Shown here: piece by piece, positions 1 to 64,000 of the stretch
Position numbering within the stretch: position 1 is the first letter of the stretch
How the letters are laid out: each line of letters starts with the position of its first letter
Assembly (NCBI GenBank): GCA_021613535.1
Contig: CP075495.1
Coordinates: forward strand, 11,842,001-11,906,000
DNA from: Adineta vaga
Lineage: Eukaryota > Animalia > Rotifera
DNA: 64,000 nucleotides
Direction of reading: 5' to 3'
The notes under the pieces: model-generated
Seen by the model: the letters and a program-made list of their open reading frames with translations, nothing else
Told to the model about the DNA's origin: nothing
The model's database searches: none
Program-made: the position numbers and the translations under genes

Positions 1-2360
1 GTTCATTTGATAGGCCAAGATGGTTTTCACCGGGAATGATATTTTTAAGATTTCTAGCAAAGTCACCACATTTAAAATTGTTAACAGAAGATGAATATGG
101 AAAATTAATGACTGTAATGCCTGTCGCATTGAAAGCATTACGTGGAAATACATTAGATAATCGTGAATTACCGTTAATAAAAGGTAAATTGAAATTTATT
201 AGAAAGATTTTATATATCAGAAAACTAGAAATCAATTAATTACTCTATATTATTCTCTCTTGAAACAGATGTTAGGTTTGTAATTGATCACTTGGATCGA
301 ACTTTCAGTATTGGTAAGAAAGAGATTATCGATATAATATTGTTTGTTTTAATATAACATTTCGAATGAAATATCAAGTTTCAGATGTAAATGAGAATAT
401 GTTGAGATCTACAGAGTTCATGTACTTTACTTGTATAAAAACACTAACAACTGAATCTTGATATTTCTTAAATGTAATTGGTATTGTTTCTATTGATGAT
501 CTGTGACTGGGCTGTGATTATTCTTTCATATTTCCTTACTATTATAATATCATTTCATTCTTTTTCTTTAGCACGTTCAAATAGTGTCTCATCAACATCA
601 GCAATATCTACTCGTCAACGTAATCGATCTAGTACAAGTTCGTCGATTGTCTTGTTTTTTCTTTTATAATTTAATCATCATTGCTTTCTTTGAATCTATC
701 AAGGTGGACATCGACGCATTGATAGTGGTGGTGGTATGAATGAAATATTTCCATTAACATCAATAACTCCTCTTGAACGTATTCAAAATACTATAAAAAA
801 TCGTGAGAATGAACTTGAACAAAAACTTCGTGAACGAAAACAAATTGGTCAAATTTTTGATATTAATAATACAACTACAGCTAGCTCAACATTGGATCCT
901 GGTATATCATTGAAAACACGTAATATTGCTTTTCCATGGCGCCGTGGTACACGTATCGGACAAGGTGGTGCTGGTGTCGCATTTCGTGCCATCAATAGTT
1001 CCAATGGTTCTATTGTTTGTATGAAAGAAATTCAATTATCATCGATCGCATCTCGTTCATTACCAAGTACATATCCAGAAAAATTACGACGTATAGCTGA
1101 AGAAATTGATATGATTATGTCTATAAATCATCCAAATATTGTTCGATATTTTGGTATTGAAAAATATAAGGTAGAAAGGAGATGTTTATTCTTCATTATT
1201 TGTCTGAGAAAGAAAATGATCTTGATGTTATTTAGAGAACAATTTATATTTGTATGGAATATTGCTTATCAACTGTAAATGAATTTTTAAATGATATACG
1301 AGCATTTCAAAATCGTGCTCATAGTCGAAAATCAAATAGTAGTATATGGACAGATTCAAGTGATCAAGATGATGAAATCAATATGGATAATGTTCATATA
1401 GCACCTTCTTTAAATGTTTATGAACTTGTTCGAGGTTTTGTCAAACAACTTTTGCAAGCATTATTAGTTTTACATGAACATTGTATAATTCATTGTGATG
1501 TTAAAGGTGATAATATATTTATTGCAAATGAAAATGGACATTATATTGTGAAATTAGGTGTAAGTTCAATTGAAGATAAAATTAGAAAAGAGTATTGCAA
1601 AAGGTATTTTTGTATATTTAGGATTTTAACTTATCTCATCGATTAGAATTAGAATCACCTTCTGCAGATGCAAGTGATTCTCGAAGTACACAATTTGGAA
1701 CATTATGTAAGATCTATTCATCATTGAACTTTAGAAAAATGTAGTCTTATTTTATAAAAAATGCGAGAGATCAATAACATCAACAATAGAAATTCACTAT
1801 CGAATTTTGAATGTATTTTTCATGACATATCGAGAAGGAAATATTGATTTTTCTATTATACAGTCCCGTTTCATTAGAATAGTATAGTTTAATCTTTTCT
1901 TTCATATTGATTTGATAATTTTACTGTTTCCATAAATTTGCTAGATTTCAAACCACCAGAACCAGAATATGTCTATCAATCTGATATTTGGGCACTTGGT
2001 TGCACAGTTATTGAAATGCTTACCGGCAAAGTAAGGTCCAATGTCTCTTCAATCCAATTCATCAATGATGATAATTTTTTTCAATTTCAGCATCCATGGG
2101 CAAATGTTGTTCGACCGCATGAAGAACGTATTTATATTCAAAATCAATTATTAGCTAAAAAAGGTCCACCTATTCCTGATGAATTGAAAGAACATCATGA
2201 AGCGTATGATTTCATTCAATTATGTTTAACACCAAATCTAAATGAACGACCATTAGCTAAAGCATTACTTGATCATCCATATCCTCGTGTTCGAACAGGT
2301 AAAATTCATTATTAGAAAAAACTTTTTAACTTTCATTTAATTTTCTATTTAGATTCTTAA
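1..2360 (+). CDS. MAP3K4: MAP3K4/MEKK4-like kinase, 3' portion (multi-exon, 5'-truncated by the window)
   Basis: MEKK4-type pre-kinase segments: RPRWFSPGMIFLRFL and ERIQNTIK...ERKQIGQIFD...RNIAFPWRRGTRIGQG. Kinase motifs: GQGGAG, VCMKEI, INHPNIVRYFG, HCDVKGDNI, KLG|DFN, GTLYFKPPE, SDIWALGCTVIEMLTGK. Last micro-exon ag|AT TCT TAA ends at 2360. Confidence 0.8.
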
Positions 2361-2574
2361 TAGTCAAAGTGATCAATGTACATATTATCTTTTCTTTTCT
2401 TTTCTTTCAAACGATATGTATTTAAACTTTCAGTCACATTTAAAAAAAGTTTTACATTTTCTTTTTTTCTGTTTTATAATGAAGATTAGCGATTTATTTA
2501 TTATTCGAGTTTGTCTTAATAAAACAAAACGTAGGAGAACAATACATGCTCAATAAAAAAAAAGATCTCTCTAG

Positions 2575-3516
2575 ATGTATACTCGTATGTTTCATAAGTG
2601 TTTTGTTCGTTATTTTCATAAAAAGACACCTTTACCGGAACTTGATTTTACTAAACCAGTAAGTGATCGTTTAAAAAAAGTCTCTCAAAAACATCAATCA
2701 TATACAAATGATCAATCATTATTAAAAACTTCAGTTCATGGTCAATGTCTATTTGGTTTATATCCCATTGAATTAGCATTAAAATCTGCACGTCGTCAAT
2801 TCTATCAATTATATCTAAGTAAAACTTCACAAGAAAATCGTCCAATTATTGAAAATATTCAACAATTAGCTAAACAATTATCAATACCAATTCAATATAC
2901 AGATACACATACACTTGATCGTTTATCGTTCGATCGACCACATCAAGGTGTTTGTCTTGATTGTTCACCATTACCTATAGAAAATATTGAACAAATAGAA
3001 ATGAAAATTGATTCAAATCGAATCTTTATTGATTTATGTTTAGTTAAAATACATGATCCAATGAATTTAGGTGCCATTCTTCGCACTGCACATTTCTTTG
3101 GTATTGATAGAATTATTTTAACTCGTGGTACATGTCAACCATCGCCCGTTGCAAGTAAAGCAAGTTCAGGTGCAATGGAATTAATGTCGATTTATTCATG
3201 TAATGATTTACAAACCTATTTAAATAATTTCAAGGAACAACAAAATGTTGCATTCATTTGTGGAACACATAAAGGAAATCTTCCATTACGAACTTTACGT
3301 TTAGATGAAATCAAAAATCGTTGTATAGATTCAAATTTACAACGAATTATTGTATTAATTGGTAATGAACATGAAGGTATTCCCGAAGAAATCAGTGAAC
3401 TTTGTCATTATAATGTTTGTATTCGAGCAAATAAGACAAGTGAAATCTCATCACTAAATGCATCTGTTGCATCTGCACTTTTTCTTTACCATATTTCTGC
3501 TCAAATAAATGAATAA
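2575..3516 (+). CDS. MRM1: Mitochondrial rRNA 2'-O-methyltransferase (SpoU/TrmH SPOUT family), intronless
   Basis: LFGLYPIELAL, RPHQGVCL, DPMNLGAILRTAHFFG, KASSGAME, IGNEHEG and SSLNASVA motifs. Basic N-terminus resembles a mitochondrial presequence. Confidence 0.9.
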   Translation: MYTRMFHKCFVRYFHKKTPLPELDFTKPVSDRLKKVSQKHQSYTNDQSLLKTSVHGQCLFGLYPIELALKSARRQFYQLYLSKTSQENRPIIENIQQLAKQLSIPIQYTDTHTLDRLSFDRPHQGVCLDCSPLPIENIEQIEMKIDSNRIFIDLCLVKIHDPMNLGAILRTAHFFGIDRIILTRGTCQPSPVASKASSGAMELMSIYSCNDLQTYLNNFKEQQNVAFICGTHKGNLPLRTLRLDEIKNRCIDSNLQRIIVLIGNEHEGIPEEISELCHYNVCIRANKTSEISSLNASVASALFLYHISAQINE

Positions 3517-3580
3517 AATAGATATCGATTTGATTTTCTTCTTGATAAAAGAATCCATATCCAATCGTCAACCTCTACTG

Positions 3581-3700
3581 ATGTTTCAGTGTCGTCAATG
3601 TTCTTATTCGTGTCAAATCTTTAAAAATATTTTCACCATTTATGCTTATGCATGAAAGCACATCCTGTCGACGTGAAGTTCATACGCCTACAAGATAAAA
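3581..3700 (+). pseudogene. Possible frameshifted zinc-finger fragment
   Basis: Reads MFQCRQCSYSCQIFKNIF, then HHLCLC after one added T in the run at about 3630, giving C-x2-C-x12-H spacing. No full gene could be built. Confidence 0.25.
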
Positions 3701-6700
3701 CTTTTAGTTCATTTAGTTATAATTCAGCATACTATTTTATTCAAGAATTTTATAAAAATAACCTTCTTTTTTTATCTTAATATAGGTAATAAGGTCTATT
3801 TTTCATCATCGCATGTTAGTATGAATAATTTCAGTGTATTATACAGGAAAAGAAAGTATTTAATTAGATTTTTCTGTGGTTTATAATTAGTTTATCTGAT
3901 CGTCCACACGGCATATTCTGCATACATAAATATTGATTGAAAACGACAAATGCTAGTAATAGAAATTTTCGTATATAGTTGAATTATTTGATAAATTCAA
4001 AGAAATAATTAATAATGCTAAGATATTTATATTCTTTTATACAAAGAAAAAGTTAAAATTATAATAGGTATCATGAAAATTTTCCGATCTTTTCTCTCGT
4101 ATATTGAAAAGTATTTATTTATAGGCATTTGAACTGAATACGTTCAATATAATTAATATTCATTTTCCAGAAGTAATTAAAATTAAGTAATACTGACATT
4201 GATAAAAGTAATAAAAAGTAGATTAAATATTGTCCGTACATATTAATATCAATTCGAACGAATTATATTCGACGTATCTTAGTGATGAAATTTATTGTAA
4301 AAATGTCCTTTTATTTAAACTTATATGTTCTCAGAATATCAAAATGTCAAGTAAATAGGAAAATTGATGTAAATGATCTAAATCGTTTTGTGAGACATTA
4401 AGACTGATTTTGTAGAGAAGAGAAAAATAACGATGTACTCTTATTAAAAGGTTTATACCATTTCAATTGTCATGGAATGTTTTATCATTAATGATTTTTG
4501 GCCTTTTCAGTCGTAGACATATTACTCTAGTATCGTTGACATTTCCTTTTTCCGTTTTCTTTTCACTACATCTATAGATGATTTCTACATAGGCGAAAAT
4601 ATGCTTTATCGAATGTTTCTTTGCCGTAAATAATCCTTTTTAACTTACCTTTCAACGTACTATTCAAACGTTTGCAATTATTTCCAAGGAAAATGTCTCA
4701 TAGCAATATTGTCATTATTCTTCGTTGAAAATCATAAATGAAAGTAAGTAGAATATTTACATTAGATGAATAATATCTGGTCACGATTTTTATTAGTTTA
4801 TTAATCATTGAAATAAATAGTTCTTTATTTGTCTTCGATTTATTTTAGAAGTAGAAAAAAATAAATAAAGTTTATTATTAAAAATGAATGTTTCTCCCCG
4901 AAGAAATCAACAGTATGATAATGAGATGCATATAGTTTCTCCAGTGTTTTTAGTGAGAATAATTACAAATCAAGTAAACAAGTTCTTAGAAATGTTCCTT
5001 AGAATAAACTGGAACTCTAAACTAACATTCAAGAATTTATTTACATAATAGAATCTTGTAAAAACAAAACATATGACATTTCTAATTCATACTATATACG
5101 CAATCATGGGGGCATTTTTTTGTTAGTTAGAATGAAATAGTCTATTAAATATGTTTATATATGCATTGAAAAAACTAACGTGATTAAGTAAGCAAAAATT
5201 TCTTATTTTAATGTTCTATTCAATTATATATATATAATAATTAGAAGAATCTCATACTTTATTTGATACTCGACGATATGTTTAAGTATGAATAGAATTC
5301 TTCGTGTTAAAAAATAATTTGAAATTTTATTTTCATTTGGATAAGAACTGTTTATTATCAATTAAGAAACAAACAAATAGAACTGATAAAGCTATTTATC
5401 TCTGATCAGACAAGTAACAGATCATTTCATGGAGAAATCATGTTTGTTATTGAATATTTTTGCTTATATCATTAAAAGAATCAGACGACATGAGTTAGCT
5501 ATTATATTAAGCATCATTTAACTGTTTATGTTCTATTATCACGGATAGCTAATAAGCAGAATAAGTATTTTGAGTAAAGAAAGAGATTAAAGAAAACCAA
5601 TTAGGATTAGTAGCTTTGTTTAATCAGATCGAACTGCCAATAAACATAAGAAACGACAGACAGTATTACAATCTATTTATATTCATAATTAAAAAGTAAA
5701 ATTTTTTCAAACGATTGTTACTTTTGTTTTCTCTACGTTTATTACATCGTAAATAGAAATACGTATGTTATTATTTTTATATATTGCTGTTTGCTAGTGT
5801 TCCTTTAAAAACAAAATTATATATGAAGTGTGTTTTCTTTCTTTCTTGAAAATAGAAAAGAAAGGAAAGGTTAAATCGACTAAAGACAATAGAGAAGAAA
5901 ATCCGGTGACACACGGCAAACTCGTTTGTCAGTCTTGCTATGTTTTGTGCATGTAGATCTTCTGAAATGAAATTGCTTTTTTCGTATCAAATTTATTATG
6001 ATTGATTATTGTAGCGTCTGATGATTACGAAGACGAAGAAAAAGGCTTTCTTTTCTCTTTATTTCCGAACTAAGAAACATTCTTTTAGCTTCTTTTCTCC
6101 TTTAATAAAAATATATTTAGCACGTTCTAACTTTCGTTAGTAAATAAGAATAGAATGTCAAAGAATATCTCATTATTTTCTCTTTTTCTCTCCATCACTC
6201 AAATACATATATTCCGAATAACAATTCATCATTGTCGAAAGACTATTAGCGTTAGATATATAGATTTGTATACTTCATATGCTCGTCTCAAGCCCAAAAG
6301 CCTCTTTTTAGATATTCTTCTTGATAGAGTGAGTGACGTCGAGAATTTCTAATATATGAACATCTTTATTCTTCTAGAAGATAAAACTATTAGTCGCTTC
6401 GATGAAATAGTTAATGTCTTTAGAGAAAACTTTGTCGGTATGTGCTAATTTAGTTTTCACGACTAACGACGTGTCGATTGACATTACCCAATACATTATG
6501 ACATTATTACTTTTGTATTTCAATCGAGCATCGATTAATTTCGTGTAGCATGTTTTACATTTTATTAATTTCTATAGTTAGAACAGCATCAATCTATGTT
6601 ATTTTTTTTTTCGATAAAAGATAAAGAACTTCTTCTCATCTTTAAAATGTTTCATTTCAGAGTCTTCATCAGTACAGAAAATGAATAATTATTATGGAAA

Positions 6701-7705
6701 TCAGCAGAATCATGAGATAATCATGTACCTAACAGATTTAGCAACGACAAAAAGCAGAATAGAAAGCCTTTATGTCTATACATCAATGAGACTCGAAAAG
6801 CACTCGCTTAATGACATTAGAGTCATTTCTATGATAAAAGAGCAAATTGATGAATTAGAAGAACATACTGCGATAAGTTAATCGAAACCGGATGATTGAA
6901 TAGTTTATCAGTGATGTTTTTTTTTCTTACTGAATCGTATATACCTTCTGTCTATTATTAAGCTTTTATAAGTCATACCCGATTAGTATACATGCAGCTG
7001 CAAGATGCTCGTCATTTATTATCAATCATATTTCCTTTTATGTTCTTTCTTTTTTTTTACGTTATCGTTGATATTCGATTTCTATCTTCCTTCCTTCTGT
7101 ATGGCATTCAAATTAGAATCGAATCGAAGTATAAATAACAACTCATAGATGATAACATATTTTTTTTAGTTTCTAATCAGTTAGAAACGTGCATTTATAA
7201 ACGTCAGCTGTCATTAGTATCTAGTTTTATTTTGTTTCTCATTTATTGACAACTAATAATTCAACATCAGTGTTGTCATTTAATAACAAATAAGTCTGTT
7301 TTTTGTTTTCTCAAAAATTATAAACGAATGATAATTATATAGACATCGTTTGAACTTCTCTTCTCTTCTGTTAGTATTCATTATCAATGACAGAAATTAT
7401 ATGGAACCTGGTAATAAGATTTGCTAACCGATTCTAGTTTTCTTTGAAGCTTTTCTCGGATAAAAATAAAATTTAAATGAACAAACTATATTAAGATTGT
7501 CTGTTTGTATACTTAGTTTGTCAAATAATTTTAACTAAACTAATTTATTTAGTCTTATCTCTATTCTTTATAATGAGATGAAATATGACACAAATGAGCA
7601 TAACTATAATTATATTTATATCGTTGTTATATGTGTGTTTTTTTCTCTAGATTTTCTTATTATTTTCATCGATTAAGTTTTTCACTTTGTTCAATTGACA
7701 AATCG

Positions 7706-9337
7706 ATGGCATTTGATTTAGTAAATAATACTGATTGTATAAATGATGATCAATCAACACGATTATTTCCGCCAGTTAAATTACGATTTTCACCAACTAC
7801 AACAATATTAGTCTATGCGGCGTATCTATTACCATTTTGTTTCGGTGTATTTGGAAATATTAGTGTTTGTTTAATATTTTTTCAACAGAAAAAATTACGT
7901 TCAATTACGAATACATTCTTAATGAATCTTTGTAAGTTTAGTGATAGTAAATGTCAATTTTTTTGAAATTATTTTTGAAATATTTCAGGTTTAAATGATT
8001 TAATTGTTCTTTGCGTATCAACTCCTATGACATTATCATCTGCTTTACTTGAATATTGGATATTTGGTGGATTTCTTTGTAAATTTCTTAATTTTACTCC
8101 AACATTAACAGCTTTAGTATCAACATTTACTGTTGCTGTTATTGCTGTTGAGCGTTGGTTATTCATTGTTAATAAAAAGAAATTTGATCGACGTTGTACA
8201 ATTCTCATCCTAATTTTACTATGGATTGTATCAATTGCAATTGCTATTCCCGACTTTATTTCTCGAAGTATACTTGCATTTGATGCTCCACCGGAATCAT
8301 TTCCAATAATGTCAAAGAATTCATCAGAAATAGCTTCATTCAGACTACCATGTCATCCAAAAAAAGTTTATTATTGCGTATTAAAACCTGATTTACGTAC
8401 ACGAATATTTTCTTATATTGTTATTACTGTACAATATTTGGTGCCATTCTTATTTGTATCAATTAGTTGTTATTCAATTAGTCGATTTCTTAAACGACGA
8501 ATGAAACAAATGCGTGTATATCAAACTCCTCGTTCAACAAATACTTCTGACAATATGAATAATAAGAATAATAGACGAAAGAAACATTCTCAACGTCAAA
8601 CATCAGAAGAAATAGTTGAACATGAATCTACTAGTTGTGATGAAATACCTGTCACAATCGTTACTAATGATCATAAATCGAATAATTTATTAACACGTTT
8701 TCGTCATAAATTTCAAACTCGTGATAATTATCAAGATTCTATTATTATAGACAATCAAAATTCTCGTTCATCTTCTTTTGCCGGAACAATACTTATGCCA
8801 AATGTTAAAAGTCAATCACACAGTGAAAGACGTTTTCGTCGGAGCAAGAAATTACTCATTTGTGTTGCGGCTCTTTTTACTATTTCATGGTTACCATTAA
8901 CTATTATACAAATCTATTTAGAGCATATCGGTCAAGCTGAAAATGAAGAATCTGTCACCGTTTATGCTTATTTAATACCTGCTTATTTAATTTCATCACT
9001 ATCAGCTTGGATGAATCCTGTTATATATAATTATATCAATCGTAGTTTCCGTCGAGAATTTTACGCGCTTTATCCTTGTTGTTGCAAAATGAGATGCTCG
9101 TCATCATCAGCAGCAGCATCAACAACAACAACATTTTTACCAACTGGTACATCTCGAGCAGAGTTATCATCGGTTATACCAAGTAGATTAGAAAGACAAC
9201 AATTGAAAGATATCGATGACGAAACTAGCGTCATAGAACCATATAGAACAAGTAAATTAAGTACGCGTTTTGTAACTTTTGCCGATGTAGACAACAAAAC
9301 AAGATCATCTTTGATGATGATTAATGAACATAATTGA
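7706..9337 (+). CDS. Class A neuropeptide GPCR, NPY/NPF receptor-like (exons 7706-7931 and 7990-9337)
   Basis: Seven TM segments: GVFGN (TM1), LRSITNTFLMNLCLNDL (TM2), WIFGGFLCK, VIAVERW (DRY position), QYLVP (TM5), FTISWLP (TM6), NPVIYNYINRSFRREF (TM7/H8), then a CCC palmitoylation-type site. Confidence 0.85.
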
Positions 9338-10458
9338 TTATTTTTTTATGTGAAAATATTGTACTAATAAAAGTCAAAGTATTTTTTAAGATAGCATAGT
9401 TAATAAACAAATGAATGAACATATCGATATTATTAATAAAGGAAATCAAATGTGATTTTTAAGTGAAGTTGTCAATTATAAGTTCCTGGGCGTATGAAAT
9501 GCAACAAGTTTTATTGAAGCTTTTTTCAAATAATTTAATAATCAAAATATTAAAAATAGCATAAGTCGTTAAGTGCATTGTTGAATTAGTATGATAAACA
9601 CATTCTTTTCTTATAAAATTTTGTAGACAAAGCACAGGTAGGTGGTGGATATAAAAGTTTCTAGATTCATTCTTATATTAGTATCTATCAGCATTTCGTT
9701 ATTTAAATAGATAACCTTCTAAATCTATTCTAGCGAACTAAATACAAAGTTTGGATGAGTACCACACATATTCTAAACATTGACTCCAACCATCATCTTC
9801 AAAAAACGAAATTTTAATAAAGTTGTGACAGTATAGTATTACACATCATCTGTAATAAGTTGCGAAAAAAATCTCAGGATTTCGAAATTACCATTATCAA
9901 AATATTTCCTTAAATCAACTGACATATACAGGAAATCAATTATACATTAGATTATAGCGACATCAATGTCAACTGAGAGTTAGTTTTATCTTCCTTATTT
10001 TTCTAATCTTATGAAATTCGAATTTAACACTTTGATTATCTATACGGAAAAAATATTTCTCTGCGAGGTCTAGAATATATCATAATTATTCATTTTCTTT
10101 GGTTCTAATAGTGAAAATATTCGTCCAATCATATGCATCTATCATGATCCATAGTTTATCCACATATAGATAAAATGCGCACCTGATGTAAATGCCTACG
10201 CTTATAGTAAATAAACAAAATCAAAACTAAAGAAGTTAATCTCACGTGTTCGTATCTCTCTACTGTTCTCTGCCAATGTCTGACGACGATCAGTTTTATA
10301 TATTAGAATTGCGTAAAAAATGAAGAATTTCGTAATATTCTAACGTCATTTCCTTTTCTAATCAAAAATTTTCAAATCAGAACTCTTCTTTCTTTTCTTA
10401 CATTGTTTCATTTTCTCTGTTCTTTTGTTCTTAGAATAAAACTAGAATTCGAGGCATT

Positions 10459-13400
10459 ATGCCAAACGAAACAGCTACATCAAATATAACCAGCTGTTCA
10501 GCTTGGCAACAATCTTCAACAACAAATTCCAATAATACTTCTACAGATACACCATTAGACACTGCTCTTTTACCAGTAAGAAAGAATTGAAGAGAAAAAA
10601 AAATTATTTCATTATTATAATTATGATGTTTTCTTTCGTTCAATAGCCGAAAGATTGGCCAAGTCTTGCTGAAGCAACTGTAGAATCAACGGTGGCAACT
10701 AATGAACAGACTGTATCGAATGAAAATGGAACAGGAACATCTCAACCGAATACACCTCGAACACGGAAAAAGAAGGGTAAACAAAAATGGTTACCACTTC
10801 CATTAGAACAGCAAGAAGACAATGATGAAAATGGAACATCAACTACAATCAATGCTCAAAACGGTGCTACTCGTCAAGCAACATCGACAAAAACAGCAAC
10901 ATCAAAAGGAAGTCGGGGTAATCGAAGTTCACGTGGAGGACGTGGGGGTAGTCGAAATCGTGCACGTAGTCTTGATGGTGCTGCACCAAAGAAAAGTCGA
11001 AAAAATCGTGCTGCTGCTGCTGCAGCAACAGCGGCAGCTGCGGCTGCCTATCAACAAACCTATGATGCATATCAGGATTATTATTCATATTATTGTATGT
11101 AAAACGTTTTCAATTTAAAATGAAGGGAATTGAAAAAAAATCTTGTTCGATTTCTTTAGATTATGAATCAGCAGAACAAAGTGGTGTTAATGGAGCTCCA
11201 TGGCATGTTGATAAGCATGGTAAACGAAAAAAGAAAACTGAAGGACCTCTAGGAATGGATCCAAATGCAGAAGTTCAAGGTAAAATAGATAAATAATCAA
11301 TTTTCTTGTCAATTCGATCAGTTAAATAAAATATCTTTCTTTCTTTCTTATCGGTTTAGATATAACCGGCGCTAATAATTCTCATGAATCAGCTATTAAA
11401 CGTGATGTGCATAATTTTATTTTCGATGATGAAGCTGTTGTAGTGGATGACTGTTCTTTTGTACTGCCATATATAGAAGGTGCTTATTATTATCAATCGA
11501 CAACACCACCACCAGCTACTGATATACCTTTAACTAATAATGATGGTACTACTGATGAATATACAATTCCACTAGTACCTGCTTATACTGAGCAACAATT
11601 AAAAGAACTTCTTCGACGTCAAGTGTAAATAATATTAGAAAACTGATCGATGAATTCTAAATTTTCTTCTCTATTTCTAGTGAATATTATTTTAGTAACG
11701 AAAATCTTGAAGCAGATATTTTTCTTCGCCAACAAATGACTAAAGATGGTTATGTTCCGTTATCATTGATTGCAAGTTTTAATCGAGTCCAAACATTATG
11801 TGATGATATTAATTTTATAGCTGAAGTATGTTTGTTTAATAAACGTTTTTATTGATTTTTATATTAAAAAAAAACAACTTTTCTTTTCAGGCTGTAAAAG
11901 ATAGTCTTATTGTTGAATTGAATGATAAATGTATGGTACGTTGTCGAACTGAATCAACACGATGGCCACTTATTATGGATGTTAGTAATCATTTAACAGC
12001 ACTTAATCCAGATGTACCTGATTTTCAACCCGGTAAAATATGGAAGAATGAGAATGAAAGTGAGTAAATTGTGCGAAGAAAAACGATATTATTTTATTGT
12101 AATCTATTTTCTTTGAAAATAGACAGTAGAATGCTGAATGGATTAGATGATGAATCACATATGTTAGAGAAGGGAAGATCAACAGCGAATGAAGTTGATT
12201 GGAGTCATGTACCAACGAAACGAAAAAAACCAATTAAAAGAAAGGTTTGATCATAAAAAAACGTTTTTTTTGACTAATAATCATAATCAAATAATATTTT
12301 TATTCAGGAGAAAAAAGATCAACAACAACAACAACAACAACAACAATCTCAAACAAGTCCACAGCAACAACAACAACAACAACAAAATACTCATTCGGAT
12401 AATCGTGAAGAATTAGACTTCAAATTTGATGAAGAATTACCTAGTACACAAACAAATAATAATACAAACAATACATTATCATCTTATCTTCCATCATCAT
12501 TTTTTCCACAGAACCGACAAAATCGACATCGTACAACATCGTTAACGCTCGATTTAAATGACGAAGCAGAAAAAGATGAGTCTGATTTTGAATTAGATGA
12601 TGATGATATTGATAAGATTCTTATTATTACACCAACACCACCATCGAATCGTAAACAACATCCAAAAAATCATGATCGTACTGGTGAATATACACCACGA
12701 GCACGCATGACTGCAGAAATAGCAAAAATCATTGACGATGGTCTAAGATGGTATGAAGAAGAATTATGGCACGATCGACCAACTGCAACAACAACAAGTG
12801 CAGTACGTTTACATTCAGCAGTTTTCTAATAGAGATTTCGAATTTTTGTTTTCTAGAATGATAAAACAGTGAAATTAATTAGTCAAGAAGAAATGGATGT
12901 AGTACGTAAAGCATCAAGTCAATCTCAATCAACGAGTGAAAGAAAAATCAGTGCCAGTGATGAAGATGATGATGATGAAAATAATCAAATCTCTCGAGCA
13001 CAAGACGATAAAGGTAATTCTATATTGTGCTTATTTAGATGAAAACTATCGTAACCTTTTTTGTTTTTCTAGAAAATAAGCAATCAACCACGACGACAAA
13101 TGAAAAACTACTTCGTAGTCCTGCTATTAGTATTGTTCGTTCCACTAATCGTGCACCACCACAAGTTGAACCATTTTATCGTCCAAAACATCTTCCAGTT
13201 TCAAATCAACAGCAACAACAACAACAACAACACAATTTATTAGAACCATTAACGAATGATTTTATATCACATTCATTACCTAATAATACAAATACCGATG
13301 TTTCAATAGCTACTAAACCAGTAACAACAGCTACAATTGATAAAAAACAACGTTCGCAAGCATCGAACGATTACCCAGAAGAACCACGAACACCACATTC

Positions 13401-14915
13401 ACGTGCTAAAAACATTGCTCGATTCTATCCAGTTACAAAAGATGCTCCTGTAGTTAAACCAGATGTAAATATTGATTGATTTTAATTTTGTCTTTTTCAA
13501 ATCAAAGACAATGATAAATGATTTTCTTCTCCTTGTTCTAGACACCAGGATTGAAACGTAAAACTCGTCATAGTGAAAATCCACCAGTAGAAAGTTCTGT
13601 TGGTTGGGTATTCGATTCTCGTGGTCATCCAACAACAGCAACAGCAACAGCAACAGCAACAACATCTACATCCACGGCAACAACAATGACGACTACAGCA
13701 ACAACTGGAAAACAACGAAGTAATACTACCACTAGTGCAACGTAAGTATTGGTTTTGTAAAGAAAAGAAAAGAAATCTAAACTATATTTTTTTCCTATAT
13801 CTAGAAGTCGTCAACAAGATTATTATGATCAATTTTCATCATCATATAATGATTCTCATTATTGGTATGGTAATAATTATGGTAGTAATTCGAATTTATA
13901 CGATTTTTATGGTTCAACACCTGTGGAAATTCCTCAGTTTCAACATCCATCTCATTCGTTATTACAACAAAATGGTTTTACTCAACAAGTCTATTTAAAA
14001 TACAAGCAACAATGTCTAGATGGTAAAAATATAAGAATTCTTTAATTAATTAGCAATACAAGAGTCTAGTGTTTTGTTTATTGATGAAAGATATTAAGAA
14101 AAAGAAACAATTTGTTTTCTTTTATATTAGAACGAACAAAATGTGGACCTGGTCAGTCCATGGAGATGAATACTCTCTATCGTTTTTGGTCATTTTTCTT
14201 ACGAGAAAATTTCAATCGTCGTATGTACAACGAATTTAAACAATATTCTGTTGACGATGGTAAAACTGGCCATAGGTAAATTTTAAAATTTGTGTTTTAT
14301 CATTAGATTATCATGAAAAATAATATGTGTATCTTTAGATATGGCCTTGAATGTCTATTTCGATTCTATACGTATGGTCTTGAAAAACATTTTCGTCAAG
14401 AAGTATTTGAAGATTTTGAAAATGAAACATTACGTGATTATGAAGCTGGTAAATGATTTTAAAAGAAAAATTTCTTTTTTAAGTCTTATTCGAGATATTT
14501 TGTTTTTACATTAGGACAATTGTATGGATTAGAGAAATTTTGGGCATTTCTTAAATATTCTCGACGAAAACAAAAGATTAATTCAAAACTTGATGAGATT
14601 TTAAAGAGATATAAACGTCTTGAAGATTTTCGTGTTGATGGTGCTTCATTTCCACAACAGTTTTATCCAACAAAATCAGGAATTAAAGTAAAAACGAATA
14701 AAAAATAAACGAATTTTTAGTAAATTTATCTTATTCAGACTGTTCCAGCACCAGAAGCAGTTGCAGCTGCAGCAGCAAAAGAAGCCGCTTCAGAAAATAA
14801 CAGTGATATATCAGCAATGCCCAGTTCATTGAAAACTAGTGGTGAACATTTTCCATCTCGTAATCGTGTTCCACCAAGACAACAGAATCGACGGACCACT
14901 TCAGAACGGTGTTAA
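10459..14915 (+). CDS. LARP1: La-related protein 1 (multi-exon)
   Basis: N-terminal DWPSL and KQKWLPL boxes; RG-rich tract; La motif [41 protein letters not shown]; PAM2-like [10 protein letters not shown]; DRTGEY...[14 protein letters not shown]; DM15 repeats ([47 protein letters not shown]). Confidence 0.95.
12320..12385 (+). repeat. (CAA)n tracts encoding poly-Gln in LARP1
   Basis: Two visible CAA runs in the exon starting at 12308. Confidence 0.9.
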
Positions 14916-15502
14916 AAATTTCATTTTCTTTACTTTCCTTCTTGTTTCTCACATGTATGTATATGTGTACAAGGTATCAAACGGTGCGCATGTTTATGTT
15001 TGTGTATGTGTAACTTTATGTTCAGGTTGGGGATTTCGGTTCGTCATAAGTATGCATGTTTTTCCTTCTTTCAAGTTTCTTCGTTTAACTTTCACGTTTT
15101 TCTCTTTGTCACTATGCAGATTATTGATATTACAATTTGATATCGAACTGCTATATTACATTTTTTCCTCTTTCTCTTTTGTTATTGGATTAATCTATTT
15201 CTATTCCTTACGTATATCAGTGTATGTCTTTTTGTCTATGTACATATTGCATCAGTTTGTTACCGTAGTGGATAGGTAGATCAAACCATGATGCATTCTC
15301 GGATCGATGGAGATATGACTCCTCCATGTTTCTCTATGTGTGATGTTTCTTCTTCTTCTTCTTCTTCTTCTTTTGAAAAAAAAACTACTTGCTAATAAAA
15401 AAAAGAGGCCTTGAAAGACAAACAAAAAAATTGAATGTGTTTTGATAAGAAAAAGACAAATGATTAAGATTTTTTTACGTGTTTCTTGTAGAAAAATAAA
15501 TA

Positions 15503-16825
15503 ATGGCATCATCTCGTTTATTCAATAGTATTGGTAAGATGAAGAACAGATTTACAGTAGAACTATCCGTCGAATGACAGAAATCAACCATTTCTACAAT
15601 TGAAAGTCAAATGTTTATTTCATAATAGAATTTTTATTTTAATTAGGAAGAATTGGTATTGGTGTGGCACTTGCCGGTGGTATTGTTAATGCGATGCTCT
15701 ATAATGGTACCGAATAGAAAAAAAAACTTCTTAGATTCAAAATCAATCGATGAATTTCTTTTTAGTCGATGGTGGTCATCGGGCTATTATTTTCGATCGT
15801 TTTCAAGGTATAAAACCCGATGTTATTGGCGAAGGAACTCATTTTATGGTTCCATGGCTTCATCGACCAATTGTATTTGATATTCGTACACGTCCAAGAT
15901 CTATTCCATCAGTTACAGGAACAAAAGGTATCAAAGTATTAATAAAAAAATAGATACTTTCATTAGCTTCAATGATATTATTATTATAGATTTACAAACA
16001 ATTAATATTACTTTACGTATTCTCTATCGGCCAGATGCTGCATTTTTACCGAAAATTTTTACAAATTTGGGTTTAGATTACGAGGAACGTGTATTACCAT
16101 CAATTACGAATGAAGTTTTAAAATCTGTTGTCGTAAGTCATGAACTTTTATCTTTGTTACAAGATTATTTGAAATGATATATTCAATCAATTTAGGCTCA
16201 ATTTGATGCAATCGAATTGATTACACAACGTACACTTATTTCACAACGTGTTAGTGAATTATTAACGGCACGTGCTGCCCAATTTGGTTTATTACTTGAT
16301 GATATTTCCATTGTAAGTAAATTTAAAATAGCTTTGTTTCAAATAGAACTATAATGCTCTCTTGATTAGACTCATTTAAGTTTTGGACCTGAATTTACTA
16401 GTGCTGTTGAATTAAAACAAGTAGCACAACAAGATGCTGAAAAACAACGATTTTTAGTCGAAAAGGTAGATTGAAAGTGAATAACACTACTCTGAGAATT
16501 CATCATTTTTTTAAACTAATTTATATATGTATGATATAGGCTGAACAAAGCCGTCAAGCTAATGTTATTGCTGCTGAAGGTGATGCCCGTGCGGCTGATT
16601 TAATCGGTAAAGCACTAGGCGAAGCTGGCGATGGTTCGTATCCTTTTTTTCTTCTTCATTCACTGTTCATTTTATCTTCTCATTCATTCAAATCTAGGTT
16701 TAATTGAACTTCGACGTATTGAAGCAGCTGAAGATATTGCTAATCAATTAGCTAGATCACGAAATATAGTTTATTTACCTCACGGTCCACAAATGTTATT
16801 GAACATCTCAGCAGCCGGTCAATAG
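15503..16825 (+). CDS. PHB1: Prohibitin 1 (multi-exon)
   Basis: [98 protein letters not shown]. Confidence 0.97.
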
Positions 16826-17012
16826 AATATCGTCTTGATTTCTCAATCGAATGAGATCTATTAGAAAAGAAAGACACCTTCGGTTCTTGTAGTCGCATAT
16901 TTATAACATTATTGATAGAAAAATACTTTTGTTTCTCCTATTGATAAAGAACCTGTTTTCTAATTCGATCAAAGGTTTTCTAGATGCTATATAAGATAAG
17001 AAATCGTCTAAA

Positions 17013-18326
17013 ATGACTAGTTTAGATTCACTTTTTCGTCGTTTAATTACGCTCAGTCATTTATACGTGGTTGGGGAAATCCGTTACATTTACAAGAACT
17101 TTGTGCTAATCGACGTGAAAAAGTAGCTATACGAAGTGAATGTTTAAAACTTGTGCCAGCAGAAAGTATTCAAGAAAATACGATTCAAATTGTTAAACAA
17201 GAAACTAAGGGTGATCGACTTTACTTAAATGCAAAATTTCAATCGCCACTTGCTAAACTTTATCCACATTTGGTAAGAAAATAATCATCAGTAATTTATT
17301 CATTTCTATGATCAACTGCTTTTTTTATTAATATCATAAATAGGTTCCGACAGAAGTAGCAACAGCACATTTTCAACTGGTTTTACCACATGATCATCGT
17401 TTAGGTATCGATTCAATTCCAATCGGTATTTGTTATCCTGGAACAGGTGATCAAGGTTATAATCGACGACGACTTCTTACTGCCAATCCATTGATAAAAC
17501 AATATCGTGTTGGTTCAATTATTCTTGAAAATCCTTATTATGGATTACGCAAACCATACCATCAAAATCGTTCATCACTTTTCTATGTTACAGATCTGTT
17601 AGTTATGGGTGGTGCGCTCATGTTAGAAACGATTGCTCTATTACATTGGTGTCAAAAAATGAAACTAACACCAGCTATTTTGCATGGATTTTCTCTTGGT
17701 GGACATATGGCTTCTTTAGCATTCACTGTGTAAGCTTGAATAAAACTAAAAATCGATTTTAGTTTTTAAAAGAGATTGTCTATAAATTTTGTAGTTGGTC
17801 CGGTCCATTGTCTCTTTTATCATGTGCATCGTGGTCAACAAGTTCAACAGCATTTTGTGATGGAGTACTTTCACGTTCTATTCCATGGTCTCTATTAAAA
17901 AAACAATTCTATGAAAATAAGGCTTATCAAACATTTTATGAATATTTACGTGATGGAAAAAAATCAACGCAATCAAATTTAATTGTTGCCGATCCTGTGA
18001 AAGATATGATGCGTTTATTAATGGATGAATTTACATCTTTAGAAAACTATGCACGTCCTGTTGAATCGAATATTCCAAATGCAATGTTCATCGTTGGTTC
18101 ACATGATGGATATGTATTACGAAATGGTATACCTGATATGAGTGATCTTTGGCCTGGTTGTCTTGTGCGATATATTCCCTATGGTCATATCAGTGCATTT
18201 CTATTCAATCAATCTCTTTTTCATCATGCAATAGCTGAAATGTTACAAAGACAACAACCCAATGTAAAACTGAAGAAAAATCCTATTATTCCACCTGTAA
18301 CTATTAATACAACGACTAATACTTAA
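17013..18326 (+). CDS. ABHD18: ABHD18 (C4orf29/DUF2048) alpha/beta hydrolase; 1-nt frameshift near the start in this sequence
   Basis: LDSLFRRL.../FIRGWGNP, PGTGD, LENPYYGLRKP, nucleophile motif GFSLGG, DEFTSLENY, HDGYV, GHISAFL. Confidence 0.9.
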
Positions 18327-18607
18327 AAACATTTGTTTATGTACATATATTTTCTTTCTTCAAAAACCAAACCGGACGAAATGTATTGAGTTCTCTCTTT
18401 TTTTTCCTCCTCTGCTATTCTGTTTAACGATAAGTAAAACCCAGTGTTTATTTTAGTTCGAATATCAACTAAGATAATAAAATGGTGTGTTGATATAAAT
18501 TTTTGTATTTCTACACAAGCTCAAATTTCTTTTGTATTTTAGAATAAAAACAAATTCTCAAAGAGAATGATCTGAATTTTAATTTGTATATAAATAATCT
18601 GTTTATA

Positions 18608-20151
18608 ATGGCACAAAATATTATAGTACAAGTAGGGCAATGTGGTTCACAAATTGGTTGTCGATTTTGGGATTTAGCTTTACGCGAACATGCTTCACTC
18701 ATTTCACCAACCAATTCAAAAAAATGTATTTATGATGCCTCAATGAATGCGTTCTTTCGTAATATTGATTCAACAAAAAATACTTCATTATCTTATCCAT
18801 CACCGATTCATACGTTGAAAGCACGTGCTGTTCTTGTTGATATGGAAGAAGGTGTACTTCGTTCAATTCTTGCCAGTCCATTACGAGATTTATTCGAAGG
18901 TGAACAATTTATACGTGATGTTAGTGGTGCTGGAAATAATTGGGCTGTTGGAAATCGATTTTATGGAGAAAAATATCGAGATATTTTAAGTGAAGAAATT
19001 CGTCGACAAGCAGAACAATGTGATTCATTACAAAGTTTTATGCTTCTACATTCTATGGTGAGCTGAGAGGGTGAGTGTATGTTAAACTTACTAACTTAAT
19101 CAAATGATCTATTAGAAGAAATACATATATACATACATAGAAGTTCAAAAATTTGATGAGAATATTCTTATTTTAGGGTGGAGGAACTGGCAGTGGTCTT
19201 GGTACATTTATTTTATCTTTATTAGATGAAATGTATCCGAAAGTATGTCGTATTGTTACACCAGTTTATCCATCGAAAGATGATGATGTTATAACATCAC
19301 CTTACAATTCTGTTCTTGCTACACGTGAATTAACTGAACATGCAGATTGTGTTATACCTGTAGATAATGATTCATTAATTGATATTGTTTCACGTTGTGA
19401 TAGTTCAACCAAAATCAAAGATGATGGTCGACGTCCATTCGATTCTATGAATACAATTGTTGCTAATTTACTTTTGAATCTAACGTCATCATCACGTTTT
19501 GATGGTCCATTAAATGTTGATTTAAGTGAAATACCAATGAATCTTGTTCCATATCCTCGAATGCATTATTTAATTAGTTCACAAGTACCAGCACCATTTA
19601 AAACATCAACAACAAATTCATCAATACCACGAAATATAAATCAAATTTTTCGTGATGCACTTTCTCCACATTTTCAAACATTACGTGTTCGACCTCAAAT
19701 AGACGGTGTTTATATTGCTTGTGGAATGATTTTACGTAGTAAAACAATTCAAATGTCTGAAATTCGTCGTAATATTGATTTATTAAAATTAAAACATATG
19801 AAGTTTGTTAAATGGAATGAAGATGGATGGAAAATTGGTTTATGTGTTGTTCCACCTAATGGTTTACCATATTCATTATTAACTTTAGCAAATAATACAT
19901 GTATAAAAGAAACATTTATTGAATTAAAAGAACGTTTTACATCATTGTATCGTCGAAAAGCACACGTTCATCATTATACAGATCATATTGAATTGAATGA
20001 TTTTGAACAAGCACGTGAAAATTTAAATCAATTAATTGAAGAATATAAACAAATTGAAAAGACAAGTGGATTATTAGATACAACAGAAAATGAAAATTTA
20101 TCATCAACAACGACAACAACGAATATTCCTCGTTTGAATATTTTATCTTAA
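18608..20151 (+). CDS. TUBE1: Tubulin epsilon chain (2 exons)
   Basis: IIVQVGQCGSQIGCRFW, LKARAVLVDMEEGV, SGAGNNWAVG, HSM|GGGTGSG, DDVITSPYNS, WNEDGWKIGLC, LYRRKAHVHHY. Confidence 0.95.
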
Positions 20152-20264
20152 AAACAAATATTTTATGTTCACTTGTTAGGATCATTTTTCCTCTTTCGTT
20201 TCTTACTTATCTTATCTTATCTTGTCTATAAATATGTCGAACTAATTATTTCATTTGTCTTCAG

Positions 20265-21886
20265 ATGAAAATGTTTCGAACAATCGTCATTTTAGTCGCT
20301 ATTTTTTCCATTCAAGGCATTGTATGTATTGATATCTATGAAGAAGAAAAAACAATGAATTCCAATCGCGATTTTTCTCTATTAAGCTCGGTGAACAATG
20401 TTTAAATGATCAATGGCCACCAAAATCAGATCGTATAGTACCAACACATGTAGTTAATCTAGATTTACCACCTACTGAACGATGGAAAGAAGTTGCAACA
20501 ATCTATAAACCTGCAGTAAGACAAATTTGATTTTTTCATGTTATTTTTGCTATAAACTAATTCAATTTAGATCATTGACTTGGTTGATTATATCAAAAAA
20601 TTTGTTCTATCAATATCACCTGAATTACAATTTCTAATTAGTCTTGTTGATACTAAACTGGTAAAGTTCTCTGTTGAAAATTTTGTCTATCAATAATATC
20701 TTTATTTCATAGCCTGCCATGGCTGATACATTACCAGCACCGTATGGTGATGAAATGAAAGGTATTAGTCAAGCAACTGGAGTACCATTGGGTAAGAAAG
20801 ATTTGATAGATCAATATGATAAGAAGAAAACTTTTTCTTTTAAATTTCAAGGTGAAATTGTTTTGTATAATATTTTCTATGAAATTTTTACATTATGTAC
20901 ATCAATTGTGGCACAAGATCAAAATGGGAATATTCTTCATGGACGAAATCTTGATTTTGGACTTTTATTAGGGTAAAATTTAGAAGAAAAGAATTTCAAT
21001 TTCTCTATGATAGAACTTTTAAATCTAGTTGGGATATGTTAAATAATACTTGGACACTATCAGAAAAATTACGTCCATTAATTACACAAATAAATTTCAC
21101 ACAAAATGGTCAAGTTCTATTCAAAATCACGAGTTTTGCTGGGTAGATTCAATCTTTCATTTTTCATTGTATACATTCTTCTTCTATTTTACAGTTATAT
21201 TGGTGTTATAACAGGTATTCGACCCGGTGTTTTCAGTATTTCAATGAATGAACGTTATGGTCTTAAAGGTGGCTATATCGGTTTAATTGAATGGATATTT
21301 AATATCAATCGTAAACAGTCATTTGTTACATTTGCTATGCGTGATATGTTAACAACAGCAGAAAGTTATGATCAAGCAGTTAAATATTTAGCTGAAGTTA
21401 AACTTTCAGCTCCCTGTTATTATATTCTTGCTGGACCAAAAGCAGGACAAGTAAGACTAGATTTTCTTTGTGACAATAGATAACGAACGAATAACAATTA
21501 TTATTCCAGGGTGTGATTATAACTCGATCACGTAATGGATCAGATGATATTAAAGCATTGGGTAAAGATAATCTTTGGTTTTTAATTGAAACGAATTATG
21601 ATAATTGGAAAAAACCACCTTTTTATGATGATCGTGTCACACCATGTATCAAATGTATGCAAACAAAAGGAGAAAATCAAGTTACATTTGAATCATTATT
21701 TAATGTTTTTTCATCACGACCCATGCTCAATAAAGTAAAACCTATTCATATTTTTTTTATTGCAAAACAATTTATTTGTTACTTTAGTTAACTGTATATA
21801 CAGCTTTGATGGAACCAGCAACTGGTCGTTTGGAATCTTATTGGCAATATTGTCGTGATGAGGATGCACCATGTGCACCTTGGTAG
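20265..21886 (+). CDS. ASAH1: Acid ceramidase (Ntn hydrolase, multi-exon)
   Basis: Signal peptide, [11 protein letters not shown], autoproteolysis site [39 protein letters not shown]-terminal PCAPW*. Confidence 0.93.
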
Positions 21887-22533
21887 ATTGATCAATCGTT
21901 GTTTTTATCTACTTATTGACTTTCATATTTCTAATTCTATTCAATTTGTATTTTGTGATGTAAAAGTTTGTTTTTTTCATTCATTCCATATTTTCTTATT
22001 CGTCTTTCGTTATGCATGACTTTATTATAAATGTAATTTTCTCCAAATATTATGGACTCTTTTTTGCATACAATAAAGTTAAAAATTAATTCCAATTCAA
22101 TGGATTAATTGGATATTTAATACAAGCATCAAACAAATTCTCTCATATAAATAAAAGTTTGATATAATTTCTCCGATGAGTAATATATCATGATCATCAA
22201 GTTGACGTATTGTCTATATTAGATTAATGGATAATATGCGATGGTTAAATAGGCACGTAGAAAACATATTTTTCTATAATAACCAAAATACTATCTATTA
22301 TCGATAATCATCTGATACCATTATATATAACATGTTAGTTCATATGTTTTTGATAGCAATATGTACCTATTGCAGTAAGATATATAAGTTCTAAAGTATA
22401 GAAAATTAACTGTTCGATTTATATTTTATTCTTCTTTTTATTTCTTAAACAAATATGATCTTAATCCATAAAACTGTTTGCTGTTGTTATTTGCAGAAGA
22501 ACAAGCCAACAAGAACTGTTAAATAAAATTCAT

Positions 22534-23244
22534 TTAAACGTGTTGTCGTTTTTTCCATTGATCAAGTGGGCCATGGTTAGGTAAATACTTAACATTGGCA
22601 CCATCGTATTGTAGTTGTCCTTTTTGTAACAAAGTATCATAATCTTCTCGAGTAAATTTTGTAAAACCCCATTTATCCGAAACGAAGATTTTTTGACGGC
22701 CTGGAAATTTGAATTTGGCACGACGTAAAGCTTCAATAGTTTGAGCCTTATGTTGATCTTTGACACGAGCGGACATGATAACTTGACCGATGTTGACACG
22801 AGCAACTGTACCTAATGGTTTACCAAAGGCACCACGCATACCTGTTTGTAAACGATCGGCACCGGCACATGATAACATTTTATTGATACGAATAACGTGA
22901 AATGGATGAACTCGCATACGAATATGAAATGCATCTTTGCCACAATGTTTAACTAAATATTTGTTAGCACAGATACGTCCAGCTTCGAGTGCTTCACTAG
23001 ACAATTGTTCATATTCATCAGAAACAAGATGAACACATAATGGAAATTCATCAACACGTGCTCTTTTTCGACCTAAATCGAAAATTCGAATTTTTGGATC
23101 TGGAACACCACGGCAAAAACGAGATTTTGGCTAAAAGAAAATAAAGAGAACATAGTCTTCTTATGATTATGATATTGAAATGAAATAACTTACATATGGC
23201 TTGTTTTTGCAATAACGATAGCATCGGGCAGGTCGTCGACCCAT
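22534..23244 (-). CDS. RPL10: 60S ribosomal protein L10 (uL16), 2 coding exons
   Basis: [17 protein letters not shown]|[20 protein letters not shown] ... [24 protein letters not shown]. Confidence 0.98.
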
Positions 23245-23329
23245 TTTTGTTTTTACTTAATTTATCTTGAAATAAAAATTCTCAATTAATATTTATTTAG
23301 TTTAGAAATTTCGACAGAAAGAAACACCT

Positions 23330-23820
23330 TATATACGAAATAAAAATAAATAAATAAGATAAAAATGCACCGTCATCTTGACTGTTCAAGAATCTATGAC
23401 TCTATTCTCTACCACCATCATGATGAAAATGTATACTGTAACACATTTACGCAGATGATTTCTCGAGAAAAATCTTCATCATCATAAAGGTTTGACGATT
23501 ATTTTTGATTGGTTCTTGAATATGAATCTTTTCCAAGAGAATCTCTTTTGCGTATCTTATATTTTTGCATGAGTAAAACATTTCCTAATAAATAATATTT
23601 CATTGGTTAGAAGTTTCTAACCAATTATATTTACTTATTTATTATGAGTGTTGATGATATGATAATCTATTGCCAGTCGTCGTCTGCCATTGATTCATTC
23701 ATTCAGGCAGATAGCCTGCAAAGGTCGGTGTATGAGTGAGTTACTTATGATATACGATAGTAGTATGTTAAAGTCGTCGATGTAATCCATCTATTTGCTG
23801 TATTGTTCGATACACTCCAG
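23330..23820. promoter_or_regulatory. Putative bidirectional promoter between RPL10 and the RWD-MJ1316-2H gene
   Basis: Divergent genes about 660 bp apart. Three CCAAT/ATTGG boxes at about 23508, 23604 and 23621. Probable 5'UTR intron starting GTGAGT at 23821. Confidence 0.5.
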
Positions 23821-23907
23821 GTGAGTACATATTTGTTAAAGAAAACAACAAAGGCAAGATTTTTTCCCTCTAAGCGTAGAGCATTTAACCTTGCCATTAA
23901 TCATTGT

Positions 23908-25543
23908 ATGGCCACTACGACCGACAATAAATCAACTAGTGCTGGACAAGAAGAAGAAATCAATTCACTTCGTGATTATTTTAAAGATAATATTCGTATT
24001 TTATCGTCAATTGGACAATTTTCTTATATATTGAAAATTCGTGCTGATCAATATGATGTGTCTTTAACATTACAATTAGATAGTAAGTTTATAAAACATA
24101 GATATTAGATTAGTAATGAAATTTTATTTTTCAAAAATTTCAGAATCATATCCAATGAAAGCACCTGAAATCATCATTACTGCACCTCGTCTTACACCTG
24201 ATCAAATTTTACTCGTACAACAACTTCTTCAAAATTATAGTGAAACCTTACTTAATCAATCAATGATCTTATCGATTTACTTTCGTCTACTTAAATGGTT
24301 TGATGAAAATAAAATTCAAACATTAACTGTCAATATTAATAATAATAACAATAATACCAATACTCCGTTATCAATTTCTCCAAGTCCTCGTTCGCCAACA
24401 AATGGCAAATCTATTCAATCATTTGCAGCAATGAATAATCATAATAAAAGTGCTCAAATTGATGAACATGATCATGATCAAATGAAAAAATACTCAACGA
24501 AAACAGCTGAAGATGTCATATCACGTATTGAATCAGATACTCGTCTTGACAAGCGCTTTTTTCGTATTGGTTATCTTGATCAATGTCAGAATTTACAAGA
24601 AAAACTTTTCAATGATTTCGATTTTAAAACAAATCTCATATCATCATCAAATTATCGTATACAATATTTTAAATATGAAAATGAAATTATTTGGGACAAT
24701 GATTCACGTATTGATTTAATTTTTGGTTTGACAGGTAATCAACAGACAATTTATGATGTGATTAAACGACATGAAAATCTAGCTGAAATCAAGTAACTAT
24801 TTATTTTATCAAATGAAATCTTATTCTTGATTTTCTTTTCAAATAGAGCATCTCAAAATGAAAAATTAATTGACATGAATCCAACTTTATCAACTAAACG
24901 TTATTTAACATTAACTGATAGTTTATATAAACCAAATTATCTGTTATCAATCCCAATAACTGATCCATCATTTATATCACATTATATTGCCTATCGTGAA
25001 CATCTTCTTTCATCGTATCCATCTCTATTTTCTTCGTCATCTTCACATATATTTTCAATTGATCCACATTATATTCATTTAACATTATTAACTTTACGTC
25101 TTGAATCATCTTTACAAATTGAACAATGTATTTTAGCATTGAAACGTATTCAAGAAGAAATACATTATCATTGTTCGTATCCTGAACGTATATGTTTAGA
25201 ATTTGATGGTATTGATACATTTCATAATAAGACGTTATTTATCAAATGTCAACAAAATTTACGCTTAGAAAATCTTCGTACATTAATTATTGAACGTCTT
25301 TGTGAACAACAACAAAAACAAAAGATGAATGAAATTTTTTTCGCAGGAAATTATCAAGATTTCATTCCACATATAATCTTATTTAAAAGTAAAAGAAAAT
25401 GTTTCTTAACAGACACCAAAGAAACTAATACGAAGATCTATTTTGGAAAACAATTTATCAATGCTTTACATCTTTCATCTATAAATACAAATGAAAATGA
25501 ACAAGAAAAAAATCATTGCATATTTCAACTTGATTTAAGTTAA
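23908..25543 (+). CDS. RWD + MJ1316/DUF504 + AKAP7-type 2H phosphoesterase protein, LENG9-related (exons 23908-24082, 24144-24792, 24847-25543)
   Basis: RWD: QEEEINSLRDYF...SYPMKAPEI. MJ1316: AEDVISRI...FRIGYLD...RIQYFKYENEIIWDNDSRIDLIFG. 2H: PNYLLSIPI, HLTL, FIPHII. Confidence 0.8.
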
Positions 25544-27588
25544 TAACAAAAATGAGAAATTTTACGATCTTTTATCACACTGTGTGAAGCCCTTTACACT
25601 TCTCTTCCATGCTGCTACAAAAAATGCTTATCCTTCTTTCTTCTATTATAACGAATTGTTGCCAAGCTAGATAGTATTTTCGTCGATTAATAATGCACAC
25701 AAATTTAATCCTTCTTCAAAAGATTCTTATTTTGAACAGTATGTCTATGTGTATGTTCATATATAAATATTTCTTTGTCTTTTTTTTTTCTTCATGCCAA
25801 TTTAATATGTAATATTACGAATGATGAGCATACTGTTTCTCTTTTCTTCTTCTTCTTCTTCTTCTTCTTCAAACAAATAGAGAATAACATATCGCTGACG
25901 GATGAATGTGTTTTTTTTAAATGTATGTTGAATGTCAGTAATTTTGTCACATTTATTTATAAAAAGCAAAGAGAAATATTTCAAACCTAATCTCATTCTT
26001 TTTATTTAATCAAATATGAAAAACGAAAAGTTATTTGATATAATTAATTGATAAAAAAATCACGGACGAGCCACTTCATATGGTAGGATGTTGATAAGTA
26101 TTTTGATTAGATCAGCAGAGATAATTTAATTATTCATATTATTGTTTTTTCTTTCTCGTCGTTTTTTTTGTGTATGCAATGAAAAACTAGTATCTTACAG
26201 ATGAATTATTCTTTAGATAAACATTAGGTAGTCGATAAGAAGGTTTGCTTCTTTTTTTCTTGAAAAATTTTCTTAAGTGTAGAAGAAAAGGTAATAAATA
26301 TTTTATAATGTCGAAGATACGATTGAAATAAGAAAGAAGTTTTAAACATACGATACTAATGGATTCTATGCTTGAAATATAAATAGTACGAGTATGTTGC
26401 TTATATATACTAATAAGACAAGAGAAAAATATGTGGAGAATGTCAAGCAATATTCTGATAAATATCGATGCCTTTAACTAGAGATATGCCTGACGAAAGA
26501 GAACGTTTGTTGATATACAAAAACTAATTGTATGTCAATAAGTCGTCAAGATCAAGTTTACACTATTCTTTTTAGAATCATTTTTATTTAAAAAAAAATG
26601 AATATTTAATAGATTACGCACAATAAAATAATGCTCGTATTCAAAACGTAAAGATTCACAATACTCAAAATAGATTATGTTACAGTTTCTTGACAGTATA
26701 AGAAGGTAGATCAATTGATTTCAATGCAATTGAAGTTGCCTCCACATTTTCTCGTCATATTATTGGAAAAATCGATCGATCATAATGAAAAGGAAAATGC
26801 ACGGGAACAATCTCTTGAGAACTTCTTTTCAATAGGGATTCATCGCACAATTATTATGCTGGTATAAAAATCATGAAGAAAAAATATAGAGCTATTTTTA
26901 ACAAATAAACACTTAATTATCTTTTAGAAATATATTTTGAATTCGAACATCTGCAAGAAATCAAGAATAAGAGAATCACACATAGATGAAAATGTATGTT
27001 GATTAGGAACTATATTGAAATGAAACAAATATTAATGATGACTTGCTCATTCAAGCATATTTCGAATTTCTTATTGTTTTGTTCATAAAAGAGATGATAA
27101 TAAAAGAACATACGTGTAATCATAAATGCTAATGATTACTTCTTAATTGAAGAGATCTAAAGACTAATATCATTTTCATCTAATTGAGAAAATCTTTATT
27201 TAGAAAAAGAAATTGAACTCAAAGGATCGAAATGTCAATGGTATCAAATCTAGAATTACTAACTGAGAATAGAATCATTTTATCATCGAATTAAAACTTT
27301 ACATGAAACTTAATAATCACATTCAACGTGTTCAGGATATTTCCGTTTCTTTCATAATAAGATAATACATCAGATTTTCATTTGTGAATAAATCAATTAA
27401 CTTTTCGATTTCGAAATTGATTTAAATTAAAATGAGATTAATCGATTATTGATCTGTTCAGTCATGTAAAATCGTTTTTCTATACAAAAATTTTATTCCA
27501 CTTTTTTTTCTCTCAAGATTTATCAAAAACAAAAGCAACAATAATCACTGTTAAAAACAACCGATTCGTGGTTATTTACATAAAAAGA

Positions 27589-28104
27589 TTAATAAGGAAG
27601 AATATCAAGTGTATGATAATATGGAGGTAGCGGAGAAATTGTTGAGTAATGACGTTCTTCAGAATAAGGAAGATAGATTATATTACTGGGATTTGTTGAA
27701 TAGGTTGTTGCGGATGTATTAATAGATTCAACATAAAAACCGGTATGTCCAGATGTTATAGATTCATATGATTGACTAGTATTCATTGATAACGTATTTG
27801 ATGCTGTAATCGATATTGGTACAGATGATAATTTGGAATTATGATGATCTGAAGTAAATCGAGGTTTTCGTCTACGATGAAATTTTATCATGATGAATAC
27901 AAGGATTAATAGAAGAATTATGGTTAGAATAATACAGCTGAACATAATCGAGCGCGAATTAATCAATTGTTGTTTTTGTTGACGTTGACGTTGTTGGATT
28001 GACGAACAACTTAAGCGAAAGAGTAATTTTGTATCAAAAATATCTGATGAAAGCATTGGCGGAGGTGGTAATGTAAAACGTGGTGGTGGTGGAAGACGAA
28101 ACAT
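27589..28104 (-). CDS. Orphan single-pass membrane protein with proline-rich N-terminus and C-terminal PPxY
   Basis: 171-aa intronless ORF. LPPPP twice, one strong TM (IMFSCIILTIILLLILVFIMI) followed by KFHRRRK, and a Ser/Thr/Tyr-rich tail ending LPPYYHTL. Confidence 0.7.
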   Translation of the reverse strand: MFRLPPPPRFTLPPPPMLSSDIFDTKLLFRLSCSSIQQRQRQQKQQLINSRSIMFSCIILTIILLLILVFIMIKFHRRRKPRFTSDHHNSKLSSVPISITASNTLSMNTSQSYESITSGHTGFYVESINTSATTYSTNPSNIIYLPYSEERHYSTISPLPPYYHTLDILPY

Positions 28105-29640
28105 TATTGAATATGTATTAAAATTTTAAAGCGATATACACGATATATATGCGTCTATTTCAAGGCAATATATTTCACTGATATACTATCTAGAAAAAGA
28201 AAGAGAGAAGGAGAGAATGATCTATTTATTAGACGCTGCTCATTGATTACAGTCCGTTAAATTGTTAGCTTTGCCTGTTTATCGATGATATGTGTCGTCA
28301 ACATTGTACATACATATCTACGTCATCTTCGTCCGGAACCGATTATACGGTAAACAACAGCTTAAATTGATAAGGAAGAAATTATAATGAACATATTTAG
28401 CTTCATATAATGTGTAGATAGTGATGAGTGAAAGACGATTAATTGATATTGACCGTAAACTATGCACGAACGCGTGTTTAAAATTCGATCGAATGATAGC
28501 GTTGTGAATATAACTTTTTTTTAATAAAGATTTCAAGAGAAGAAAGATATGTTACCTCTTTTTTTGTGAATTAGAGAAAACGTAATCTATCTACAAATAT
28601 ATATTCGTTTGAAATGTCGTCTGCTCTCTCTTTTTTCATCTTTTAATAGTCTTTTATACGTTAATTTGATTCAAACTGTCGGAAACAAACAAAGACATTG
28701 TTATCCAAGTTGCAATTAATTGAATTCATCTTTTTCGTCTTGTTATTGTTGTATAGTTCTTCTAGACATGTGATAATCTATATTCTCTTCAATAAGTTAT
28801 TTCAGTTGATTGGTTTACACACACGTGTACATTAAAAATACGTATATTCTTTATGATCTTTTAATTGATCATTTGTCAATGAGAGAAACTATAGAAGAGA
28901 TATTAGCTGATTGTTGAAATAATATTTAGAAATTTGGTGAAGTAAACGGATAAGTTACTGGAATATTTATACATTGTAAAACTATATCATTGACTCGATT
29001 GTAAAATTAAAAAACTTATGTGTTTTAATTCAAACGTGATGTACAAGATTAACTAGTTTTTCTGTTGATAGTCTGTGTTGATAGTTCTGAAGAATTTCAT
29101 AGAAAGGAATAAATAATCGTGAACTGCTGTGATTCGTCTATCACGATCAACCAATAAATCGAGAGATGCATGAGTAACAGCTGATGTCTTTCTATATACC
29201 TTATTTCGATCATCTTTTTTTTGTTGTTGTTATCATTGAATTTGTCCTTAATGACTCAAGTAGATAGATTTTTTTCCAATATCTATACTATTTAAAAAAA
29301 TTCAAACTTTTCTATATATATTTTGTCAATAACTTCTTTTGAAATATGCGACCTCTGTTATCTAAATGTTTGTTTATTTCAAACTATATCGTAATCGTAA
29401 CATTTAGTTCAATACTATCTATACAACAATCATTTTATCACTTGTAGATATTATAAGATCCAAATCTGTTTTCTTCGCACATCTCTTTCGTCTTTCATCG
29501 TTGAATTACAAATACAAATTAAAACCTTCAAATACAAGTTATCTCTACTGGCCAAATTCTATCATCAAATAGCAGAAAAAACACATCTTATATCATTCTA
29601 GTTTGATTCTCTATTTATCAATAGACTTCTCCTAACATCA

Positions 29641-32600
29641 ATGAACAATATAAATAGTGTCGAAGAAAGTACTTCAATTAAATCTCAACGAGAATTGGGT
29701 ATTATTGAAAAACTTTGTCCAACTTATGGCTTTGTCTATTGTTGTCATCGTGATGGTCGTTATTTTTTTCACTTCAGTGAATACAAAAACGATATTCAAC
29801 AAGCAAAGATCGGAGGTTATTGAATAGTTTATTAATTAAATTTTCATTTGTTTGAAAATAAAAACTTGTTTACAGATGTGGTAGAATTTGAAACAATCAT
29901 TGATAAACGAAAGCAGAAACCTGTTGCTGTGAATATTACACCAGCTAGTCCAGAAATTGTTGGTGAAAATCGTGTTGAAGGAACGATTGCTGTTGTTGCC
30001 CGACAAACACAAAACAATGGCGTAGATGTTTTGAAATTTAATTTTTCATATGTAATATTTATCTTTTAGTTTGATCATTTAAATTTCATGCCCGATGGCA
30101 AAGTTACATATGTGAAGAAAGGTGAAACTTACTTTCTACCATACGGTCCATCTGATCTACAAGATTCAACAAAATCAGTTAATGTTGGAGATCAAGTAAG
30201 TGAAAAGAAAAGTATCATCTTTCAGATAGTCATTTTCTTGTTCTATATTTAGGTAACATTCAATGTTAGTCAAGATCGTCGTACAAATCAATTTTTTGCA
30301 AGAAACATTGTTGTTATGGAAAAAAGTGCACCGGCCGTATCGACAGCAAAACGTTTTCGTGGTGTAATATCAACCATGAAAGATAGTTTTGGTTTCATCG
30401 AACGAGAAGATGCATTGAAAGAAATCTTTTTTCACATCACCGAATTTGGTCCTGATATAGCTGCAAATGTCGTTCAACTAGGTGTGGAGGTTGAATTTGA
30501 TATTCAAAATCGACATGTAAGAAAAGTCAATACAAATGCTTTTATAGAAAAAAGATCTTTATTAATTCATGATTTAGAATAAAGATGTAGCTAGTAATAT
30601 TGTTATTCTACCAAAAGGTACAGTACAATTTGATGAAATTGATAAAACACCGTATATTGGTCGTATAACACAACCATTACAAATGAAAACAAAGAAATCA
30701 GGTGATATTTTAACTGGCCGTTTACTTTATGATACATCTGACAAGTAAATTAATTTGTTGTCTATACATATATATATATATATACGCATATACAAATTTT
30801 TTGAATTATGTAGAAAAATGGCTGAATTATCATTTGGTGAACGAGATCGTTGTGGTTTATATACTTTACTTGAAAATGATATTGTTCAATTTGTTATTGC
30901 AAAAGATAAACGTGATGGTATGACACGTGCAACACAAATTTCTTTACTTGATCAAAGTTTTCTTAAAACAAAAGAACATCGAGAAATAGTAAAATATTCA
31001 TTTATGTAAAGAAGAAAATCATTTTTGCTTTTGAATATTTATTTTAGGGTACTGTTCTACAATTAGATAATGAAATAGGCGGTTGTATTCAATGTATTAC
31101 ATCGGATCAAATCGTTCCGTTTCGATGTAGTGAAGTTATGAAAGATGATTTTCAAATAAGTGAAGGTGATCCATTGGAATTCTCTCTAGCCATCAATTCA
31201 AATAATGGAGTTTGTTGATAATGAAAATCTATTTTATTCTTTTCTATGAATTCTTTGTTTTTCTTCTTTTCATTTATTAGAATGTACCACATGCCATACG
31301 AATAAAATTATTAACAAAAGATAATTTTCGATCGATGATCAATAGTCATGATTTTCGAATTACAGGCATTGTTGAACGTGATCCACAAGATGGACATACA
31401 AGTACAGAAAGTAAAGCTCAACAAACGAATGGAAATGATTCAATCAGTATTCCTACATGTCGTCAATCTGAACCAGGTATTATTCGATATATTTGGGATG
31501 ATAAAGAAGCAATTATTCAATTTTCAACAACGAATATTAGTAATACATCAGCATTGTATTGCGGTGATAAGGTAAGTTAAAAATGTTTTTATATTTTCAA
31601 AAGATCTTTACAACAATTAAGATTAATGATAGTTTCTCGAACTTTTCCTAAATATCTAAGATAATATGAATATAAACCGAGCATCAATAATTATGAATTT
31701 GTTTTTGTTTTAGGTTGAATTCACTTTAATACCAGGTAATAAATTAGCTACAAATGTGATGTTGATTGAACGAAATCGTCTACGTGGTTGCATTGCAATA
31801 ATTCGTGAAGGAAAAGGATTTATCGAAGAAAATAAATTATCAGGCAATATTGAACCAATTGTATTTACAATAAATTCCTTTACCGGTGATAATATACAAA
31901 TTGAATTAGGAGATGAAGTTGAATTTAGTATACGAAAAATTTCAAATCGTTTCATTGCAGAAAATATTCTTAAAGTACCTTCGACAATCAATAATTTCTA
32001 TGTAAGTTTTCTTTCTTATCAAATTAAACATAACTATCGAATAATATTTTCTTTTTTGTTTCCATTAGTCTATTCTACCAACAACTTATCGTGGTCGTGT
32101 TGTATCACCTGTACGATTAATTAATAATGATGAATGTGAAGTACTTGGACGAATTCAAAAAATAACAGATGATGGTACACCAGGTGAATGTTATACATAT
32201 AGTATGACTGGTGTGAAAAATAAACGAGTGATTTTATTACCAAATGATTCAGTAACATTTTGTATTGCTGTTGGACGTGATTATTCCAAACGTGCAGTGA
32301 ATATTATTTTAGAAAATGAAATACGTAAAGGAAAGATCGATACAGTTAAAGGACAAGTAAAAAAAACGAGAATTGAATGAATTTTCAGATAGAAGAAAGA
32401 GAAATTTTTGATTTTGTTTTTTTAGTTTGGTTTTATTGATTTTCCATGCGAAGAAAATAAGAAGATATTTTTTCATAATTCAGAAGTTGATGCAGGATTT
32501 GACTTACGACCCGGTGATGAAGTTGAATTTTATGCACAATATAATGTTAAAACAGGTAAACCATGTGCAAGCAAATTACGTCGAGTAAAGTAAGTTTATC

Positions 32601-32820
32601 TTACGGAAAACTAAACATAGATATTGACTTTGCTTGATTTATTTCTAGCAATCTTCAACGACCTGATCGATTGATTACGAAACTTAAAACAATCAATTTC
32701 GATGAAAATACTCGTCAAAAATTAGTTATTGTTCGACAACCACGCAATGCTGATGAAAAATCAAAAGGTTTTACCAATGCACGTATTGAACGTGCACCTG
32801 GAGTCTTAATAAAATCATAA
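29641..32820 (+). CDS. CSDE1: Cold shock domain-containing E1 / UNR (multi-exon)
   Basis: Repeated CSDs (GIIEKL..YGFV...FFHFSE; GVISTMKDSFGFIER...EIFFH; GKIDTVKGQFGFI...IFFH) and C-terminal SUZ-C motif IVRQPRNADEKSKGF. Confidence 0.93.
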
Positions 32821-33230
32821 AACAAACTACATTCAAAATCTGCATATATTTCTACGTATACATACTAAATGAATCTCATTTTTTCGATGACATATAAGCA
32901 ATAGATAAAACTAATCAACAAAATGTTGTTTTTAGTCTTGTTGTAAAATGAACATTTTGCTTTTTTGTCGTTTATCGTTCTTTTTCTTCTTTGCCTCTGG
33001 TTAATTGATCTTGTATGGAATTCATGTCATCATATGTTTTATTTTTTCAACAGTAATCGTTGTTCATCCGCTTGTATTCTTGTTTTCTTTTGTTCATATT
33101 GGAGAAGAATAAGAAGAAGACAGATAAGAATTTATGAGATGATATATATATATAAATATATATTTCTATTTTGTATTTACAATAACAACAAAAGATCAAT
33201 TGTAGAGATAGACGAAAACAAACTATATAT

Positions 33231-33623
33231 ATGTGGTCATCTTTAGTTGCACGACGATTTATTGGAAAAAATTCTTTCTGTAGATTAAGAATGGCATCTA
33301 CTGCATCGATTACACCAAAACTTCATATTTTACACTATGATTATGTATCAAATGTGGTGGAGAAACGTAAACCATATCGTGAAGCTCATTTGAATTTTAT
33401 TGGTAAACAAGTTGAGAATGGAAATGTTATTTTAGGTGGTGCTACTGGTAATCCACCATCGGAAGCTTTACTTATCTTTCGTAATTTATCATTAAAAGAA
33501 ATCGAACAACTTGCTCAACAAGATCCATATGTTATCAATGGTATTGTTACAAAATATTCCGTAAAACCATATATGGCTGTTGTTGGTGATGATTTATTAA
33601 AGAATGATCTTATCAAAGTTTAA
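33231..33623 (+). CDS. YciI/YCII-domain protein with a putative mitochondrial presequence, intronless
   Basis: LHYDYV...EKRKPYREAHL...ILGGA...ALLIF...DPYVINGIV matches the YCII signature (R-x3-R-x2-H, GGA, DPY). Confidence 0.85.
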   Translation: MWSSLVARRFIGKNSFCRLRMASTASITPKLHILHYDYVSNVVEKRKPYREAHLNFIGKQVENGNVILGGATGNPPSEALLIFRNLSLKEIEQLAQQDPYVINGIVTKYSVKPYMAVVGDDLLKNDLIKV

Positions 33624-33794
33624 TGTAGATTGATGATCATTCTTAAAAGACAGAAAACAAAAAATGATTTTGAAATATATTTATATGTATGAACATTAGA
33701 AACAGAACAGATTGAAAGACACAAAAACTAATTATTATGAGAATAAAACTCACGAAACATTTGTAAGATTTTTTTTTTTGTCAATATACAATTC

Positions 33795-35643
33795 TTATGA
33801 TTTAATTAGAGAAATGGAAGAAGAAGAAGAAAGCATAGACAAGTTAGTCACTCCAAGTTTAATTGTAATTGGCATAAGACATTGTTCAGTTCGAATAACA
33901 GTATGAAATAATGTGCATATGCAATAAAAATGTAAATAAACAGCAACTATTACTGCTACATGTAATATATGATGACTTTGTCCAACAATATCAAAACGAC
34001 CTTTAATTATTAGAAAATAAAATATTTACTAAATCATTTTTTCTTTTGAAAAAAAATTACCTGGAAAAAATCGTTCGGGTACACGAACTGCATAAGCTAC
34101 ACCACCACCAATATATGTAACAGCCATAATAATAAGATAGAGAAAACCCATTTGAAACATACGTGCAAAACCATGAAGAATGCATGCATGAACGGCGGGT
34201 GCAACACCTAAATATCAAATCATTTTGAAAGAATAGAAATTCAAAAGTATTTTCATCTACCATAAAGACCCAGAGCAATAAATAGAATGGCTTTAAATGG
34301 ACGACAATGTGGTTTTGAACATGTAGCACTACTTGTGCCAATCATGGATGCAAGTGATAGAATAAGTAAAATACTAATATAGATTGTTTTAAGTTTAAAA
34401 TAACAATAGAAATAATAATGAATAACTGGAATCATTGAACCAAAGATTAAAATATTAATACCTAGAGAAAAATATTGAGACTACATAGATATATAAATCA
34501 AACCATTAGTGATAAGTATATGGCAAGGTCGATACAAAAAGTAATTCCTATTCTCGCAGAACAAGATTTAATAATAACAAAGTTAATAAAAAGCATCTGT
34601 CTAGTTGACTGAATTCGTAAATTGATGGAGACACTAAATCAAATTGACGCGGATAGAAATTGTCATTTTTACCCTACAGTCTTTTCTTATCTACTACATT
34701 ATTTATATTATGCATTCGTATTGATAGTATATTTTACTTAAATAAAACTGTTCTTTCTTACCCATATAATCAAGTTTGGAAACAGTAACCATGACACGTG
34801 GTGAATAATTAATAAATACATGTAATAAAGTCGAAAATGTTAAACATAATATAGCAGAAATGAAAAACATACTAAATGATATATAATCACTTAAATCCAT
34901 TTGTCGATGATTATCAATTAGAAATAGAACATAGGTAACTGCAACACATAATGCACCAATTAAATGTGTCCAAATATTAACTGTTTCACTATGTATTGAT
35001 GCAATTGATATGAGACATTCTCGAACGGAATTCGCTGGTGGTCGATGTTTTTGTAATAAAAAATGATTATCACCAAGCCATTCTATATGAATTTGAGAAA
35101 AGAAAGAAAAAAAAATAAGATAATTAATATTAGTTTTATTATTGACAAAAGATATTTTGTAAACAGATCACACTGATCTATAGAAACTCTTTTCCTATCA
35201 GACGTAAATAAACAAAAGAAAGATCATGACATTTTCTCAATATGTTCTGTCGCAGTTTTTTTTTAATCTATATATATATATGACCTTTAAGATGAAATTT
35301 CAAATTCATTCGTGAAATACAAACCTGGTAAACCCCAATGTGCTATATATCGTCGACGTAGAACATTATCAGCAGAAATATTATTATCTGGAAGATTTCC
35401 TAATGGTCCCCGTTCGTATTGATCAATTGGTTCGATATTATAATGAACGGAACGATTTTCTTGCATAGGTCTTTTTAAGAATGAAAAATCTTGATTTGGC
35501 GATGTCATTGTTGTTGTATAACGATTATTATAATTTTCATCATTAGTATCATCATCGTCATCATCTTTATAATGTTTTTTTTCTTGATGTCCTCGTTCAA
35601 TTTCAGTTTTTACTGCTTGAATTTTTTCAATTGGTATTGGCAT
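33795..35643 (-). CDS. Adiponectin receptor-like PAQR protein (5 exons)
   Basis: LPEWLGDNHFLLQKHRPP, IHSETVNIWTH, FSTLLH, KLDYMG, RVPERFFPGRFDIVGQSHHILH. Zn-ligand His positions are retained. Confidence 0.92.
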
Positions 35644-36823
35644 TGTTTGATTTCGAAAGATCTATCTGACAAGAAGTAAATCAATCGTGAATAACGAATA
35701 TATATATATATCAATGAGAATCAGAAAAAGACTTCTTGTTTGTGTCACCAAAAGAAGAACAAAAAAAAATAGAACTTGTGTGTACTGTGCTCAGCTGAGA
35801 TAAACATATACATTGGCAAAAGATGCAAACCAATGAAAATGTGTAGACGACATGACGATAGAGTTCGATATCCTAGACAACAACAAGGCATGCCTAACGA
35901 CAAAAATGATTTGTCATAAATAATATTTATCCATTCATTCTTTAAAAGTTGTAAATCGATTATTTGTATGAAAAAAAAAACGAATCATTGTGTTAAATGA
36001 AAAATTATTTGTTCAATTGATTTGCATAACAAACCATATTGAGTTCTTCAAAAACTAATTCATTTTAAGTATTAATGTTGAATAAGAATGTAATATGATC
36101 AGTAAAATAGATATTTGATACATATTGTTCGATAAATGAAATTCATCCGAATGTTTTTCTTTTTCTTTTTAATAATTTACATTTGTTTTTCCTTCTAACG
36201 TTGTTTTTTTTTGTAGATATAAAATAAATTAGCAAATAATTTATTTATTATTCATGATTACTTCCAACGATTCGATCATATTGTCGAAGAAGCGAATGAT
36301 CAAATAAAAAGATGTTCTCTAGTCGTACATATTATTGTATATTGATAATACATGTAACGCTTGTTTCCATTAGATATTTCCAAAGGCTGAAGTTGACATT
36401 CATAAAATCTAGATAAGAGAAGCATATTTGTTTGTTATTTTCATAATTTATTAATGAATACATATACATACAGAAAAAAAATGACAAATACTTAGTGTTA
36501 TTTTGCGACTGCTATGCATATGTCTTTCGTAGATCTCATTCTCTGTTTCTGAATCTTGTTGACGTCTAGCAGAAAATATGTCGTTCTTTGCGTCTCTATA
36601 TTTGACGTCATTTGCTGTACAATGCAACTTTGTTGTTATTGAAGTAATCTAACCCATTGCCTATCTATTTTTTCTAGATATTTTATGTAGTTTATTATGA
36701 TTATTGGTTTCATCTCTCTCTTGTCCCATTCTTGTATTTTAACCATCTGTGCCTGTTTATGAATTTCGATAGTTGGTTCGTCGATTATTCATTATTATTA
36801 TTATTATTTCCGAAGAATCATTG

Positions 36824-39800
36824 ATGCCTCTCAACAAGTATGTTATATTCTTTTCTTTTTGTTTGTCTTTCTCTGTTTTCTTAGCTAATATAGTACTCGA
36901 GACATATGTTTAATGCTGAAATGAGTAAAAATAAGTTTGTCTATTTTCATGCTTTGGATTAGGAACAGCAAAGACATGTATCACCATTGGAAGATCCAAA
37001 ATCTTGTTCACACAATTCATCATAATAATGTTGTTGAGAAAAAATAGATTTCGTATTGAAGTTATTAGGAATTGATTTGGAAAGTGAATGATATTTGTTT
37101 TTCTGATTTCTTATACCAACAGCTTGACGAAGCATACTGAGTAAATCAAATGCCGATATTGTTTGTAAAATACTGATAAAAATAAAACAAAGAACAAAGA
37201 TATAGATAAACAATCGCATAATCGAATAACTTAGTGAAAAAACAAATAATTTCATATAGAATACGAAAAAGGAAAATAAGCGCCTGTTATATTTAGAACT
37301 GATTCATGGTTTGCACGTATTAGTCAAGCATTAGGACGTGATAAAACACCAACAGCTGATGGTAAAGAAGATATTCGTTATGCCGTACGAAAAATTAATC
37401 AACATTTTGGCACCGGTATGTCATACTATCAGTCAGAGATGAATAATGATCATTATATGTATCTCTATAATTTGTTTTTCAGAAAAACCAAATAATGAAT
37501 TGGTTACAAAATATGCAAATGTTATTGTTGATCTTCTACTTTCTATGCACAACTGTTCAGATGATTTCGAATTAATAAGTCAAATATTAGTGCTTATAAG
37601 AGAAATACTCGATTGCGATAAGAGTATGTATTGGAAAGAACTACAAACAATCAAAATATCGTATATTGACTCTAACAGAATTAAATGAAGAATGAAAGAA
37701 ACAACTCTGATAGAGATAAATGATCTTGATTTTATGAATTATATTTTAGATTTCATGAGAAAGCTTAGCTCAGAATAGCAAGTCTCTTTTAATAAAGAGT
37801 CTCGATTAAATTTGAACTTATATTATTGATAGAGGTGCGAATAGATTCTCAGTTGCTATAGTATCATATACTTCAGAGAAAATCAGAAATATATAGACAA
37901 ATATTAGTAATTTGAGACTATAGATCCAACTGTTACAAATTATTCAAAATCAAGGCTTTCATTAGTCCCTCTATTTTGTTCTAAGGTAATGACTATTTTA
38001 TACATAAGTAGTTATATACATATTAAATTAAGTTTGATCAAATTCAAAAGATAGTTTCGAAGAACAAATATGTTGTGCTTATTGTTAAAAGTTATATTAT
38101 AATTTTCTTTTGAAGAAACACGACGACCATTGGTTAAAGCATTAATAAAAAATGATGTATGCAGTTTTTTACTACACAATCTACGTGCAGTTGCTGATGA
38201 TCGTGGTCTGGGACAAGATATTTCACTTCAAATTCATCAAATCCTAGCAGTTGTTGGTCATCATGGTACGTGATCTTTTCTTTAAATATCGTTCTTTCTC
38301 ATTAACTTTTGTTTTGTTTTTTAACCTTTTTAGACAAACGTCTTCCATTAAAAGCTCGTCTGTTTAAAACCATAGGATGTACCATTAATTTATTACGTAT
38401 ATACAGTTATAATGCTAAGATCGGTCCAGTCATTTTAACTATATTAAAACTCTATGCTAAGAATGGTATGTGATTTCTTTATCTTAATTAAAAGAAATTC
38501 TTGAATGAAATATTCATTCTTTTTTTTTCTAGCAATAACTGCTTCTGTGATATGTCGTGCTCAAGGTTTACAACCACTACTTCGTCTAGCACTGACACTT
38601 GATCGACGCCATGCTAAATTACAAAAATCTGCTATTACTGTTGTGCGATATCTTACACAAACAAGTAAGAGAAGAATTGAAATGAAGATAACAAAGATTA
38701 AAAACAAACAATATATTGATCTTTTAGAAAAATTAGCTGCTCGAGCAACGACGACTACTATTGTTCGTGATATATTAGCTATTGTATTTTTAATGGATAA
38801 ATCAGCAGGACCAAGTCGTGTACGATCAATTAAAATTAAAGAAAATCTTCTGAAAGTGCTCTTAAATTTAGTTAAATCAAGTATGAGACATCTGCTTATT
38901 TTCGATAGACTTTTAGTTGTATAAATCATTTAAACCTATTTAGAAACTGGCCGTCTTCAATTTTTAGAAGCAAACGGCTTTTATCTATTGCATGAATCAG
39001 CATTGAATGTTCTACAAAATGATAATTTTTCAACATTTCTTGATCTTTCTTGTCATATAATGTTACATTGTTGTCCAAAACAACAATTACCAATAGACAA
39101 TGTATTTAGTCCAGTACGATATGTTTTACCACAAGGTTATGAATATGTTGTTGCTAATGAATTATTTCTTGCTGGTATGAAGGAATTTGATCATTATCAA
39201 TATTATTTTCTATTATTTTTCTAAATGATTAGATTTAGATCCTAATTTGTATAAAGATTTTAATGATATGCGTGAAAAATCTGCATCAGCTCTTCCACCA
39301 AACGAAGGAAACTATAGTAACGAACAACGTCTTCGTCCAAAATCATCAACAACTTCCAATATCATAACACGAGTACCCTCAATATCGAAGTCGTCCACGG
39401 TTGCTGCATCTCGACCAAAATCAACGAAAGGAACAAGATCAGAAAAGAAGTCAGGTGAATCTCAAGGATTAACGAAGAAAAAATCAAGTTTAAATGAAAA
39501 TAAAGATCGACAAAGATCGACAATAGATGATCGTGATCTTGATGAAACAGAAGAGGAACTGGATGATGAAGGTAAATATCTATTGAATGTTCTTAACTGA
39601 AACGATGAGTTATTATGAAAGATTAAATTGCGTTCTAATCGTCTCATTTCTTCTTTTCTTTTTTTTTGATAGATAGCGGAAAATCAGACGAAGAAGATGA
39701 AGATGAAGAAGATGATGAAGATGGTCCATCTAATCGAGAAAATTTTACTAATTCATCTGTACCATTACCAAACGGTGAACCATCAATGGTAATCATTTTC

Positions 39801-42674
39801 AAGTAATCTGTAGAAAACTATACTCAATTCTCTTTTCTTTTAAGCGTGATACGATTGAATTGGCTGCATCCTATGATCAATTTTTTGATGAAATAGTTGA
39901 TCCAATTCATATGGTATGTATATATTATGTTGTTGTTTTTTATCATGTGTTATACATATTATTTTTTATAGCTTCGTTTAAAAATGGCACAAACTATTGT
40001 GGATTCACGAACGGAAAGTTTATTTGCACGATTATTTGGTAATACACTTCCATCATCATTGACACGTCTTACAGAACGATCAAGTTTTTGCTATTGGCGC
40101 ATGCCATCCGATTTATATTTTCAAACTTATTCGATTCATGCTAAATCTACACAGAGTGCCTATCGGTATAAATATTTCTAATTATTTCTACAACTGAATT
40201 CTGACAAAAGAAAAAATCAAATAAATAATGATTTCTATTTTGATAGATTTACGAAATTGGCATATCCAGACGCCTTCAATGGATTATCATATCCAAGATG
40301 TGAACCAATGCAAAAATCAGATGAACGAAGTATTCGGTAAGTTCAGTTAGAATGTCTATTACTCAAATGGAACATTTTTTTTTCATACATTTTAAGAACA
40401 ATATTACTTGGTGATATTCATCGAATTCTCTCTCCACCTTCGATTTTCCATCGAACTGTCTATGATTTTGATGCAGTTGTTAATCGATCTACAATAACAA
40501 GTTTGAGCAACGATGATGAACAAAGGTAGGTTTAAACTATACATTTGATATCCGATATATAATTTAATAATAGATGTCAAATGCGATCAACTGTTGATCA
40601 CCTTCTATTTGAATCTCAATTTGAAAGTAGTAATTTAAGAAAAGCCATTCAAGTAAAATTTGAAATCGATGTTCTATTCATGTGATGTGTCTGATTTATT
40701 TCATCATTGTTGCAGATTACAGAAGAAGAATATGATCTGATACTTCGACCTGATGTTAATACATCTCGCCATCATCAATGGTTTTATTTTGAAGTTTCAA
40801 ATATGCGACATAATTTAACGTACCGTTTTAATATTATTAATTTCGAAAAAATCAATAGTCAATTCAATGCTGGTATGCAACCAGTTATATTCAGTGTTCA
40901 TGATGCTCGAAATGGTAAACCATATTGGCGGCGAATTGGTGAAAAAGTTTCCTACTATAAAAATATATATGGTAGAAAGAAGAAAGTCTATTTTACATTA
41001 ACATTTAATATACGATTTCCATATGATAATGATATTTGTTACATTGCTTATCATTATCCGTACACATACACGACATTAAGGGTAAACACAATTGTTGAAT
41101 AAAATATTGACATGGTTTTCTTATGTTTTCTAAATTTAGACGGATTTAACAAATTGGTCAAATACATATGATCGATCAAATATTTATTTTCGTCAACAAG
41201 TACTTTGTAAAACATTATCTGGCAATGATTGTCCTCTATTAACAATAACTAGTTTATATAATGACGAAGAATTATATCAAGATGAAAAACAAACTATTCC
41301 AATACGTAAGGCTTCTAGGAGAATCTAATTTATAACTATTTGAACATTTAATACTGTAGAGGAAAGATCATATGTGGTATTAACAGCACGTGTTCATCCA
41401 GGTGAATCCAATGCATCATGGGTTATGAAAGGAATTATTGACTATTTACTAAGTGATGAACCAATAGCACGAATTTTACGAGATCGATACGTTTTTAAAG
41501 TACATTTAGTTTGCTTTAAATGATTGTATAAATATATATATATATATATATATATACATTTTGATCTTTTTAGATTGTTCCCATGCTCAATCCTGATGGT
41601 GTTATCAATGGATGGTAGGTTTCCGAATTATTCGAAGAAATCAATTTTGTAATTAAATGCTGATGAGTATGCTTTACTAAGACTAAAAGAAAACTAGATT
41701 TGACATTTCTTTGAATCGTAGTTTTCACTATGGTAACTATTAAGATATCTTCAGCATATCAATTCGAATAAAACATCAATATTCTACAAATAGAATTATA
41801 TTTCTTAGATATTTTGTTTCTCATTTAGTTCACGTTGTTCACTAGCTACGAAAGATCTCAATCGGCAATGGTCATCTCCAAATTCGATATTATTTCCAAC
41901 TATTTATCATACGAAAGGTTTAATAGCTTGCTTATCTATGTATTACTCTCGACCTATTTCAGTATGATATAAAAATAACTGACTTCATTATAGTTAACAT
42001 TTCTTTTGTTTATACTTTTCGTTTAGTTATTTTGTGATTTTCATGGTCATTCACGACAGAAAAATTTCTTCTTCTATGGTAATGATCCACGTCTTCATTT
42101 TCTTGGCCCATCGACTGATCGCTCAGCGATAACAAAATTGTTTCCAAAATTATTCACTGGTGTACCAGGTTTTGCATTACAAAGTTGTTTATTTACAATG
42201 CGAAAACAAAAAGAAGGTTGTGCTCGTATTGTTGTTTGGGATGAATTTAAAATCGATCTAGCTTATACAATGGAAGCAACATACAGTGGCTTTGATATTG
42301 GATTGTATAAAGTTTGTTTTATTATGAATAAAATGCGTTTCATATATACCAAGAATATTGTCTTAGGGTTTACAAATACAAATATCAACATTACAAGTTA
42401 TTGGACACGATTTCTGTCAAGTTTTGCTAAAACTTGCTGATCACGAATTGAAAACTGCTGAAGCTATTGTTCCATTTGAAGAATTATATATTACAAATGA
42501 TGGCTACACAAAAGAAAAACGGTAAATATTTAATTGTCTAGTTGTTTGATTATTGTTTTATTTTCTAGAGTCATTCATGATAATGAAAAGCATCGCAGTT
42601 CTTCAGCATCTTCCGCTTCATCCTCCTCATCCAGTAGTTCTTCATTATCATCGACGGATGGTGATCTTCAATGA
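36824..42674 (+). CDS. Cytosolic carboxypeptidase 1/4-like tubulin deglutamylase (M14D; AGTPBP1/AGBL1 family), many exons
   Basis: Helical N-terminal region and acidic linker, then [70 protein letters not shown]. The first micro-exon ATG CCT CTC AAC AA|gtatgt (36824-36837) is phase-compatible with the exon at 37297; this start is less certain than the rest. Confidence 0.9.
36959..37219 (-). CDS. Small secreted protein with Cys-rich C-terminus, nested antisense in CCP intron 1
   Basis: 86-aa ORF with a clear signal peptide ([24 protein letters not shown]), ending [23 protein letters not shown] lies about 45 nt downstream on the minus strand. Confidence 0.65.
   Translation of the reverse strand: MRLFIYIFVLCFIFISILQTISAFDLLSMLRQAVGIRNQKNKYHSLSKSIPNNFNTKSIFSQQHYYDELCEQDFGSSNGDTCLCCS
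41532..41556. repeat. (TA)n microsatellite, intronic
   Basis: Visible TA run within a CCP intron. Confidence 0.85.
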
Positions 42675-45034
42675 AGAAAATGACATAACGAAAAAAAGTG
42701 CCTCATACTAGCTTTTGCTTCTGTTGCTCAATTGTCTTAAAATAAAAATGTTCAGTCACTCATGCTTGTGTTCCATTTTAGTTGCATGTACATTAATAAA
42801 AATATCATGAGCACAAATTATTTTAGAACTATTCGAACTTTTTCAAATGAAAACAAGAGAATCAACAACAACAACAATAGAGACACATGAAATTTGTATA
42901 TCTACGAAAAGTGTTGTCATTGAAGTGTATAAGAACAAAAAAACCAACATCCACTAAACACAAAATAAAGTAGCTCTTTGAGAATTGAACCGATTAAAAA
43001 GATTACTTATGGATAATTTTATCGGATGTAGCATAGAATAATAGATTTAATTTATCATAGACTCATCGTTTTCATGCTAGGACTAACTATATATAATTTT
43101 TATCATACTAATATCAGAATAAATTGTATTGAAACATGAAAATATTCCCCGTAGATTTTGATGAGCTGCAAAATTAATATATCTATAACATGTGATCGAA
43201 CCGCTACGTCGATTCATTGTTTGTCACCCTTCTACACTTATACCATTGCATTGATAAAAATCGTACGCAAACTTTTTTTTCCATACTTAATGATATTAAA
43301 TTTGTTTCGTTGATTGAAACTTTTGCTATCCAGTTATTCTTATAAAACTCAATTTAGTTCATGCATCTAGTGATTGGTTCAAAAGAAAATCTTTCTAAAT
43401 GAGTACATTCAAAACTAAGAGTAAACAGTAAGTTTTATCCTGTAGAATCACTTGTTTCTTCTAGTTGTCTATTGTAGACCAATTCAAGAACTTAACTCAA
43501 ACGTGAGTTTGTGTTTGGAATAATATAGAAAATCTATTTATCTTTCTGCTATAGATTATTTTGAAAACCAATGTTAAAAGTAAGTTTCGTGTTTTATATA
43601 AAGTAAAATTTGTGTGTTTGTTGTCTTCTATAGTTCAACCAAAAAGTGAGAATTATTACTGACTTGAATCTACAGTAAGTAGAGAAAGGCTTAGTGTAAA
43701 TGATCGTACGCACAACACAAAAATACTTTCTGCAAAATCTTTGTTTCAATTATTTCGAAGAGGTTTAGTATCAAACCGAAAAAGGATCGTCACATGTATC
43801 GTAGGAAAGAACCATTCTTGTTAGAGTGTAGTATGAATGCCTACTTTGCAATAGATTTCATTTGAAACGTGTCTCATAAATAGGGGAAAAAATGACGTTC
43901 ATTATTTTGATCTCAACTCTTTTTTAACATCCAAACCTTTATATTTACTTGAAATAAATGTTTTCTTTTATATCATCAAAGTTAGTAGTGTTCTATAAAT
44001 TATGTGATAAACAAAGAATAACAATCTAAAAAATTTAACTTTGTAGTTTACATAAGTTTGGAAATTACTTTGTACTAATTATAATTGTCCAATAAGATTG
44101 AGAAACAATTCTCTTCTATTTAAATGACTGTTGTATTTCCTTTTGATGTAGGTACAATGCCAAGTCAAATGTATACACTGATAAAATAATTGTCACATGG
44201 TTTTCGGATCGATCGTTGTTCAGATTGTATAGAGAAAAATATTCATACTAATATAAATTTAAATCATTTGAATTCTTTTCGTTTTGTTTTCATTTCTGTT
44301 AGACGCGAAACCAAATGACAATTAATGAATAGTGTAAATTACAGATCAAAATTCATCGAATAAAATATTGAACAAAACAAATCTTTTAACGTCAAACTTG
44401 AGTCTTAAATACGAGAAACCGATTTATAATTTATTTGTTCATCAACTGGATATTGACCCTTATGTTCCTTGCATGAAAAACTGGCTTCTCATACATTCTC
44501 ATTGAACACAGATAGTTGAAGCTATTTTCTGTATTTAATTCATCTAGCATTATCTTTCACCTTACTCTTTTTATTCGTTTCGAAAAGATACAGTTGTAAC
44601 GAAATCATCTTAGTTTGATTCGATCGATTAAAGTGACAGTCAACCTGTTTTTATGAGAAACTTAGAATCAATAAGTTATTTCTGTGTATGTGTAGTAGTT
44701 CATCGATCACTCGTATAACAAGTTGTACGTGATTTGGTTCACTTTTTTTTAAAACTTTCAATGAGATATTACATTAATGTTGTTTTATTGCGATAATTTT
44801 TAAATTATATAAGACAAAGATCATTCTTCGTACTGATATACATATACACGTACATAGATAGACAGACAGATACCTCAGAACCGGGAATGTGAAAAGGATA
44901 AAAGAGAAAGATAATCTATCGAAGAAAAGAAAAGCAGTCAAATTATCACAGTTAATGTAAAAGAGAAAAAAACATATTTGCCTAAGAACAGAAGTCATTC
45001 ACGAAAAAATTACACTGTACAAGCAAAGATCTTT

Positions 45035-48000
45035 TTAAGCTACATAAACATATTCCGATATATTTGTTTCAGACCTTGCCATATATCGATGATCAATTAA
45101 CCATTCTATCATTTCTTTAATTAACTTTTTCGATGGTACAAACATATTCTTCAATATTTCAATTAATTCCGTTTGTAATTGAGCATTATTCAAACGTTGT
45201 CGAGTTTTCATTATTTGTACAATTGCTTCTTTCGTTCGTTCACCACGCAAAAACATAATTTCTTCATTTTCTTCTTCGCGTCCTTTTTCTGTATTTAATT
45301 GAAGTCGTTGAATCATATTAATATGACCACGTGTCTGTATTTTACCAGCACGAATTACTGTAAAATCATAATTAATCCAAAATAAAGTTGCTTCATTTAA
45401 ATCTTGATGAGATTGAACATGTGGTTCATAACATATTAATTGTTGTTTCAGTTTTGCAAACGATACCAGTGACCATAGAGTTTTCTTTAATTCAGTTTCA
45501 GGAATATTTGTTGCCAATTTCAGTTCGCTAAATGTTAATTTATTCACTGGTCGATGATTCCAAGCGAAAAGTACAGATGCTTGCAATGTTGATACATCCA
45601 AATCATATCTACCACTTTTCGATGTAAATGTTAACTAAAAATCGAACGAATATTAGTTTTCTATTTCTTGTTTTCTTTTAGCTTTCCTTAAAAAATATTT
45701 CTCTTTCATTATTTACCTGTCCATTTGATACTGTATGATACCAAGTTAATTTTCTTCCCGAATGTTTTTTCTTATAGAATTCTTCTATTTCTGGTAGAAC
45801 ATCTTCAATCTGCGCTGGTAATGAAACATCAATTTTATCACCTGGATGTGGCCATGCTGCAGCACTGAGAATTTTAAATGAAAATGAATCTAAATCAAAA
45901 AATGAAGATAAATAATATTTGCAAAACAAAACCAAAACTTGATTTTTCTTCTTACCCATCATTGTATTATTATTGCGTGACGATGGACATACGGTTCGAA
46001 ATTCTTCATTCATATCACGATTTAATTTCAGATCTTTAAACATCTGTTGTAATTTTAGAATAAATTCAGCTGGCATTCCAACATCCTAGAAAAATTTATA
46101 TTAATCCATTCAATTTGAATAAATACGATTCTAATGCCTTTAATACTAATGCTCGAAATAATAGTAGTCCGTTAGGATTATAGATAAGTATTAGATGCAT
46201 GAAAGAGAATAAAATTTAAGTCACGAACAGCGATAGATCACGCAAAATATTCATGATATCGTGTCATTTAAACCTAATAAAACTACCATTTTGAACTAAA
46301 TTTTATTTCTATCATCTTCAAAAATAATCTAAATCAATATTAACACTGATTGATGCGAAAAGATCACTCAAACCTTTATATTAAATCTACGAAAATGATG
46401 AATATGAGAACATTACGCTTACTCTTAGTTGAATGCAATGCTTTCTTCAAGTTCATTATCAATCGATGTATCCAAAATAAGACGACGTGTTAGCGATCCT
46501 TTATAAAATCGCATGAAAACATCTTTATTTTGTACATATTTCAACAGTAATAACTAAAAATTAAAACAAATATAACATTCAATGAAAACAACAAACAAAG
46601 AATTTATTTGACATACTACGTCTTTGATTTTAGTTTCAATTTCTTCTGATGAATATTTTTTATGTGTCGATGTACCTTTACGTAAAAGTATATCACAATA
46701 TTGTGCTAATAATTCAGGACAACGTGATTCGGCAAGAGTTGTTCGCGTTGCACTAAAAACGAAATTTATTTAAATTCTATGTAAACTTTTCTTCATGTCA
46801 TCTTACCCTCGTGTAGCACGAGCTGGCATATCAAGTTGAAAGACAGAAATATCATTAATTATTTTTTGAAAAGCTATTCAAATGAAAATATATTCATCTT
46901 TCTATAAAATCGAACACATTAAAATTACCTTTATCTCTCGATGTAAGAAATCTGGGATCATTTGAAAAAGCATCACGAACTAAATTCGAAAATTGTCGAT
47001 AAAGGTCTAGTAGTTGTTGAACATAACTTTCTGAATCCTAATTGAAAAAAGAGAAATTAATTTTCTTGTTGAATAACAAAAAACAAACTTGTCTGATTGT
47101 ATCTTTGTTTTTTAACATATTATCTAAACCTTGCTTAACAATAAATGTTTCAAGAGCTTGTGTTAATGAACTTATATCCCCTGTATGATCAAGTAATGTA
47201 AATACAAGACGTAAACCTTCAAAAAAATGAGAATGTTAAATTCAGTTGAAATACAATCTTTCTTTCTTTCTTACGTTCGATATCATTATTTTCAATCAAA
47301 TTGGGACATTCATTTGTGATTTGTCACGAAATTCTGTGACAAAGACATCAACACATCGACGAATTAATAGTGGAACACTATTACATTCTGTAACGGATTC
47401 TAAATAACGTCTAGCACGTTTTTCTTCTTCCTAAGAAAGAAAAAAACATAAATGAAATATTTTGTTTAATTTGAGAAATCAATTACTTTTAATTTTTGAT
47501 CAGCATAATGAAGGTAAGCAAGTATTCCATGTTCAGCAAGATATTGACCCGTTTTTTGTTTATAAAATCGTGTTGTTTCATTTAGATAAGCACGTTCAAA
47601 ATTTTCAATATACACTTTATATTTTTCTTTTTCATCAGTTTTCAAACTAACTAAAAGTAAACATAGAAATTCTTTTTAAACGACTATCTTTATTTACGCA
47701 ATTAATCTAACAAAAATAAACAAAATATCTAACTGTGCAACTATCAGTTCGAAAGACAATTCTCAATGAGATATATAATCGCGAAAGGGATATTAGATTT
47801 CTGTTTAGAATAGAAAAAGAAAAGGATGTTTTTATTACCATAGGAATCTCGAACACCGATAACTAATTGAGAATCGAACGATTCACCATTTCGTTCTGCT
47901 TGTACTAATTTCATTGCACTATTCTAAAAAAAAAGATGTATAATATTCATTGATTTCGTTGTTTTTTTTCTTTAGATCAAAAAATAGAATTACTTGAAGA

Positions 48001-49064
48001 CGATGTTTTATATCTTTAAATATATTATTATTCCATGATTCAAGCATTAATTGTCGAACTTGATCTGTACTACGTGTCGTTTTTTCTGAACTAGATGCTG
48101 AATTAGAAGAAGCATTTCCAGTAGGATTTGTTTCAATTCGAACGAATGGTTTAGGTAAATATTCGCATTGTTCATAAAATTTCGACCATTCCTGTATATA
48201 AGCTTTGAGAAGGCTAGATTAAATAAATGATTGATTGATTGAAAGTCTATGTATAAAAAATGTTTACAAATACATACGCAGAATCTTCGTCATGTCTTAG
48301 AACACGCTAGAATAAGTAAGATACATAATTAATTGACAATAATCGATTGTATAAAAGATTAGAAGAATAAAAAAGATCAAGGTAATATATCTTGTTTACA
48401 AGTATTTGAAAATAATCGGTTTGAATTATTTATATCAATGCCTGAACTTAATATGATATTTTAAATCTCCGAATAGAAACTTTTTTGTCGTCAGCTATCG
48501 AAATATTCTCAGTTTTAACTTCTATAGATGTTTGACCTCTTTGAATCTGTAAACAAATGAGACTCAAGACAATTATCAAAATAAATCAAGACATGCATTC
48601 GTAACTCTTCAATAGTTTCTTTCGATATTTCTAACTACAAGCGGAACTTTGACGATTATTTGATTTTCTACATAATATGTATGCAAAGATCATATTCAAT
48701 ATATCTTAATTCAAAATCTAATCTTTTTACTTCTTGTGCTTGTTTAATATGTCGAGTAATTTCATTTGTTAATTCTGCGAATATTTCCGGTATACTTGTT
48801 GGATACCAAGTTGATACACTATAGACATCACTGAAAGAACAGAAAAACATCTGGATTTTAATTGAAAATTGAATTTTTCGATAGATATACGTGAATAAAT
48901 TCTGCCATTCTACTTGAGAAGTTGGTTCTTGTCGAAGAATTTTCAATACAACACGTTTCATTTGAGGCCATCGATCTTGAAATGTTGTAGGATGATTCTG
49001 TTTTAAAAAAGACAAGTATTCATTCGAACTATTCAAAGATTTATTTCATTTCATAGCTCACCAT
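45035..49064 (-). CDS. CUL5: Cullin-5 (many exons; two 1-nt frameshifts in this sequence)
   Basis: First exon is ATG|gtgagc only. FQDRWPQMKRVVLKILRQE, GESFDSQLVIGVRDSY, AESRCPELLAQYCDILLRK, LKYVQNKDVFMRF, HSGRKLTW, neddylation region ERTKEAIVQIMKTR, NMFVPSKKLIKEMIEWLI. Confidence 0.95.
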
Positions 49065-49315
49065 AATTATTAGCAAAAAAAGAAAAAAATCGATCGTAAA
49101 AACAACAATAAGAAGATATGATGAATCAATTCAGGTCATTCTGATTTGTTGAAAACTTCTAAGCCAATCCAATTAATCTAGTTTGCGTTACTATCAATGT
49201 TAACATATCGTATATAATTAGATGAAGCCATATAGATATTCAACAACATCTCTTCTTCTTTTTTTTCTTCATTCAAATTGTTTTTTTCTCTTTTACTATT
49301 TCACATATAATAATC
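49065..49315. promoter_or_regulatory. Compact bidirectional promoter between CUL5 and IMPDH
   Basis: Only 251 bp separate the divergent ATGs, with tandem CCAAT (agccaatccaatt) at about 49162. Confidence 0.6.
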
Positions 49316-51441
49316 ATGTTCGAAAATGAGAATATCGAAGAAAATTTATCTGATGGTTTGACAATCAAAGAATTATTTCAAAATCATGACGGATTAACCT
49401 ATAATGATTTTATTGTTTTACCTGGTTATATTGATTTTTCATCAGAAAATGTTTCACTTACGTCAAAACTTACAAAAACAATTACGATTAAAACACCATT
49501 TGTCTCAAGTCCTATGGATACTGTGTCAGAATCAACAATGGCTAGTAAGCTAAAAAAACAGAAATTGATTTACAAATGAACAAATATCGAAAATTTTCTG
49601 TCACTTTTTTTTTAAAGTTGCAATGGCACTCAATGGTGGAATCGGTATCATTCATCATAATTGTTCTATTGACTATCAAGTTAGTGAAGTACGACGAGTT
49701 AAACGTTATGAACAAGGTTTTATCACCGATCCATTAATTTTATCACCAACACATACAGTAGCAGATATTTATACGATTAAAAATATGCATGGATTTTCTG
49801 GTTAGAAAATTCTTTTTCTTCATTCTTTTTCCAAGAACTCTTATTTTCTGTTGATTAAATAGGTATACCTGTAACTGAAAATGGAAAAATTAATAGCAAA
49901 TTATTAGGTTTAATCACATTTCGTGATATTGACTTTTTAAATAAAGACCAATGGTCAATGACACCAGTTAGTCAAGTTATGACACCAATTGATGATTTAA
50001 TTACAGCAAAAAATGATTTAACTCTTAGAGATGCATATGTAATTTTACAACGAAGTAAAAAAGGTTCGTTGAATAGTGAAATTTTCTTATTTCAAAGATT
50101 TCTTTTCCGATTAATAAAGAAAACCTTAAAATTTCGGTTTTCTCCACAAATATATATGAAAAAGTCTTCCAATAATTATGAATTGTAATAGAAAAGAACA
50201 ATAACAATAAAGTTTCTTTTATGCATATTCTAATTTAATTAATTTTTCTAGGGAAATTACCAATTATAGATTCAGACGGTAATCTTGTATCATTAATAGC
50301 TCGGACAGATTTAGAGAAAAATCGTGATTATCCATTAGCATCAAAAGATAGTCGTCGACAATTATTATGCGGAGCTGCCATTGGTACACGAAAAGAAGAT
50401 GAAAAACGGCTCGAAGCACTTGCACAAGCAGATGTTGATGTTGTTGTTCTCGATTCGTCACAAGGAAATTCAATTTATCAAATTGAAATGATTAAACATA
50501 TTAAGCAAACTTATCCAAATCTACAGGTTATTGCAGGCAATGTTGTTACAAGAGCACAAGCGAAAAATTTGATTGATGCTGGTGCGGATGCTTTACGTGT
50601 TGGTATGGGAAGTGGATCAATATGTATTACACAAGAAGTTATGGCTGTTGGACGAGCACAAGCAACAGCTGTTTATACAGTTGCTGAATATGCTCATCAA
50701 CACGATATACCTGTTATTGCTGATGGAGGTATTTCATGTGTAGGACATATTGTTAAAGCATTAACATTAGGTGCAGATTGTGTTATGATGGGATCATTAT
50801 TAGCTGGTACACATGAAGCACCTGGAGAATATTATTATCAAGATGGTGTAAGACTTAAAAAATGTAAGTTGATGAAAAATAGGATGAAACTTTTTTTTCT
50901 AAAGAATTTCTCCAATGTTTAGTTAATATTGAGGTAAACTATTTTGAATGATTGTTGGTTATTTTAACAATGGTATATTAATATATAAAACTAATCAGTC
51001 TAATCAGAGATTAATATATATATATATAGAATTGAAATGATAGTTTTTGCTTGATTTGCTCAAGAGAATTCTAAACCATTCTTAGACAAAGAAACTCTAT
51101 ATTTATATCATTTTATAGACCGTGGTATGGGAAGTCTTGATGCTATGAATGCTTGTCAAGAATTATCTGCTGCAAGTCGATATTATTCCGAAGCAGATCA
51201 TATTAAAGTTGCTCAAGGTGTTTCCGGTAGTGTCGTTGACAAAGGTAGTGTTCATCGATTCATTGGTGGTTATTTATACACAGGTATACAAAAATCTCTT
51301 CAAGATATTGGTTGTCAATCACTTACACGATTACATCAAGAATCAAAGCAAGGTCTAATCCGAGTTGAAAAACGTACAGCATCCGCACAGGTTGAAGGTG
51401 GTGTACATAATTTACATTCATTTGAAAAACGTCTTTTTTAA
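49316..51441 (+). CDS. IMPDH: Inosine-5'-monophosphate dehydrogenase (multi-exon)
   Basis: [26 protein letters not shown] pair, LDSSQGNS, catalytic loop [43 protein letters not shown]. Confidence 0.97.
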
Positions 51442-53636
51442 AAAAAAGAAAGCTATATATGATGACTTCTTACATTCGATGCTTCTTTTCTTTTTCTATT
51501 TTCAAATCTCAATAATAATAATACAAAATCTTTTTTTTTGTTTTTGTCGTTTGTATTTGTGATGTGATCGTGGATATTTTTATGTAATTTTATTTAATCA
51601 TTCCAATGTTTTTATCTCTGCAATCAATCTAGATTTCCATTTTAACCTATATATATGCCTTCTATTTTTTTTTCATGTCAAAATATGCATTTTTATATCA
51701 GTTGAAAACAATGGTGAGAATGAATGTGCATCTATTTGTGTAAATATACAATATTAATAATAAAGACATGTTGATGATTAAAATTAAGCTTTTTTTATAC
51801 TCATGATGATAGATATATCTTGATCATAGGTAAATCTCAAGTAATCCAATCTGTAAGTTCTTATTTGCAGTCATATTTATGTATGTCTTCTAGTCATTGA
51901 AATATATTTATTGATACTTCGAAAAAGTATTGTATATAAAACTATTTCTCTCCGACATCATTGACATTTACTGAACTGTTTATTTTTCTATGTATTTTAG
52001 TCGAAAATTCACTATACTCTATTATGATGATCATTTTTTCTAAAGAATATGGAATCTGTCTCAATTGAATTATAACTAATCAGTTTTTGTATAAACATTG
52101 TTGTTATTCATGTTATGGTCATTGTACGTTCAATAGCTATCGTTTATAAACATTTTTCACTTCTATTCGTGAATCATCGCAGGAGTCCACCAGTAATAAA
52201 CCTAATATCTGCTATTTTAATTGCCATCTTCTCACATTATTGATAATATTTGTTTTTATTGACATTCATTAGAGTATTCTATAGTGAAAAAACTGTACAT
52301 CATTTGTTACAGTTTCTCAAACAAATCTTCACGATTATACGTTGAAAGCAGACGAGCTTCGTGCGTCAAAATATTTCTCAAAACCATCAAAAGTTTGAAA
52401 ATCAGCATCATGAATAAGCAAACTGAGATCAAATACGAATTTATTTATTTATTCTACATTCAACTGTTTTCTGTTTATTACATTACTATGTTTAATCAAG
52501 ACTTATATCCATTAATTCAAATCGTTTGAACAAAAAAAGACTTTCATTGTTGATCTCCGCTTTATAATGAGAAACAGAGTATACATAGTATCGTCTATCA
52601 TCTTTTCTCTCGCGTCATCTCTTTTTTCAAGATGCTCTTCTCGTGTTTTGTTTTCTCTCATTGCATATCATATGAACTATCAAATAAGTGTAGATTCCCA
52701 CGATCGATTGAATATACATATTCTTTTCTTCTTCTTCTTCTTTTTTTTCTTCATTGACTAGACTAACATACGGAAATGAATGTACATGGGAAGAAGAGAT
52801 ATTTTGATGTGGATTGTTCACGCCAACAATTTAATTACTTTCTTTTATCGACACAAATAAGATATAGATGTATATTAAACATTTATAGTTTTCTTAAGGT
52901 GTGTTCAACACGTTGAACGTGTTGAATCGAACGATGTCATCGGTATGATCGATAGATGGGAGGAAGAAGAATGGAAGTGAATGTTCAATTTGAAAGAGAT
53001 TAAACATTCTTTCTATGTGATATTCATTAAATATCCAAGATAACAGGAATTTTAAGAATTTTCTCTTTTTATTCAACAAGATACAATCAATTCGATTCTT
53101 TAGAGATTAAATTCATTAATTCATAGAACAAAGTAGAATATATGATGAGCTTTAAAGATTCATTGATCGATTCTTTTTGAATTCGTTCAACACGCGCACA
53201 ACCGCTGATACTTTTCTAATAAAGATAATTGGAGAGAATGTGGTCAATCTCTCATCAGAACTGTCCGCCATTGCATGTTATTGTCTGTCTACTTTATCAT
53301 GACGGATATCCGATAGCGGTACTGTGTCCTTTTTTCTTTCTACTCTTCATTTCCTACTTCAGGTATTTTCTAATTTTCAACCTCATTATTGTGCTGTTCG
53401 ATTGTTTTTGTTTTGATTTCGTATTGGAAAACAGAAAATTTTTTGTTTATATGTCAATATCGACACTTGTCTGGTTGCTAAGCAAGTAGTTGAAAAACAA
53501 AAAATATGTGCATATACATGCCGACATATATACGTATCGACGGTTGAGCGTCCGCGCGCGTTCGCCTTCGTTCGTATGTTCATGAACCTTGTCGTCTTAA
53601 GATTATGCAGACAATGTGGACGACCAGAGAGGAAGA

Positions 53637-53662
53637 GAAAGAAGAAGAAGAAGAAGAAGAAA
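53637..53662. repeat. (AAG)n purine tract upstream of the Bcl-2 gene
   Basis: Visible GAA repeats. Similar CTT/GAA tracts occur at about 15347, 25844, 33817 and 52726. Confidence 0.8.
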
Positions 53663-53936
53663 AGTGAGGAGAGAACATAGTGATCGAGCACGAAAGAGAG
53701 AAAAAGAGAAAAGGATTGTCCAGTTTTTTTTGTCTGTTCTCTCTTTTTCTTTTTTGTTTCATAGACGTGCGCTCGCGTTCTTCTCTTCTTCATTGCTACC
53801 ATTGACCGCCACCGTCATCATAACCATCATTTTACAAATGAAACAACAGTCGTTATAAAAATTCTTCTTTAACCGTTGATCAATATTATTATTATTATTA
53901 TTATCATAATCATTAAACGACAAACTCTTCAACAAT

Positions 53937-54978
53937 ATGGGTGCAAATGATAGTCCAACAGCAACTCGAACAATTGTGACTGATTATTTCGATTGGCGTT
54001 TAAATAATAGAACAATAACGAACAATCGTTTATTTTCCATTGTACGTAAAATAGCTAGTGATTGTGAAACAGCTTATCATGCTCAACAACCAGAATTCAA
54101 TCTACATTTTTCTGAACCAAATGATCCTGTACAAACATTAAATAATATTAAATCCACGCATAATGAAATAGGAACAGAACTATTTGCTGATGGAGGAATT
54201 TCGTGGACACGTATTATAACATTTATAACATTTTCAGCACTTCTTGCTGAACGTATCATACAACAACAACAAGCAGCGAATTTACCATCAACATTGGTGA
54301 TTTCATCATTAGTCGATTGGACATCCGATTTTATTAATACAAATCTTCAAACTTGGTTAGAAAGTCAAAATTATTGGGTAAAAAGCAAACTTTTTTTTTG
54401 TTTTTATTCAATAATAACTGTTCATATGTTTATTCTTATTCAGGCTGGTTGCTTGAAACTTCATGATAAAACGCCACAACGACGAAATTCAATTGGTCGT
54501 TATGCGGGCATTCTTGGAACTCTAGGTGTGTAATTGACTTTTCTTTAATCTGTCTCTTTATATATATATGGATACATCGAATAAAATCCTTAGAAGAGGC
54601 GTGTTCATATAGAGGACAGGTGATCAGATATTTGTTAGAACAACAGATTAGTAGAAAAGGCATATATGCGTGACAACATCATGCCTTTGGGAGGAAGAAA
54701 TGAGTCCAATAGCCAGATGTGATAGGAATGTATTGAGAGGATAATAGCTTTTACCCTGAACACACAGCAGTAGTGACAATCCATTAAACAATCAAGATGT
54801 ATGAATCTTCATTCTCCCACCTACTAGGCTAATGTGATAACAAGCTAAACGTGTATATGTGCGTTATCCGGTTCTAAAGAATAAAACTAATTATCTATAC
54901 ACAGCATGATATATATTCATCTTTTGTTTTCTTCTAGGTATGCTCACACTCGGCGCTTTATATATCAGACGAACTTAG
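53937..54978 (+). CDS. Bcl-2 family protein (exons 53937-54377, 54444-54525, 54938-54978)
   Basis: BH4-like TRTIVTDYFDWRL, BH3-like VRKIASDCE, BH1 ELFADGGISWTRIITFITF, BH2 TWLESQNYW with an intron immediately after the W, and tail anchor YAGILGTLGMLTLGALYIRRT*. Confidence 0.88.
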
Positions 54979-56493
54979 GAAAAAAAGTTAAAGAAACTAT
55001 TGCTTTTTTTTGTCTTTTTGGTAACAGTGATTCTTTGTTTTTATAACTATTGTTGTTCTTGTTTTGTGAAATATATACCTGGATCATATGTATGTATATA
55101 GATACAGATGGTGATATAAAACACCTGTAAAAAAACGAAATTCGCTCTTCGACTTTTGACTTGATTTATCTTTATGATAGATAATCTTGAAATACCATTT
55201 ATTTGTTTATCAAGCACATATCTGATTTATCCATCTGTCATGCGGTATTCAGTTGTATGTAGTCAAACTCAATCTTGGACATATAAATAAACGTATAAAA
55301 AAAACAAATGAGAAGATGACAATTAGAGCGTATGGACTACAATGAATGCTTTTATTTCGTACATTAGAGATTATCTGTGAGAATATATGACAGTTGTTTG
55401 TTATATCTTGTTAACAAGGATAATTTCATTTTCAAGTATAATTAACAATATCTTCATTCAAGTGAAAGAAAAATGTTGTTATGTTGATGATAATAAATTC
55501 AGATGCAATAGGAATAAGATTAGATCAAGAAAGAGAGAAAGAGAGAGAGAGATTCTCTTGAAATCAGACGATCGTCATTCAATGAATTTATTAGATATGG
55601 TATTGATCGCACAGATTTTATTCTGCATCATGCTTTAGGGTTGTTCATATGAAAATTAGATGGAAGCTGATGAAATGTTATTTTTTACAATGTATACATG
55701 AAACATAGAGTATTGACAGAAAGTTTACAGCGCTACTTGAAGAGATATTACTTCATAAGCGATATTATTGATCATGAATGCAATAGAACAGTATAGAAAA
55801 TCAGTTTGAAGTGCGTCGAAGAAAAACAATGACAAGAGAACTTTTATCTTTCATAAATACTTTCGACCGAAAGATAACATTTCTATGGAATTCTTTGAAA
55901 TTTATATCAATGAAACAATTTATTGTTGGATAGAATAACTAGACTACTCTACAATATTGTTTCTTATGAAGAGAAAAAACTCTATTTGTTTCTCCATTGG
56001 ATTATCTATTCCATAAAAGATGATGTAAATCTTCGATACTCATAATAATTCGACTGGAAAAGGTCAATGAATTTCCATCGATCTAAATCCAATATGAAAC
56101 TAATATAAACTTCATACTAGATTAATCATAATCATTGGAGAGGATTGTCATTTAAATATTGTTAAAACTGCATATCATCGTTGCCGCATGGCAGTCATAA
56201 AAGAGATTTATACCATCGATCGTAAATCTGTTATACTGTTACCAACAATAGTTTTATCGGGTTTGTTAAGAAAAGGGCAAGCAATGTCACTGTGTCAACA
56301 TACCGAAACCATAGTAGTGAATATGTTTTATTACTTTCAAGTATTAATGTATACTAAGCTTTTCTTTTTTAATCTGTAATATACGATCCTTATCTATGCA
56401 TTCGAACATTGAAATACACCGATCTCTTGCAATAGCTGCATTTAGAAGAAATTTATCGATTCACTTGTAAGATAAAGTCGAGAGAATACAACA

Positions 56494-57395
56494 ATGGGTG
56501 GTGGTGCTGGAAAATCAAAACCTAAACCGGTCAATCAACCAGTGCAACAAGTAATACCTCCTCCATTACAACAAAATGTTAGAAATATCTCCCCCTTACC
56601 AACTATGCCAGTACGAACAAATCTGTCGCCTGTTGAAGAACAGACCGATTTTCGAACTAATCGAACATCATCGAGAAATAGTTTGAAATCATCTAAACAA
56701 AACAAAACTACTTTGGATGATAGCATCGAAAATGATTCTACAGGTGTGTATAATTAGTTTATCTAAAACATCTCAATGAGTTGATACATTTTGCAAGTAT
56801 ATTTTCAGTTGATGAAGATCATCTTCGACTGCCGCCAATTAATAATTCTTTTGGAAAATCGAAATCACGTTCAGTTTCCAAGGCTTCAACGCCAAGTGTT
56901 GCACCAGTATCGATTCGTCGACCTTTAACGGGTTCAAGTACATCATCTGTCTCTCATGTACATCATCATCGGAAACATTCGGCAACACATCATGGACAAG
57001 ACGGTCGTTACTGTTCGCATTGTCCACATTGTAGACGAAGAAATGATGGTGAGCCATCTTTACCACCAACTCCACCACTAAAATGGCTAACAGAAAAACC
57101 AAATAAAGAAGATTTAAGCATCAATATGGATGACTATGATATCGAAGCTGTCAAGAAAAAAATTCTTAAAGAAACTGGTCATCTTCCTGGTTCTTATGAT
57201 TATCAACCTCAATTAACAATTGAACAAACAAATGATTATGATTCTACTAAAGAAAACTATTATACTTTACCATTTGTTGCTAAAACGGCTCCATATGTTT
57301 CAGCAACACGTACGCCATTTCCAGATTACAATGTTTTACAACGTAAAGAACGACGTATTAACAAACCATATACAATATCATTATTTGCTGATTAA
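56494..57395 (+). CDS. Orphan low-complexity protein with N-myristoylation-like start (exons 56494-56743, 56809-57395)
   Basis: MGGGAGKSK start, phase-1 GT-AG intron joining two long ORFs, His-rich plus CSHCPHC segment, and AATAAA at 57481. Confidence 0.75.
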
Positions 57396-57581
57396 TTTTT
57401 TATTTTTATTATCAAGAAAATCAATCAATTTTTTTCCTTCTACTTTGATTTATATCTATCTATTTTCATTCTTAATCTTCAATAAACACTTCTGAATCTT
57501 TTCAAATTATTTTTCAATTCTGTATTAAATGAGAAAAAAAACAATATACATAGCAACGAATATTCTAATTGTTATGAGAAC

Positions 57582-57893
57582 ATGAACATTTTCAGCACTC
57601 TATTCATATCGTTACTAGTACTGCTCAATGGTATTGACAATACACCATTAGAAAAATTTACTATACGATCTTATTTCTTACATAATTATCAACCAAATAT
57701 TGTTCGAACTGACATGTTAAACGACAAAATAGCAGATAAACCACAAGAGAATATAAATAACATCAACAATAATATTATACAACGGAAACGACTTTATCGT
57801 TGCACATCATGTCATCTATATGACTGTTGTCAAAAAACAACTTGTCTATGTATAAATGATTACTGGGGTCCCATTTGTTATTGTAGAAAATAA
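57582..57893 (+). CDS. Secreted knottin/agatoxin-like prepropeptide
   Basis: Signal peptide, pro-region, RKR convertase site, and mature LYRCTSCHLYDCCQKTTCLCINDYWGPICYCRK with framework C-C-CC-CxC-CxC. Confidence 0.8.
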   Translation: MNIFSTLFISLLVLLNGIDNTPLEKFTIRSYFLHNYQPNIVRTDMLNDKIADKPQENINNINNNIIQRKRLYRCTSCHLYDCCQKTTCLCINDYWGPICYCRK

Positions 57894-58237
57894 TCTTTTA
57901 TTAATCTAAATGGAATCATATCGAGAAAAATGAGAGAATATTCCGTTCTTAGCTTTTTCTTTCCTCTATACTTTCCTTTTTCTTTTCGACAATCATATTT
58001 GGTTGAACATGACTAGTTAATTGTGTAAATTAAAAATAGACTAAAGTAAACTTTGAGTTAATCTTATTTGTTATATGCTAATATTCTCTTGCCGTTGCAG
58101 CCACTTGGACCAATTGATTATCTCTCGTTTATCTTGCTCTTGAAGATGAAGACGTGCTGTTCTTCATCCTTCTTTTTCTCTTTCGATTATTTGACTTCCT
58201 ATGTGTTTTTCGAAGAGTTTCTATATTGATTCTACTT

Positions 58238-58297
58238 TCTCTCTCTCTCTCTCTTCCTAGGACATTTCTTTCTCATATATATATATATATATATATC
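58238..58297. repeat. (CT)n and (TA)n microsatellites
   Basis: Visible runs upstream of the nAChR gene. Confidence 0.8.
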
Positions 58298-58748
58298 TTT
58301 TTTGTTACTCATTTTTTTCTAGATCGACCTTGATCATCGTTAGCGACTCATATACAGGATTTTATTATTTGACTTTGTTTCTCTATCATCACCGTTTTCT
58401 TTCCTTTGAACTATAGAAAAGAGGAAGAAATGATTATCTACTCATGAACACGAGCAAGAAAAAAAACCCGCAATGAATTCACATTCTTTAATAACACAAA
58501 AAAAGACATGACGAATCTAGACAATGAAGCTAACTATTTCAATAACAAGCCTGACAAAGTTACAAAAAGTCTTTCTTGTTTCATTACTCGACTAAATTCT
58601 TTTCTATATGTCACAACGATTCATTTTTTGTGACCATTAGAAAGACAGCTGGTACCCATCATTATCTCATCAGTTACTTGTCATTCTGGAGGATGAAATG
58701 ACAAATTGTATCAATATACATATGGTGTAATGAAACTTGTTTAAATAC

Positions 58749-61380
58749 ATGTCGATCATATATATACTTAGAATTCTTCTTATTTTTGGTGTCTGTGATA
58801 TTTTATTTCAATTTGTTCAAACTTCAGAAGGTGAAAATCGTCTTGTACATTATTTATTTTCTGAACAAGGTTACAATCCACTTGTACGACCAACTCAACA
58901 CTCAAATGAAACAGTTCTCGTTTCATTTGGTCTTCTATTAGTTCAATTAATTCATGTAATGTTTTGATTTAGTCTTGATATTTACAAATTGACTTTCTTA
59001 GGTCTATGAAAAAGAACAAATTATGAAAACAAATACATGGTTACATATGAAATGGTGAGTGAATGATGATTATATATTGAAGAATCATTGAAATAATGAC
59101 TTTAGGTATGATCCACAATTACGATGGAATCCTGAACGATATGGTTTGAAGATTTTTGTATTTGGAATATTGATTATATATTCCTCTCGTTTCATTAGGA
59201 GGTGTCGATCAAATCAGTGTACCTTATACAAATGTTTGGACACCAGTGAGTTAAAATAATCTTTATTGATAAACATCAACGTATCCAATCAGTTGTGCAT
59301 AATGAATGTTTAACTGTAGAAACGTTCATTGAAATTGTTCATTTATATTTAACAAAGCTTTGATTCATATTTCATCTATGAGAAGATAGTTATTTAAAAC
59401 AAAACTAATTTCAAATATATTCATTATCTTTCTGAAACTATATTTGACATCATACGTCTAATAAATATCAAATCAATATTTGCTAAAGAAAAGATGAATA
59501 GTACGATCGGCTGATTTAGTTTATGCTTCAAAAATCTAACAAAAAACTTTCTGATGTTTCGGTATATACGTAGATTTAGGTTATAGATCTTTGAATATTC
59601 TACCGATAAAATACATTCATACTCTTATTATTTGTAGGATGTTGTCTTATTCAATAATGCAGGTAAAAATGCTTCATATAAACATATAATTTCCTAGTTT
59701 TTATTTATATAATTCATAGATGGAAATTATGAAGTTTCATTCAAATCCAAAGTAGTTCATTACATACAGGTGAAGTTCAATGGATTCCGCCTGCAATCTA
59801 TAAATCTTCTTGTCGAATTGATGTGAAATTCTTTCCATTTGATACACAAAGATGTGAAATGCGTTTTGCATCATGGACATACAATGCTCGAGAAGTAGCA
59901 TTTACTCATTACAGTGAAGAACGCGAAAAAAATTTTGAAATAACAAAATTATTAACACAACAAGCAATCAGTGTTACTAGTGATGAACCATACAAAGATG
60001 ATTATCTTGAAAGTGGAACATGGGATGTTATAAGTGTATGAAGAAAATGTTCAAATAAATTCAACTATTCGTTCTTTTCTTTTCTCTTTAGATTCCAAGT
60101 AAATTTGTTCATTATTATTCGAATGCATCAAGTTTATCACCTGATTACATTGAAATTGTATTTTCGATTGAAATGAGTCGTAAAACATTATATTATACGG
60201 TTAATTTAATTGTTCCAACAGGTTTAATGGGCATTCTTATATGTATTGTTTTCTGTTTACCAACGGCAGCTGGAGAAAAGATGACACTCTGCATGTCAAT
60301 ACTTTTAGCTTTAAATCTCTTTCAACTTCTTGTTACAAAAATTTTACCACCAACATCCGCTGTTGTTCCATTGATAGCAAAATATTTACTTTTTACATTT
60401 TCACTAAATGTTCTTGTCATCGGTAAATTGAAGATGAAATTCATCATTTGTAAATATTTCATTTGTTTCTTTCTTTCTTTAAGTTAATACTGTTATTATA
60501 ACAAATTTCTATTATCGTACACCGATGACTCATACAATGCCTGGTTGGGTACGACGATTTTTTATTCATATCCTTCCACGTTTATTATGGATGGAATCTC
60601 CCAAATTAAAAGCAAAACGTCAACAATATGAAATGACAACAATAATGAATAAGATGGAAAAATCAGTGATTCTTCAAAATCCTATTCATACTATAGATGA
60701 AACAGTTCAAACAAAACCTAATTCAAAAACAAAAACAACACATAGTCCTAAGGTAATTATCTACTGACAAGAGAACTTTCAAATAAAACATGAATTTTTA
60801 TTCTTTTACAGGAACAACGTCCTAATCGTGAATCTGATGCTTCATTAGTTACTTATATGAATGATAAACGTCGAACATCGACTCTTCTTCTAAAACCAAT
60901 GGCCTATTCTAAACCTTCGAGTTTTCAAAATCCCAAACGAAAATACTTTTTTTTCGAAGAAGAAAAACGTCTGGTTCCTGTACATTCAAAATCTAAACCG
61001 AAACAAAGTCGTCATCAATTACAAGTTGAACAAATGCGACGAGAATTAACTCAAGCTCTAGAAAATATTCGTTATATTGCTACACATTGTGAACAAGAAT
61101 CTTTAATTGAATCTGTACGTGATGAATGGAAATTTATTGCAACAGTTATTGATCGTCTACAATTTGTGATCTTTTTAACAGTAACTATATGTGGATCATT
61201 TGCTTTACTTTCTGAAGTATGTAAAAATAGTTTTGTCTTTCATGGATTTATTTATTTATTTCTATGTTTATATAGGGATCATATGTCTTTCGATTTGGTT
61301 CGTCTGATTCACAAAAACTTATACGATTTTCCAATCCTAATACGACCGTTCATGAATTAACTCGAACAGCTCGAAACTAG
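58749..61380 (+). CDS. Nicotinic acetylcholine receptor subunit, non-alpha, cation-type (multi-exon; one 1-nt frameshift in this sequence)
   Basis: Signal peptide, [36 protein letters not shown], Cys-loop [37 protein letters not shown] (M2), [12 protein letters not shown] (M4). No vicinal CC in loop C. Confidence 0.95.
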
Positions 61381-62514
61381 TTTGAATTCTGTGTTTCTAT
61401 CTTCACATTTTATAGTAGTAGAATATGTATGCCTTAACATTTTGATGATCAAAACCGATGTCATCTGTTAAAATTTTATATAATATTTTGAAGAGATAAT
61501 TAGAAGGGAAGTTATCTTCAATATGTTTTGATAAATGTAAGGTGTTTGATCACACCTAATCCGACAAATTCTTGATGTTTATATGTACTAACACTTTTTT
61601 GACAAAATGTTCAATGTGTCGGTATGTGACGCCCTCTTCAGTTGTCATCGAATATTCTACACATCTATTAAGTTAGAAAGACTGTATTGTCATTTCTCCT
61701 TCTAATAATATGGAAAAGTTTGATTGAGTTAGAAGTATTGAATAGAATTCATCTGTACATTTAATACTTTGTACAAACAACGTTTCTTTTTCACATTTAT
61801 CATTTGCACATTGGAATCAATTTTCATTATTCCCTAAAGTCTTCTTCGTAAATTGATTTCTTAAAATATGCTTAATGAAAACAATTTCACATAAAATGAC
61901 CATCGTTCATCTTTTAACATGAAATGACAAACGAACATTTTGACAAGTTAATAGTTAGTTTCATTGTCAACATATTAATCAATAAAATATCATTCTCAAT
62001 CACCACTCTTAATGATCTAAATTTCTAACTTTGATCTGCTCATTCAAATCTTGCTATAGAACTTTCTCTCTCCCAAAAACAAAATACGATCATGTCGTTG
62101 AATACAAACAATCTATCAACACATGAATTTTTAATCTTTTCATAGACAACATTCCAAAAAAGAATGTATGTTGCTACATAATACTATCACAACACACACA
62201 CACCCTAGGCTATTCATTGCGATGAAATGGATATTTGATTTCATAGAAGTATCACAATAACAAATGTAGAAGAAACGATTTGATTTTTCTGAAAAATCTC
62301 TACATATGTCAAATAGACATACATTTGATCTCAGCTGGATATCTAATTGTGAATGAACATGAGAAAAGAAACGAAAGAAAGATGAACATTGAACATATTT
62401 GTTTTGATTGTAAATGAGAATATGACTGTAAAAACACGACTGTCGTCCTTCTGTCTGTTTAAACACAGTAGGTATTCAATATTCTTCATTGATCACAATA
62501 GGAAATCTAATTGA

Positions 62515-62560
62515 TGACAACAGACAGACAGATAGACAGACAGACTGATAGATAGATAAT
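62515..62560. repeat. Degenerate (GACA)/(GATA) tetranucleotide repeat
   Basis: cagacagacagatagacagacagactgatagatagata. Confidence 0.7.
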
Positions 62561-64000
62561 ATGTATATAAGAAAAGTATTATTTTTGCTTGCCGAATCCG
62601 ATCGATTGATCGATTCATTGAAAAGACGAAGATGTTCGGTTGTCTATCAATCAGTCAATCAGTCAGTCAGTCATTGTAACGATCACATTGTTTTTAATCT
62701 TTTAATAACAAGGAAAAAGATTTTCTTTTCTCTTGAAGTCGTGCAACAATATCGCTCGATTAGTTTTTATTGTCATTTGACTGAGTTCATTTTGATGAGA
62801 TTTTCTTCTTTTTCGTTGTCAAATTGAAACGTTCAATCAAGTGTGACAAACATGTTCAATAAAGAAATGACAGAGAAATGGCTTGTTTCAATTTTGGATT
62901 TAAATACACGCGTCATTACTCACTGAACTCATTTGATATGCACATACATAAAGAACAAATGAAAGATGAGCGGATTCGTTTTTTTCTTCTTGTACATTTC
63001 AACATACAGGTGCAGGAAATACGTTCAAAATGACTAGTTGATGATAGTCTGAAGGCTATATGAACAAATTCATTTGGAATAACATCAAACAGACATTAAA
63101 CAAGAGAGAAAAAACTTTATTCATACTGGGAATATGTTCAGTCATTGTTCATAGATATCCTTAAGTGTTCTACTCGGAAGAATGATATGTTTTTCTTTCT
63201 TCTCTTTTAATGACCTTGTTATTCCATAAGTATTCATTGAATATCTACTTCCTTGACAAAACTAATTTTTTCAATAGAAAATAGTCTGTTGTCACATCAA
63301 TGAACAGCAGTAGACATATGTACTAATGAGTTGTTCACACCTGTATGAGAGACGCCGAGACATCGACAAAGTACCGTTTGATCGTATATACACATACATA
63401 CATTTTATGTATATAAATAGCTTAGTTCTTTCGTTCTAATCTCTTTTTTCATTCATGTTTGTTGTCAAACAATTGACAATCGAGAAATGTATCGATCAAA
63501 ACGAAAGAAACCAGAGATCATTTACAACAATTTTGATTTCTTTAACTAAAAGAAAAAAGTTAAATTTGATAGATGACAGAGACATGATGTCAAGGATCTA
63601 AAACATCATTTCAATCATGTATATAAACATACACACACATTATTTATGTTTGTGACAAAGACACACAAAAAAATGCACAAATAGCCTTGAGCTTTTCACT
63701 CTTTTGCATGTTTATATAAATTCTTCGAAAGTTTTTTTACTCGTCGCCTGTTTATTCAACAGATGTGCTTCTAATTGTGATCGAGGCGTGTATATATTGA
63801 ACGAGAATAAGGAGGAGATTGAACAAAAAAAGGAAATAGCAAAAACAAGACATTGACAAACACGCACATGTATGCACACGCGCGCACGGAAATCGTTAAT
63901 TTTAGACAACGAGAAATCGCCCTAAAGCTTCATTCCACTTTATGTCTAAACAGTGACATATATACATCGAAGAATAAAGGTCAATATAGTATTTAATGTT

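Follow-up and report, generated by a model that had tools for sequence, protein, structure and literature searches.

Host gene and the antisense open reading frame in its first intron

The stretch of Adineta vaga DNA analysed here (64,000 nucleotides, hereafter the window) contains a forward-strand tubulin deglutamylase gene, coding for a CCP1-like carboxypeptidase (CCP), whose first intron holds, on the opposite strand, an unannotated open reading frame (ORF) of 86 amino acids. The features of the locus, and the evidence used to place each of them, are as follows:

36676..36837, + strand: host exon 1 (5' leader and ATG at 36824, MPLNK), placed from the contig starts and the start of protein P0002
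36838..37296, + strand: host intron 1 (459 nt, GT..AG, phase 2), placed from spliced contigs
37297..37415, + strand: host exon 2, with low silent change, from the pS comparison with loci L001-L003
37219-36959, - strand: nested single-exon ORF, 86 aa (P0001), from the sequence, its homologues and conservation
37220..37296, - strand: 77-nt gap separating the nested ATG from host exon 2 (relatives: 56-77 nt), from the locus alignment
37151..37219, - strand: residues 1-23, hydrophobic signal-like peptide, with a cut predicted by inspection between T/I-S-A and F, from hydropathy
37106..37150, - strand: residues 24-38, amphipathic helix FDLL..R.AxGIxN, the most conserved mature part, from conservation and hydrophobic moment
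36959..36976, - strand: C-terminal CxCCS and stop codon, from the CCS ends of homologues
36909..36945, - strand: possible poly(A) signals, AATAGA (36945-36940, at the aligned position of AATAAA in the relatives) and ATTAAA (36914-36909)

On formal grounds the exon at 37297 could be fed by many pairs of ATG and donor, so the choice of exon 1 needed outside data, and eight of the 16 available sequencing runs (X1, X2, X3, X5, X6, X7, X11 and X14) were compared with the window. The first-pass annotation had proposed an upstream phase-2 exon with its ATG at 36824 (ATGCCTCTCAACAA followed by the donor gtatgt at 36824-36843, + strand; acceptor AG at 37295-37296), and this exon was confirmed by spliced contigs and by public protein starts. 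The junction 36837^37297 was present in contigs of runs X1, X2 and X3 from one study, all of which start at 36676, and, with strain differences, in a contig of run X11 from a second study of a diverged strain; these four runs are RNA by guess only, and their contigs skip several further GT..AG introns. A search with the exon-2 peptide returned three matches among four candidates, including P0002 (Adineta vaga, 98% over the query) and P0004 (A. ricciae), both of which start with MPLNK-T/IDSWF. The 459-nt intron is therefore real: its junction stands in spliced contigs of both studies, and MPLNK-TDSWF opens the public A. vaga protein. Since the CCP start lies upstream, in the MPLNK exon joined to 37297, the ORF is nested, and the head-to-head arrangement that a CCP start at or after 37297 would have implied does not apply.

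P0002 contains the translations of window exons 2-8 as exact substrings and carries the Pfam domains TPR_CCP1_N, Pepdidase_M14_N and Peptidase_M14, in a domain order like that of the CCP1/AGTPBP1-like cytosolic carboxypeptidases (PF25571, PF18027, PF00246), and the public annotation I4U23_009464 agrees. Judged by its translation, the host gene is a bdelloid CCP1/AGTPBP1-like carboxypeptidase.

Host intron 1 measures 351, 395 and 392 nt in the related loci L001, L002 and L003, where exon 1 encodes MPLIK or MPLNK and is followed by the donor gtatgt or gtacgt. The ORF had been described as largely filling this intron, and it was found at that place, wholly within the spliced intron and occupying 57-68% of it; when intron 1 was shuffled by mononucleotides 5000 times, an ATG-initiated ORF of at least 86 aa arose in 12 of the shuffles. 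The intron had also been called far longer than a local norm of about 55 nt; its length stands, although the short introns of the CCP gene measure 63-68 nt and intron 3 (492 nt) is long as well. Since intron 3 contains no comparable ORF, intron length alone says little. Intron 3 (37624-38115, + strand) measures 492, 230, 580 and 437 nt in the four sequences, long in each of them, and is hardly alignable and free of ORFs; a signal-like stretch within it was considered as a paralogue and rejected (no ATG, E 5.1).

Homologues of the nested ORF

The exact P0001 protein was absent from a collection of 15 billion proteins, though the A. vaga host protein was present there, and a word search with the single sequence gave no match. 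A full phmmer scan with P0001 yielded four matches, three of them true (best E 3.5e-11); the fourth, the repeat protein P0008, was set aside. The profile built from the true matches returned 13 matches among 194 candidates, which correspond to 12 distinct homologues because P0015 is P0007 with an extension; none of the 12 has an accession from a named species. The source names 'ribosomal protein S15P/S13E' attached to P0007 and P0009 were unsupported by Pfam.

At the DNA level, none of 340 pattern matches in metagenome contigs was confirmed in the single-sequence scan with P0001, and the family profile confirmed three of 113 (L001-L003). All three loci carry an intact ORF, in antisense orientation between exons 1 and 2 of CCP, so that the disruption in relatives considered beforehand was not observed; the loci were found through the peptide, hence intactness is ascertained and broken copies could not appear. 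The contrast between the ORF and its flanks within the same loci is free of this bias. A fourth, indirect case of nesting is provided by P0010, whose read-through tail matches the antisense translation of host exon 1 (10/17 identical). No pattern match was confirmed in prokaryote genomes (0/138) or viral contigs (0/104), so that a foreign donor is not indicated at the sensitivity of these scans, and no paralogue of the ORF was found within the window. An antisense coding extension over exon 2 was rejected, as it is not conserved and meets a stop or has no ATG in relatives. Synteny extends beyond CCP in L003, where the upstream divergent gene region also aligns (window 35063-39557).

Conservation and selection

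Local alignment of the ORF DNA to the window gave z scores of 39.6-40.3 in L001, L002 and L003. Intron 3 scored only -0.2 to 4.2, and the flanks of intron 1 scored -0.6 to 0.2 in L001 and L002 and 6.6-10.8 in L003. Silent divergence of the ORF from the window (pS 0.38-0.42) equals that of host exons 3-8 (0.33-0.55), and replacement divergence was 0.24-0.29 across the whole ORF, falling to 0.16-0.19 when the comparison is confined to codons 1-42 and the final six. A replacement deficit (pN < pS, one-sided Fisher p < 0.05) was detected in three of six whole-ORF pairs and three of the four conserved-part pairs tested, the pairs not being independent. The dN/dS ratio that had been suggested as a check was 0.47-0.69 from the window, a moderate constraint only, and the L001-L002 pair showed no replacement deficit (dN/dS 1.09). 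Variation by codon position was weakly skewed (11, 13 and 18), and dS of the signal region from the window was lowish (0.19-0.40).

Over the first 44 codons each of the other five frames holds 1-9 stops in every sequence and the ORF frame none; ORF lengths (261, 240, 261 and 234 nt) differ by whole codons; and in neutral simulations at 0.21-0.39 divergence the ATG and open frame were kept in 0.2-2.5% of 20000 runs. Among the variants listed for the DNA run X7, one fell within the ORF and was silent. By these comparisons the ORF is under protein-level, coding-type constraint.

Anatomy of the predicted peptide

The N-terminal signal peptide proposed at first reading is matched, by hydropathy and motif, in all 13 proteins, in which the signal-like stretch has a Kyte-Doolittle 11-residue mean of 3.1-3.6 and a small residue at -1; the hydrophobic stretch, which covers residues 1-23 (1-19 in three homologues), ends in T/I-S-A/G. 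M1, R2, C11 and S22 are invariant, and L4, I5, V9, L18, T21 and A23 nearly so. In the helix core, D25, A33, G35, I36 and N38 are invariant and the hydrophobic moment is 0.46-0.66. N38 stands in a sequon (N-x-S/T) in all 12 protein homologues, through a change from NQS to NHT, a pattern indicative of the secretory pathway; NQK stands there in the window copy. A linker of freely varying length follows the helix core.

The C-terminus ends in CCS in eight of the 12 homologues, seven of them with CRCCS, and in CLCCS in the window copy; among the loci, TAA/TGA and codon swaps occur at the CxCCS end. The C-x11-CxCC-S motif originally described is thus conserved in its CxCCS part, whereas C70, its first cysteine, and with it the C-x11 spacing, is private to the window copy. 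A basic-x-x-basic site precedes an 11-residue tail in six of the eight full-length homologues (four of them strict RxxR) and is absent in P0018, P0019, L003 and the window copy. The mature part has 2-4 cysteines, terminally placed, and a net charge of 0 to +6 (0 in the window copy and P0019); no amidation signal was found in the P0001 family. The structure model consists of one helix (residues 2-33) followed by a low-confidence chain (mean pLDDT 59, pTM 0.28), and a Foldseek search with this low-confidence model gave no matches. Four homologues (P0006, P0020, P0021 and P0022) end at 44-51 aa, just after the helix and without the Cys tail, three of them with a signal region four residues shorter; these forms may be a tail-less subfamily (e.g. 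a homeologous copy), fragments, intron-split or short variants.

Transcript signals and the low silent change of host exon 2

An AATAAA lies 13-14 nt past the stop in all three relatives, while the A. vaga copy has AATAGA there and, further on, the ATTAAA that had been noted previously (36914-36909). The acceptor-like site before the nested ATG was also present (TTTTTTCACTAAG at 37242-37230, - strand), but its AG, 10 nt before the ATG, is kept in the window and L002 and absent in L001 and L003 (2/4), and conservation lends no support to a trans- or cis-spliced 5' end at this AG. In the gap upstream of the ATG, GCGC at 37280-37283 is kept in all four sequences, the frequency of GCGC in the window being 0.27 per kb. 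The unstranded contigs of the guessed-RNA runs X1, X2, X3, X11 and X14 gave essentially no cover over the ORF and are uninformative on its expression. The nested unit is reached by two contigs of low depth, one of X6 (37190-37340, unspliced) and one of X5 (36850-36969, with a loose end absent from the window); as either may be DNA, both were left out of account.

Host exon 2, which lies 77 nt upstream of the nested ATG, showed a pS of 0.08, 0.12 and 0.13 against the three loci, compared with 0.40-0.47 for exon 3 and 0.33-0.55 for exons 4-8 in L003, a silent change about 3.5- to 5-fold below that of exons 3-8. Among codons for the same residue, silent differences in exon 2 versus later exons were 1/28 versus 10/32, 3/27 versus 10/33 and 3/30 versus 79/264 (Fisher p = 0.007, 0.115 and 0.019, respectively); the four-way test of exon 2 versus exon 3 gave p = 0.064, with all six pairs in the same direction. 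Exon 4 has no silent-site constraint, although it too is preceded by a long intron, so that the constraint on exon 2 is not a general effect of long introns.

The simplest reading of this pattern is regulatory DNA for the nested gene that overlaps exon 2. The promoter of the nested gene had been predicted within CCP exons or introns, and the low silent change in exon 2 lends that prediction independent support. Splicing enhancers or promoter-proximal elements of CCP itself may instead be the source of the constraint, since the CCP 5' leader is conserved too. The constraint on exon 2 is the most unusual point of the finding.

Conservation is strong in the CCP 5' leader (z 25-39; window 36685-36824, + strand, and L001-L003), which carries upstream ATGs in all four sequences: an ATG-stop at -133/-139, a uORF of 16-21 codons whose C-L-stop end lies at -55/-61, and, at -59/-65, an ATG out of frame with the main start, whose reading extends to that start or beyond it. 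Their conservation suggests translational control of CCP.

Comparison with known systems

Pfam gave no match for P0001 and only weak, scattered matches for its relatives (best E 0.015); the PDB sequence search gave no match (best E 1.5), Rfam gave none, and no match to the peptide family was found among known neuropeptide precursors. No published description of the nested peptide gene, and no paper linking AGTPBP1 with a nested antisense intronic gene, was found in the searched literature, which was without most subscription journals. The peptide family appears undescribed, and the arrangement itself is of a known kind.

In Drosophila, 9.5% of genes take part in nested structures, and opposite-strand, fast-evolving nested genes are common, according to PMC3814207. 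Like the Drosophila cases described there, the rotifer ORF is small, single-exon, on the opposite strand of a conserved host and faster-evolving than that host; unlike them, its intron barely exceeds the gene, and the adjacent host coding exon is constrained at the DNA level.

CLCCY is a lophotrochozoan proneuropeptide, and the four precursors displayed in PMC8557429 have KR followed by an 8-Cys domain with an internal CC. The rotifer family shares with it a signal peptide, a length of about 85 aa and a CLCC or CC string, the window copy ending in CLCCS; it differs in having three cysteines at the very end, a Cys-free helix core and the consensus CRCCS. Identity with CLCCY, as drawn in that source, was rejected, there being no KR with an 8-Cys domain and internal CC and the 2-4 rotifer cysteines being terminal. 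In the supplement of PMC8557429, CRCCS occurred four times, RAVGI once, and CLCCS and GITNQ not at all; the three passages displayed are receptors.

The nearest clusters in the Atlas were DUF4543/C17orf67 (0.81-0.84, with 145/256 features at 0.84) and Frey (0.75), all below the lead threshold of 0.9. DUF4543/C17orf67 (PF15076), a family of small chordate proteins, resembles P0001 in length and in its signal-plus-helix layout; membership was rejected, as none of 14 family members matched PF15076 at E up to 5 and the Atlas score is below 0.9.

Interpretation of the nested gene

The ORF is best explained as a real protein-coding nested gene, a reading to which we assign a probability of about 0.87. 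The first-pass annotation had claimed a real nested gene for an unrecognised secreted peptide, and this claim is upheld by the nesting, the homologues, the three loci and the coding-type constraint, secretion being predicted. The nature of the product is less settled, and a secreted signalling-type peptide precursor, without detected known relatives, is given somewhat less than an even chance.

Transcription of such a gene would begin within host exon 2 or immediately beyond it, with the DNA of the exon doubling as promoter, and would end at a poly(A) signal some 14 nt past the stop codon, a compact placement that would allow the whole unit to fit an intron of 350-460 nt. Residues 1-23 would route the chain into the ER and be cut between S-A and F, and the helix FDLL..R.AxGIxN, N-glycosylated at its end in relatives, would offer a binding surface for a receptor or partner. 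After the helix would come a disordered linker of free length, and the terminal CxCCS could form one disulphide and leave one free thiol for dimer formation. In lineages with the basic-x-x-basic site, a furin-like convertase would release the 11-residue tail; release cannot be a universal function, since the site is present in only six of eight full-length homologues and four of 12 homologues have no Cys tail. Transcription, signal cleavage, glycosylation, disulphides and receptor binding are thus steps that we infer. Against the signalling reading, the A. vaga copy has neither sequon, basic cut site nor canonical AATAAA. The missing amidation signal and neuropeptide match, the moderate dN/dS with its weak skew by codon position, the high conservation of the signal region and the p of 0.064 for exon 2 versus exon 3 weigh on the same side. 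CCP1-type enzymes are cytosolic, so the link between the nested gene and CCP is probably positional and a physical link unlikely.

A stronger form of the signalling reading, which we regard as doubtful, is that of a bdelloid-specific peptide hormone family, locked in a minimal CCP intron by the exon-2 promoter and coupled to CCP in its transcription, so that neurons or ciliated cells would express the two genes together or to the exclusion of each other. If true, genome annotation and neuropeptide surveys based on proteomes would have overlooked a hormone family. In published work, 20 neuropeptide families were identified in rotifer proteomes by known-family profiles (10.1101/2024.07.20.604414), FCAP and FMRFamide-type peptides were reported in Rotaria (PMC6425005), and gnathiferans were named as under-sampled (PMC8557429); genes of this type would be missed because such surveys look for known families in predicted proteomes or transcriptomes and because of that under-sampling.

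The product could also be a secreted effector whose helix binds membranes or surfaces and whose CxCCS cross-links or binds metal, as in a defence peptide, glue, cuticle or egg-coat protein, an unlikely reading but the one that survives best among the rivals. It would account for a mature region that is amphipathic and mildly cationic (net charge 0 to +6), with three clustered terminal cysteines, and for the moderate dN/dS and free linker length; the C-x-C-C-x end of the family recalls the C-terminus of vertebrate metallothionein. It fits poorly with the zero net charge of the window copy and P0019 and with the missing Pfam or PDB match; defence peptides are often multi-copy, and the window holds no paralogue.

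Another unlikely reading is a type II ER/Golgi membrane microprotein, in which residues 3-23 would be an uncleaved signal anchor and the glycosylated C-terminal part luminal. The signal region here is more conserved than disposable signals usually are, with its four invariant and six nearly invariant residues, and such conservation fits an uncleaved anchor, as do the continuous helix 2-33 of the low-confidence model and the fact that the nearest Atlas clusters, albeit below 0.9, are small chordate secretory-pathway proteins (DUF4543/C17orf67 and Frey). The small-residue motif T/I-S-A/G that closes the hydrophobic stretch in 13/13 proteins argues against it, and in the three homologues that lose four residues of it the stretch is short for a membrane span.

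It is improbable that the family is real and the A. vaga copy decaying or silent. The losses of sequon, basic cut site and canonical AATAAA, and the absence of the A. vaga peptide from the collection that contains its host protein, would suit decay. The start, helix, frame and CxCCS-stop are nevertheless intact at a neutral level of silent divergence, an outcome that is rare under neutral change; in the comparisons with L002 and L003 pN falls below pS, and the constraint on exon 2 includes the window. A non-coding CCP element (enhancer, splicing element or RNA) with an incidental ORF is very improbable, for although the CCP leader is also strongly conserved, signal-region dS is lowish and the loci were ascertained through the peptide, the stops in the five other frames, the codon-sized length changes, the stop and codon swaps at the CxCCS end and the missing Rfam match all speak against it.

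As a protein-coding nested gene, the ORF adds a conserved small-protein family with no detected relative outside bdelloid-like sequence, whose A. vaga member is absent from the searched collection. The silent-site constraint on exon 2 offers a directly testable case of a promoter inside a coding exon of another gene. A cheap screen is suggested for further cases: long introns in genomes of short introns, whose antisense strand is alignable between species.

Neighbouring features

A contig of run X1 at 36292-36579 is spliced on the - strand (36408^36472, CT..AC), and about 100 nt separate its end from the start of the CCP transcript, which suggests a compact bidirectional promoter at 36580-36676 common to CCP and a HlyIII/PAQR-family gene (~35660 and below). 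Within this interval, TGACGTCA at ~36605, which we take to be CRE-like, has its TGACGTC kept in L001 and L003. Elsewhere in the window, an ORF with a YCII-related domain (E 6.5e-08) was found at 33186-33623 on the + strand.
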